Source: Adineta vaga (lineage: Eukaryota > Animalia > Rotifera). From it: a DNA stretch of 64,000 nucleotides. Location of the stretch: contig CP075493.1 of the NCBI GenBank assembly GCA_021613535.1, positions 9,548,001-9,612,000 of the forward strand. Reading direction: 5' to 3'. The translations under genes were made by a program, and so were the position numbers. Below, one piece after another: positions 1 through 64,000 of the stretch (position 1 is the stretch's first letter; each line of letters starts with the position of its first letter). Under the pieces are notes generated by a model. The model did no database searches. It was given only the letters and a program-made list of their open reading frames with translations, and had not been told where the DNA came from.

Positions 1-1339
1 AGTCACTAGGTGATTTGAATTTTTTTTTCCATTCTAATCCAAAAAATAATTCAACGTTTTCAAATTTAGCCAAACAAACAAGATCCTTCTAAAATTTTGA
101 ATCAAAATAACGACAAAGAAAAAGAAAAGAGATTTACTTACTTTGCTTTTGCCTTTTGGTACAAAATAAAGACCTGATGAACGAAGTACACAGAAATGTT
201 TTTTCCATGATTTACGGGATTTTTCTTTCAAATAAATATTTCCTTCGATATCAGGTGCATGAAATAAATCGTCAATAGATGATATTGTATGAAAGAAATT
301 ATATTTTTCAAAACGTTTAGTAAAACTTAATCGATTTGATGATATTGTTGGCCACATAAGAATAGCTTCTGTTAATATATGATGATCTTCAAAAATACGT
401 TCTAAAACATTCAGATAGGTTAAAATATCTTTCAATAGAATAGTTTAAAATACCCATATGAAGATCAGGTAAAACTTCGATAAGAACATAATTAATATCA
501 GGTTCACGATGATTTTTATGAATAAGTAAAAGAAGAACATCACGTATTAACATTAAATCATCAATAAATATACTTTTTGTTGAACCATCATCATTGTATG
601 TTCGAATAAGAATTTTTGATGAATGTTCAGAATGAGATAATACTGAGTCATTCGAATCAAGAATCATTTTTGGTGTTTCTTTTAATGAATCATTCAATGG
701 TATCATTGAACGATAGATCATCTATATGAAAACAAAATTCAAATTCACTTTCTAATGAATATATATAATGATTCATACTGTTTCATCAGGATTTGATACG
801 ACAACTTTTTCAGTTGATCCACTATCACTAAATGCTGAATCACAATCATCTGTATTGTTAGTTGTACATTTTGATGTAAATCCTGCATTTGAATGATGAA
901 TATTGGATGTACTATATAGAGGATACGATTCAGTACCAATCTCATCACCAAGTCCACTTGAACAAGCACTTGAATCTGAAGATCGTTGCTGTTGTTGAAC
1001 TGCTTGAGACTCTAGTTGTGTCATCGCACAATCATTAATTGTTAATGTTAAACTAGCTAAAGCAGCTTCAAGTTGATCTTCAAGTGTACGAAGTTCATGA
1101 ACACAACCATTCGTAGAAAAAGATGAAGGAGATTTGATTGATGTTGATGGATAATAATTCATATTGAATTTTGTATTTGATAATTGTTTTTGTTCGGTTT
1201 CATCAAATTCAACTTGAATATCTCGTAATTCATTGAGAATCGCATCAAGTTCAGGTGAATCGTCTTCGTCTATCAGATAAAGAGAAAATGAAAATGAATC
1301 AATCTTGTCTATTCTTTTAACCTTCACATACTTACTCAT
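1..1339 (-). CDS. MRL-family adaptor (MIG-10/RIAM/lamellipodin-like), RA + PH domains; 3' part runs off the window
   Basis: N-terminal LDAILNEL helix, RA domain (KILIRTYNDDGSTKSIFIDD...LIHKNH...YVLIEVLPDLHM) and PH start (PDIEGNIYLKEKSRKSWKKHFCVLRSSGLYFVPKGK). ATG-A at 1339-1336 is followed by gtaagt and splices in phase 1 to ag|ACGAAGAC near 1270. Confidence 0.88.
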
Positions 1340-3385
1340 GGAAAAAATTGCTTACTCGTTAGGATTGTTCGTTTGCTCCTCCGGAACAATATTTAGTATG
1401 TAATAATGATCTTTCTTTCTCTTCTTCCTCGTTTATATAGAGATATGTATGTATTTTCTGATTGACGATTAAGATAGACAAAAGAAAAAGCAAATGACGT
1501 GTGTGTTCACACATCTAACTCAAACGGAAACAGTTGTATTCTCTTTCCTTTTCCTAACAGAACATCGAGTGCAATACTGGCATAGTTATGTAAGATAAAC
1601 AGACTACTACTATTGTATCAGCACCGTTCGTCAAACGAGATGATGATGATGATGACGACAAAACTTTGAAATAATACTTTCTATCAGACAAGAGAAGATT
1701 GTCAATTGAATGGCACGCATGCAAGCATGGATCTATTCGACGTCATCATCTTGATCATTTACATTTTTTATTCAAGCTTAAGTTTCTATGATATGTTAGT
1801 TGGCAAACGGAAATTAATGAATTATATATTGGTAGAATACCCTTTTTTTTCCTAACAGCATGACTGACCTTCCAAGGACATATTTTATAACAATGGCAGC
1901 AATAGATTAAGATGAACAATAATAATGATGTAATCATTAGTTTTAGATTTCATTTAATTATACTAGACAAGAATACACTCTCGTCAGTAGTCAAATCATC
2001 ATTTCAATCGACACATGTATGAATCAATATCAAATGTTTTGATTTATCCTATTATATAAGGTAATGCCTACGAACGAAATATATATATACATAATAGATT
2101 GTTCAGTCTATCATATCTATCATCGTGTATACAAGTTCATCTAAGCATACTTCCTTGAAGGAAGTAGTGAAAGAACAATTGACAGTAAAAGCCTTTTGGC
2201 TTCTATGAACTAAATTAAATAAATGAGATTAACTTACCATAAAGATGAATAGAAAATGGTGAATTGTTACGATTTTCATTTTTCATAAAATTTCGATACT
2301 AAAATGTAAAAATAAAAAAATTAATTTCGATTTCTATTGAAATCAATCAACATATATATCAGTCATGTTTTTCTTGAATATTCTCGTTTTCTTTTTCTGT
2401 ATAAGAATTGAACACTTTCTGTTCGTTATTCTCATCTGTGTACACACATATTGGAAATAAATATACAATACATAGAAGAAAATGAAGTAAAAACAATTAG
2501 ATTGAAGATAAACATAGTGCTTCATAAGAGACAAATTGCTTGATTAACTCAGTTCCCTCAAAGAAAACAAAATAGAATGAAGGTTAAATACAGCTGTTAT
2601 TAATAACCTTTCATCGGCTGCTCAATCTGCTGAGACTGGAGCTAACCATGGTAATGAATAGACAAAAAATCTTTCATATATAGGAAACGATTAATTGTAC
2701 AATTTTAATCCATCAGTGCATTTGTTGATCAATGAATCGTTTGATATTCAAAAATCACATCATATCGACTTGGATTATTGTACTTATACAAAAGAAAATC
2801 AATGGTATCATTCATTCATTATATAATTGCACTCTCGAGTTTATACACTAAATAGAAGATCTTTGATGAAAATTATATCGTTTACTTTCTTATAAGAGAA
2901 ATCCAAATTATCATTGTTCTCTATTCTTCTAATTATTTCTCAATGTCAAATAGAGGATGCAATCAACACTATGTTCGCCAACTTGAATTAAACACTATCA
3001 CCACCTCTTGTGTTGTTCATTTCATTTATCAAAACGTTATCAACAGTATAGATATACATGAATGAGTTTTTTTTCTCTAAAAGTAACCTTGGCAGTCGAG
3101 TATATCGCACTACATACACTGTATTAACCAAGCGAATAGACTCTTTTGATTACTCGCTAGATACATAGTTCAATATATGTATAGAGAAAGAAAGATGACA
3201 AGAGCGTTAAAAAAAAGGTCAGATTATGATAGTACTTATACAATCGCAATCATCGAAAGAACAATTCCAACCCTGATGAGCACAACTGCTTGCTTACGAA
3301 CGATTTCTTTCTAACAGGCGGACATAGTTCGTATCGATCGATTGACCTTGTTTTGACATTATTGAGCAATTTCTCGATTTCTTTG

Positions 3386-3745
3386 CTACAAAATCGTATT
3401 GCCTATTGAACTTACTGAACGTGAAGATGATTGTATAAAATTTTGTAATACTCGATTCGCTGCTTGTTCTTCATTGTTGTTTTTAACATTCTTTTCTACT
3501 CCTTCTTCTTCTTCTTCGGCTTCCGATTCAGATAATTCTGAATCCCAATCAAGAATTGATGAGGAACCGGATAATTCTTGTGAGGATAATAATAAAGGTG
3601 ATGGTAATGTTGATAATACTTTGGTGACTTCCGTTGTTGCTTCATCGGACGCCATCGATTCGTCTTCTTCTTCAATAGATGACATACTACAGCGTCGAAT
3701 AAGAAAACGACTCATAACGAATCTAGAAGTAGATGAATAGATCAA
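3386..3745 (-). CDS. Acidic Ser-rich ORF; possibly a distal 5' exon of the MRL gene or an orphan
   Basis: 119-aa ORF with coding-like composition and a strong gtaagt donor near 3410. I could not join it in phase to the MRL exons. Confidence 0.3.
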   Translation of the reverse strand: MIYSSTSRFVMSRFLIRRCSMSSIEEEDESMASDEATTEVTKVLSTLPSPLLLSSQELSGSSSILDWDSELSESEAEEEEEGVEKNVKNNNEEQAANRVLQNFIQSSSRSVSSIGNTIL

Positions 3746-5085
3746 TATCGATTAGAAAACTATTAACATTGAAACGGATGTTAGTTTATGTATACTTATA
3801 TTCTATTTCTATTATTATGTTAGTTTAAGGAGCTCTCACACATACTCTGATCGATTGACAATTGACTGTATAGTACAAATCGGAAAAAAAAGAATAGAAG
3901 AGAAAGAAAAGAACTAATCTGCTTAATTGTCACCACATATATATATCATCAAATCTACAATAGACAAAAGAATAACTGATTATGAAACGGAAATATGGAT
4001 ATTATACTATAATAGTTCTTGTATAGATTACAAATAGAGAAAAGAAATTATTCAGCTAATATCTGATTTCTCTTCTATAAATTGAACAGTTGTTATGTTT
4101 TGATTGAATCAAACAATATGAAAATTAGTTTATAATTATTACTATTGACTAATGTTATACGTTCTGATAGGTTGGAAAGAAAGGCAAAAATGCAGTTTCT
4201 TATTGTGTAAGATAGAAGATAGAGAGAGAGAGAGCGAGAGTAACTTCAGAGAAAAAGTACTGGTTCATTGTCCTTCATAACTTATACACTATGGAAATAG
4301 TGTGTTGATTTCGATGACAAGTTGATCGATATTCAGCAATCAATATACTCGACTTTCTCTGTTTGCTTCTTCTTTATATTGTTTTAGCTTTGATTTTCTC
4401 ACTTTTCCTTCTCTTGTTCACTCTTCAATATTCATTTATCCAAACAAGGAAAGAGATACAGAGGCAATTACTAAAGAATAATAGCATGTTGCCGCATCAT
4501 TTTGATTAGCTGCTTGTGGATACTAATGTCGGAATGGAAGTGATTTATACAACATTATTGTCTATATATTTGACATGAATGATCACATACCAAATCATTC
4601 ACACTCGACACAATCTACTATAGTTCTTATTTATCCAACAGAATATCTAATACTTGTTAACTTTATCAGCAACGGATGGTACCCGCTAGAAATATTAACA
4701 TCATGTTTCCTTGTCTGACATCCGTGTTCATTTGCTTTTCTTTCTCTTAGATAATAAAGAGAATTGTATAAACAATTCAATACTCGTAGCATACTTGTAT
4801 CAATCATAGTAAATTATTCAGATAAGTGATTAGCACAACACAATTGAATAGTAATATCGATGAGAAAATATGTATTAACTAACTGCACCTATGACTGACA
4901 CAATCAATGAAATACTGTTTTTTTTATCAGTTGATAAAGGTGCGAGTACGTTCTTTTGTAATTCATGTAAAAATTTCATAGATTTGTGTAATATTTGATA
5001 AAAGGTGAAGAACATTATAGTACAATAGAATTTTTCGTTCTTAATTATATGTTTCGAAAATAGAAAAACTTGCTTTTATTTTCAA

Positions 5086-5528
5086 TTAAACTTCAGTACT
5101 TATAAAAGTGCTTGCATGTAATGGTTTTTCTGCATATTCATTCTCTGGACGGCCATAAACAAGGTAAGCCAATTCGATTTCAAGTTCGGAATCCGAAACT
5201 GAAATAACACATGGTGGAACCACTCGATTCATACCAATTGGTTGATCATTTGTTTTGTTATTTGATTTGGTATCATCATTGACTGTTTCAATATTTGATA
5301 ATGGTAAATCCTGTAAGAATTACTATGAAAAATGTGTTTTTTTCAAAAATAGAATTTCCTTTCTAAAGATCAAGGGTACATACCTTTGATAGCAATGAAG
5401 AAGAATTCGTTGATTGATTCTTATCTAAAATAATCTTGGAATAGATTTAGAAGATACATTTTCATTTGAAACAAACCTTTAGTATTCTTCTTTACATTCG
5501 ATTTATTTTTGCCAGCACATCCACCCAT
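5086..5528 (-). CDS. Small (~105 aa) three-exon orphan protein with N-terminal MGGC acylation motif
   Basis: Manual splicing through canonical GT-AG introns in matching phases gives MGGCAGKNKSNVKKNTK-DKNQSTNSSSLLSK-DLPLSNIETVNDD...ELEIELAYLVYGRPENEYAEKPLHASTFISTEV*. Not in the ORF track. Confidence 0.72.
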
Positions 5529-6652
5529 TTAAATTGAAAAAGAAAAACTCAACAAAGACTTATCGTTTGTAAATATATTTTTATGGCAAGTAAAAGAGCA
5601 TTACATTCTCATCTGTGTGTTTTTTTCTGTCTGTCTGCATGTGTGTCGATCTTAGAGTTTTTCTTTCTTTTTTTCGTTCTTTTTATTGACTCATAAATTT
5701 CATCGTGCAAAAAAAGAATCCCATCGAAAGAATGACAATAATATGTTTCATTCAAAATACATGCATATTTGCTTTTCATACTATAAAAACCTAAATAATC
5801 AATTTGGTAGTTTATCGTGCGTTGTTCGTCTGCGAAATTATCTTTAAGTATGTTTTTTCGTTCTTGAAACCTATTAATAGATACGTATATACGACTGAAA
5901 GGAACAAAAAAAAGAACCTTTGAAAAAGAAATATTTTTATGGATATATTACATGTTTGCCTATATGATTATGATGATTGTCAACGTATTAGATGGAAATA
6001 TCGTCTACAGAATTGATAAGAGTTATACTTTGTTTCCCATCAGAGTGTCTGTCATCAATGAAGCAATGATTGATAACGATAGAAAGCATATTAAAAGCAA
6101 ATATATCGAAAAAGAAAGGAACAGATTGATATTAATCGAGAATGAAGTCGTGTGAAATAACTGAAGGTGATATTACATTGTATTCAAGCAAACTAATTCA
6201 ACAGGTTATACAAAATGCATTTGGTATGTATAATAAATATGTAATGATCAATTTATTTATGTAAAGATTATTCTTTAGACATTATCAAACGAGATTTCAA
6301 TGAAATAGATATAAGCAAAATGGAAGAATCGAAACAACCGATTTATAGAGTTTGTGTCTAAATCACTGAAGTATTATGTGGAAAAACAAAATCTTTATTC
6401 TATTGTTTTTCTTTCTTGATTTACTTATATTAAACTAAATTTTCTCTCAAATGTGTATTATCGCTACCGAATGACAGAATATGAAGAAGAAAACAAGCAG
6501 TTCGTTTATTTATCTGCATCTGTATGAGCTTTTTTTTTAGCATAATAAAAGTTTCTAATAACGAATATACATAACGATATTTTATACACGGAAAAGAAGA
6601 CAAAATAAAATATAACAGAATCAACAAGAACAATAATAATTGAGAAGAATTA

Positions 6653-8242
6653 CTACGGTTCATTGTCGTGATCACATTGCGTAGCAACTTCAGCATACAT
6701 TTTTCCTGAACATAACCAACAACCAGATTGAGCTGATTGATTAAGAAAAGCTAATAATAAATCATGTGCAATATCCGAATTTGATCGATTGACTTTAGAT
6801 GATTTCGGTTTTTGCTGTTCACCTAACATTGACATAACATATTGTCGTAATCGATTTAATTCTTGTTGTTGTTTTTTAATTTTCAATAGAATCATATTGA
6901 CTTTTGCTGTTTTATCTCCATCATTTGATACGATCGAAGTTCTTCGAACCTCATCCGTTAATTTAGAAACTTGATCATTGTTATTCATATCATATTCAAT
7001 AATCCAATCAGATAATGATTCTTCTTTATCATTATCTGAAGAAGAAACAATTTGTTGTTTTTCAGATTTCGTTTTCGATTGTTCTAATGACGTTGTTATT
7101 GCTTTCTTTTTCTTTTGTAGTTTTTGATGCAAACGTTTTTGACGTTTTAATTCTTGCCTACGTTCGGCATCAGCAGCATCAAGTTCATTAACTAGCAAAA
7201 CACGTTGTTCATTGACATCATTATCATCGTCATCATTATTGGTATTATTTTGTTGAATTAAATCGTCAGTAAATGGAAGTGGCGGGCGTGGTGGTGGTGA
7301 TAATGGAGGCGTTTCTTCTTCGTCACAATTATCAATAAGAAAACCGGAACAAGGCACCGAGTTTGAACGTTCTTCTGTAATTGATCGACATTCGGCAATC
7401 TACATAGTAATTAAAGAGATAGAAAAGAGGTATCTGTCGAATATAGATAGAAGCGAAAAATATTCAAATATAAAGTTTAGTATTTTCTTATAGAATAGAA
7501 CTATCAATTTACATACCGAAGATGATGGAAGTAATGGTAATGGTTCTTGTGTTAAACATTCATTAGTTGTATTCGATTGTTGTAATTCTAAATCGTTATC
7601 GAATAAAATTCTCTCTAAAGTACGAATATCCTCATGATTATTAATATCACCAATGAAATGGAAAGAACTATCATCAAGATTATCATTATTCACTGAAGTC
7701 TCAGTTGCTGTTGCTGCTATTGTTGTTCTTGTCGATAACTGATCATCAGCAAATCGCATTCGATCAAATCGTGACGAACTTAATGCAGCTTTTTGTTGTG
7801 GCATTCGAAGCATTGTTTCTAAATATTGAGTTTTTTGTTCTGTACTTTCATTCATTGTCGTTCTTTTTACTGAACGAATCCATGATGTACGTTCATGTGG
7901 TACAACAGTAAGCACAGGTGGTGTTGGTGGTGGTGGTGGCGGCGGAGGCGAAGGTGGAAGTGGTGGAGGTGCTGGCGTAGACATTAATGGTGGTGGTGGT
8001 GTAGAAAAATACGAATGAGTTTTCGATTTTGGTCTCGAATGTTGATAACGATAATCATGTTTATATGAACGTCGATAAGAAAAATCATTATAATTTCGAT
8101 TATCATGATACTGATAATGATGTTTATTCGTTTTCTTATATGGACGTTTATAATGTTCATCATCATCATATCGTCTATCATTATGATATGGTTTTGCTCG
8201 ATAATATGGATGATATCGATGATTCTCATCCATTTTACTCAT
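6653..8242 (-). CDS. Uncharacterised protein: Y/H/R/D-rich N-terminus, polyproline tracts, coiled coils
   Basis: ORFs 7400-8242 and 6653-7357 are joined by an intron (gtatgt donor ~7516, ag acceptor ~7400). No recognisable domain. Confidence 0.7.
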
Positions 8243-8651
8243 ATCTATTATACAAAGAGAAAAACAAGAACATCTAAGAAATGAATTTTTCTTTCTATAC
8301 AGAGATCAAAAACACGATAAATATATTTTATTTCTCTATTATAGAGAGAGAGAGAGAGCGCGAGCGAACGAGAAAGATAGAAAGAGGATTTCGTACACCG
8401 AGAATAGATACAAACACGTACAAATAAAGCACAAGAAAAAATAGAACACTATACAAATGTCGAAAAAGGAGGAAATACACAAAAAGAAAAAACATTGGTT
8501 GATTTCATTCGAAGAAATAGACCGAAAAGAGATTCTATTGACGAGAAGACATAAAAGTTTTTACGAGACATTTATATATATATGTATACGAACAATAAGA
8601 CTAATGCACAAATAGAAATAGACATTCTTATAATATTATTTTGTTTGTTTC

Positions 8652-11600
8652 TTATAGATCATTGATCGAAACATATCGTGAACGTTTTGGAGTTGATGAA
8701 TATTCGTCAATGACAAAAGAGAAATGAAATGAATTTTGAGTTGATGGCTGCTCACGTTCATAATGAAGGTAAAGACAGTCATCATGTGAAGTATTTGAAA
8801 ATTTATTCGTCGCTATTGATGTTCGAGGAAGATTTGTATTCGATGTTTGAATCGAAGTTGGAATTGATGGTACAACAAATTGTTGTTTTTGAGTAGGTTG
8901 TTGACTAGATAAGAGATCTTTTAATGAAGTTGAATTTAATATTGAATTGTTGAATGATGATCGTTCATTAGGATTAATAACAACTATTTGATGAGGAATA
9001 ATTTGAGAATTAGATGATAAGATTGGAATTGAAGAAGAAGAAGAAGATGCTGATGTTGATTGAGTTTGTTGATCGATGGAAGAAAACTGTGGTAAATGAT
9101 GAATTGTATGACTGGATGAACAGAAATTTTGGCCTAGAAAATAAATTTAGATATTGTTTTTTTTTTCATTTCAAATGTCAATCCTAATTTACTTGTCGTT
9201 ATAGATTTCAATGAAGATCCTGAATAGGAAACAGATTGTTGTTGTTGTTGTTGTTGTTGTCTTCCAAGAACAACAGTCTGAGATTGTCGTATTTGAGATG
9301 ATGCATTGTATGTACCATTGGCTAATGCTGCAAGTACAGCTGCATCTGTATCATTCATCGATATTGCATGATTTGAAGATGTATGTTCTCCATATGAAGA
9401 TTTTGATGTTAGAATTCCATTACTCATTGATCCTTGATGATCATAATTGAGTAGATTACCATTTTGTTGATTATTTAGAATTGACATTGTTTGAGTTGTT
9501 AATGCATCTGGTTTAAATTTTGATATCAATTGTCCTGACGGTATTTTATCTCCATAGGATTTCAGTGTTTCAGGTGCAAGTTCCGAAAATGGTTTATTAC
9601 TAATACGGATCACTGTTTTTTGTAAAACATCATCTGTATCTTTTATTTTAATATCTGGAAAGGTTATTTCTACTTCGTTTAATGTATGTAATGTACCATT
9701 AACAAAATCACGTAATTTTCGTAATCCGTTATAAAATGGAAGTTTATCTTCAGCACGTGGTAATTGAGAACACCGAGCACTGGAGGATGGCATAACAAAG
9801 ACATGCTAAGAAATGTATAAAGATCAAATAAAATATAAGAAAAAAAACGAAACAATATAGAATACGAACTGTATCTGTTTCAGGAAATAGTTCGGGTTGT
9901 TTACCATAATGAAAATGTTTATTGCCTGCATAGACTTCGTAAATACCTGAAGAAAGAAAAGAAAATACTAAGTAATGTATTCAATTAAGATGAAAATTTA
10001 AAGTTACCTCGACCATTGAATGCTACAATTTTTGGTCTATATGTTTTTATTTTATGCATTAATACTTCTGCTCCTGCAGTAATTTCATCTCTATCAAAGA
10101 ATGATATTATTTGATTGTATATGTATTTTCTTATTTACGTACTTCGTTATATCTGATCCAGCTTTCGATGGTCGTTGAACAATATTTGTAAAACCAATTC
10201 CATATTGTGGCATACGATAATCATCTTCGGACGTGAAAGCATTTGGAATTAGTTCAGACATATGAAGTAATTTCCAAAAATGATTTCCTGGTCCACCATA
10301 ATGATGACCTTTATGTACAGCATAAAGACTTGGATTAATGCCAACCTAAATAAATTAACATCATGGTTAAAATGTAAAAGTATTCTTACGATAGAAAGTA
10401 AATTACGTACGAAAACAATATCAAGATTTGGTTGTAAAATATCTGATAGAAGACGTTTAGTTAACTCTTCTTCGGGTGTTCCATCGAAACGATTTGGATT
10501 GATGATTGGATTGGAAGATTTACGTTTATTGTTAATGGGAGTTACAGCTTGTGGTGAGGTTGGAATTGGTGTTGATGGGGATGATGATGATGTTGTTTTA
10601 GAGATTATTGTTGATATTGATGGAAGAGGTGAAGATGATGAAGGAGAAGGCGAAACAACATTCATTATTGGAGATATAATTGTATTAAAAGATGATGATG
10701 ATGGTGTCGTAGGTTGACATGGACGAACTTCTGTATTCATATTGATATGTTCCAATGGTTTTTGTTCATTCTCAGGTGTTGATATTGTTTCACGTTTGAG
10801 TGATTCGCGTAATTTTGATAGAAATACTTCAGCGACTTCATCTGAACCTAAACTACTTTTCAATGCACTAAATTTAAAGAAAAATAAATTGATTAAATTT
10901 TCTATTTATTAAAATCTTTATTGAAATTTACTTCAGATCACCACCGGCTTCTAAATTCTTCCTAAATGTTTGCATAAGAACACTTTTAACACTATCCAAA
11001 GCTTCATCTAGAAGTTGTTCTTTTGTATGACTAGAAATCGAAAGATAAAAATTTCAATTCATCAATTGACCACAAAGTTTACATACGTTTCAGATGTTGT
11101 TGATAAGGTCGACGGAGTAGAAGTTGTATTCATTGGAACGTGACTGAAAACATATATGCTTATATATATATATATATATATCTATGTACGTATAGTAACT
11201 TTGTTTAATCTAACAACGATTGATCAAAACATCTGCAGTACTGATTTTTTGCTCTCGAACAAATGGCACTTCTGTCAATTAAATATCGTCTAATTTTGCT
11301 TCGAGCAAAATGTTATTCAAGATCAACTGAAGTTCATCGTATTTTCTAGTATTGCTTCCCTAAGGCATGTCGCCAACTAAACTACCGGAAATTGTTTCAA
11401 GAACAATTATCATAAGAGTGAAAGTTCTATTTCGGTTATAGAAATCATCATCAGTAATCTAACGATTCGATTGGCAACATAAAATGAATTACATTTGAAG
11501 TAGATAATTGTGAGCAAATCTGTCGATAGTGAATACAGATCGTTCAGACTATACCTAGTAGTAGTTGTTATTATTTGTTGAGAAGTATGATTACTATTTG

Positions 11601-12770
11601 TTTGTTGATCATTCCATTGATTATCATCATTTAAATTTGACAACATGTTTGTTATATGTGGTTGAATCAGAGGTTTATTTTCTTGATGTATGAAAGTATT
11701 TAACGATTCATTGAAATCATCCTTATGTCCATTTGTATATTCATTATTATTATTATGTAATGTATTTGAAACATTATCTATAGGAATTGATTTGGTTGTT
11801 AACTCTCCATATTCATTTTTCTTTAGTTTAAGTAATAGTTGACGATTTGTCTCGGTTTCAACTGTGGTTGAATTTCTAAATGAAAAACTATGTTGTAGAT
11901 AAAATATAAACGAAAGAGATCAAGAATTACCCAATAGTTGAAGTTAAACTATCTCGACGAATTTTAAGAACTAATGGTGAATTCGTTGGTTGTTCATTAA
12001 TAACACAAGATTCTTGTTTTATTCTTCAAGAAAAAATATCCAATCAATATATATATATATTCATAATTTAAAAAAAATCAATTGTTTACTCGTTCATATC
12101 TTGTTGTTGACTAGAATTTAGATCATTATTTATTTCCGATATCGTATTATGAAGATTATCATTAGAGGAAGATTTTTTGCTACGTTTTGCAGGGCGAGAA
12201 ATTGTCTCTATTGAATTTGTACTAAAAAGAAATCATGACATTACAATATGATTCATTTATTGTTTCGAATATTTACTTTAGATATTCATCATCGTCAGTA
12301 TTAAATAATGGTTTTTTTAATTTAACACGAAGAGTTGTTGGTGATACTGTCGTAACAATAGAAGGTTCATTGATTGAAACAAAAGATGAAGGAGATGAAT
12401 CATTCAAAGTATCTGTTGATAAACGACTACGAATAGAAAACAAAGAGAGAATAATTAATTAAATTCACAGGTGAAATATCACTTACGATGAATGAGGAAG
12501 AATAATATCATCATATTTTTTTAGTTTTAAAACAATTGGTGCCGGAGTTGATTGTGTTCTATAAAGAACAAATTGAATATATAAAGTGACAATTTTTCTT
12601 TGACAAGCAAAAAAAAACAGTAAATTAAATTGTTTCTTTTTATCATGTGATATCTCTAAAGTCCATGACATTTTCTAGATGATAATTCTCAACAAATCTT
12701 TTTCATTCAATGAGCTTCAGAAAAAAAGAACAACAACAACAAGTAAATCTTACGTTATTTCATCATTCAT
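8652..12770 (-). CDS. TDG: G/T mismatch-specific thymine DNA glycosylase (TDG/Thd1) with long N- and C-terminal disordered arms
   Basis: Spliced core: NRFDG..EEELTKRLLSDILQPNLDIVFVGINPS...HHYGGPGNHFWK...GIGFTNIVQRPS...PKIVAFNG...MPSSSARCSQLPRAEDKLPFY. Upstream exons from ATG 12770 join in frame (e.g. ACT AG|T CAC GTT CCA ATG). Stop TAA at 8652-8654. Confidence 0.9.
11159..11181. repeat. (TA)n microsatellite in a TDG intron
   Basis: Uninterrupted TA run. Confidence 0.8.
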
Positions 12771-13678
12771 TGTGATTTAAATATATAAATATATATCTTT
12801 TTTTTTAATCAATTAATACTCATTCAATAAATATCAAGTTCTTCCTGTTTATTTTTTTGACATTGGATATAATAATACCATTCTTTTTTTTTGCACAAAT
12901 AAACAACATCAAACTTCAAAGTTAACTGATTGGCTAATTTGAAAATAGAAACAAAAATAAAGAAAAGAAAATTAATTGATCGTTTTTTTCCTTAAAAAAG
13001 AAAATAAATCTCAGTTCCTCTTTTTTTCCATATTTTATTTCATGTCATATTATATACCATAATCAATAATTAACGAACTCTAAAACATATTCTATACATG
13101 TGATTCATGATAGATGGTGCTCAAATAGTGAATCTCGAGAGTTTTGCTATCAGATATGAATTATGAAAGTCATAAAAAATATGTCCGAATATCATATATG
13201 CATGAAAGAATAGTTTTAATCTTAGATTATTTCTAAACATGTTTATATCTTCGGCACGTGATGATTAATTTCGATTGACGCCAATATGAAATTACTATTC
13301 GGCCATTTCTTATTCTCAGCTGATTTATATTGAATCATACATTAAAACAAAAATAAATTGCGTTATTTTTATTTTTTATTGGTAAAAAAAAGCATTCATA
13401 GGAGAATTTATGCGACCTCTATCGTTTGCACGAGTAATTTCCCACCAATGTTCTATCGAACAACAGATAAAGATTGTAATCTACGGAACGTAGTCTGATG
13501 ACCATTTTATTTTACATACAAGAGAAGGTTGTGTGTTATTAGTCGTACGTTTTATGTGACCTTGTTCTTGTTGAAGTTGATGATAAAAATGAAAGTATCT
13601 TTTTGTTTGTCATGTAGATTTAAATAGTTGATATATATATATACGTTTTAGATTTACAGTTCTATTTTATTCTTTTAA

Positions 13679-14607
<929 letters not shown>

Positions 14608-15337
14608 TGAACCTAAATTTAAACTTGCGAAGTTCATTTACTCTTTTTTTTCTGTAAATAAAAAAAACAACAAAAATGAAAGATTTTTCACATATAAATT
14701 CAAGATTTTGTCCTAACCCATATGAAAAAAAAACACATAAAACTAACGTCTTGTCTTTTAACGTTGATTTTCGTTTCCTTTCTTCTTTTTTCTTCGGCAT
14801 GTATTTAACTTTTTTGCGCATGTTACTTCCTCTCTTTCTCTTTCTCTTTCTGGCGTCTTCTTTGTTCTTGGTGTGTATATGTACAAACAAGCTAAAGGTC
14901 TTTTCTTTTCTTTTTTTTTGCAATATCGACTTTATCAAAACTATATGAAATAGAATACGCCCTTGGATGATATAAGAAAAGAAAAACTGATGAAATTCTA
15001 TAACTTAAATAAAGTAAAAAAAGTACCAAGAAGATCTTTTTGAAAAATAACATATTCTCATGTGGAGCAAGATTTGTTTACAGTATAAATACAATTACGA
15101 TTAGTAAACGTCGATTAAGTATTTTTTAGAGGTTAATTCCTGTCGAATGATTGTAAATAGATAAGGATTTTCTTATCCTGACTATTTGTAATGTTTACAA
15201 CTTTCAGTTTGAATATATTTCTAATCTTTTTGCGAGAAAAATTTTGTTTTTCTTTAAGAAATTGAGTATTATATTCAAGTTTGTATATATATGTGAAATA
15301 ATAATTGCTACACTGTTGTGAAAACAAAGTTTTTTGT

Positions 15338-16305
15338 TTATAAAATCGAATTGAATTTCATATTTTTTGAAGTTGATGGCGGAGTCGATTCGTCGAAATG
15401 AGTTTTAATATGTAATTTTAAGTGTACCAATTGAGTAAAACGTGCTGAACAAGAATGATTGGGACAAAGATATGGTTTATCACCTGTATGTAAACGAAGA
15501 TGGGTTTTTAAATTGGATGTTGATGAAAATCTTTTTGGACAATATAGACATGCATATGGTCGTTCACCTATTCGAATAAAATCAATTGAATAGAAATGTA
15601 TGAAATAGTTATACCTGAATGGACGAGTGTATGTTTTTGAAGATGAGCAAATTGTGTAAATGATTTTGGACATTGTGGACATGTAAATGGTCTTTCATTC
15701 GTATGAGTTCTTAAATGAACTTTGAGATTAGATAATTGACTGAATGTTTTATAACATTGAACACATTCATAGATGATTTTGCCATTTTCTTTTCTCAATG
15801 GATACGGAAGAGATTTATGACCACGATGATGAACGATAGACGATGATGATTCGGATACTTTATCTTCACCTAAAATTCTTTCGATGGAAAAATTTAATAG
15901 CGAAGATTTATTTGGATTAACAACAGATTGTTTTGGAGAAACTATGAAGAAGAAGACGAATAGCGTAAGTTCAAGTATATAATCGAAATAAGAACATATA
16001 CTTGATTGAAAAGGTTTTCGTGAAGTATTGATTGATTCATCAATCGATTTAGTCATTGCTAATGTATTTGAAATGGTATGAGGGAAACGAAAAGGTAACT
16101 GTAGAAGATCTTCTCGGTCAGAAGATTGACTCATTGACCAACAAGAATCTAATTGCTAAACAGAAAAACAAAACGTGTTTTTTACGACAAAAACTCGATT
16201 GTTATTCATTACTTTTTGTTCCAGAATCATCTCTGCTAGTGATGGTACCATCCATTGATGAAGTATTGGATTCTGATGATATGGATACTGTCTCTGTCGA
16301 ATCAT
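15338..16305 (-). CDS. Blimp-1/PRDM1-type C2H2 zinc finger repressor lacking the PR/SET domain (4 fingers, eh1 motif)
   Basis: Blimp-1 signature [76 protein letters not shown]. First coding exon starts at ATG 16305. The upstream exon (~16365-16411) has stops in all three frames. Confidence 0.85.
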
Positions 16306-17786
16306 ATTTATACACTTCTAGAATGATTTTCAAAGAGATATTTTTCGAAAATAGTCTACTTACGTGTTTTTGTCTGTGAACAAATTCTTCAATTTATTTC
16401 CCTCTCATACATCTATAGGTAACGAAAAAGAAAAGAGAAGAAGTGTTTTTATCCAATCAATTCTCTCTTCGAATCGTTTCTTTTCACAATACACCAATGA
16501 GAACGGATAAAAATATCTCTCTGATGATTGACTGTGTTTGAAAACAAAAAGAGAAGAAAAATTACCGAATCACGATAATAAGGTAACACATTTTCAATAG
16601 TCTATTCAGGTATCTCTATTATATAACAAAATGCGGTTATTTGTTTGATGATCATCTGCAAGTAGCAAATACTTAGAGATGTCTAACGTGAATAACGATG
16701 AGAATGGAAGAAATAAAACTTTATCTGAAACTATGTTTCGACTGTACTATGCGTTGTCGGAGATCAAATACTCAAAGAGACAGTGTCATTTTTCCTTTTT
16801 GTTATCTCTTTTGATCATCATCATCATCATCATCGACATGTCGGTAGAATGGAACATTTCATAATCGAACATCTAATTTAATAGATCAATTGTGTTTGTA
16901 TTATGCTTGAATTTCTTCATGTCAGAAGTTAATCAGTATCGAATGGTATAATCATCGACTTTCTTTTCTTATGAAATTTGAGAACAACAACGACGATGAC
17001 AGAATTTATTTTGTCTTTTCAAGCAAATCGTTTGAACATAGAATAGGGCGGAGTTTATGTCGCCGTCTTTTTTAATATAAAATCGATAAGAAATACAACG
17101 TACGAAATGCTGTCAAACGACATTTTTCATTGTATATTGTTTCGACAATAGAACGGCATGATAAGAAATGAGTCTTTGTCCTCCTGTCATTCTTCGATGG
17201 GCAAAGCAATCATCAAGATAATTAAAGAGAACTGTAGATTAAAAGTCATATTTGAAATATGTCTATGTGTGTGTGAGAGAGAGAGAAAAAGAAATAATTA
17301 AACGTGCCATGAAATTTAGTTGGATAAACGTTATATCTATAATCTATTTGTTTTAGAAAATGATAGCAGAGAAGAATGGACATTGAATTGCTTGAGAAAA
17401 TCAATATAGAGCAAGTGTTGAAAAATGTAATAAATGAAATATTTATTTAAACATTCACATTCTTCTTGGCTGGTTAGTTAGATAAACTTAAATGATATAT
17501 CTTGATTATTGAAAAATGTGATAATCAAGTTTGTCTATCAAACAGATGCCTTGATTGATTCTTTTTAATGGACAAGATATTAGAGAAAGATTATCTTCTA
17601 GAAATGACATCTATTCTTGATGTCGCAATTCTCTAGTTTGAATACGTTAAACGAATTATATTCGATTTTCTCAAAGAAAGAAATGAAGATGTCATTGTTT
17701 GGTTTAACATTCGTACGACGACGACGACGACGGCACGATAGAATTATTTCATATCACGTACTATTTTCTTTCTTTCAAATAACAAA

Positions 17787-20721
<2,935 letters not shown>

Positions 20722-21251
20722 ACAAAACTCGATGTTCTCTTTATACTTTGCTCAACAGAATCAAATTGTATATATACTTCTATTTTTCGTCAGATTGATA
20801 TGTGTGTATGAGAAGGAATGAAAGGAAAATATGTTTTTTTTTATATCTTTATTCAATCATGATAATGTTTGTATTGAAAAAAGGAAAAATTAGATAGAGA
20901 ATTATATTTGAATAATAAAAATTAGCTTTGTTCGTATGTAAAGATTACTTTACAATGGGTTATGCAGCAGTAAGAAAAAAGCGAAAATGAAAAGCTGATA
21001 TGTGATGTTTCGAAAGCTTGCCATTCATGTTATCATGACATGTAGAATTTGCTGACATATTTCTTTTTCCAATCCAATTATCAGTAGAGGACATTGGACA
21101 TACTTGAAACTAAGACATATGTCGCAACTTAAGTCATATCTATTCAGAAATCGTGTAGTTGAATAATTATTTTATTCAAGAAAATAAAGCAAGTAAATTA
21201 AAATAAAATGAGATAAATTTGTCATCTGCATTCTAAAAACTAAATATCATA

Positions 21252-24200
21252 TCACATCAGCTCGCACGTACTTGATGTCACCGAATAATCATTTATTATC
21301 GTTGGATTAGTTGTATTTGCATTAGCTAATTGTACTCCTTTGATTTGTTGTCGATCATGTTCTATGGTTTTTGCATGAATATCTTCGAGATCATGCTTTA
21401 CTTCGTCTGGTTTTACTGAACAGTCAATAGCTGGTAATGGAGTTTCAGTAATCACATCGTTATTATCATCTGGTTCACCGTCAGAATCATCGATCACAGG
21501 CTCTGATTCAGTGCTTTTGTAAATACTGTCTTACTAAATTGACCTGTTTTCATTTTTGATGATGAAAACTTGCAGTTAAAATGATAAATAAAACGATATG
21601 AAGTGATTGGTTGTTGAACCTTTATTTTCGTAGAAATGTTCAAACCACTATTATTCTTATCATTATCATCCTCAATTTCACTATCATAATCGTCGGAACT
21701 CATTTCATTAAATGCATCCATTTGTTGAACTAGTCTTTTGGCAGCTGAATTGCTATCTCGATTCGATTTCCTAACGCACAAAACATTAAGAAAACGTAGT
21801 AATAATCAATGAATATAGACTAAATCAATCTTTCTTTCTATCTACCTGCTAGGTAATGCTTGGATCTTTGATTGTAATTCTGGATCATCTGGATCAGCAA
21901 TTAATAACGTTAACAATCGACGATCATTCATTCCCATTACAACAAAATCTTTATTTGCTACCATTCTTGTCACATGATCATAAATAAATAATCGTGCTAA
22001 TTGACGGCGATCCTTTACTCGATACATATATAAAAGACGAGGTCGAATCACAACAAAAACATAATCACCACATTCATTCACACACATTTGTTCACATGTA
22101 TTTTCTAGTTCAATTGGTTGATGAGAAGTACCTGAATGTGGATTATGTATAAGTAATTGATTGTTATCATGAGTAACTGTTGATAAACAATTCTTTTTCG
22201 CATCGTATAAATCGACATTACCAAATGATGTTAGTTGATAAGATGGTTTGGATGAGAATTCTATGCGACATGAAACGAGAGATTTAGTTTCGAAATAGAA
22301 GATGACATAATCTTGTGAATAATCACTGATCATTTTCGATATGGACAATGATGAAGAGTGTTGTTTGAAATCAATGTTCATATAAATGATTTTGTCTGTT
22401 GTACAAATAGCTAATGAAAGTTGATCATCAGCTAGAACGATTAGCATTTGTTGTGAATTGAATGTTAAAATAGAGCTAAATAGTTTTGTACATTTAATGT
22501 TGAGTTGTTTTGTTGATGTTTGATTGAATTTCTTGTTGTTTTGTTGAATATATTGAAGTGATCCATCATTGGAAAGTAGAATGAAAGTATTGTTATCAAT
22601 AGAAAGGACACGTGATGGACACCAAGTCGAAGACGAAGAAGTGGATCTTTATTCAATGATTTCAATGCATAAATTTCAGCTGAATTTTGACTTGTAATGA
22701 TGAGAACAGCTGTATTCGGTAAGACAGCGTAATCATTGATAGTGACCGTATCGAGTAAAACACGTCGTGACTCGATTTCAGTTGAATGTTGATATAACCA
22801 TAAAGTCAATTCTCTAAACACAACAAATATGTTTGAGTTGCTTTGAATGAATGTAAATTAACTTACTGTTTTAATATATCGACTGTAATTGCATTTGTTC
22901 CAGATAATTGAATACTATCAATAACTTCTGTTGTACGTGAAAATGGTGGAATATTTTTCGCTGCATTATGTGCAGCAAATGTATGATATGCATTAATGGC
23001 TCCATTTTGTAATGAACATAAAAATAAACCAGCTATTGAAAGAAAAAGAAATAAGTATTGCTCTATGTAATATAAGCGCTATCAAATATATGTACCTGAA
23101 TCTTTTGCTGGTTTGATGGTAAGCACTGAAGATGAACTGATATCGATGGCAACAAATAACTGATAGACATGATGCATAGTAATTTTCTCATCTATATGAT
23201 CATCTTCTTCTGCGATACAACGCCATTTGTAGATATTAATAATACCTCGCCGTGCAGTGTACACAAGATGTGGATGTTCAATGCATATCGAAGCAATATC
23301 ACATTGATCAGGAATACATAGATATGATATATCTCTTCCTTTACATACGTGCACAATATATAAAGATTCTTTTGTTATAATCATAAAAAATAATTTCATT
23401 GATAGATCTATTATATCTTTTTTATTTTCTGGTACTATAATTTTACGATATGGTTTTGAAGTAATAGGTGGATTGAAAGCAACGATTGATTTCATTATTT
23501 TTCCATCAGTTACAACTACATCTGTTTTACTAATTTCTTCTATATCAATATGAGCAAAATCAATGGGAACCATTGCATCAAATGTACAAATTAATTGATC
23601 TCTACAAATCACCATCGCATCTAAATGTTTACCAGCATCGATTGTTGCACGATGATTAAAAGTAGAATCATTGAACGTATAAAAGAGAATAGTACCATCA
23701 TGAAGAGCAATAATAATCACTAGTGAAGATAGATTTGAACATAAAACTTGTTTAATTGATGATTTTGTTTTAAGATCGAGTTTTGCAAACAATTTATTTT
23801 GTCCAATATGCCAACATTCAAGAGAGTTTGAACCTTCTTCAACAAAAAGACATAAACCTATTACGCGATCAATAACTTCAACAAATAAATATCCTCGAGA
23901 AGATGTTTGATGAAATTTCATATCACCATGATTGGATACGAGATAAATATGATGAGTTGAATTAACCAAAAACATAAACTTCTTAAAATATTCATCATCA
24001 TCTGAATCGGAATTTTTCAAATCATCATCATAACCAATTTTCTTCGATGTTTTTTCTTTATTGAACGCCATAATCGCATTTGATAATGTTGTTGAATCTA
24101 AATATGGTTCGTCTATTATCGGCAAGTTCATATCAATTACTGTATCACCATTTCTCATGTTAATTACAACGATCTTATTTGAAAGTGATATAGCAGCCAT

Positions 24201-27200
24201 TTGGTTATTTGCAAAGTCTAGATCAACAACAGGCATTGTATGTTTATTCATCGAGTAGAGAAGACCATTTCCTGGTGGTTGTAATTCACAATAAGGTACG
24301 ATTAATGCACAATGTCGAGGACTTTGTTCATCACATTGTTTGATTAATTGAGTAATATACGGTTTCGATCCGTATAATGTAACTAGACGTGCAGTTAATT
24401 CGAATGCATAATTACTAGGATATTCATTGAGTAGAATACCAAATAAAAGATAAGTAGGTGAAAGATATGAAAGTTCTTTTTGAATTTCTTTAACTTCAGT
24501 CGATGATTTAAAATTTGATTGATTCTGAAATGTATCGACATCCTGTGTAATATCGACAAATGACGAACAACTGAATTTTGCATCTAAAATAGAAGTAAGA
24601 GAAGAAAAGGATTAGATGATATCTCTTGTTCAAAAATTTACGTACGCATAAATGAATAATTAAATAGAATTTCTTCTGCAGCGATTGGAAGTGATATATC
24701 AGGTGCTAGCTTGCTCAAAAATTGAGGTAATTCATTTAGTTTTCGTTTATTATATTGCACTTGACCATCAGAACCCACGAATTCAGTAGGTTGAGATGTT
24801 GTAAAACGATTTGCTTGAATTTCACCATCAGATCGATCTAGTTTATATTTATGAACTAATTTTGGATCTTCGATTTTAAATGGTTTATTTTTTCCTTTCC
24901 ATGTCTCTTTGAAAAAATCTACTACATTTTGAAAAACATTCATTCGATCGGTAGCATTTAAATTTGATACGTAAAGCTCTCGAGCTACTTCAATAAATCG
25001 ACGATGATACCTAAAGAAGACGAAAAAATATCAATTTAAGACTGTTTCTACACTTTACATATAACTTTTGTTGTATGATACGATAAATCAAAGATAGATT
25101 GACATGTTTATAATTTGTACAGTTCTTTTAAATTACAAATACTGTTTTATTATTTATTTTGTACTATCAAATTACAATTAAAACTACGTGAAAATATATC
25201 CTTGTCATGATAAACTAAGAGGTTTTACCAACATGCCATCATTAGAAATATTCACATCAATTTTCAATCTACAATAACAATCGAATGAAATTAGAACAAT
25301 TTATGTTTTTCAAACACGATACAACCCTCCTTCATTATTTTTTATCATCTCTCTTAAGAAATATGTCAAACGATAACATTGAATAGGTATGAAAATATCA
25401 TTATCTTACCAATATATGACAGGTGCATCATCGACTTCTTTCTCGGTAATATATTCATCTAAATCATTTCGAATCCTTGTCCATAATATGCCTGGTAAAC
25501 GACGTACAGGTGGAATGTAATGTTGAAAAACACTTTTCAATACATCATCATCAAGTGAAAGAACATCTTCTAATTCATTTTGACTGATTCCACTTCTAAA
25601 AGCTGTCATGTAACATAATGCTCGACTAAATAAGACATAATGATGAATAACTTGTAAACGCTGAAATAAATAACGAATACAATCATCAACATCTTTCAAA
25701 TCATTTAATTTTTCATCGATTGTATCATATGAATGCCAAGTAGAAATAATATCAAAGACAAGTTTCATAAATAATGGTAAAATTTCATTTCTTGTCTCCA
25801 TAAAATTCTTGATAAATAAACTTTGTTCTTCGCTTAATGATCGATGTTTCATTGCAAGCCAATCGTTATAAACAATTGTCACTGTCGATGGTTCAAATGG
25901 TGGAACACGAATGAATATGTCTGCATCTTCTTGTAAGAGACCTTGCAAATAATCATATATTCCGCCATGATCTGGTAATGTGGATATGATACATTTGACA
26001 TTAGATGGAAATTGAATTGGTAACCATTTACAATCGTATGCATCTATTTGTAATTGATCGATTGAATCAAGTAAAATAACAAGATACTCATTATCAGGAA
26101 TTTGTGAAAGAAGATTTATTTCAAGTTGATCACGAAGTTGATTCACAGTTGGATAAGCATTCATTGACATATTGTAGATTTCACAGATTTGTCGAGATAT
26201 CGAAAGTAAAGTTTTATAAATAGTCGAAGAAGTTGGTGTTGTTCTGAAATAATCGAAATATCTTTACTTTAGCTTCTTTTTCTAAAAGATCCTGAAACGT
26301 ACCCAAGAAAACGTAAGATGACAGAAACAGATCGATTTGGCCACCATTTGAATACCTGCAATGGAATTAACAGTAGTTCATAAGATCAAGTCAAAATGCT
26401 ATTAAACATACTTCTGTTGCCGTTTTTGCTAATACACTCGTTTTACCACATCCTGAATGACCATGTACAACACATGGTCGACATTCTTTTTTGTTCTTCA
26501 CAAATTGTTCCAACTAAAAATTCAAGGATTCATATTATATCTCTATACATACGAAATGTCTCATATACTTTTGATAAAACATCACTTCTTCCATGAAATT
26601 TGCTCACATATGTTTTACATTGAATTGCATGTTCCAATACTTCATGTTGTAAATCATCAGATGAAATTCTTAATCGTGCTTGAACACATCGATCAATTTG
26701 TTCTTTCATTGCTTGATAAAAATCATTATTAAATTTATCAAGATATTCAATATGGCGTTGTCGTGTAATTCCATCTGGTGACCACCGTACTTGATATTTA
26801 TAGACATTTGAGGATTTTAATGCTGCTGGAATACGAACGGTTTTCAGTCGTTCGAGTAACTTTTCTGCTTCTTGATCAACATCAGATGATGTTGACATGT
26901 CGATATATTTTGATACTTTATCATCTGATAAATGCTCACGAATATCGACAATTTCACGTAGAAAACATAAAGTTCGTTCATTTGCATCTTTAGCTAAGAG
27001 AATACCATTGACAATCTCTTTCTCTGTGACTAAGATTTCAGAAGAATGAGCAAGTAGATGAGCAGAAGAAGAAAACTTACTGGAAATGAAAAATTCATCA
27101 TAATCACTTTCAGAGATTTGTTTTCGTTGAAGACATAATTCTGCTGCTCGTCGAAGACATGTTCTCAATTGATTACTAATATTTCTCCATTGCTTGTCGG

Positions 27201-27984
27201 CTTGTTTTACTTCATCTGTGTTCTATCAGAACGAAAAAATATGAAACAAAAATTTAATTGTTCTGTTTCCTACTTTAGAAACAAAATCTGGTAGAATGGA
27301 TGAGATATTTTGTAAGATATATGCATGTGGAATACAATTTGTATCAATCTTATACCACTGTGTCAATAGTTCACCATCATGTGTTTGATCTTCTTCTTTA
27401 AGAATAGTTTCTTTGAGTGGCTCGAAAAGTGGTGCACGAATCTGAGCTGGAATCGGTCGTGAACCATATCGATGACTGAGTAGAACCTATTTCGAAGAAT
27501 TATAGTTAACAAAAATGTCTCGTATTGAAAATGAACAAACCACAAAGTTAGTTGCAACAGAATATTTTTTGCACAGTTCAATTTCTTTGAGGCATGTAGC
27601 AACTTCTCCATGATTGTTAGCCGATTCAGTCTGAATGCCCCATCTCATATCAGCATACTAGAATATACAGCGCGACAGTCGGAAAAGGAAATGTTTTCTC
27701 AAATCAATTGAAATCATTACGTACTTGAAATTCTAAACCATATTGTTGTCGACAATAGTCTTTGAGTTTAGGGAATATATTTTCGATTAATGAATCTCGT
27801 TCAGCTAAAGTGTCTAGAAATGTACATGTATCATAAGATAGAAAGTGCGTCAAAAAGATATGAGAAAATAAAGTTATGAACCTGTGAATGTTGAACTAAC
27901 AAAAACTCGGACAACTTTTGATCTAACATCGGGAAGTTCTTGAGATCGACCACGTAGAACATCAAAGTAATAAGATGATTTCAT
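21252..27984 (-). CDS. NWD1/NWD2-like STAND protein: DUF4062 + NACHT + WD40 repeats (two apparent 1-nt frameshifts)
   Basis: VRVFVSSTFTD and YADMRWGI (DUF4062), FHGRSDVL, HGHSGCGKTS Walker A, VILRFLGTTP, ILLDSIDQL Walker B, ELEDVLSLDDDVL..VFQHYIPPVRRLP, then a long beta-propeller-like region. Frame breaks at ~22620 and ~21516. Start codon uncertain. Confidence 0.87.
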
Positions 27985-28642
27985 ACTAAAACTGAAGAAA
28001 ATAGTATCGTTTTCAAACGTTGATGCATTTACGCAAAAGATAGCAGACAGAGCAATATTGTCTTTTCCATACTGAGTATTCAAGTTACTTCAAAACTTTG
28101 AGAAACTATGCGTCGCATCACTCTTTGATCGTTTTTCATCCCCAACAGAAGTTTGATTAAGAGCGGTATAGACAAATTGTTATTATGAGTGGTTAAGGAT
28201 AGTAGCAACTAGAGCAAAAGCAGATGACCTATATTTAGATGAGAATTAACGGAGATGAAGTCGCAATTTAATTGTATAGATTCAAAAAATCTTGAAGAAT
28301 TATTCTGAATGTTCCGGTTTAAAAGTAAATGCGCAACAAATTCCAAGATAAACTGACGTTTCACAACAGAATACGCTGCTGTATGTATGTGTTTACATTG
28401 ATGTTCAATAAAATATTGTGAAATTACTTGAAAAAAGTAGATCAAATTCTCAAGTAACTACACTACACACTACTACATGCGTTTTTCAATACATCTTAGC
28501 TACCATAGTTACACCATCTGTCTCTGAATTCAAACTAATGATTTGTTCGCATAGTCAACCAATAACATTTCAACAGAACAGACGATAGGATAGAGATATA
28601 GCATACATTTTTTCCATTTCATTTTACTTCATTTCAATCTCA

Positions 28643-30960
28643 ATGATGTCTTCAGTCTATATAAATCTCGTTCTTATTTCAACTCTATTAACCTTAGTTC
28701 TCAGTGGAAATGTTGAACATGCGATCTTACGTGGTATTCCTACTTCACGTAAGCATGATTTTTGAAGTAATAACCAATTGAAGAACTTCTGTTAAAAATT
28801 TAGAACTGCCTAAATATGTGTCTTCAAAACCATTTTCTTGTCTTGATGGTTCATCAACTATTCCATTCGAATTTGTGAATGATGATTATTGTGATTGTCG
28901 AGGTAAATTAATATGAAAATTTATTACAAAATAGAGTTTCTCTCGTCATCTATTTAGATGGAAGTGATGAACCCGGAACATCGGCTTGTCCAAATGGACG
29001 ATTTTTTTGTGAAAATAAAGGTTATGTTGGCACAATAATACCATCACATTTTGTAGGAGATGGTGTATGCGGTAAGTCAATGATTAAATTCGATCAAAAG
29101 CAATCTTTTCCTCTATTATGTAATTTGAATAGATTGTTGTGATGGAACTGATGAATATGAAACAAAGATTGTTTGTAATAATACATGTTTGTAAGTATTG
29201 TAGTTAATTAAAATGAATAATATTGATTTGTTTTGTAGTGAATTGGCTCAAAAGAATCAAGCAGAACGTGAAGCACGTCGCGCATTGCATGCAGCAGGTG
29301 TGGCTAAAAAGTTAGAAATTATAACTCAATCAGTTGTTATCAAAGCAGATCGAGAAGTAAATTGAAGTGAATAGAATAGAATTAAAAGACATGTGAATTT
29401 TTCATAGGAACGTCTGAAAGAATTTGAACAAAATCTACAAAAACTTGAAAGTGAATTGAAAGAAAAAGAAGGTAAAATAAAATTTAAACATATAGAACAA
29501 TAGAATTTTGTGTAATTCTTCGTTTTAATAGAATTAAAAAATCAAGCAGAAGCTCCAGAAAATGAAGCAAAAGAGAAACATCAAAAATTATGGGAAGGTA
29601 TGATTGTTGAATATATATTGAAATTCATTTTATCTTCAAATCTCACAAATAGAACAACGTGCTATTCGTGAAGCTATTGCACGTGATAATCAAATGCGTG
29701 AAATGTTTGCAGAATTAGATACTAACAATGATACTTTGTAAGTATATGAAGATTTCAAGATTTGTATTGATATTTCATTTTTGAAACTAGAATATCAATT
29801 GATGAATTACAAAAACATCCTGAACTTGATACTGATCATGAAAATGAATTTACCGTCGATGAAGTTCGAGTATGTAATTTCGTTATACAATTTTGTTAGA
29901 GAAAGATTTCTCGTATGAATACTTCTATCAAAAACGAGTAGAAATATTCGAGATTTCAGACGGATTTGTAATTTTTCTTTATGTTCATTAGTCTATACTT
30001 GGTGCTGATTCGGTTAATTTTGAAGAATTTAATGTGACTGTATATGAACAAATATCAAATTCCTATAAAAAATTACAAGAACCGGCAAGTGAAATTCCTG
30101 TCGATTTAAATGATATTGCTGCATCAACAGAAGCATATTTAAAACAAAAAGAAGATAAAGAAGTAGAACAACAAGAACAAGAACAAGAACAAGAACAAGA
30201 TCAACATCATTATGAAGAAGAAACACCTAATCATGAAGACGATGAGGAACATGATTTTGATCAACATGAAAATCCATCACCTATGGCAACAGTAAAACAA
30301 TCAGAAGATAAATCTCAAAATCGAAATTATTTTTATATATTTTTAGTCACTTGAACATGAAAAACATATTCATGACGATACAGTTCCGGAATATGATGAT
30401 GAAACGAAACGATTGATTCAAATAGCTGATCAAGCACGTAATGAATACAATGAAATCGAACGACGTGTCCATGATATGAAACGAGAAGTCGAGTTAGTAA
30501 ATTTGATATTTTATTCTTTATTTTTATTTATTTTTAATTTTTTTCTAGTGATTTAAAACGACAATCGGATGTTGATGTAGGTGTTCATGGTGAATACGCT
30601 GCTTTCATTGATCAATGTTATGATTATGAAGAACGTGAATATACTTATCGCATTTGTATGTTTAAAGATGCTAAACAGATTCCAAAAGGTGGTGGTGGGG
30701 ACGTGACTGTTGGTTATTGGGATTCTTGGGTTGGACCAGCAGATAATAAATATTTAAAAATGAAATATTCAAATGGTGCTACCTGTTGGAATGGTCCAGC
30801 TCGATCCTTAACAGTTACATTTCGTTGTGGTATTGAACATAAACCTGTTGATGTACGTGAACCAACTCGATGTGAATATGCAATGATATTTGAAACACCC
30901 TCAGCATGTGATGAAAAAATCGCTTCTGCTACATTACATCATGGTCATGAAGAATTTTAA
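28643..30960 (+). CDS. PRKCSH: Glucosidase II beta subunit (PRKCSH)
   Basis: Signal peptide, [34 protein letters not shown] LDLa-like region, EF-hand-like segment, acidic tract, MRH domain ([16 protein letters not shown]...[15 protein letters not shown]) and ER-retention-like HEEF end. Confidence 0.94.
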
Positions 30961-31170
30961 TTCGATCCTCTTATCTTTCTTTTCGATAAATCTCATTCCG
31001 ATGTGCCAAATTGTTGACGTTATTCTTCGTAGTTAGAATCTGCTTATTCTCTGTTGTTATGATCGGTGACATACATGTTGTTCGCTTAGGAGTGTTATTC
31101 TATTCATCTCACTTTTTTATATGCAATGGCTCCTTATCTCTTTCAAAATATAAAAAAAAAACGCAATATC

Positions 31171-33793
31171 TTAACTAGTTGTATTCAAATAATGGATATT
31201 GTTTTCTTATTGGTATAGTCTCTTTACAAGATGAAACTGTTAATTAATTTTGTTGAAATAATCGAGTAGAAAATAACCTTTCACTTCTGGATATACTTTG
31301 AGTAGCTTTTGTGATCGACGAGATAGTGTCAGGTTTAGTTTTGCCTAGTAGATAAAGTTGTATGCGCAGATGAAGATTGAATCAATATGAAAGTACTTAC
31401 GAAGATTTTCAAATATTTCGATGTTGGTTTGTGTAGCAGAAGACTTGCGCATTGGCTGAAACGCTGGTTTTTTCAAGATTGATGATAAAGGTGGATGATT
31501 ATTTTGTGCCGGAGTTTCTTGAGAAGAAAAAAAAATTGGTTCATTAACAGCAGTTGACGAGATAATGGGCCAAGGATCATTGTGCGTAAAATTCCCATTT
31601 GGAGATAGCCGTTGTTGAATATTCTATGAAAGATAAAAAATAGAATAGATATAGTATGTAGAAGATAAAATTCGTGAACTTTTTGTTGCAGTTTATCATT
31701 TAAACGTGTTTCTAATGTGGAATGGGCAGAAGTTTTGACATCGAGATCATTGTCGAGACCAAGTGAACTAAAACTTGGCGTAATCGTTGAATCGTTATCA
31801 ATTTCAGGTGCACCATCATTAAAGTTTTTATTTAAAAATAAGAGAGATGGCGTTGGAAATGGTGTTTGTTTCTGATGAGTATTCATTTTGAACATTGTTG
31901 CTTTCGTATGATCACCAATCTATGATTGTAATAGAAATTAAAATAAATTTACTTTTTTTTCTTACATTTGGTTTTATTTCTTTTTGAGTAACATGATATT
32001 TAAATATGGATATGTCTTTATGTATGGACTCAGCTCGTTCTAATAGTGCTTCATCATCTGGTGGAAAATTAGATACAGCTGTTGAACGTAATGCAAAGCT
32101 AGGTACAGCAACAATACTTAATACAACAGATTTTTCTTTAGGGTTTTCATTGACATCTGTCGGTGGTATTGGTGACGTAGCAAAGTTGTGTGTTTCTTTA
32201 ATCGTTGGGATTGATTGTGTAGATTTTTCATTAGTGTCTGTCCGTGGTATTGGTGATGTGGCGAAACTATGCGTTCTTTTCATTGAATGAATAGGTTCTT
32301 CTTTTTCTTTTTGATTCAATTTATTATTTTGCTGATTTGTAAATAGACTGGTAAGATCTGTTGGTTCACGTGTTTGTGTTGATGTTGATATTGTATTCAT
32401 AGAAATTGGTGGTTTGAACACATCTAAAAACATGTAATGCACGGATTGGAAACAGTTAGTAACTTTTATATATGATACTAACTTGTAGCAGGAAGGGAAT
32501 TGTTTGATGCAATTTGACTTGTAGATTGAACGGCGGTAGGCATCTTGAAACAGGTGCTTTGGCAACAGGAGTGGTCAATTTAACGGAATGTTCATTGTTG
32601 GTAGTAGTACTAGTAGTAGTAGTAGTAGTAGTAGAGGGATGAAGAAGAGGTTTACTAAGTGATGGTCGTGAATATGAAACAGTCGACACAACAGGAGCAA
32701 TAGTTTTAGTTGGAGGGGAAGATAATATAGGAGTACGGGGTGCATCATATGTAGGAGAAACAGCTGAGGTATCCGGGCTAAATGTAGGAGATGAGTTGGT
32801 AGATTTCAAAAAGATATTATCAACACTAGGTATCGGTGAGTTTACAGGAATGACAGGAGTTGAAACTGTAGGAGCAGTAACTGGTGCAGAAGTCATAAGA
32901 TTCGTAGATTGAGTAGAAGTTTTAGTAGTTGTTGTAACAACTTGAACTACTGAAGTGGAAAAGTTTGAAGAAGTAGGTGGCATCGATGATTTTTTAAAGA
33001 ACTTGTCATTGTTAGTGTTGTTTGTCGGAATATTTGTAGTTTCAGAAGAAGTAGAAGTATCAAACTTTACTACCGAGTTAATAGGATTCGAAAGTGGTTC
33101 AGTAGGAACATGAGAGGCATTTGCATCAAGTACGAAGACAGATGTACGACGTACGGAAGGTGTAGGAGGTTTCATAGAAGTAGTAAACGGTTCTGTATTT
33201 GTGGCCAATGGAGGAGTGAAGCGTTCAGGAAGAGCACGAGGAGAAGCGGAATTCATATTCATAGAGATACGAGAAGCTTCAGAAGTCAGCCGAAAAATAG
33301 ACGGACGACGCACAGTAGAAGTCCTTGGTGTGGATGGTTTTGTAGGAGATATATTATCATTTTTTAATGATGTACGAGTGTCAGAACTCATTGGAAAATT
33401 CGGTGGAGATGTTTCTCCTGAAGTGCGAGAAGTTCCGGCATCAAGTACATAGACGGATGTACGATGAGTAGCAGAATTTAATGGCATTGGAAATGTTTCA
33501 AGATTAGTTACGGTACTAGATTCCACGTTATTCATCGTACTTCTATGAACAGTCGATTTTGTAACATTAGAAGAACCGTCCGGTTGAACCATAGAAACCG
33601 ATGTGTGTGAAGTTGTAATCATCGTAGTACCAGTTGCAGACGGATTTGTAGGAACGTCAGCAGCGGGGAAAGAATACGAAGAAACATGAGGCATCTCTGA
33701 ATCAAACATTGGACCTGACTCGTGAGGGTAGAGCATTGGAAAAGGCACATGTGGTGGTTGAGAAACGGCAGGAGTAACCGTCGAGTTACCCAT
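31171..33793 (-). CDS. Large S/T/P-rich low-complexity orphan protein (one apparent frameshift)
   Basis: ORFs 32456-33793, 31912-32565 and 31473-31895 connect through GT-AG introns if a single base is restored at ~32545. MGNS N-terminus and internal repeats. 3' end approximate. Confidence 0.6.
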
Positions 33794-34400
33794 CGAGATT
33801 TTTTTTTCAAATAAGTCTACGTCATTGAATTATTATTATGGTTTTGAATTTATTATATATTCTTTTCATGGCTTCATTCTATATTACAATTCTTTTACAG
33901 GTATAATTAATACAATACAAATGTCTTCGACGACATATTCGAAGGTTTTGTTGTCCAATGTGTGAGAAAGAATTGATTAAATTCAGACAACAAAATCATT
34001 TCAAAATAGTTCAACTGTTTCTGTTATTTCGTTTCTTACTCTACAGTGATATCTATCGTAAAAAAATGTCTTAATCTTCATACATTGGCTATACATTCAT
34101 CCAACCATAGGAAGAAGCGACGTTTATTATTTATTTTTTTTAGTTTGATTCGATAGAAAAATGACGAGCACAAGCCGCTTACGTCTACACCCGCTTTTAA
34201 TCATTGACTGAGTCAGTTACTCATCAACTTATTTATTTTTATTTAATTGTAATACATATAATTTATTTGTTCTAATAGATCGACTATTTGAATCTGTCCT
34301 GTCCGTTCTTTTCTTTCGATTATATATTCTTAATTTTTTTGTATCATGTTTTTAATCAATTAACTATATTTAACTTCATTATCATCTTTTGTACAATCAA

Positions 34401-35920
34401 ATGGAAGCGAATAAAGATGCTGCTTTACATTATTTAGAACTTGCTGAAAAAGCAGTTCTTACTAATGAAAATGCACGAGCTATACGATATATCAATAAAT
34501 CTGAAGATCTGTTTCCAACACAAAGAGCCAAAGGTAATGTCACGTGTTTTTCTCGAAGATTTTCTGAAAATAGATTCTTTAAAGATCTACGAGAACGAAT
34601 AAAGAATTCAACTCATACCAGTAAAACACATGAATCTACCACCACATCTTCGAATCATGATCATACAAATACAAATGGCACTTCATCACATACCAGACAT
34701 AGAACAAATTCAACAACGGCGAATGATTATACTTCAGAAGAAGTAGAAGCTGTTCGAAAGTAACTCAAATCTAATTTCATATCATCATGAATATATTGGT
34801 AACTCGTTTTTTTTTCTTTCTTTTATTATATTAGAATCAAAACATGTAAAGATTTGTACGAAATTCTTGGCGTTAATAAAACAGCATCGGAAGCTGATTT
34901 GAAAAAAGCTTATAGAAAACTAGCACTTCAAGTGAGTGATTCATCGCTGAATTCCTTCTTCGTTATTTTCATTCATTTCATTCAGTTCCATCCAGACAAA
35001 TGTAAAGCACCTGGTGCTACTGAAGCTTTCAAAGGTTATCTTGTCAAAAAGACAATTAAACATTGAACTTTACTTACATCTTTTTTATTATAGCAATTGG
35101 TAAAGCTTTTTCGATACTCAGTGATCCAAAAAAACGTCAAGATTATGATGAATATGGTCATGCAATGGAACCACACTATGAACGTAATCATACCGGTGGT
35201 AGACATGGTGGACAAAATTATTATTATTCAGATGATGATGATGATTTTTCAGCTGAAGAAATCTTTAATCTTTTCTTCGGTTATTCTGGTATGATATAAA
35301 TAAATATATTTTGATGAACAAAGACGAATATTTTTCTAAAGGTCCAACAAATCGTACATATCGACGTCGTCAACATACAAATACATTTCATTTTGGGACA
35401 CATTCACCACAAAATGTTTGTTTTTATGATCGTTTTTTTACGAAACCATATTTCTTTTCATCTCTTTAGACTACAAATACACTTACCCAACTATTACCTT
35501 ATCTATTTCTTTTTCTTATTTCAATCATTGGAACATTTTTAGTCAGTGAACCTCAATTTCAATTGCATCGTACTGGGTAAAAATCATGATTTCTCATCGG
35601 CATGAATGTTCATTTCTAATCTTTCTTTTCCTAGGAAATACACTGTTCCACGTACGACACGTTCAGCAAATATTCAGTATTATGTTAAACCAGATTTCCG
35701 TGAACCAAGTACAATTACCGAACTAGATAGGTTCGAATCATCGGTCATTGATGAACATATATCTGATCTACGAAATCAATGTTACCGTGAACAACAACAT
35801 AAAGAATCAATGCTATGGCGAGCAAGAATGATGAATGATAATGGTTTATATCGGCGAGGTCAACAATTAACGACGCCATCGTGTACAAAATTAAACCAGT
35901 TCGTACGTGATTATGCCTAG
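34401..35920 (+). CDS. DNAJB12: DnaJ homolog subfamily B member 12/14 (ER-membrane J protein)
   Basis: MEANKD start, J domain (YEILGV...[37 protein letters not shown]), [12 protein letters not shown] segment, DUF1977-like C-terminus ([13 protein letters not shown]...TPSC). Confidence 0.9.
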
Positions 35921-36538
35921 TTTCAAGTTCAATGTTGTTTTTTTCTATTAAAAAATTACAGTGAACTATTTCCTTTTTTTGATTTCTTCTTCTTTGTTTC
36001 GTATTCTCGATCAAATATGTGATTCAATTGTAACGAAAAGAAAATGAACTTTGAGTATTATAAATAAACAAAGCAATATCAAAGTCAAGTTTTGTTTTGT
36101 ATTAAGTGACTCTGAGCAAAAATACACGACGAGATCAAATCGGATTAATCTGTGAATAACTTCGCAGTAAAAGAAGTCATTGACACAATTTATGAAATTG
36201 TTTTAATTTTGTTTTAATTGTTTTATTATAGAGTATCAGTGGATAGGACACAACAAAAAAAGGACTGGATGTTGTATTATTTTTTTGTTGCCTTGCTTTC
36301 AAACTTCTATTATACAGAAAAAATTTGTTGTGCTCGAAGAAAAAAAGACGAATATAACTAAAGGAGTACACTCACTGTTTATTCGAGACACAGAAAAATC
36401 AGGATGAATGAAAAGAAGGATTTATCATTCAGATCAATAGGCAGCGGGAATAATAGAAAAAAAGAGAAGTGTAACAAGACAAAAAATAATACCTAGATCT
36501 AGAGCACCACTCTTTTTTTCCTCAACTAAGAAAATCAT

Positions 36539-37773
36539 TTATTTAGCATACGATGCTTGTCCAGTTTGAACTAAGTATCGCTTAAATTCATCATAGAGAA
36601 CAAGGACAAGTGATGAACCAACACTTCGATATAAATTTGATAAGTTGCCTTTGAAGAAAGCAGTTAAACCTTCATTAGCAGCAATCTTTCGAGCACAATC
36701 CGTTGTTCCTCTATAGATAATATCTCCACGACCACTTTGCATCATCAAACGACTAGAAACGAAAACAAAATGTGAACTCTTATCTATTATTCAAACAACC
36801 TACCGTCGAATAGTATCAAGTGGATAGGCAAGAAATTCAGATGATGATGTGACAAATTGTGCGAAAAGAAAGCGATATAAAATGCTTGGATTTGGATTAT
36901 CACCGAAGATGAATTTTTTTCCAGCATCATAACCACCAAAATAGAATGCACGGTAGACAAAAATACCGGCCACACTAATAGCAAAACCTCGATAGAGACC
37001 TAGCGAAGAAAAAGATCCATTGATAAGAGTAATTCAATCTAAAAGCAATAGTAAGATATATTACCTTGTATGCCATCAGCTTTGTATATTTTAACAAGAC
37101 AATCATTCATGCCTTTAAATTGTCGTTCACTAACTGATTTTCCAATATCGACACCAAGACGTGTACGAGCAAAATCCAATGGATAGACAAATAGTAAACC
37201 TGTTGCTCCAGCCATACCACCTGCAAATAAATTACCAGCGAAAAATTTATATGGATTTAAAGCAGGATTGTAATTCGCAAACATTCGTTGATAACGTTCT
37301 TTGAAAGCGAAATTTAAAGCTTGCTAAATAGAATCAAATTCATTGATAGATTGTTTCTCGAAAACTAGTAGAACAAAATTACCGTTGGAAAATAACGCAA
37401 AACATTGGCCCAATTGCCTCGCCAGAGTGATATAGGTCCTTCTTCTTTAATACATCGAACGAGACAATCACCAAATCCTTTATATTTCTGTCCTGCAGCA
37501 ATCTTTTGATTGACATCTTGGGTTTGAAGAAGAAGTTTGACACGTTCAAGTGGTGCAACGGCTGTTTTTGAAATAGCTCCCTACAATTCATACGTTTATT
37601 ATTCGAAGAATGATTTTTAATAGGTAATACATACAGCTAAAAGAAGAAGCAAAATGGTGAAGATTAAATCGAGCTAAGAAGAAAAACAAACCTGTTCCAC
37701 CAGCAAGAAAATCGATTAAAATATCTTTTGTCGTTGTTGCTGGTCTTTGTGGTACACCGGTTGGGCCGCCCAT
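36539..37773 (-). CDS. Mitochondrial ADP/ATP carrier (SLC25 ANT family), divergent
   Basis: [67 protein letters not shown]. Frame requires a 2-nt exon at 37635-37636. Confidence 0.93.
37635..37636 (-). other. 2-nt micro-exon (CT) of the ADP/ATP carrier gene
   Basis: Minus strand reads cttcttttag|CT|gtatgt. Flanking introns are 55 nt (37691-37637) and 54 nt (37634-37581). It restores the frame G+CT = Ala, giving AGGTAGAISKT. Confidence 0.85.
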
Positions 37774-38240
37774 ATCGATCTAAAGTAAAAGATAAAATGA
37801 AGCCGTTTGTCCTTTAAACGATCTTTTTTCGCGTTAGATTCCGATTGTTTATCGATGGTCGACAACGACAACAAATGTGCAAATAGATGTAGACACTCCT
37901 TACTTCTGAAGAGAAGAAAAACACAAAAATAGCTTTATTGAAGTAACCAATCCGAACGAACAATACCGCTTTCTTTTTTTTTCAATACATGAACGACAGA
38001 GATCGCTAATATATAAAGGTATTCTAATAGCGCATATAATATTTTCATTCGTAAAATTGTCGTTATGTTCAACATTATTCTAAATATTTTCTCAAAAAAA
38101 AAAGAATAAATTTCTCAGAATTTGAAGAACAAAATTTTCCGATCGCATCATTCATATACTGAATTGTGCAATTAATATGACATGGTAACATGAAGAATAA
38201 GAGAAAAACACTATACATTCTTTTATTCTTCTTTGTGGGT

Positions 38241-38445
38241 AAAACTGAAAAGTATTACGCATACTGTGTAACATGTGTCAAAAGGACTTGAAATGATAGA
38301 AAAAGGCGGTTGAAGTGCTTTTCAATTTAGATATGGGGAAAAATCCAAATGATCGAATCACTAAAAGTGAAACAGAAAATTCCAACTAGTAGTATGACAT
38401 CCGTCGATATAAAAGGCTGTGGTGTAACTACATACAAACAGTCAC
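38241..38445 (+). promoter_or_regulatory. Putative promoter of the Ubl-RBR/USP cluster: TATA box, Inr-like element, kB-like and IRF-E-like motifs
   Basis: TATAAAA 38408-38414 with CAGT about 30 nt downstream, GGGGAAAAATCC 38335-38346, AAAAGTGAAACAGAAAA 38363-38379, AAAACTGAAAAGT 38241-38253. Motif matches only. Confidence 0.45.
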
Positions 38446-38506
38446 TTTCTCCAACTAAATCACATATAACTACAGTTAAGTTTACACTACACATCAAACG
38501 TAGATC

Positions 38507-39505
38507 ATGTCGGGTATTATCAATGTTTTATTCTCTACCATGAAAGGTAGTAAACATCTTGGTCAACTGAGGGATGGTTATACTGTTGCTGATATTAGAA
38601 AATTAGTGAAAGAAAAATTTGGTTCAGATAGTTTTCGTCTTGTGGTTAATGGTCAAGAAATTCAAGACAATGATCCAGCTAAATTTGAAGAATTAAAAAA
38701 ATCTATTAAAAACAATACAGTCATTTATGTATGTCAACGAATGGATGGTGGATCGGGTATGGTTGATATAGCTTCCCATAAGGCTACGATTCTTGTCGAT
38801 CTTCAAGATGAATTACGTAAAGTTCCAACACAGAAAACCAATTCTGAATGTATGATTTGTACGGAAGAGAAAAACTGTATTAAAATTTGTTGCAGCTCAA
38901 TCATTTGTAAAGAATGTTTTCCAAATTATTTCATTCATACTGATTATAAAATTTCTTGCTTAACGTGTAATCAAGTTTTACCACCGGAAACGGTTTTTGT
39001 TACACAACAATTTATTCAATCACTTGTTCAATTAGATGAAACAACATTATTGGCCCGAAATATTGATTTTCAAATATGTACTTGTGGAGCATTTTGTATT
39101 AACAGTACGATGTATGCAAGACAACAGTGTAGCAATTGTCAACGATGGTTATGTTTCTTTTGTAATACCGATTGGGATGAACGAGGGAAGAAAATGAAAA
39201 ATGAAAAATATTCATGTCGAGTCAATTGTTTTTGGGAAACTAAAATTACTTATCAATTAGTTACATTAGAATATAATAAAAATATGAAAACACCAAATCG
39301 ACGATGTTGTCCAAAATGTTTCGAATGCGGTTCATATGATTTAAAATGCAAATATCATCGATGCAAATGTGGTCATACATTTTGCTTCATTTGTCTAAAG
39401 TCTAAAGCAGAATGTATACGTGATTTTAAATCGGAATATAATCGGCCATGTGGTGCAGTAGCACAACAAACATACACAATATTTCCACGTCTTTGTCATC
39501 AATAA
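38507..39505 (+). CDS. Ubiquitin-like domain (ending RMDGG) fused to RBR (RING1-IBR-RING2) E3 ligase; intronless
   Basis: aa 1-82 are beta-grasp-like (TVADIRKLV...FRLVVNGQEI...VIYVCQRMDGG). Then RING1 CMIC...CC..ICKEC...CLTC, IBR ICTCGAFC...QCSNC...CFFC..DW, RING2 RCCPKC...KCKYHRCKCGHTFCFICL. Confidence 0.88.
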   Translation: MSGIINVLFSTMKGSKHLGQLRDGYTVADIRKLVKEKFGSDSFRLVVNGQEIQDNDPAKFEELKKSIKNNTVIYVCQRMDGGSGMVDIASHKATILVDLQDELRKVPTQKTNSECMICTEEKNCIKICCSSIICKECFPNYFIHTDYKISCLTCNQVLPPETVFVTQQFIQSLVQLDETTLLARNIDFQICTCGAFCINSTMYARQQCSNCQRWLCFFCNTDWDERGKKMKNEKYSCRVNCFWETKITYQLVTLEYNKNMKTPNRRCCPKCFECGSYDLKCKYHRCKCGHTFCFICLKSKAECIRDFKSEYNRPCGAVAQQTYTIFPRLCHQ

Positions 39506-39594
39506 AAATACTTCTCTTTTTGTTGTTAATAAATATGTGATATTTATCTATTTAATAAACCAAACACGAAGTATTCCTATGCCTATCGTTTTAG

Positions 39595-41014
39595 ATGAAC
39601 AGTTGTTTTCCAATGCGATTCAAAAAGAAAAAATCCAAGGCAAAACATTCGCCATTAGTTCAAGAACCTCGATTCAAATCTTCAGATGGAAACCGATCAT
39701 CAACAAAGCATCAAAATACAATATCAGTTCACTTAGATAAAAGTATAGTTAATCTGACGTCAAACTCTTCGGAACAAGCAGGTCTTACTAAGTTACTATC
39801 GAAGTGCAATCGACCATTGAAAAATAGAATATTACCAGGTATGTGAACAAATATTTAGATTTGTATGTATATTTTTGGTTGACTTTTTAGAACTTAATCA
39901 GAAGGATGATGTATCGAAGAAGCCTATCGAGAGACATGAAACAATCAATAGAGATGCTCAAGATAGTCCCAGCACATTGATCACACACGAAATTCAAATG
40001 ATACAACTAGACACACGTGGGAGTTTGTCATCGAAACAAAAACTACCTCCAATATCTCGTTCATCGTCATCTTCTCGATCAGATCATCAAAATGTATCGA
40101 CACGTCATTCGTTAGGTGTTTGTGGTCTGAAAAATATTGGAAATACTTGTTACATAAACAGCGCTCTACAGTGCTTAAATAGTATACCTGCTTTTGTTGA
40201 ATGGGCTAAGCAACAACGAACATCTATGACGCAAAGAAATATAATCGATGTTTATGCTTTATTAGTACAAAAAATGTGGTCCGATCGGCAGCAATGTGTT
40301 AATCCTGAAGAATTGAAGAATTATGTCAGTTACGTAGCTCCCATTTTTTCTAACTATGATCAGAAAGATGCACATGAATTTATGAATTCACTTCTTAATA
40401 CATTACAAGCAGCTGATTCAACTTCGTTTCTTACCAATCATTTTCAAATTCATACTCAATCAGAGACTACCGGTAAGAAATGTGAACATATAGATTTCAC
40501 CAATGAAACAACAACATTTCTTCCACTTTCAATTCCTGAATTAAAACCAAATGATCACATCAGACTTTCTCTAGTAGATCTCATTCGAGATTTCTGTCAG
40601 GAAGACACATTAGATGGCGATTATTATTGTCAAACTTGTCAAAAATATCAAGAAGCACGGCATAAAATTACAATTATTCAACCATTACCATCTACTCTTA
40701 TTATTCAACTAAAACGATTTCCATTTGATAACACCAGTAGAAAAATTGATACATTGATACGATTTGAATTCAAATATCAAAATCTACTATCACATGATGA
40801 TCAATACGAACTATCTGCTATTTTACTACATAGTGGAAATCTTGCTTGTGGACATTATACAGCATTGGCACGCAATTACGTCACTAAACGATGGTATCAA
40901 TTCGACGATAGTTATATAAGAGAAATTGATACAGATGATGTCTTGCTAGTTTTTAATACACGACGAGCATATGTGCTTATCTATTTGAGAACTATAGAAA
41001 GTGAAATATTTTAA
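39595..41014 (+). CDS. USP-family deubiquitinase A (peptidase C19)
   Basis: Exon 39595-39838 splices in phase 1 to 39891. Cys box GLKNIGNTCYINSALQCL, QKDAHEFM, LIIQLKRF, His box HSGNLACGHYTA, WYQFDDS, AYVLIY. Confidence 0.9.
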
Positions 41015-41036
41015 TTCTGTCAAACTTCATTTTTAG

Positions 41037-42440
41037 ATGAATAATTTACTTAGGTCAAACGAACGACAACTCGTAGTACGAAATGACAAGGAAGGAAATA
41101 TTTACGATTGTATCTACGATTCAAACTCACACAAGCTAATTCTTCATCTTTCCATACCACCTGTTTCAATCTTATATGAATGGAATGATTTTGGTAAGTT
41201 TACTGATTAGAAACTATGTATATTCTATGACAGATTTTAATTTTCATTAGATCTTCGTTATCTACGTTTAATTATTAAATCACTAACCGTTGATTCGTCG
41301 GAAGAATGCAATAATCAAGAAACAAGTGATATAAATACAGCTCAATCATCTTCTACCTCTTTCATGTCTCATGCAGCAGTACCTGCTGATGTTATTCTTC
41401 TTATCTTTATCCGCTACCTACAATTAATAAATGTTATTTCATGGTCATCACCAACGTGTATCTCTGATCAAGTATATCAACCACCAAAGCAGAATGGAAA
41501 GAATCATTCGATACCAGCTCCTTGTCCAAGAAAAAAACAGAAATTTGAACCTGGTCTATGTGGTTTAGCTAATATTGGTAATACATGTTTTATGAATAGT
41601 GCAATTCAATGTTTAAGCAATATTCCACAACTAACGGAATGGGCTAGTAAATACACATCATCGAATAATCAAACACCTGTTATGACGGCATATACATCAT
41701 TGATTAAATCCATGTGGTCAGGAGAAAAGAAATGCGTTATTCCAAGTGAAATCAAACAATGTGTAAGTCAACATGCTCCAATCTTTTCTGATTATGCTCA
41801 AAAAGATTCACATGAATTTATGAATTCTCTCCTTAATGCACTTCAATCTGAATTTGAAAAGAATCGTTCATCTCAAGAACAATCATCCATTGTAACTGAT
41901 CTTTTTTGTATTCGAACAAAATCAGAAGTAACCTGTTTGAAATGTAAAACTCCTGATTCAACTGAAGAACTTACTTATTGTTTACCATTACCATTTGAAG
42001 AAGAATCGAAATTATCTTTGGATAAGATATTAAAAGATTTCTTGAAAGAAGAACTACTCGATGGACAGTATTACTGTTCGACATGTGAAGATCTTGGATC
42101 AGCTAAACAGAAGACGAGTATATGTCATCCATTACCATCAGTAATCATTATTCAACTAAAACGATTTACTTTCGATGAAACTAATGAAAAATTATCGACA
42201 TTGGTAGATTATCCACTTGTTGATTGGCAAGTGGATGCTAATGATAATTCATTATATGATCTTGTTGCTGTTTCAATGCATTTTGGTAATTTAAAACGAG
42301 GACATTATACAACCTATGCACGATTGAATGCTTCTGATCAATGGTATCATTTTAATGATTCTTCTTTTGAGCGTGTTATTGATATGAATTGTCTTGTTAA
42401 TCGAAATGCTTATGTTTTAGTCTATTTAAAAAAGAATTAA
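41037..42440 (+). CDS. USP-family deubiquitinase B (peptidase C19)
   Basis: Open frame from ATG 41037, intron 41194-41250, then in frame into ORF 41364. Motifs GLANIGNTCFMNSAIQCL, QKDSHEFM, CLKC/CSTC zinc pair, GHYTT, WYHFNDS. Start codon uncertain. Confidence 0.88.
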
Positions 42441-42499
42441 AAAACCACATTAATTGTTCATTTCAGATTTGTAAATTCTCAGCTATTGTTTTTTTACTA

Positions 42500-44666
42500 A
42501 TGAATACCCATCAGACTAATTACATCAATCGATCGACGTCATCCGGATATTCTTACTTAGGAAAGTCAGACGATCATCGAACATCATTGTCCGATGTACC
42601 AAGATTAACCACGATCTCAAAAACTATAGCTTTTCGAGTGTGTCGAATCTATCGTAATCCTGCTGGAACAAGATACATAAGAATGCCAGACAATTCGACA
42701 CTTGACAAACTAAAACAAGAAATATGCATACAACTTGATTCATCGATGAAATCGACAGATATGACGCTGACGATCTTTGATGAAGATAAATGTGCATGGA
42801 TACCAATTGATGAAACAATTGCTGATAAAACAATTGCCGATTTTCAATTTCCTTCTTACCCTATCGTGAATATTGAAAAGCGTGAAGAAACAAGCAGAAC
42901 AAAGTTAGACTTAACGTTGAAGCTGTGTAGACGACCAATGAATAAATCTGATTTTATCTATCTTGAACTATATTCAACAATCACCATCAATCAATTGAAA
43001 GATGAAGCACGAAAACGCGTCACAACTACGAAAACAAATTATCTCTACTTATGGAGAGATGAGAATTGGATTAAATTAGAAACAGATCTTAATGATATCA
43101 CTCTTGCTGAGTTGCATATTATTCAATATACAATCATTAGTTTCGAGCCAGCAACTGATCTCGTTCCTGGTGTATGTGGTCTGACAAATTTAGGTAATAC
43201 TTGTTTTATGAATAGTGCTCTTCAGTGTTTAAGTAATATACCTGAATTAAATGAGAAGATTCTATCATTTGGTAAAGAAATGAATGCGCCAATTATTGGT
43301 GCTTACTCATCATTAATCAAAACCATGTGGTTAGATAAATGTGCTGTCACTACACCGTCATCTCTGCTTTTAAATATTCGTGAAAGTCTTCCATGTTTTC
43401 CTCGTTATAAACAGCATGATGCTCAAGAATTTATGAATTATTTCTTACATCTAATACATCAAGAGCTAACCAATGAAACAACATTAGTTACTCAATTGTT
43501 TTATGGCCGAATTCGTTCTAGTGTTATATGCTTTAGGTGGATGTGGTTCTAACGAAACTACGGAGGAGAATATTAGTTTTCTTCCATTACCAGTTGAAGA
43601 CCATACCAAGCAATATAATATTCTTTATCTTCGAAGTAATGGTGAACAAAGCTTAGAATCTTTTCAAAGTTCTGCAACTACCATCGAAGAATTAGAGGAA
43701 TCATTCATTCGACATTCTAAATTAGATTTATTCACTCAACGAATTGTAGTCGCTAGAATAATTAACAATAGAATTATAGAAACGTATCGTTCTTATACAT
43801 CAATCAACGCTACTACCAAACATCAGTTGGTCTTCATTGAACTTCCAGAAAAGACTGTTGAACAAAAATATATCGAATTTCGGTTTCTTGATCGAAAAAC
43901 ACTTGTACCGTTTCGACCACCAGTCTATATCGTTTGTCCATTGTTTGATTGTCGTTATTCAGACATATCGGAACAAATCAAACAGATTCAGGATCACTTC
44001 TGTGCTAAAATTGGTACGCCATTGAATGCTGTTGACCATATCTATTGGACTAATTATGAAGATCGATCCGATCGAATAAAATCAGAAGTGTATAAAAACG
44101 ATCCTTTTCTATTTATGCATCATATTGCCATTGAAATGGATTCTTTATGGATTGAAAAGTATCAAAATTATTACAATTTCGATCGTTCAACTCATAAACC
44201 GTCTTTAACTAATCTACTCGCCGATTTTTTTCGAGAAGAACAACTAGATGGTGACTACTATTGTTCAAAATGTCTCACTCTTCAAAAAGCTAAACAAAAA
44301 GCAGATTTAGTTTTACCATTACCACATGTTCTAATCATTCAATTAAAACGATTTACCTATGAAGCACATTCCGATAAAAAAATCAACACATACATCGATT
44401 TTCCACTCAAAGATCTCGATCTTACTCCATATGTTATTCAAAATAGTGAAACAAAGAAAAATATATCAGCATTGTACGATCTTGTTGCAGTATCTAATCA
44501 TACAGGTACACTCTTTGGTGGACACTATACTACATACGCAAAAAATCATCGAAATCACACATGGTATTGCTTCAATGATGAAATAATTCGTGAAATTACA
44601 AATGAAAGAGATGTTATAACAGAAAATGCTTATATTCTTGTCTACACAAAACGATTTGTTGAATGA
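42500..44666 (+). CDS. USP-family deubiquitinase C (USP4/11/15-like: N-terminal Ubl-like repeats, insertion in catalytic domain); 1-nt frameshift at ~43533
   Basis: ORF 42500-43552 has GLTNLGNTCFMNSALQCL and QHDAQEFM. ORF 43503-44666 has CSKC, LIIQLKRF, HTGTLFGGHYTT, WYCFNDE and AYILVY. Removing one T from 43532-43534 gives VICLGGCG and one continuous ORF. Confidence 0.88.
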
Positions 44667-47023
44667 TGGATGTTATTTTTAAATAAAAGAATAAACATGT
44701 TAAATAAACAATTGGATTGTGAATATGTATTTTTGTAACTATAATAGAAACTGAAAAATGCGTACACATGTATATTTAGATGACTATGACAAAAAAATGT
44801 TTTTTTGCATCTCAAAACAGCGTACTTTTGTGAAAAACAAAACGAATACAGACCATTTGAAAAGTGAATTCAGAGATTTTACTTCAGAATAAATATCTTT
44901 GTATTTTGGCTTCTTCTATCAACGAACCGAACCATGTTTTCGCATGGGTAAATATTCTTACTAATCAAGTTGTAAAGTCGAAGAATAGTTATCTAAAAAC
45001 GAGATTAAAAGAATGAATGAATTGATGAGTTTTTTTCTTCTGTTATAGCTCATTGTATATTGTTATTATTCTTTTGTCTTGAGCTAGAAACCTTTTTGCT
45101 AATTAAGTTTTTAGAAATTGGCATTCGTCAGAGAATTAGATGAAACCTTTTCTTTTGCTTAATAATGTTCGCCTTGACATTTCAATAGATGAAACCACTA
45201 TAAATGTTGCTAGTTACATAAACCCACACATTTGTTTCAAGTGAAATTTCATTTTTTTCTTGACGTCAATTGAGAAACAATAGGTTATTTATAACATATT
45301 TTCTTTGATTGAGGTGTTCTTTTCGCTCTCTGAAAATAACAACATCTGTTTGGTTTTGTTAGTGAATCATTGGAATAACAATATGCTTGATTGTTGTGCA
45401 AGTATATTTCATTGACGTCGATATATATGTGTACATATTTAAGTTGGTTAAGAAGAAGAAAGCAATAAAGATTATAGTACAATGGTAGAAAGTAATAGTG
45501 TGTCGTACGAATTTCTGTTCGATTGTTATGTAGGCGATGAGAAAAGTGGAGGAGTATTTCTGTGATGCGGTTATAATCTTACTATACTATAAAATCCTTT
45601 TCCTATTCACCATTTGAATATAATTGAAGTTAGGTGAATTTTGAAAACACATCTATATAACAACGACATCTATTTTGAGAATATCTGATTTTATCTACTG
45701 AACCTCTGACAATTGCGCTGTCTGTTTGTCTGTGTCTCTCTCTTCCCTCGTTGTGTTTGTCTTGCGTTTGCATACCGTTGATGACGAATGAGCATTTGTT
45801 TAAACAAGGTGTATATATTGACACCGGACAATCTTCTTCATTATCTTTTCGTCGTTTATTTTTTTTATACCGTATGAACTTTATGTTTTGAAATACTATT
45901 TATTTCTTTTTCTTTCGTTATATGATGATCGTAAATTTTCGAATAAAAACCAGGTTAGAAAAAAACTTTGCATGTTTTCTCTTCATTATATTTGAACTTT
46001 GACTTTTCAGGTCGTTTTTTCAATGCCTGACAAACATTATTTAGACAGCAGGCGCTCTTAATATCAGATGAAGAAAAATTTTCTAATTGTGAGGAAGAAA
46101 AAAATCTATATTTTATGTGAAGAATATTTTTTTCCTATTTATGATAGTAAGAAGGAAAAAAAAGCGGAATACTTGTTAACTGTAACAAAATTTTCTGGTC
46201 AATATTATAATTTTTTTGTTAATAATATGAAGTAAATGACGCAAGCGAATAGTTTTTTTTTTCTTAAGGTTTCTAAACTTTCGATCACTGACATGTGACA
46301 AAGCGGTCGTGTGTAATACGTCTGTATAGAAAAATATCGTAAAATATAGCCGTTATCGTTGACGACAGACTTATTAAGTAAACATAATTATAGTTTCCTT
46401 TTGATGGTGAGAAAAAGTATTCTGTTGTGCGTTCGAATAGAACGGTAGTGAACGCATAGTGTAAAAGTATGAATGGATAACCTATAAACTCAATCCGTTT
46501 TCTTTTTGTTAAAGGTATGACAAAACTTCTTGTAGATATCGATTAGTAATCGAAAGATAAATAGAAATATCTTGATATGTCACCTATATTTTTTTTCACA
46601 TTTAATATTGACTCGTTTTCTTATGATTAATAGTGAGTTTGTCTGTATTTCTATTTACAAATAATGCGTTTTTCTCTTCTTAAAATCAAATGTACGTTTT
46701 TTGAAAAAATACAAACTCGACAAAACAACATGTGAGTAATAGAAGAAACTTTACGTGCGTTTAGTGCGTTCTTTTTTTCCTGCTTTGAGGGCACGCATGC
46801 TGAAGAACAGTATAGTAATAAAATAATATGGGGTGACTTGAATGTCTAATGCTGATTGGTGGTGTTCTATCCGCACTCTTCTGTCGGTATGAAAAAATCA
46901 TCAAAATAAAATGTAAGACAAGTAGTATTTTCTTTTCGTACATTCATCTAAAATATTTGTCATTTCTTTCATTATATGTCGAAAACAAATCTAATGTAAA
47001 TTTTCTATTTTAGATTTTGTTGA

Positions 47024-48556
47024 ATGACCACTTCTCGACCTTCATCATTGATAATTCCATCGGACGTTTTCGATGAACGAAATACGAACATTAACTCGAA
47101 AAATGCGTCGCTAATTCAACAAGGACGTTCTTCATCATCGTCCGCAGATAGTAGTTATACAAAAAATCTCACTAAAAATGAGAATAATTCTTCATTACAC
47201 AGTTTCGTACGAACAGCAACATCATCGACAACAACTGATAGTGATTTTGAAAGTGAACAAGATGATCAAAATCAATCACAAACACAAAAAAGTGAAACCA
47301 ATAGTCAAGAACAATTATCTCGACGTGTTAAACATTTCCATAAATTATTTAAATCTGAAATTGCAGGTGATATACCTGATCTAATTGATTCCTATGTTTG
47401 TGCATATCAAGGTGATATTTTACTACAAGGAAAGATGTATATAACTGATCGTTATCTTTGTTTTCATTCTCGAATAATATCTTATGTAACAAAACATGTT
47501 TATCGATGGGAACAAATTGAAGATGTAACAAAAGAACGTGTTGCATTTATATTTCCAACAGCTATTGGTATTCAATTGAAACATAGTGATAAGAAAATAA
47601 TCTATGCATCATTTCTTCAACGTGATCAAGCTTTTGAAAAAATCCATGCAGTATGGTCACAAGCTGTGAATGATATGAGTTCATGTGATGACGAGGGAAG
47701 TAATATGATGCATGATGGAACATTAAAAGCAACAAATCACAATGAAAAAACGAATTCATATAAACGTAATTCATATGATATTATTGATGGACCTGAAGAA
47801 AATGGCATTTTAGATATGTGCATAAAAAATAATAATAAACGACCTACAAGTTTGATATCAACAAAAAATAATAGTGATAAACAACAACCAAAAATATTAA
47901 CAAATTCTTACAATAAAAAATCATCGGAAAAGCACACTCTAGTTAATGAGAAATTATCCAATGATTCCAATGAAAAGAATTCTAATATGCATCAAACTAG
48001 TCGACATTCACGTTGTACAAAATATGAAAAAAAACAAAATAATGTAGAAAAAAGTAAGAAAAAATGAATTCATTCAAATAGATTGCATTCTGATTGTTCC
48101 ATTTATTTTCTAGGAAATAGTTCATTAGTGAATCATCAACGACCAAAAACAAATTCAGTAAAATATCGACAAAGTCAAAGTCAAGATCGAACAACATTAT
48201 CAACAGATCATCAAACAGTATCACATTCAAATTCATCATCTACTGCCGTATCAAATCGAAATGTTCCAATCATTGATTCAAAGTTGAATGGAATATCAAC
48301 TAAAGATTTCAGTCTAATCAATCTTTCAATAAATTTTATTACTCAAACGGTTCCATCATTGATTCATCATTTCCGAACATTACCATTGAAAATGACCACA
48401 TGCATATTATTATTCTTTTTACTTTTATTTCTTCATGCATTTTATTTGATGAAAGTAGCCAATCGAATAGAACATCGATTGCAGTCTCTACATCATCTAT
48501 GGCCATCATCATCTGCAACAAAACATTCATTTGTGTCGAATCCAAAAGAATTATAA
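47024..48556 (+). CDS. GRAM-domain protein with C-terminal TM helix (GRAMD2-like)
   Basis: FHKLFK...LIDSYVCAYQGDILLQGKMYITDRYLCFHSRII...KERVAFIFPTAI...ASFLQRDQAF. The second exon carries TM CILLFFLLLFLHAFYLM followed by a short coiled coil. No StART-like domain visible. Confidence 0.88.
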
Positions 48557-49162
48557 TGGTTTTACACTCGACATTCAACTATCCGTCCGAATAAGCATTT
48601 ACGTCCGGTATTCGTGTTCATTCGGTGATGAACATGTTGAATATATTTAGATTTTATTCTTGAATATACGAACAGTTCTTTTAATCTTATATTTAACAGT
48701 TAGTTCTTTTATTTCTTTCATGACTATTTATTTGTTTCTAGTAGTGAATCCATGGGTTTATATTCCGCTACAAAACGTAATGAATGCAACACTTATCTGA
48801 TTTACATGCTTTGTAAATTTGTATGTGTGTATGATTGTTTTTTCTCTGTTTCTTTTGCTTTTTGTATTGCATAACATGACGATTTTCAAATTAAATAGGC
48901 CGAAAATCAATTTTCATAAGGATACGATGACATATGTTCGTCAAGAATTCATTGTCAAAAATATTTGTTCAATATATTTTGAATTTACAAGTGTAATGAA
49001 TATATTGAATCAAAAACAAACGTAATCAGAACAAGACACACAAGAAAGTGAAATTTCTCGGATGTACGAAGCAAACAAGCACAGGTATTCTACTGTTACC
49101 AAATAAAGATAAACAAGAAGAAACAAAACAAAACAAAGTTTTAGCTTCGATATGGATGATGT

Positions 49163-52100
49163 CTAACTTGTGGGATAATATTTGAACGTTGAACGAGTTG
49201 CAGGTTGTTGGGCAACCACACCAGCGCCTGCTGCCGATTGTTGTGATGTTGTAAGAGCTGAATTTGCTGTTGCATTAATCATTTGATACGTAGCACCTCC
49301 CGATTGACCAGGAGCAGCAATTTGATAAGCAATTGGTTGTTGAGATTGTGATGCATGTTGTTGAGTAGTACCATTATGAAGAGCAGGACCTGCAGAATAC
49401 ATAACTGGTGCACCCGTTGTTGTGGCAGATCCTGATGTTGGACTTGCTTGTGCAAGAACATAACTTTGACCACCAGCTTGATAAATAGTTTGACCACCTG
49501 CTGTTGTATAATACATTTGTTGTGGAAGTCCTTGTTGAGTTGCATACTGTAACTAATGGATTCAACACAAAATTTCTTATTTTATTTTTGTTACACTATA
49601 AATTTCGATTATTTACCTGAGATAATAGGTTTAACTGTTGCTGTTGCTGTTGTTGTTGTTGTTGTTGTTGTGCTTGAGCCATAGTAGCGTAATAGAAATT
49701 ATTCGCAGCGGTACCATTAGCTGATTGCTGTTGTTGTTGCTGCTGTGGCTGGTAAGCATATTGATATTGTTGTTGAAGAGCAGCGGCAGTGGCTGATGCA
49801 GCACTTTGCTTTTGTGGTGAAATTACTGTTGATGTCGGTTGTGATTGAACGACGGATGATGATGAGACAACGGAAGATGAATTTGTTGTTGTATTGGTTG
49901 AATTATTTGTACTTGCTGACTGTGGTACACTGATATAATGAGTTGGTGGCTGACTTATATACGCTAAAATTTAATCAGTGTAAATAGGCATAAATTGATA
50001 AATAAACAAACCTTGTTGGTTAGATGAATTTGTTGTTTGTAGTACAGGACTAGTTGATAATCCTTGTTGTTGGACATAGTTAGCTGGCAATTGAATGTAT
50101 TGTGTTGGTCCAGCTTGTATAGTTGGTTGTCCAGCATATTGATACATGACTTGTTGTTGTTGTTGTTGCCCACCAACCATAGCAACAGGTAAACGTGCTG
50201 CATTTGTTGTTTGTTGACCAGCTCCATTAATCGAAATGAATTGTTGCTGTCCAAGTTGAGCTTGTGCTTGACTTTGCATGGCTGCAGCAGCTGCTGTAGG
50301 ATTTTGAGCGAGCAAAGCATAACCACCATTAGCTGTACGTACAAGTGTACAGCCAGCAGGAATACCACTAATAAAATTTTGTTGTTGTTGCTGCTGCTGC
50401 TGTTGCTGTTGTTGCTGTTGAACTGCAGCAGCAACAGCTAATTGAGCAGCTTGTTGTTGCTGAGCAAAAGCTTGTAATTGAGCAGCATACAACGCTGGTT
50501 GTTGTACTGTTTGACCAGCATGTGTAGCAAATGCAATTGGACTACCTGCAGCGGCAGCAGCTGCCGCTGTTTGATACCCACGAAAAGCATCTAATGGAAT
50601 ACCTGAAAAGGATAGTAAAGAAATCGTTAAATTTTTAAAGAAAACCGATCTTACCGCCGTAGATGACTTGACCACCAAGACCATTAGTTAGACCACCTGT
50701 TGTTGCATAGATAGCACCTGATGCTGTTCGAATTGCTCCTACCGATGGAAGTGCACCGAGTAGACTAGTTTGTCGATAGGCAGCTTGAATAGCTGCTGTT
50801 GAATGAGCTAGTGGAAGAGTAGTAGCGACAGCTGTTGCTGGAGCTACAGTATTAGGACTTGTTGATGTCGGTGCTGATGATGATGACGATGATGATGGAG
50901 GAGGTGGAGGTGGGGGTGGTATAACAGAATTCATCGAAAGTTCACTATGATTATCAGTTGTTGATAATCCCATTGTTGGTGATGATGATGGTGCTGACGT
51001 GTTTTCATTTGGTGTTGATGGTGAAGATGCTTGTCCTGTGCCATTCATTATCGGAATAGATGTTGTATTGTCTAATGCTGGAGTAGTTGGAATCGCATCC
51101 GAACTTATTTTTGGTGAAGATATTTGTTCAATAATGGGCGCGGGAGGAGGTGGTGGTGGTGGTTCTTCTTCATAAACATGTTCAAGAGCACGTGTTGCTG
51201 CTTCAGCTAATTCAATATTTTCTTTCATTTTGTTTTGTAAGCATGGATCATCAGTTAGGCCAATAACTCGTAAGGTATCTGTTTCTAATATATCCGGTTC
51301 TATATTTAAATCATCAAAATTAACTGGCCATTGACTTCCTATAAGGCAAACAAATTATTGGATGATATCGAAAATAAAAAAGTTAACAAACCATCTTGTA
51401 TCAGACTAACGATAGCATAAGGTAAACAATGATGTGGTCGTTTAATTGCTTCTCGACCTTCAAATTCATATAGAAATATCTACAGAAAACAATATTCAAA
51501 ATTGTTCATATTAAAATTTAATTTGTCATTATATCTACCTGTGATTGATCAAATTGTTTTTCCAAGTCATCTGTTTCTTTTGGTGTAATTACTGAACAAT
51601 GACTTGTAAATTGAGGTGTTGGTGCAATTGGTTGTAATTTAGGTCCTTTTCGAACAAGTGCAGCTGTTTGTTTTCCTTCTACAATCTAATTAGAAAAAAA
51701 TCTGTAGAATACATTTCCACTTTTCAAATGAAAACTAACTTTGAAAACAATCATTTTAATGATAACATTTCCTTCCCATGTTCGACGAACACTTGCATGT
51801 CGAATACATACATCCGCATATTTGCAAGCATATATTCCATATTTACTATGTCCTAAAAAAAAGTCGATAAGCTTGAAATGACAATGATTAAAGCAAGAAA
51901 ATCTACTGGCATACACCCAAAACAGAAAAAAAACAAAACAACGATAATTATAAGAATAATAAGATGACAGAAAATATAGAATGTAAATCATTGCATATTC
52001 ACTCGACTTGAAAAAGAAATGTACGTAGAAATGAACATGCATGAAATCAACATCGCCCTAATTCGAAATCATCGAAAAAAAGGAAACGATCAATGTAAGA

Positions 52101-54639
52101 AAATGTTCTGTTTATTCGTGCCAATTAATATGAAACGAATTTGAAATGTTTATATTCATACAATATATAGCTAATACAACATAAGGCGTACTTACCAAAT
52201 AACAAAAACTAACTCTTTCTTCTTCGAAATTTTAAAGCTTTCAAAATACGAAAACGTCAAATTACAACAACGGAGACTTTTGAAAAAAACGCAAGCCAAA
52301 TCATACTAACAGTTTGAAGTGAAAGAAATGACATCAAGAAATAAAAACACGTTTGTGTATGCAAATAGCGGCTGGCATCAATGAAGGGACAGGAGAAACA
52401 AGCTCGAGTATTTCATTATCGCTCGAAACTCACGTTTTTCTTGTTTTTTTTTCTACAAATAGATATATATTTTCCATTTGAATACGAATGTTTTGATCAT
52501 TCCTATACGAATATAACTAAGACACACAAAATATCAAATATATAAACAAACAAACAAGAATAAAACATATCTACATAGAGAAATAAAGAGCACAAATTAA
52601 AATAATAAAGTCCCATGCAAATGTGCGTTTAAAGAATGTGTATAGAAGTAGATCTGTTATCAATTTCGAAGAAGAGAAGAAAAAAGAGCACATGCAAGCA
52701 AATTCTATGAACAAAAAATGAATTGTTATTGTTGCTGTTTTTTTTTCTCGCAATAATTAGTAAGTATAGAAGTGAATAATGTGCATAGACAATCAAATTT
52801 GTTCAAAGTGCTATATATATGTATATGTAGATCTCGAGAATAAACAGAGAGAGAGAGAGAGCAAGAGATATGTAGACACAACGGTAGCAAAAAAGAAAAA
52901 CAATCAGGATTTGAATAAGTACGAAATGCTACGAGTTTCTAAGGATTAGTAGATAAAAAAATCAATAATTATGATGCAAAGTGAAAAGTTCTTTTTTGTT
53001 GTTTAGATTGCCTTTAGAAATTCAACAAAAATAAAAACCGAGATGTCAAGAGCAGCGCGATTATTCAACAACCATTGAGAACGATATATATATATATAAT
53101 AATGAAAAAGAAAACAGGTGGTAAGTGAGAGAAATAGACCGATCTACATCAATAATAGTGATATAGATACTTACAGAGAAGAATTAGCAATATTTTCAAG
53201 GTTATATACACACTAGATGATATATAGATATTTATAGTGTCGGGATCAGAAACAAATTAAGCAAGTATGTATATATATATATATATATTCACACATATCA
53301 CATAGGCGAAGAATTTTTTGTTTGAAAAACAGATTCTTTTCTTGCCCTCGATAGTATTCTATACAATGATTAGAAATCAATCAGTGAATAGAACTAAAGA
53401 ATGTGTTCAAAGGAAAGAATATATATTGATATGTACTGAGATATGTAAAGAATTACCTAGAACGTTAAACGATGTTTCTGTGCAATGATAACCATTTTGA
53501 CATATATCAAGTACTTGAGCATCATTATCAATAAGAAATGCATAGTGTTCGTCGAATTCACAACGATTTCCAGCAGCATTTTTTTCGAATTTCTTTCGTA
53601 TAGCTAAAATAAATAAGAAAATATCATAAATAAAAATTCTACAATATCATATCAAATAAATCAACTAAATTAGCAAAGATAAAGCAAGCATATATCATCA
53701 TTATCAGACACCATTATTAGTTAGAAAGAAGTCAAAACGAAACAGATGTGAACTATTTAATATTGCGTTTTTGTTTCAAAATTTTCATCTCGTTAACAAA
53801 GAAATATCAACAAGCAGCAAATCAATAAGAGATTTGTCTTTCACAACCTCTTATATATTAAGAATACATGCTACTGCTGATATTTACGAGCATAAATAAA
53901 TCTTCAAAAAAACAACAACTCGCGATTTGAGATAGATCCAAATGGAACATCACAACATACATGCAAAAACCTAGAAGAAAAAGCAGTAGAAGAAAAACAA
54001 ATGAATTAGTCATTGGTTGAGTAAACCATACTTTTAAAGTAACTGTTTTTTTTTCTCATGCATATTACATTATTCTCTGTGCATGATAAATAGAAATCGA
54101 AGAAAGAAATAGTAGAGATATTTGGCAAAAAGAAAAACGAGAGATCTTCTACAGACAAAAAAAGCATGCAAAGAAAAAGAAACGGATTAGATTAGTATTA
54201 ATTTTTCACAACGAAAAAAAAAAGTTATAACCGACCAATTTAGTTTCTTTCTTTTGTAAAGATGAATAACTAGAAAAAGACTATTGGTTTCGATATATAT
54301 TGGAACATAGCGAGAAGGAGAAGAAAACTGAAATTTGTTTTTAATGTTTTAAAATATATACAATTACCGAAAAAATCATCTGTTAATTGAGTATTAACAA
54401 CTAATTCGACTTTGATTGGTTTCCATGTTATTGATCGTTGTTCAAGAAAATTTCTTCGTAATACATTATGAATATTTCGTTCAATTGTTGATTGATTACT
54501 TGTTTCTAATAGCATTTCTAAATATTGTCATACAGAAGAATAAATCAATGAACATCATTATCGTTGTAGTCATACTTAATGGTACTTGTAAAGATTTCTC
54601 TCTATCACCATTGATAGTTGCTTCATTTTCATCAGTCAT
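49163..54639 (-). CDS. DUF3715 (TASOR/TEX15-type pseudo-PARP) domain protein with Pro- and Q/A-rich low-complexity C-terminus
   Basis: Exons joined in phase from ATG 54639: ...VELVVNTQLTDDFFAIRKKF...EHYAFLIDNDAQVLDICQNGY...NVLGHSKYGIYACKYADV...MIVFKIVEGK...APTPQFTSHCS...SQIFLYEF...KRPHHCLPYAIVS. This matches the DUF3715 motif order as I recall it. Confidence 0.8.
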
Positions 54640-54989
54640 TGTTGATTTGAATAGCAGAAATGATTGCTACAGAGAACGAACGAACAGACAGACATATTGT
54701 GTATCATTTGTATGCATTTTCATCCAATCAAAATCAAACAACAGTGTCGCCACATATACAACTTGTAAGTTCTTTGTTTTTTTTTCTCTGTCAAAAGCAA
54801 CAGCGCAGCGCAACACCACCACCAACACACCACCGCAAATCAAGGATGATCACAACTTTCTTCAAAATAACATAACAATCTATAAAGTAAGTAAAAATAA
54901 AAATTATTCGATTTGCTTTTTTACATAAGAAACAAAAAAGAGATCTTTTTTTCTCTAACAAATTATTTTAAAGTATTGAATAGACAAAA

Positions 54990-56747
54990 ATGGGTGCCGA
55001 AATTTCTCATCGGCATCAATCAACAACGATAGGATCAGGTAATCATGCTACGACTAATACATTTGACTGCATGTGGAATTAACATCACAAAATTTGCATG
55101 TGTGACCTTCTTATTTTCTTCTTCAATAATTATTCGAAATTTTTCTTTAGATAATCTATCATCGGAATTGACTTGTACGAATTTGAAACAACAAAAGAAA
55201 CATTATCAAATGGATCGATTGAAACGAACATTTAGTTTTCATAATAAGAAAAAAGATGCTACGACAACGAATAAAAATTCATCAAATAAGAATGAAAAGA
55301 AACCAGTTCAATGGCATGATGATGATAAATCTGTTCGAGATCATACTTGTAGTTTTAATGTCAAAGTAAATGAAGACGATAATTCAGAATTTGATATTGA
55401 ATGAAAAACTTAATATTCATTTTAGTATTTGGGTACTGTTGAAGTTCAAGAATCTCGCGGAATGCATGTATGTGAACAAGCAATTCAAGCTTTATTAAAC
55501 GTAGTTAGAAAACGTTTTTTAATGTCTATAAAATAATTGATTTCTATTTAGCAAAAAGCTAAACATATCAAAGCAATTTTATATATCTCAGGTGATTCAC
55601 TTCGCGTTGTTGATGAAACAAGCAAAGGTTTAATTGTTGATCAAACGATTGAAAAAGTTTCATTTTGTGCTCCGGATCGTTATCATGACAAAGGTTTTGC
55701 ATACATATGTCGAGATGGTACTACACGTCGATGGCTTTGTCATGGTTTTCTTTCTATTAAAGAAACAGTAAGATTATACGTATAGATTTCAATTTGCAAT
55801 GAATTCATTTAGGGTGAACGATTAAGTCATGCTGTTGGTTGTGCTTTTCAAATATGTCTTGAACGTAAACAACAACGTGATCGAGAATGTAATGTTACTG
55901 TTGAATATACACCAAATGGAACATCTTTTACACGATTTGGTTCATTTCGTTCAACATCAATTCTTGAACGGCTAATCGATCCTCAAAGTGCTATTGTTGT
56001 TGGTAGGTTTGTTTGTCGTATTGAAGTCATTCATATCTTCTTCGAATAGAATCAGTTCCATATTCGACGACAAATACAAATTCAATCAATCAGAAACAGA
56101 ATGTGATCGAACGACCACGACCTAAAGGAAGTAAATCCGAGCCATTTGTTCGTAGTGTTTCTATGCGTGCTGATGATTTCAATCAAACAGCTATCGGAAC
56201 ATTTAAAAGACAAAGTTCACTAAGACCTGGTGATTTACCATCAATACAAGAAATGAAATTTAAAGATCCATTTACAAATACAAGTAATACAATGTTCATC
56301 TAAACTATAAAATAACTTTTTTCTTCTAAATCTAGTTATCGAAGAAGTAGAATCTCAAGTAACTATCAATGAACTTCCTAAAGTATCGTTATTTCATTCG
56401 TCAAATAATAATAGTAAATTATTTAATTCGATATTGAAAGAGAAACATGTACCATTGACTTCTTCTTAGGTCATAATCATGCACCTCTTCCTGTTACAAA
56501 CTTGGCAATCATTCCAGTTTCACAGAGCAACAATACTGAACGCGCAACAACGTCTCTAACGGATGCATTTAGTTCAAATTTAACTGCTCTTGTTCAAAGT
56601 AATCATCCAATCAATCCTTTTTCGCCATACGGATATTCTATGGCAGCTCAGGCTCAATCATCGTCAACAAATCATCATCATCAATCAACTATATTCACAC
56701 CTAAACGTGGTACCAATCCATTTGAAGATGATTTAATACGACGATGA
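54990..56747 (+). CDS. NUMB: Numb (PTB-domain endocytic adaptor)
   Basis: [19 protein letters not shown]...[79 protein letters not shown] motifs. Upstream MGAEIS exon joins in frame. Confidence 0.95.
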
Positions 56748-56856
56748 CATATAAATTTGTCAAATCTTTATTTTTGCTACCTCAACAAACATTTTTTAGA
56801 TTATTCTTGTGATCGTCTTGTATTTTATTTGTTTCCTTTTTTTGTTTATTAATTCG

Positions 56857-56862
<6 letters not shown>

Positions 56863-56889
<27 letters not shown>
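56863..56889. repeat. (CT)n microsatellite in Numb 3' region
   Basis: Uninterrupted CT run. Confidence 0.8.
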
Positions 56890-57471
56890 ACATTCATTCA
56901 CTCAGCTCTCTCTACGATTGTAATTTCAAATTGAAAAATTCAACTATGTCGATAATAAATCATGAAGAAACATATTAATTAATCTAACTATATCGTGGTG
57001 AATGAAACTAAGCAAAAACTTCAAAATTTCGAACGCATTTTTTTCTGTTATTGAGATTCAAATTGTGCGCAAAGATGTTCAACTTAATTAGATTGAAATA
57101 GAATCAATATCATGTCTCTCATCTCAACATTTGTTTTATTTCGTTTTCCTTTTCTTTTCTAAATTATAAATAAACAAACATAAATCTTTTTATAAATGTA
57201 TGTACGTGACAACAATGAAAGAACATAGAAGTTTGACATACAGGAACTGATCCGTACAAGGCAAAAAAGAAAGAAAAAGAAAAAATGTATACACCCAAGA
57301 CATTAAACTCACATATATGTATATATTCTGGAGATATATTAGCAGATTTGAGAGAGATGATGAACAACAAAGAAAAATAAGAAAAAGAGAAGAAAAGAAA
57401 AGAAAAGTTGTATTCTATCTAATGATCCAATTATATTCAGTCGATTGTTTCTTTTCATTTTGACAATAAGA

Positions 57472-58736
57472 TTACCAATCGGCGTCACCCATTGCTTTAC
57501 TAAATACATAATCACGTCCTTCAAGATGCATAACACCACTTTTCAATACAAATCGCCATTTATTCTTCGTACGTGATATCTTAAGAAGGATATACATTCA
57601 ATTATATTCTTCAAATTTCTATTCCTACCTTATCGTATTGACAGACAACAACATTTTCTGTATCAAACAATTCCGCTGGTTCATCATCACTAACATCATC
57701 ATCTGAACAAAGTGGATTGGGATCTTCTTTTCCTTCTTCAGTACCATCTTCATCATCATCATCATCGAGACCTTCGCCAGCATCATTCTAAGCAAAAACC
57801 AAATAAAACAATGTTTTTCTTCCGAATGATTGAGAACGATTAAAAAAGCGAATAAATACGTACTCCTTCCAAATCACTCTCGTCTTCGTCATCTTCATCA
57901 TCACCAACCTGTAAAAATGAAAGAAAGAAATGTGAATGAGAAAAAGTATTCAACCTACCGGTGGCCCAGTTCCATCTAATTGAAATGAAATTTCAATTAC
58001 TTTCGATTTTTTCATACGTCGACTAGTTTTCTTCGTCGATGTTTCTGACATAACTTCATCATTAGTTCCATCTAGTTGATTTGCTGTTTTCATTGGTGGA
58101 TTTGCAATATTATTTGAATTCTAAATGACAAAAAAGAATTTGTTTTGAGCAATTTTTTTTTCGCTCTTCGAAAAGATCTACTGTTGGTCTGGTGGGAAAG
58201 GTTGGTCGAATGAATGGTGTTGCACCCGAAGTTGCATTCGATAGAAGTCCCGGATTAAAAGTACTTGTAGCCGAATAATTTGTATTAAAATTCGATACAC
58301 CAGAATTAGATGCCTGTTGTAATCGATTGTTGATTTGTTTTAATCCTGTTGATTGTTTATTATTCAATGTTGATGAATGATTTGTATCACTGGATGCTGG
58401 ATGTCGATATTCTCGATTTGTCACTTGATCAACAATTGATGTTGACAATGGTTCTAATGCTTTGGAGTTTTCCAATCGGTCTAACCATAACTAAAAGAAA
58501 ATTAGATGTTTTTTTTTTGTCCAACTTCGTTGTTTTTTTCATAGGGAAAACTCTACATTTCGAAGTTCTTGTAATGTATGATCATCATAACCTTCTTCTG
58601 AGAGTGCTTCGCGTACTGCTGTACAAACATCATTAATCACATCTTGATAAGTTTTTTTCTAAAGAAAGAAGTTTTTCATTTTATATTGATTTATACATGC
58701 GTTATTTTCAATGCTTACAACATCGTTCACAGCCAT
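57472..58736 (-). CDS. GTF2A1: Transcription initiation factor IIA large subunit (alpha/beta)
   Basis: YQDVINDVCTAVREALSEEGYDDHTLQELRNLWLDRL, QLDG site, acidic tract, PLCSDDDVSD...FDTENVVVCQYDK..RTKNKWRFVLKSGVM...DYVFSKAMGDADW*. Confidence 0.95.
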
Positions 58737-59314
58737 CGTTCATTCGTTTGAATTAAAACTGTATGAAAAAAAATTTTTCATTAAATTAATAAATAAACAA
58801 ATTTTTGGTTAGACTCTTTTACGTATGTAAGTGAGTCTGACGAAAGTTTCTCCAGCAGAAATGTTCCTTTTATACTCGTGCTCCCCTCTAATATAGACAA
58901 CGAAAGTTATGGCTAGCTTTTCTTGCTAGAATCAAGCGCCACATACAATGAGAAATTCTTATTGCTAGTTGCGCTATATATAAATGGAAAAAAACTACAC
59001 GAATATTATTGGTGGAGATTAAAGAGAGTTCTTATTACATGTATAGTATATGCATGCATGAAGATATTGTTAGATAATCAGCGATGAATTACTTTTGAAA
59101 ATTATTCTATAAAAATATGCATGTTAGAGAATAAACGGATAAACTGATTGGTTGATGATTGAAATTGCTTGATATCAAGTTTGTAGAATATATGATTATT
59201 TGTTAGTTTATCTATATACCTTTTCGAAAAGGATTAAACATATTTGTCCGATATTCTCAAGAATAATTCAGTTTGTTTTCTTTTTAGATATTGAAATTTC
59301 TTTGGAAACAACAG

Positions 59315-62300
59315 ATGGAATCAATAGCCGATCTTCGTTCAATGATTGAACAAACATTAACAATGATTATAACACCAGACCAACAATTAATTGAAAAGGG
59401 TCAAACACAATTACAGGCATTAGAATTATTAGATTCATATACTTTAGCATTAACAGAAATCTCAATTGATAATACACGTGACATCAGTATACGACAATTA
59501 GCTGGTGTTTTACTTCGAAAATATGTTAGTAAACATTGGACACGAGATATTGAAAGTTTTATTGAACCAGAAGTTCCTGAACAAATGAAAAGTCAGATAC
59601 GTCGTATACTTCCTCATGGTTTAAATGAACCAAATCATCGACTTCGCGTTGGTCTTGCTTGTGTTATTTCAGCTGTTGCTGAATGGGATTGTCCAGAATC
59701 TTGGCCTGAATTATTACCATTCTTAATTGACTCATTAAAATCAACAAATAAATCATTAATTCATGGTTCAATACGTGTTCTAACAGAAATTGTTCGTGAT
59801 CTTGATGATCGACAATTACCTGTTGTTCTACCATTACTTCTTCCAGAAATGTATCGTTTAATGGTATCTAATGATTTTAGTTTACGTATTCGTACACGTG
59901 CAATTGGAATTTTTACATTACTTGTATCACTTGTACATGATATTAATGAACATGATCGAATCTTATCGGTTGGATATATTCTCCCATATCTATCACATTA
60001 TTGTGAAGCATTCAAACGTTTTCTTGTTGCGCCCGATTCATCTTTAATGACAGATACAGGTTGTCGAATTGAAACGATTCGTGCCTTAACATTATTATTT
60101 AAAAGTTTTCCGAAATTAATGCAACAAAATGCTGCGGAATTATTACAATCAGTCTGGACTTGTTTAACATCAAATACAGAAAATTATGTTGCAACTGTTG
60201 TTTATAAACACGGAGAAATGGATGCATCTGTTGATTCGGATGGTAATGAAATTCGATATTTGTACTTCTTCGTTCTCATTCATTGTGGGTTTTTTGTTTT
60301 TCTATTCAAATAGGTGAAACATTAAGTTTCGAATGTTTAATTTACAGTTTATTTGAATTTGTACAAGTTTTAATGGATTTACCCACATATAAGAATTCAG
60401 TAAAAACATCCATGGAAGAATTATGTTATTATTTAATATTATGTATGCAAATAACTGAAGAAGAAGTAGATCATTGATTTTATTGTTTTAATATGAAATA
60501 ATTTCTTGTTTCATGATTAGTATGATTCATGGTCAAAAAATGTTTCACGCTATGTCGAAGATGAAAGTGATGATTCATTTTCTCATTCTGTCAGATTATC
60601 TGCTTTAGAATTACTTCTTGTATGAATTCTTTAGTCTTTTGATTTTCTTGAAACAAATTACACGTTTGATTTCTATTTAGTCAATTACAAATGAATTCAA
60701 AAAAGAAGCTGGAATCGGTCTTTGGAAAGCTGTTCAGTAAGTTCAAATGATTTGGATTAATTGAAATTTTCGTTTTTTTTCTCTGTCATCTATATGAGGT
60801 TACGTGTATACTTTAGTAAAATTCATCGTCTCGAGTACATATGAATAAAGAATGCAATTGAACAAGCATATGTTTGCATAATCGTATGCAAAAACACTTG
60901 AATAGAGATTGTTAATCGAATGAAAAATAATAAATCGATAGAAATCAGACGTTCTCAATCGCGTCGATCTTTTTTGTTTTTGTTGTGAATACATATTTCA
61001 ATATTTCAGTGTGCTTTAAATATGGAAGAGAAAAACAAATGATCGAACTTATTTTCGTAACAAGCAACAGAAATTCAAGTGATTAATATGTTTCTGTTGT
61101 ATACTATAATAAACGTACATGTCGTTAAGTTTCTCTTTGATGAACTCGTCTGATAAATCAAACTCCTATATTTCAATATAAACGAATTCATCTTCCTCTA
61201 CTTTAGTCGTCATCTATCTCATGCTGAAGCATTAAAAACACATAATTCATCTCGATGGTGGAAATTACATGAAGCTTGTCTGTTAGCAATGGGTCGATGT
61301 AAACAATTATTAAATGATATGTTAGTAACAGGATATGTGAAAATTGATCTTGATGCTTTTGTGCGACAAGTACCACTAGCAGATTTATCACAATTTGGTA
61401 TGAAAAACGAACATTCTTTTTCTTTAGTATCTTTTATTTTATTTAGATTATCCATATCTTGTATGTCAAGCCGCTCTATTTGCTGGACGTTTTTCACGTT
61501 CATTAAGTCCCGAAGTCAATCGAATGTAAGCTGAACACGATTTCATTCAATTTTAGTGGTGCGAAATTTTCGTGTAAAGTTTCTTAGATGGAATCTGTCA
61601 ATTATTAGAAAATGCTCAACATCCAATTATAAATCTTTCTTCCTTACGAGCATTCTATTAGTAAGTATGGATTACGAAGAAAACTTATGCGATATAAACA
61701 AATTAAAATTTAGTTATTGTGAAGAAGTTGGTGTCGAACAAACTAATGATGTTGTAGCATATCTTCCGCGAATATTCGAAGGTATATTGGCAACAATGAG
61801 TCGTATACCACAATCGGCATATATATGGCCATTGGAATCATTAGCAATATTGATTAGTGTTGATGAAAATTTTGTAGCAACAATTGAACATCGTTTATCA
61901 CCATTAGCTATTGAATTGTTTGTTAATTATATTCAAGATCCATTAATAAATGGAGAAACAACAGCGTAATTCTTGTTTTTTTAAATATCAATAACTTCTC
62001 TTTCTTTGTGCTTTTAGAATTCTTAAAGGTCTTGTTCATAATAATAAAGTATCGAGTTCGATTCAAGAACGACTTATTCCATTAGTACAATCGATTCTTG
62101 AAAACAATTCTGCATCATCAACATTACCGCGTATTGCACCAAGTTTAGCCTTTTCTGTCCTTGATCTCTTAACAACTGTTCTTCGTTCATTAAATCCACC
62201 AATAAATTCTAATTTATTACATCAAACATTTCCTGTTGTTGTTCATTTACTTTTAACAAGTGATGATCAACAAATTTTAATCAATGGTGGAGAATGTTTA

Positions 62301-63474
62301 TGTGCATTTCTTTCATGTGTATCCGTCGATTTATTTCAATGGACAGATCCAAAAACGAATATCTCAAGTATCGAATATATTTTACAAATTCTTGCAAAAT
62401 TTCTCGATCCAAAAACACCAGAAAATTGTTGTACATTTATTGGAAAATTAATTCGAGGTTTCATTCGAGAAATCAATAAAACCAATCAACCAAGTTTACT
62501 TGGAGATACACTAGGACAAATACTTAAAGCAGTTTTAGCAAAACTTCAAAGTAAGAGTTTTGCTATGGTGAACAAAAACAAAATGATGTTTTTTTTTTTG
62601 CATAGGTTCTCAAGTTCTTAGTGTGCAACAAAGTTTAATTGTTGTATTTGCACATTTAATTCAAAATAATCTTAATGATGTAGTAAATTTTCTTAATTCT
62701 ACACCTGGACCTCAAGGTAGTAGTGCATTTGATTTTGTTATGTATCAATGGGTTACGAAACAACATCTTTTCGCTGGTCCTTATGATATCAAAGTCAGGT
62801 AAAGCTTCGTTTTGTTTTTGTTCGATTTTTAACAGATAGCTTTGCAAAGAAAATCATATATCTATTTTAGTATTATTGCATTAACTGGTTTATTAGAATA
62901 TGCAATGACCAATAATGATGTACGTTTTCAAACTTTAATTGTTCCAGGTGATCAAATTGTTTATCAACAAGCAGGTCAATCGATATCTCATCGTACACGT
63001 TCGAGAACATCGAAACAACCTGAACAATGGACGCGTGTTCCATTAGTTGTCAAATTATTTAAAATTCTTGTTCTGGAATTACAAAATCAAATCAATACAA
63101 GAAAAGAACTTGAAGAAGATATGAATTTTGATGATGATGACGATGACGATGAAGATGCGGATAATGATGGTAATGATGATATTACAGTAGAAAAAGAAGG
63201 TGATAATGAATCGAATCTATTGAAAGCAACTGATGATGAAACAACAAAATATCTGGAACGTTATGATAATTTACTTGATGATGTATTTGATTATGAATTT
63301 TTTCAAGAAAAAGATCCCGATGCATTTCATGATCCATTAATGCAAGTCGATTTACTTGATTATTTAAAAGAACGCTTACGTTTATTTGCTACACATGCAT
63401 GGTTTGCCATATTTCAACAACATTTGAATGTTATTGAACGTAGTGCATTACAAAAAATCACGGTACTCCCATGA
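59315..63474 (+). CDS. IPO9: Importin-9
   Basis: IRQLAGVLLRKYVSKHW (IBN_N), AEWDCPESWPELL, VDSDGETLSFECLIYSLFEFV, WWKLHEAC, VQQSLIVVFAHL, RTRSRT...EQWTRVPLVVKLFKIL, acidic loop, DPDAFHDPLMQVDL. Confidence 0.92.
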
Positions 63475-63612
63475 TATGAACGAAACGAAAAGTAAACAGT
63501 GAGTTTCATCATTCCAACAATTTCCTTTTCTTTTTCTCTCATTCACATTTTTGTATTTTTTGTAAACTATTAAAAATAGAATTGAATTCTTTGAATATTT
63601 TTCTTTTGTCTT

Positions 63613-64000
63613 TTATTTTGTAGAAAGAAAATACGTAGAGAAACGATTCAAAAGTAGATAGAGTAATTCGAGAAGTTCGACGAAACCGATGAGACTTATA
63701 CCGATCCATAAACCTAAAATAAACATGAGAAGAAGTTTAATTCGATACATTCTTTTCGATAAATGAAACCTGTTTGTCCTCCGATACTTGATATGAGATC
63801 AATCCATGTATAGACAGCAGATTCAGTTAAGATTTCTGTTGGATAAGGACTTGCCGTAATTTCTACAACGAGAATATTATCACGTATTAATGACTGTTGA
63901 AATTTATTGAAATAAGTATTCATCTTTTCATTTCGACGGAAATGCTTTTGAACGCGTTGAAAAACGTTTTTATATGAGTTGATATTCGGATAATTTGCAT
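63613..64000 (-). CDS. DEG/ENaC (ASIC-like) sodium channel, 3' end only
   Basis: ESAVYTWIDLISSIGGQTG|LWIGISLIGFVELLELLY: TM2 with GxS selectivity-filter motif, split by a GT-AG intron. Stop at 63613-63615. Confidence 0.88.

Follow-up and report, generated by a model that had tools for sequence, protein, structure and literature searches.

Does the run of four closely packed genes at positions 38408-44708 of the window analyzed here (64,000 nucleotides of Adineta vaga contig CP075493.1) represent an operon, and, if so, what joins an E3 ubiquitin ligase to the three ubiquitin-directed proteases that follow it on the same (+) strand? We know of no case in which the genes for an animal ligase and its opposing proteases are inherited as a unit; the papers searched yielded no RBR-USP cluster and no characterized rotifer operon, although trans-splicing in rotifers has been described. 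As judged from sequence, the unit comprises a ligase that carries its own ubiquitin-like (Ubl) tag and three proteases of the tag-removing kind, in an operon-like arrangement, and the interpretation that we favor, with moderate confidence, is that bdelloids keep this writer/eraser module as a spliced-leader (SL) operon. The features on which the argument depends are as follows.

38408-38414, + strand: TATA box of the unit, 32 nt before the A at 38440 of an Inr-like site (38439-38442)
38507-39505, + strand: Ubl-RBR E3 ligase gene, intronless, 332 aa, assigned from the ORF and from profile, structure and Atlas searches, expressed; Ubl at about residues 1-82, RING1 about 115-154, IBR about 191-241, Rcat about 268-315
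38738-38752, + strand: Ubl tail R78-M79-D80-G81-G82, in register with ubiquitin R72-L73-R74-G75-G76; predicted USP cleavage after G82
39347-39349, + strand: Cys281, catalytic position of Rcat, invariant in alignment A2 and aligned with the coral Rcat Cys
39506-39594, + strand: junction 1, with polyA signals at 39528 and 39554, a pyrimidine tract and an acceptor AG adjoining the USP1 ATG
39595-41014, + strand: USP1 gene, 455 aa, intron 39839-39890 (spliced in 3 RNA runs); N-terminal Cys and basic run
41015-41036, + strand: junction 2, 22 nt, without AATAAA, acceptor AG adjoining the USP2 ATG
41037-42440, + strand: USP2 gene, 448 aa, intron 41194-41250 (spliced in 3 RNA runs)
42441-42499, + strand: junction 3, without AATAAA, acceptor AG at 42465-42466 conserved in 6 loci
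42500-44666, + strand: USP3 gene, intronless, 721 aa, with an N-terminal Ubl-like region and an insert that splits the catalytic domain
44682-44708, + strand: terminal polyA signals, with no acceptor after the last gene

A Pfam search with the single ligase sequence came out blank; profile comparison matched RING (residues 100-155), IBR (186-223) and, over the Rcat region, RING2 of parkin and ARIH1 (250-298). The predicted structure gave parkin and ARIH1/2 as fold matches, and all Atlas neighbors are IBR/RBR proteins, so that the RING1, IBR and Rcat zinc domains occur in the order that defines the RBR family. The earlier note on this DNA had placed a Cys at the catalytic position of RING2, and it is indeed there, as Cys281. 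RBR ligases usually, though not always, have a His at position +2 from the catalytic Cys; here, this place is taken by Tyr283 and the His is displaced to 284 (+3), yielding C-K-Y-H instead of C-x-H. By its domain order and catalytic-position Cys, the protein is an RBR E3, with thioester transfer predicted. Homology extends over the full length of an Acropora protein annotated as ‘polyubiquitin/ARIH1-like’ (hhalign 99.6%), which likewise has a di-Gly tail. The nearest named non-rotifer relatives come from Mortierellaceae, Heterostelium, Petalomonas and Amoeba, and the tree places the ligase among sequences of fungi, amoebae and a euglenid (97/96), but an AU test of the alternative grouping, with the coral-type sequences, gave p = 0.06; a horizontal origin of the gene is no more than suggested.

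All three downstream genes retain the Cys box, the His box and the Asp and match PF00443 above the cut-off, USP3 having been scanned as two pieces on account of an assembly break; they are bona fide USPs (peptidase C19), in agreement with the original reading. The break in USP3, on which the earlier note is silent, is a frameshift caused by one extra base at 43532, which yields ORFs 42500-43552 and 43503-44666. Given that this base is absent from the RNA contigs of all three runs that cover it, the frameshift is an assembly error and USP3 is intact; its orthologs are single frames of 696-726 aa, and a pseudogene is ruled out. The best solved relatives of the cassette USPs are USP15, USP11 and USP4. 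The 26 RBR-linked USP domains all fall into a single clade (99/92), separate from the USP4/15 pair, which bears DUSP, and a subclade of 20 sequences (100/98) matches the RBR clade that holds the A. vaga window gene (100/97); the tree of the N-terminal half of the USPs resolved no grouping. USP1 and USP2 share a Q-K-D motif in the switching loop that was not seen in unlinked USPs, and an Atlas search with the USP3 N-terminus produced only weak Ubl leads (<0.8).

The layout of the locus is that of an operon: the stop-to-ATG gaps are 89, 22 and 59 bp, and acceptor-like sites ending at 39594, 41036, 42466 and 42482 precede the downstream starts, both as claimed previously. The further claim, of a promoter before the first gene alone, holds for the TATA box at 38408-38414, with the qualification that a TATA-like word also lies at 40913, 124 nt before USP2, where it is not conserved. 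Across orthologous loci, such a word occurs within 200 nt upstream of gene 1 in 6 of 6 cases and before downstream genes in 2 of 18 windows. An unpaired acceptor (YAG/AT) is found 22-132 nt past each upstream stop at 18 of 18 junctions in six loci, and the extended form TTTYAG/AT at 17 of these, compared with 2 of 92 control ORF ends and a chance expectation of about 0.8-1.8% of windows; no acceptor follows the last gene. The 18 junctions share a common ancestry, yet their gaps have diverged in length and in the remaining sequence.

The RNA evidence consists of assembled contigs from A. vaga runs, which cannot show transcription starts. All four genes are expressed, as separate contigs of unequal mean depth; the ligase contig ends at 39574, inside junction 1, and one contig extends about 137 nt upstream of 38401, that is, beyond the TATA box. 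No read-through contig or joint crosses a gap in the assembled A. vaga runs, and a single long mature mRNA was rejected on this ground. The rotifer spliced leader ends in GAG (PMC3795323), so a leader-bearing read would match the genome from the AG on. USP3 contigs from two studies begin exactly at the acceptor AG 42465-42466, preceded by 2-3 unmatched letters, as a spliced leader would leave; among the assembled contigs, no such starts were found at the USP1 and USP2 acceptors, and the leader letters themselves were not seen.

Comparison with other bdelloids provides the principal line of evidence. The order RBR>USP>USP>USP, the recurrence of which had been set beforehand as a check, appears in five other bdelloid assemblies; the same order and strand are found in A. 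ricciae, A. steineri, an ENA metagenome contig, Rotaria sp. Silwood2, R. sordida and Didymodactylos carnosus, with different flanks around the A. steineri and D. carnosus cassettes. A USP lies within about 2.5 kb of the ligase gene at 13 of the 13 intact bdelloid RBR loci read, and the linkage holds down to 36-41% RBR identity, in layouts that include head-to-head, tail-to-tail and USP-first arrangements. The tight junctions are missing, and the gaps wide, in D. carnosus and at paralogous loci; A. vaga has on C2 a USP1-like/USP3-like pair without a ligase, and no USP was found within 10 kb of the Mortierella ligase gene. Because the linkage survives divergent and convergent layouts, co-transcription appears to be one way of keeping the pair rather than its essence. 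A conserved functional pairing of ligase and USPs is very strongly indicated by these comparisons, and it is likely that the A. vaga unit itself is an operon.

One competitor of the operon is a tandem array of four independently promoted, singly trans-spliced genes, with USP promoters inside the upstream coding sequences and linkage kept by inherited inertia. The unbridged gaps and differing depths are what such an array would produce, trans-splicing is common among bdelloid genes (a share of 60% is quoted in PMC4824033), and linked paralogs in opposite orientation cannot be operons. We nevertheless consider it unlikely: gaps of 22-65 nt without AATAAA are kept across two genera, the conserved TATA box stands before gene 1 only, and the linkage outlasts rearrangement in animals whose gene order is scrambled at depth (PMC12460157). 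Several public gene models, from R. sordida, Rotaria sp. Silwood1, A. ricciae and D. carnosus, instead use the acceptors in cis to create RBR-USP or USP-USP fusion proteins. These fusions are not supported and seem highly improbable, given that every RBR frame runs in full to a stop of its own and has its own polyA signal, that the donor in these models is a weak one that would interrupt Rcat upstream of Cys281, and that no such joint occurs in the four A. vaga runs checked. For the operon-like, trans-spliced structure proposed in the earlier note, the comparison of genomes provides good support and the RNA contigs provide part of it. Its description as a self-contained conjugation/deconjugation module was too strong: the unit encodes neither E1 nor E2, and the combination of Ubl, E1, E2 and JAB protease that characterizes Bil systems gives way, at all loci read, to RBR and USP genes only.

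What the proteases might act upon is suggested by the ligase tail, the key feature for the mechanism. Residues 78-85 form a flexible linker in the structure model, and model and alignment together reveal a beta-grasp fold with a di-Gly tail, as in type I Ubl modifiers. In 50 relatives less than 60% identical, with a mean Ubl identity of 21%, the tail retains R in 43, L/M/I in 40, and the two G in 45 and 48, and Pro never follows the GG; the Arg that matches ubiquitin R42 is conserved in at least 90% of alignment A1. Position 74 is variable, the ligase having Asp where ubiquitin has R74, and a Gly is lost in a few relatives, including the USP-linked P0045 and Mortierella. USPs read L73, R72 and the terminal di-Gly (PMC10611586). 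The presence of R-[L/M]-x-G-G in ubiquitin register, with the GG kept while the Ubl drifts, implies that the ligase is probably a USP-cleaved precursor. We regard cleavage after the GG as rather likely; the chances that the linked USPs do most of the cutting are about even, and conjugation of the freed Ubl as a modifier is doubtful.

That last step would be part of a private Ubl system, in which the freed Ubl is activated by the host E1 and conjugated by its own RBR half, with the USPs serving as maturase and deconjugases, in the manner of ISG15/USP18 or Bil. The E1- and USP-facing equivalents of R42, R72, L73 and the di-Gly are kept while the rest of the Ubl drifts, the USP clade is dedicated and co-inherited, and, speculatively, the Q-K-D motif of USP1 and USP2 could answer the acidic tail residue. 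Against it, E1 and E2 are absent nearby, an identity of 21% is less than one would expect if a conserved E1 had to recognize the modifier, each ligase molecule would supply a single Ubl and hence little modifier, and position 74 varies, so we consider this system rather improbable. The same guarded odds apply to the boldest formulation, a new bdelloid Ubl modifier that co-transcribed, co-evolving USPs set free from its own RBR ligase; this would be both an animal counterpart of bacterial Ubl operons and a coherent rotifer SL operon. Slightly less probable still is an uncut Ubl that, like that of parkin, docks or autoinhibits at ubiquitin-binding sites of the RBR or at the USP S1 site and builds an E3-DUB complex. 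The parkin Ubl is an uncleaved inhibitor (PMC3940038), parkin is among the best fold matches, and some members have lost a Gly, but docking needs no conserved pair of glycines in a flexible linker, with a small residue other than Pro next in line.

Under the favored SL-operon reading, a single TATA promoter would drive a long pre-mRNA of all four genes, which would be cut and polyadenylated after the ligase gene, with the leader joined to each USP message at the unpaired acceptor that precedes it. Junctions 2 and 3 have no AATAAA; there, the 3' end of the preceding message probably lies close to the trans-splice site or at it, on the pattern of tunicate operons. Four separate mRNAs would result, in line with the separate contigs. 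The ligase would be made as a Ubl-RBR precursor whose R-M-D-G-G tail enters a USP active site, most likely that of a co-inherited USP, and is cut after Gly82, to give a free ubiquitin-like protein and an RBR ligase. From family knowledge, the latter would bind E2 through RING1 and receive ubiquitin on Cys281 by transthiolation, using the ordinary E1 and E2 of the cell; the USPs would process the precursor and reverse or restrain the marks made by the ligase.

Operons resolved by spliced leaders are known from tunicates (Ciona, Oikopleura), C. elegans (SL1-type), chaetognaths and Hydra (PMC1488885; PMC12460157; PMC3273482). The cassette shares with them co-oriented genes less than about 100 nt apart, acceptors before downstream starts and upstream cistrons often without AATAAA; it differs in its rotifer host, in the functional coupling of a ligase with its proteases and in a linkage that outlives the broken operon layout. 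The FUBI-eS30 and ubiquitin-ribosomal precursors cut by USP36/USP16 (PMC10611586, PMC8354635) likewise begin with a Ubl that ends in R-[L/M]-x-G-G and is joined to an unrelated partner, and are processed by the USP fold, cleavage being predicted here; in the rotifer, however, the Ubl is joined to an E3 ligase, to which a USP clade of its own is genetically linked. The RING1-IBR-Rcat core with its catalytic Cys is common to parkin, ARIH1/2 and uncharacterized Ub-RBR proteins of corals, fish, forams, fungi and amoebae, whereas the rotifer ligase lacks an Ariadne or RING0 domain and has C-K-Y-H and a divergent Ubl missed by Pfam. The USPs are closest to USP15, USP4 and USP11, and USP3 has a split catalytic domain like these, but the three carry no DUSP domain, the insert is absent from USP1 and USP2, and they belong to a separate, nearly intronless bdelloid clade. 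In BilABCD, in archaeal Ubl-E1-E2-E3-DUB clusters and in ISG15/USP18, a Ubl, a ligation enzyme and a processing protease are inherited or regulated together (PMC11354881), as here, where the USPs are candidate processing enzymes; the rotifer unit differs in the lack of E1/E2, in RBR and USP folds versus JAB and in the fusion of the Ubl to the ligase. The pairing resembles the self-contained bacterial tagging kits more than anything described in animals. A role in defense is a tentative proposition, somewhat against the odds. A paper on fungal infection of A. vaga never mentions ubiquitin, and USP and IBR terms are absent from those parts of its supplement that were examined, which bears on the question neither way.

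Across bdelloids, duplication and rearrangement have not parted the ligase from the proteases, and because the pair has been kept in this way, likely enzyme-substrate pairs can be named in advance and tested directly. The conserved di-Gly tail points to an uncharacterized class of Ubl-RBR precursors, found also in corals, fungi and amoebae, for which the rotifer cassette supplies candidate processing enzymes. For the existence of spliced-leader operons in rotifers, moreover, few comparative cases are as clean as this cassette.

An earlier note had described, from the sequence, four co-oriented genes with gaps of 89, 22 and 59 bp and acceptor-like sites; all of this was borne out on re-reading, and the cassette is real and conserved. 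It comprises the following features (window positions):

38408-38414: TATA box
38507-39505, plus strand: Ubl-RBR (RING1-IBR-Rcat) E3 ligase
39506-39594: junction 1
39595-41014, plus strand: USP1, a peptidase C19 deubiquitinase, as are USP2 and USP3
41015-41036: junction 2
41037-42440, plus strand: USP2
42441-42499: junction 3
42500-44666, plus strand: USP3

The catalytic motifs claimed for the three USPs are present in each (Cys, His and Asp boxes), their PF00443 scores far exceed the cut-off in a Pfam search, and their closest solved relatives are USP15/11/4. The Ubl-RBR ligase, searched alone against Pfam, produced no match; the profile of its family matches RING, IBR, parkin/ARIH1 RING2 and ubiquitin in the expected order, its AlphaFold model (mean pLDDT 86.6) structurally matches parkin, ARIH1/2 and ubiquitin, and its Atlas neighbours are RBR/IBR proteins without exception. 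The Cys reported at the catalytic position of RING2 is the invariant Cys281, followed two residues later by a Tyr where His is usual. USP3 is split in the assembly by a frameshift near 43532; the base at this position is absent from RNA contigs of three runs, and each USP3 orthologue reads through as one frame (696-726 aa). The frameshift is an assembly flaw, and USP3 is an intact gene of 721 aa. In the searches and trees it was represented by its two pieces only.

In seven loci, the USP1 start (window 39595-39640; L024, L019, L025, L022, L044 and L007) encodes 1-2 Cys within residues 1-5 and then a Lys/Arg run, a shared feature that supports this ATG as the true start and might represent a palmitoylated, polybasic membrane anchor. 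The switching loop reads Q-K-D in USP1 and USP2 orthologues (window 40360-40370 and 41800-41810), and Q-Q-D, Q-H-D, Q-E-D or Q-N-D in unlinked USPs.

Linkage in relatives, proposed earlier as a check, was found: the order RBR-USP-USP-USP recurs in assemblies of Adineta ricciae, A. steineri, Rotaria sp. Silwood2, R. sordida and D. carnosus and in an ENA metagenome contig. In the six Adineta/Rotaria-type loci, an acceptor and then AT occur 22-132 nt past the upstream stop at 18/18 junctions (TTTYAG at 17), and the gap lengths and the rest of the gap sequence vary; the background of the acceptor motif is 0.8-1.8% per window and 2/92 control ORF ends. Because the loci share descent, these counts speak for selection on the acceptors rather than 18 independent events. 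AATAAA precedes the acceptor at junction 1 in every locus; its absence from most instances of junctions 2 and 3 is part of a layout shared with tunicate operons, where upstream cistrons often lack this signal (PMC1488885). The last gene usually has AATAAA, with no such acceptor nearby. The reported restriction of the TATA box to the first gene also holds across the loci, with a TATA-like word before gene 1 in 6/6 and in 2/18 windows, about the chance level, before downstream genes. The cassette has an ADP/ATP carrier gene (37000-37775, minus strand) as its head-to-head neighbour; A. ricciae, R. sordida and the ENA contig share this gene, and it is absent at the loci read from A. steineri (L019) and D. 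carnosus (L033).

All four genes are covered by RNA contigs from four runs in three studies, all of them assembled contigs from which starts, strand and level are not readable. The introns 39839-39890 (USP1) and 41194-41250 (USP2) are spliced in these contigs; the exons were joined only to count frame and stops (one script). No contig or joint crossing a gap was among those listed in the four runs, and at junctions 1 and 3 the bin depths exclude a hidden bridging contig in runs X1 and X9. The ligase contig ends at 39574, 15 nt past the second AATAAA and 20 nt short of the USP1 ATG. One contig reaches about 137 nt upstream of 38401, beyond the TATA box, so that some RNA begins further upstream. 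In two contigs from different studies the match begins at the AG of the USP3 acceptor (42465), with a further 3 and 2 letters outside it that do not align; the remaining listed contig ends have no comparable overhang. Given that the rotifer spliced leader ends in GAG (PMC3795323), a trans-spliced USP3 end would match from exactly this AG, and these starts with foreign letters (the letters themselves are not displayed) hint at trans-splicing.

The RBR-USP pairing is deeper than the operon form. A USP lies within about 2.5 kb at 13/13 intact bdelloid RBR loci read, including a second A. vaga copy; with about 20 USP loci found (a lower bound) in the six contigs, 100.8 Mb in all, of the A. vaga genome, chance adjacency would be well under 1% per locus. 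Among the 13 are also paralogous RBRs of 36-52% identity, USP-linked in head-to-head, tail-to-tail and USP-first layouts. No USP was found near two partial or broken A. vaga RBR copies on contigs C3 and C4 (L010:1158-1652 and L013:1198-1676), one matching Ubl and RING1 only and the other broken by stops and frameshifts, or within 10 kb of the Mortierella ligase locus. On A. vaga contig C2 (L016:1900-5454, near 3.955-3.958 Mb), a USP1-like gene and an intact USP3-like gene form a pair without a ligase, with AATAAA and then acceptors at their junction. The linked USP domains form a single clade (99/92; 86 in the C-half tree, not resolved in the N-half tree), outside of which falls the DUSP-bearing USP4/15 pair. 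A 20-row USP subclade pairs with the RBR clade containing the window gene, and the other six USP rows with more distant RBRs. The three D. carnosus USPs cluster together, so this triplet arose or was homogenised separately.

The Ubl end R78-M79-D80-G81-G82, a flexible linker in the model, registers with ubiquitin R72-L73-R74-G75-G76. Of 50 relatives less than 60% identical, with a mean Ubl identity of 21%, 43 retain the tail Arg, 40 have Leu, Met or Ile next to it, 45 keep the first glycine and 48 the second; in motif matches, the residue following di-Gly is small and never Pro. USPs thread substrates by these tail residues, and a narrow channel restricts cleavage to di-Gly (PMC10611586). Taking into account also FUBI-eS30, the nearest known case, we infer that the ligase is probably a cleavable Ubl-RBR precursor. 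The linked USPs would be the likeliest enzymes to process it and oppose the ligase, a proposition with roughly even chances. Conjugation of the freed Ubl itself appears doubtful: its E1-facing residues are conserved, but position 74 is Asp, Gly is lost in a few relatives, and no E1 or E2 is linked to the cassette, so that the module is not self-contained as the earlier note had it. Elsewhere in A. vaga, L046:4980-5600 and L048:5350-5800 encode a similar divergent Ubl joined to a different Cys-rich domain with a shared G-L-C-L-E-G-x-C motif, the L046 Ubl terminating in a Gly run. L047:5200-6000 encodes a tandem pair of such Ubl domains that lack the di-Gly tail. The 584-aa relative P0053, which matches the profile four times, has an RBR part and then another family Ubl, and might be a tandem poly-precursor or a fused gene call.

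To the ligase family belong proteins of Mortierellaceae, Heterostelium, Petalomonas, Amoeba and forams; more distant members are coral "polyubiquitin/ARIH1-like" proteins with identical architecture and tail. The bdelloid ligases cluster with fungal, amoebal and euglenid rows (97/96), but the AU test leaves a grouping with animals standing (p = 0.06); horizontal transfer of the ligase is plausible. A conflict-related role would fit the duplication and decay of copies; expression evidence for defence was looked for in the A. vaga fungal-infection paper and did not turn up.

All components belong to known classes (SL operons, RBR ligases, USP15-type proteases, Ubl precursors); what sets the cassette apart is a functional coupling that has persisted. 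It would work like a reduced version of a Bil or ISG15/USP18 kit and, without E1/E2, falls outside the Bil-type systems. The literature searched, which covers few subscription journals, yielded no description of an RBR-USP gene cluster or of a characterised rotifer operon. In the public models P0344, P0345, P0346, P0054 and P0330 and in L024, RBR-USP, USP-USP or USP-GRAM neighbours are fused, a probable consequence of gene finders splicing at the unpaired acceptors. Such false fusions in bdelloid annotations may conceal many operons.
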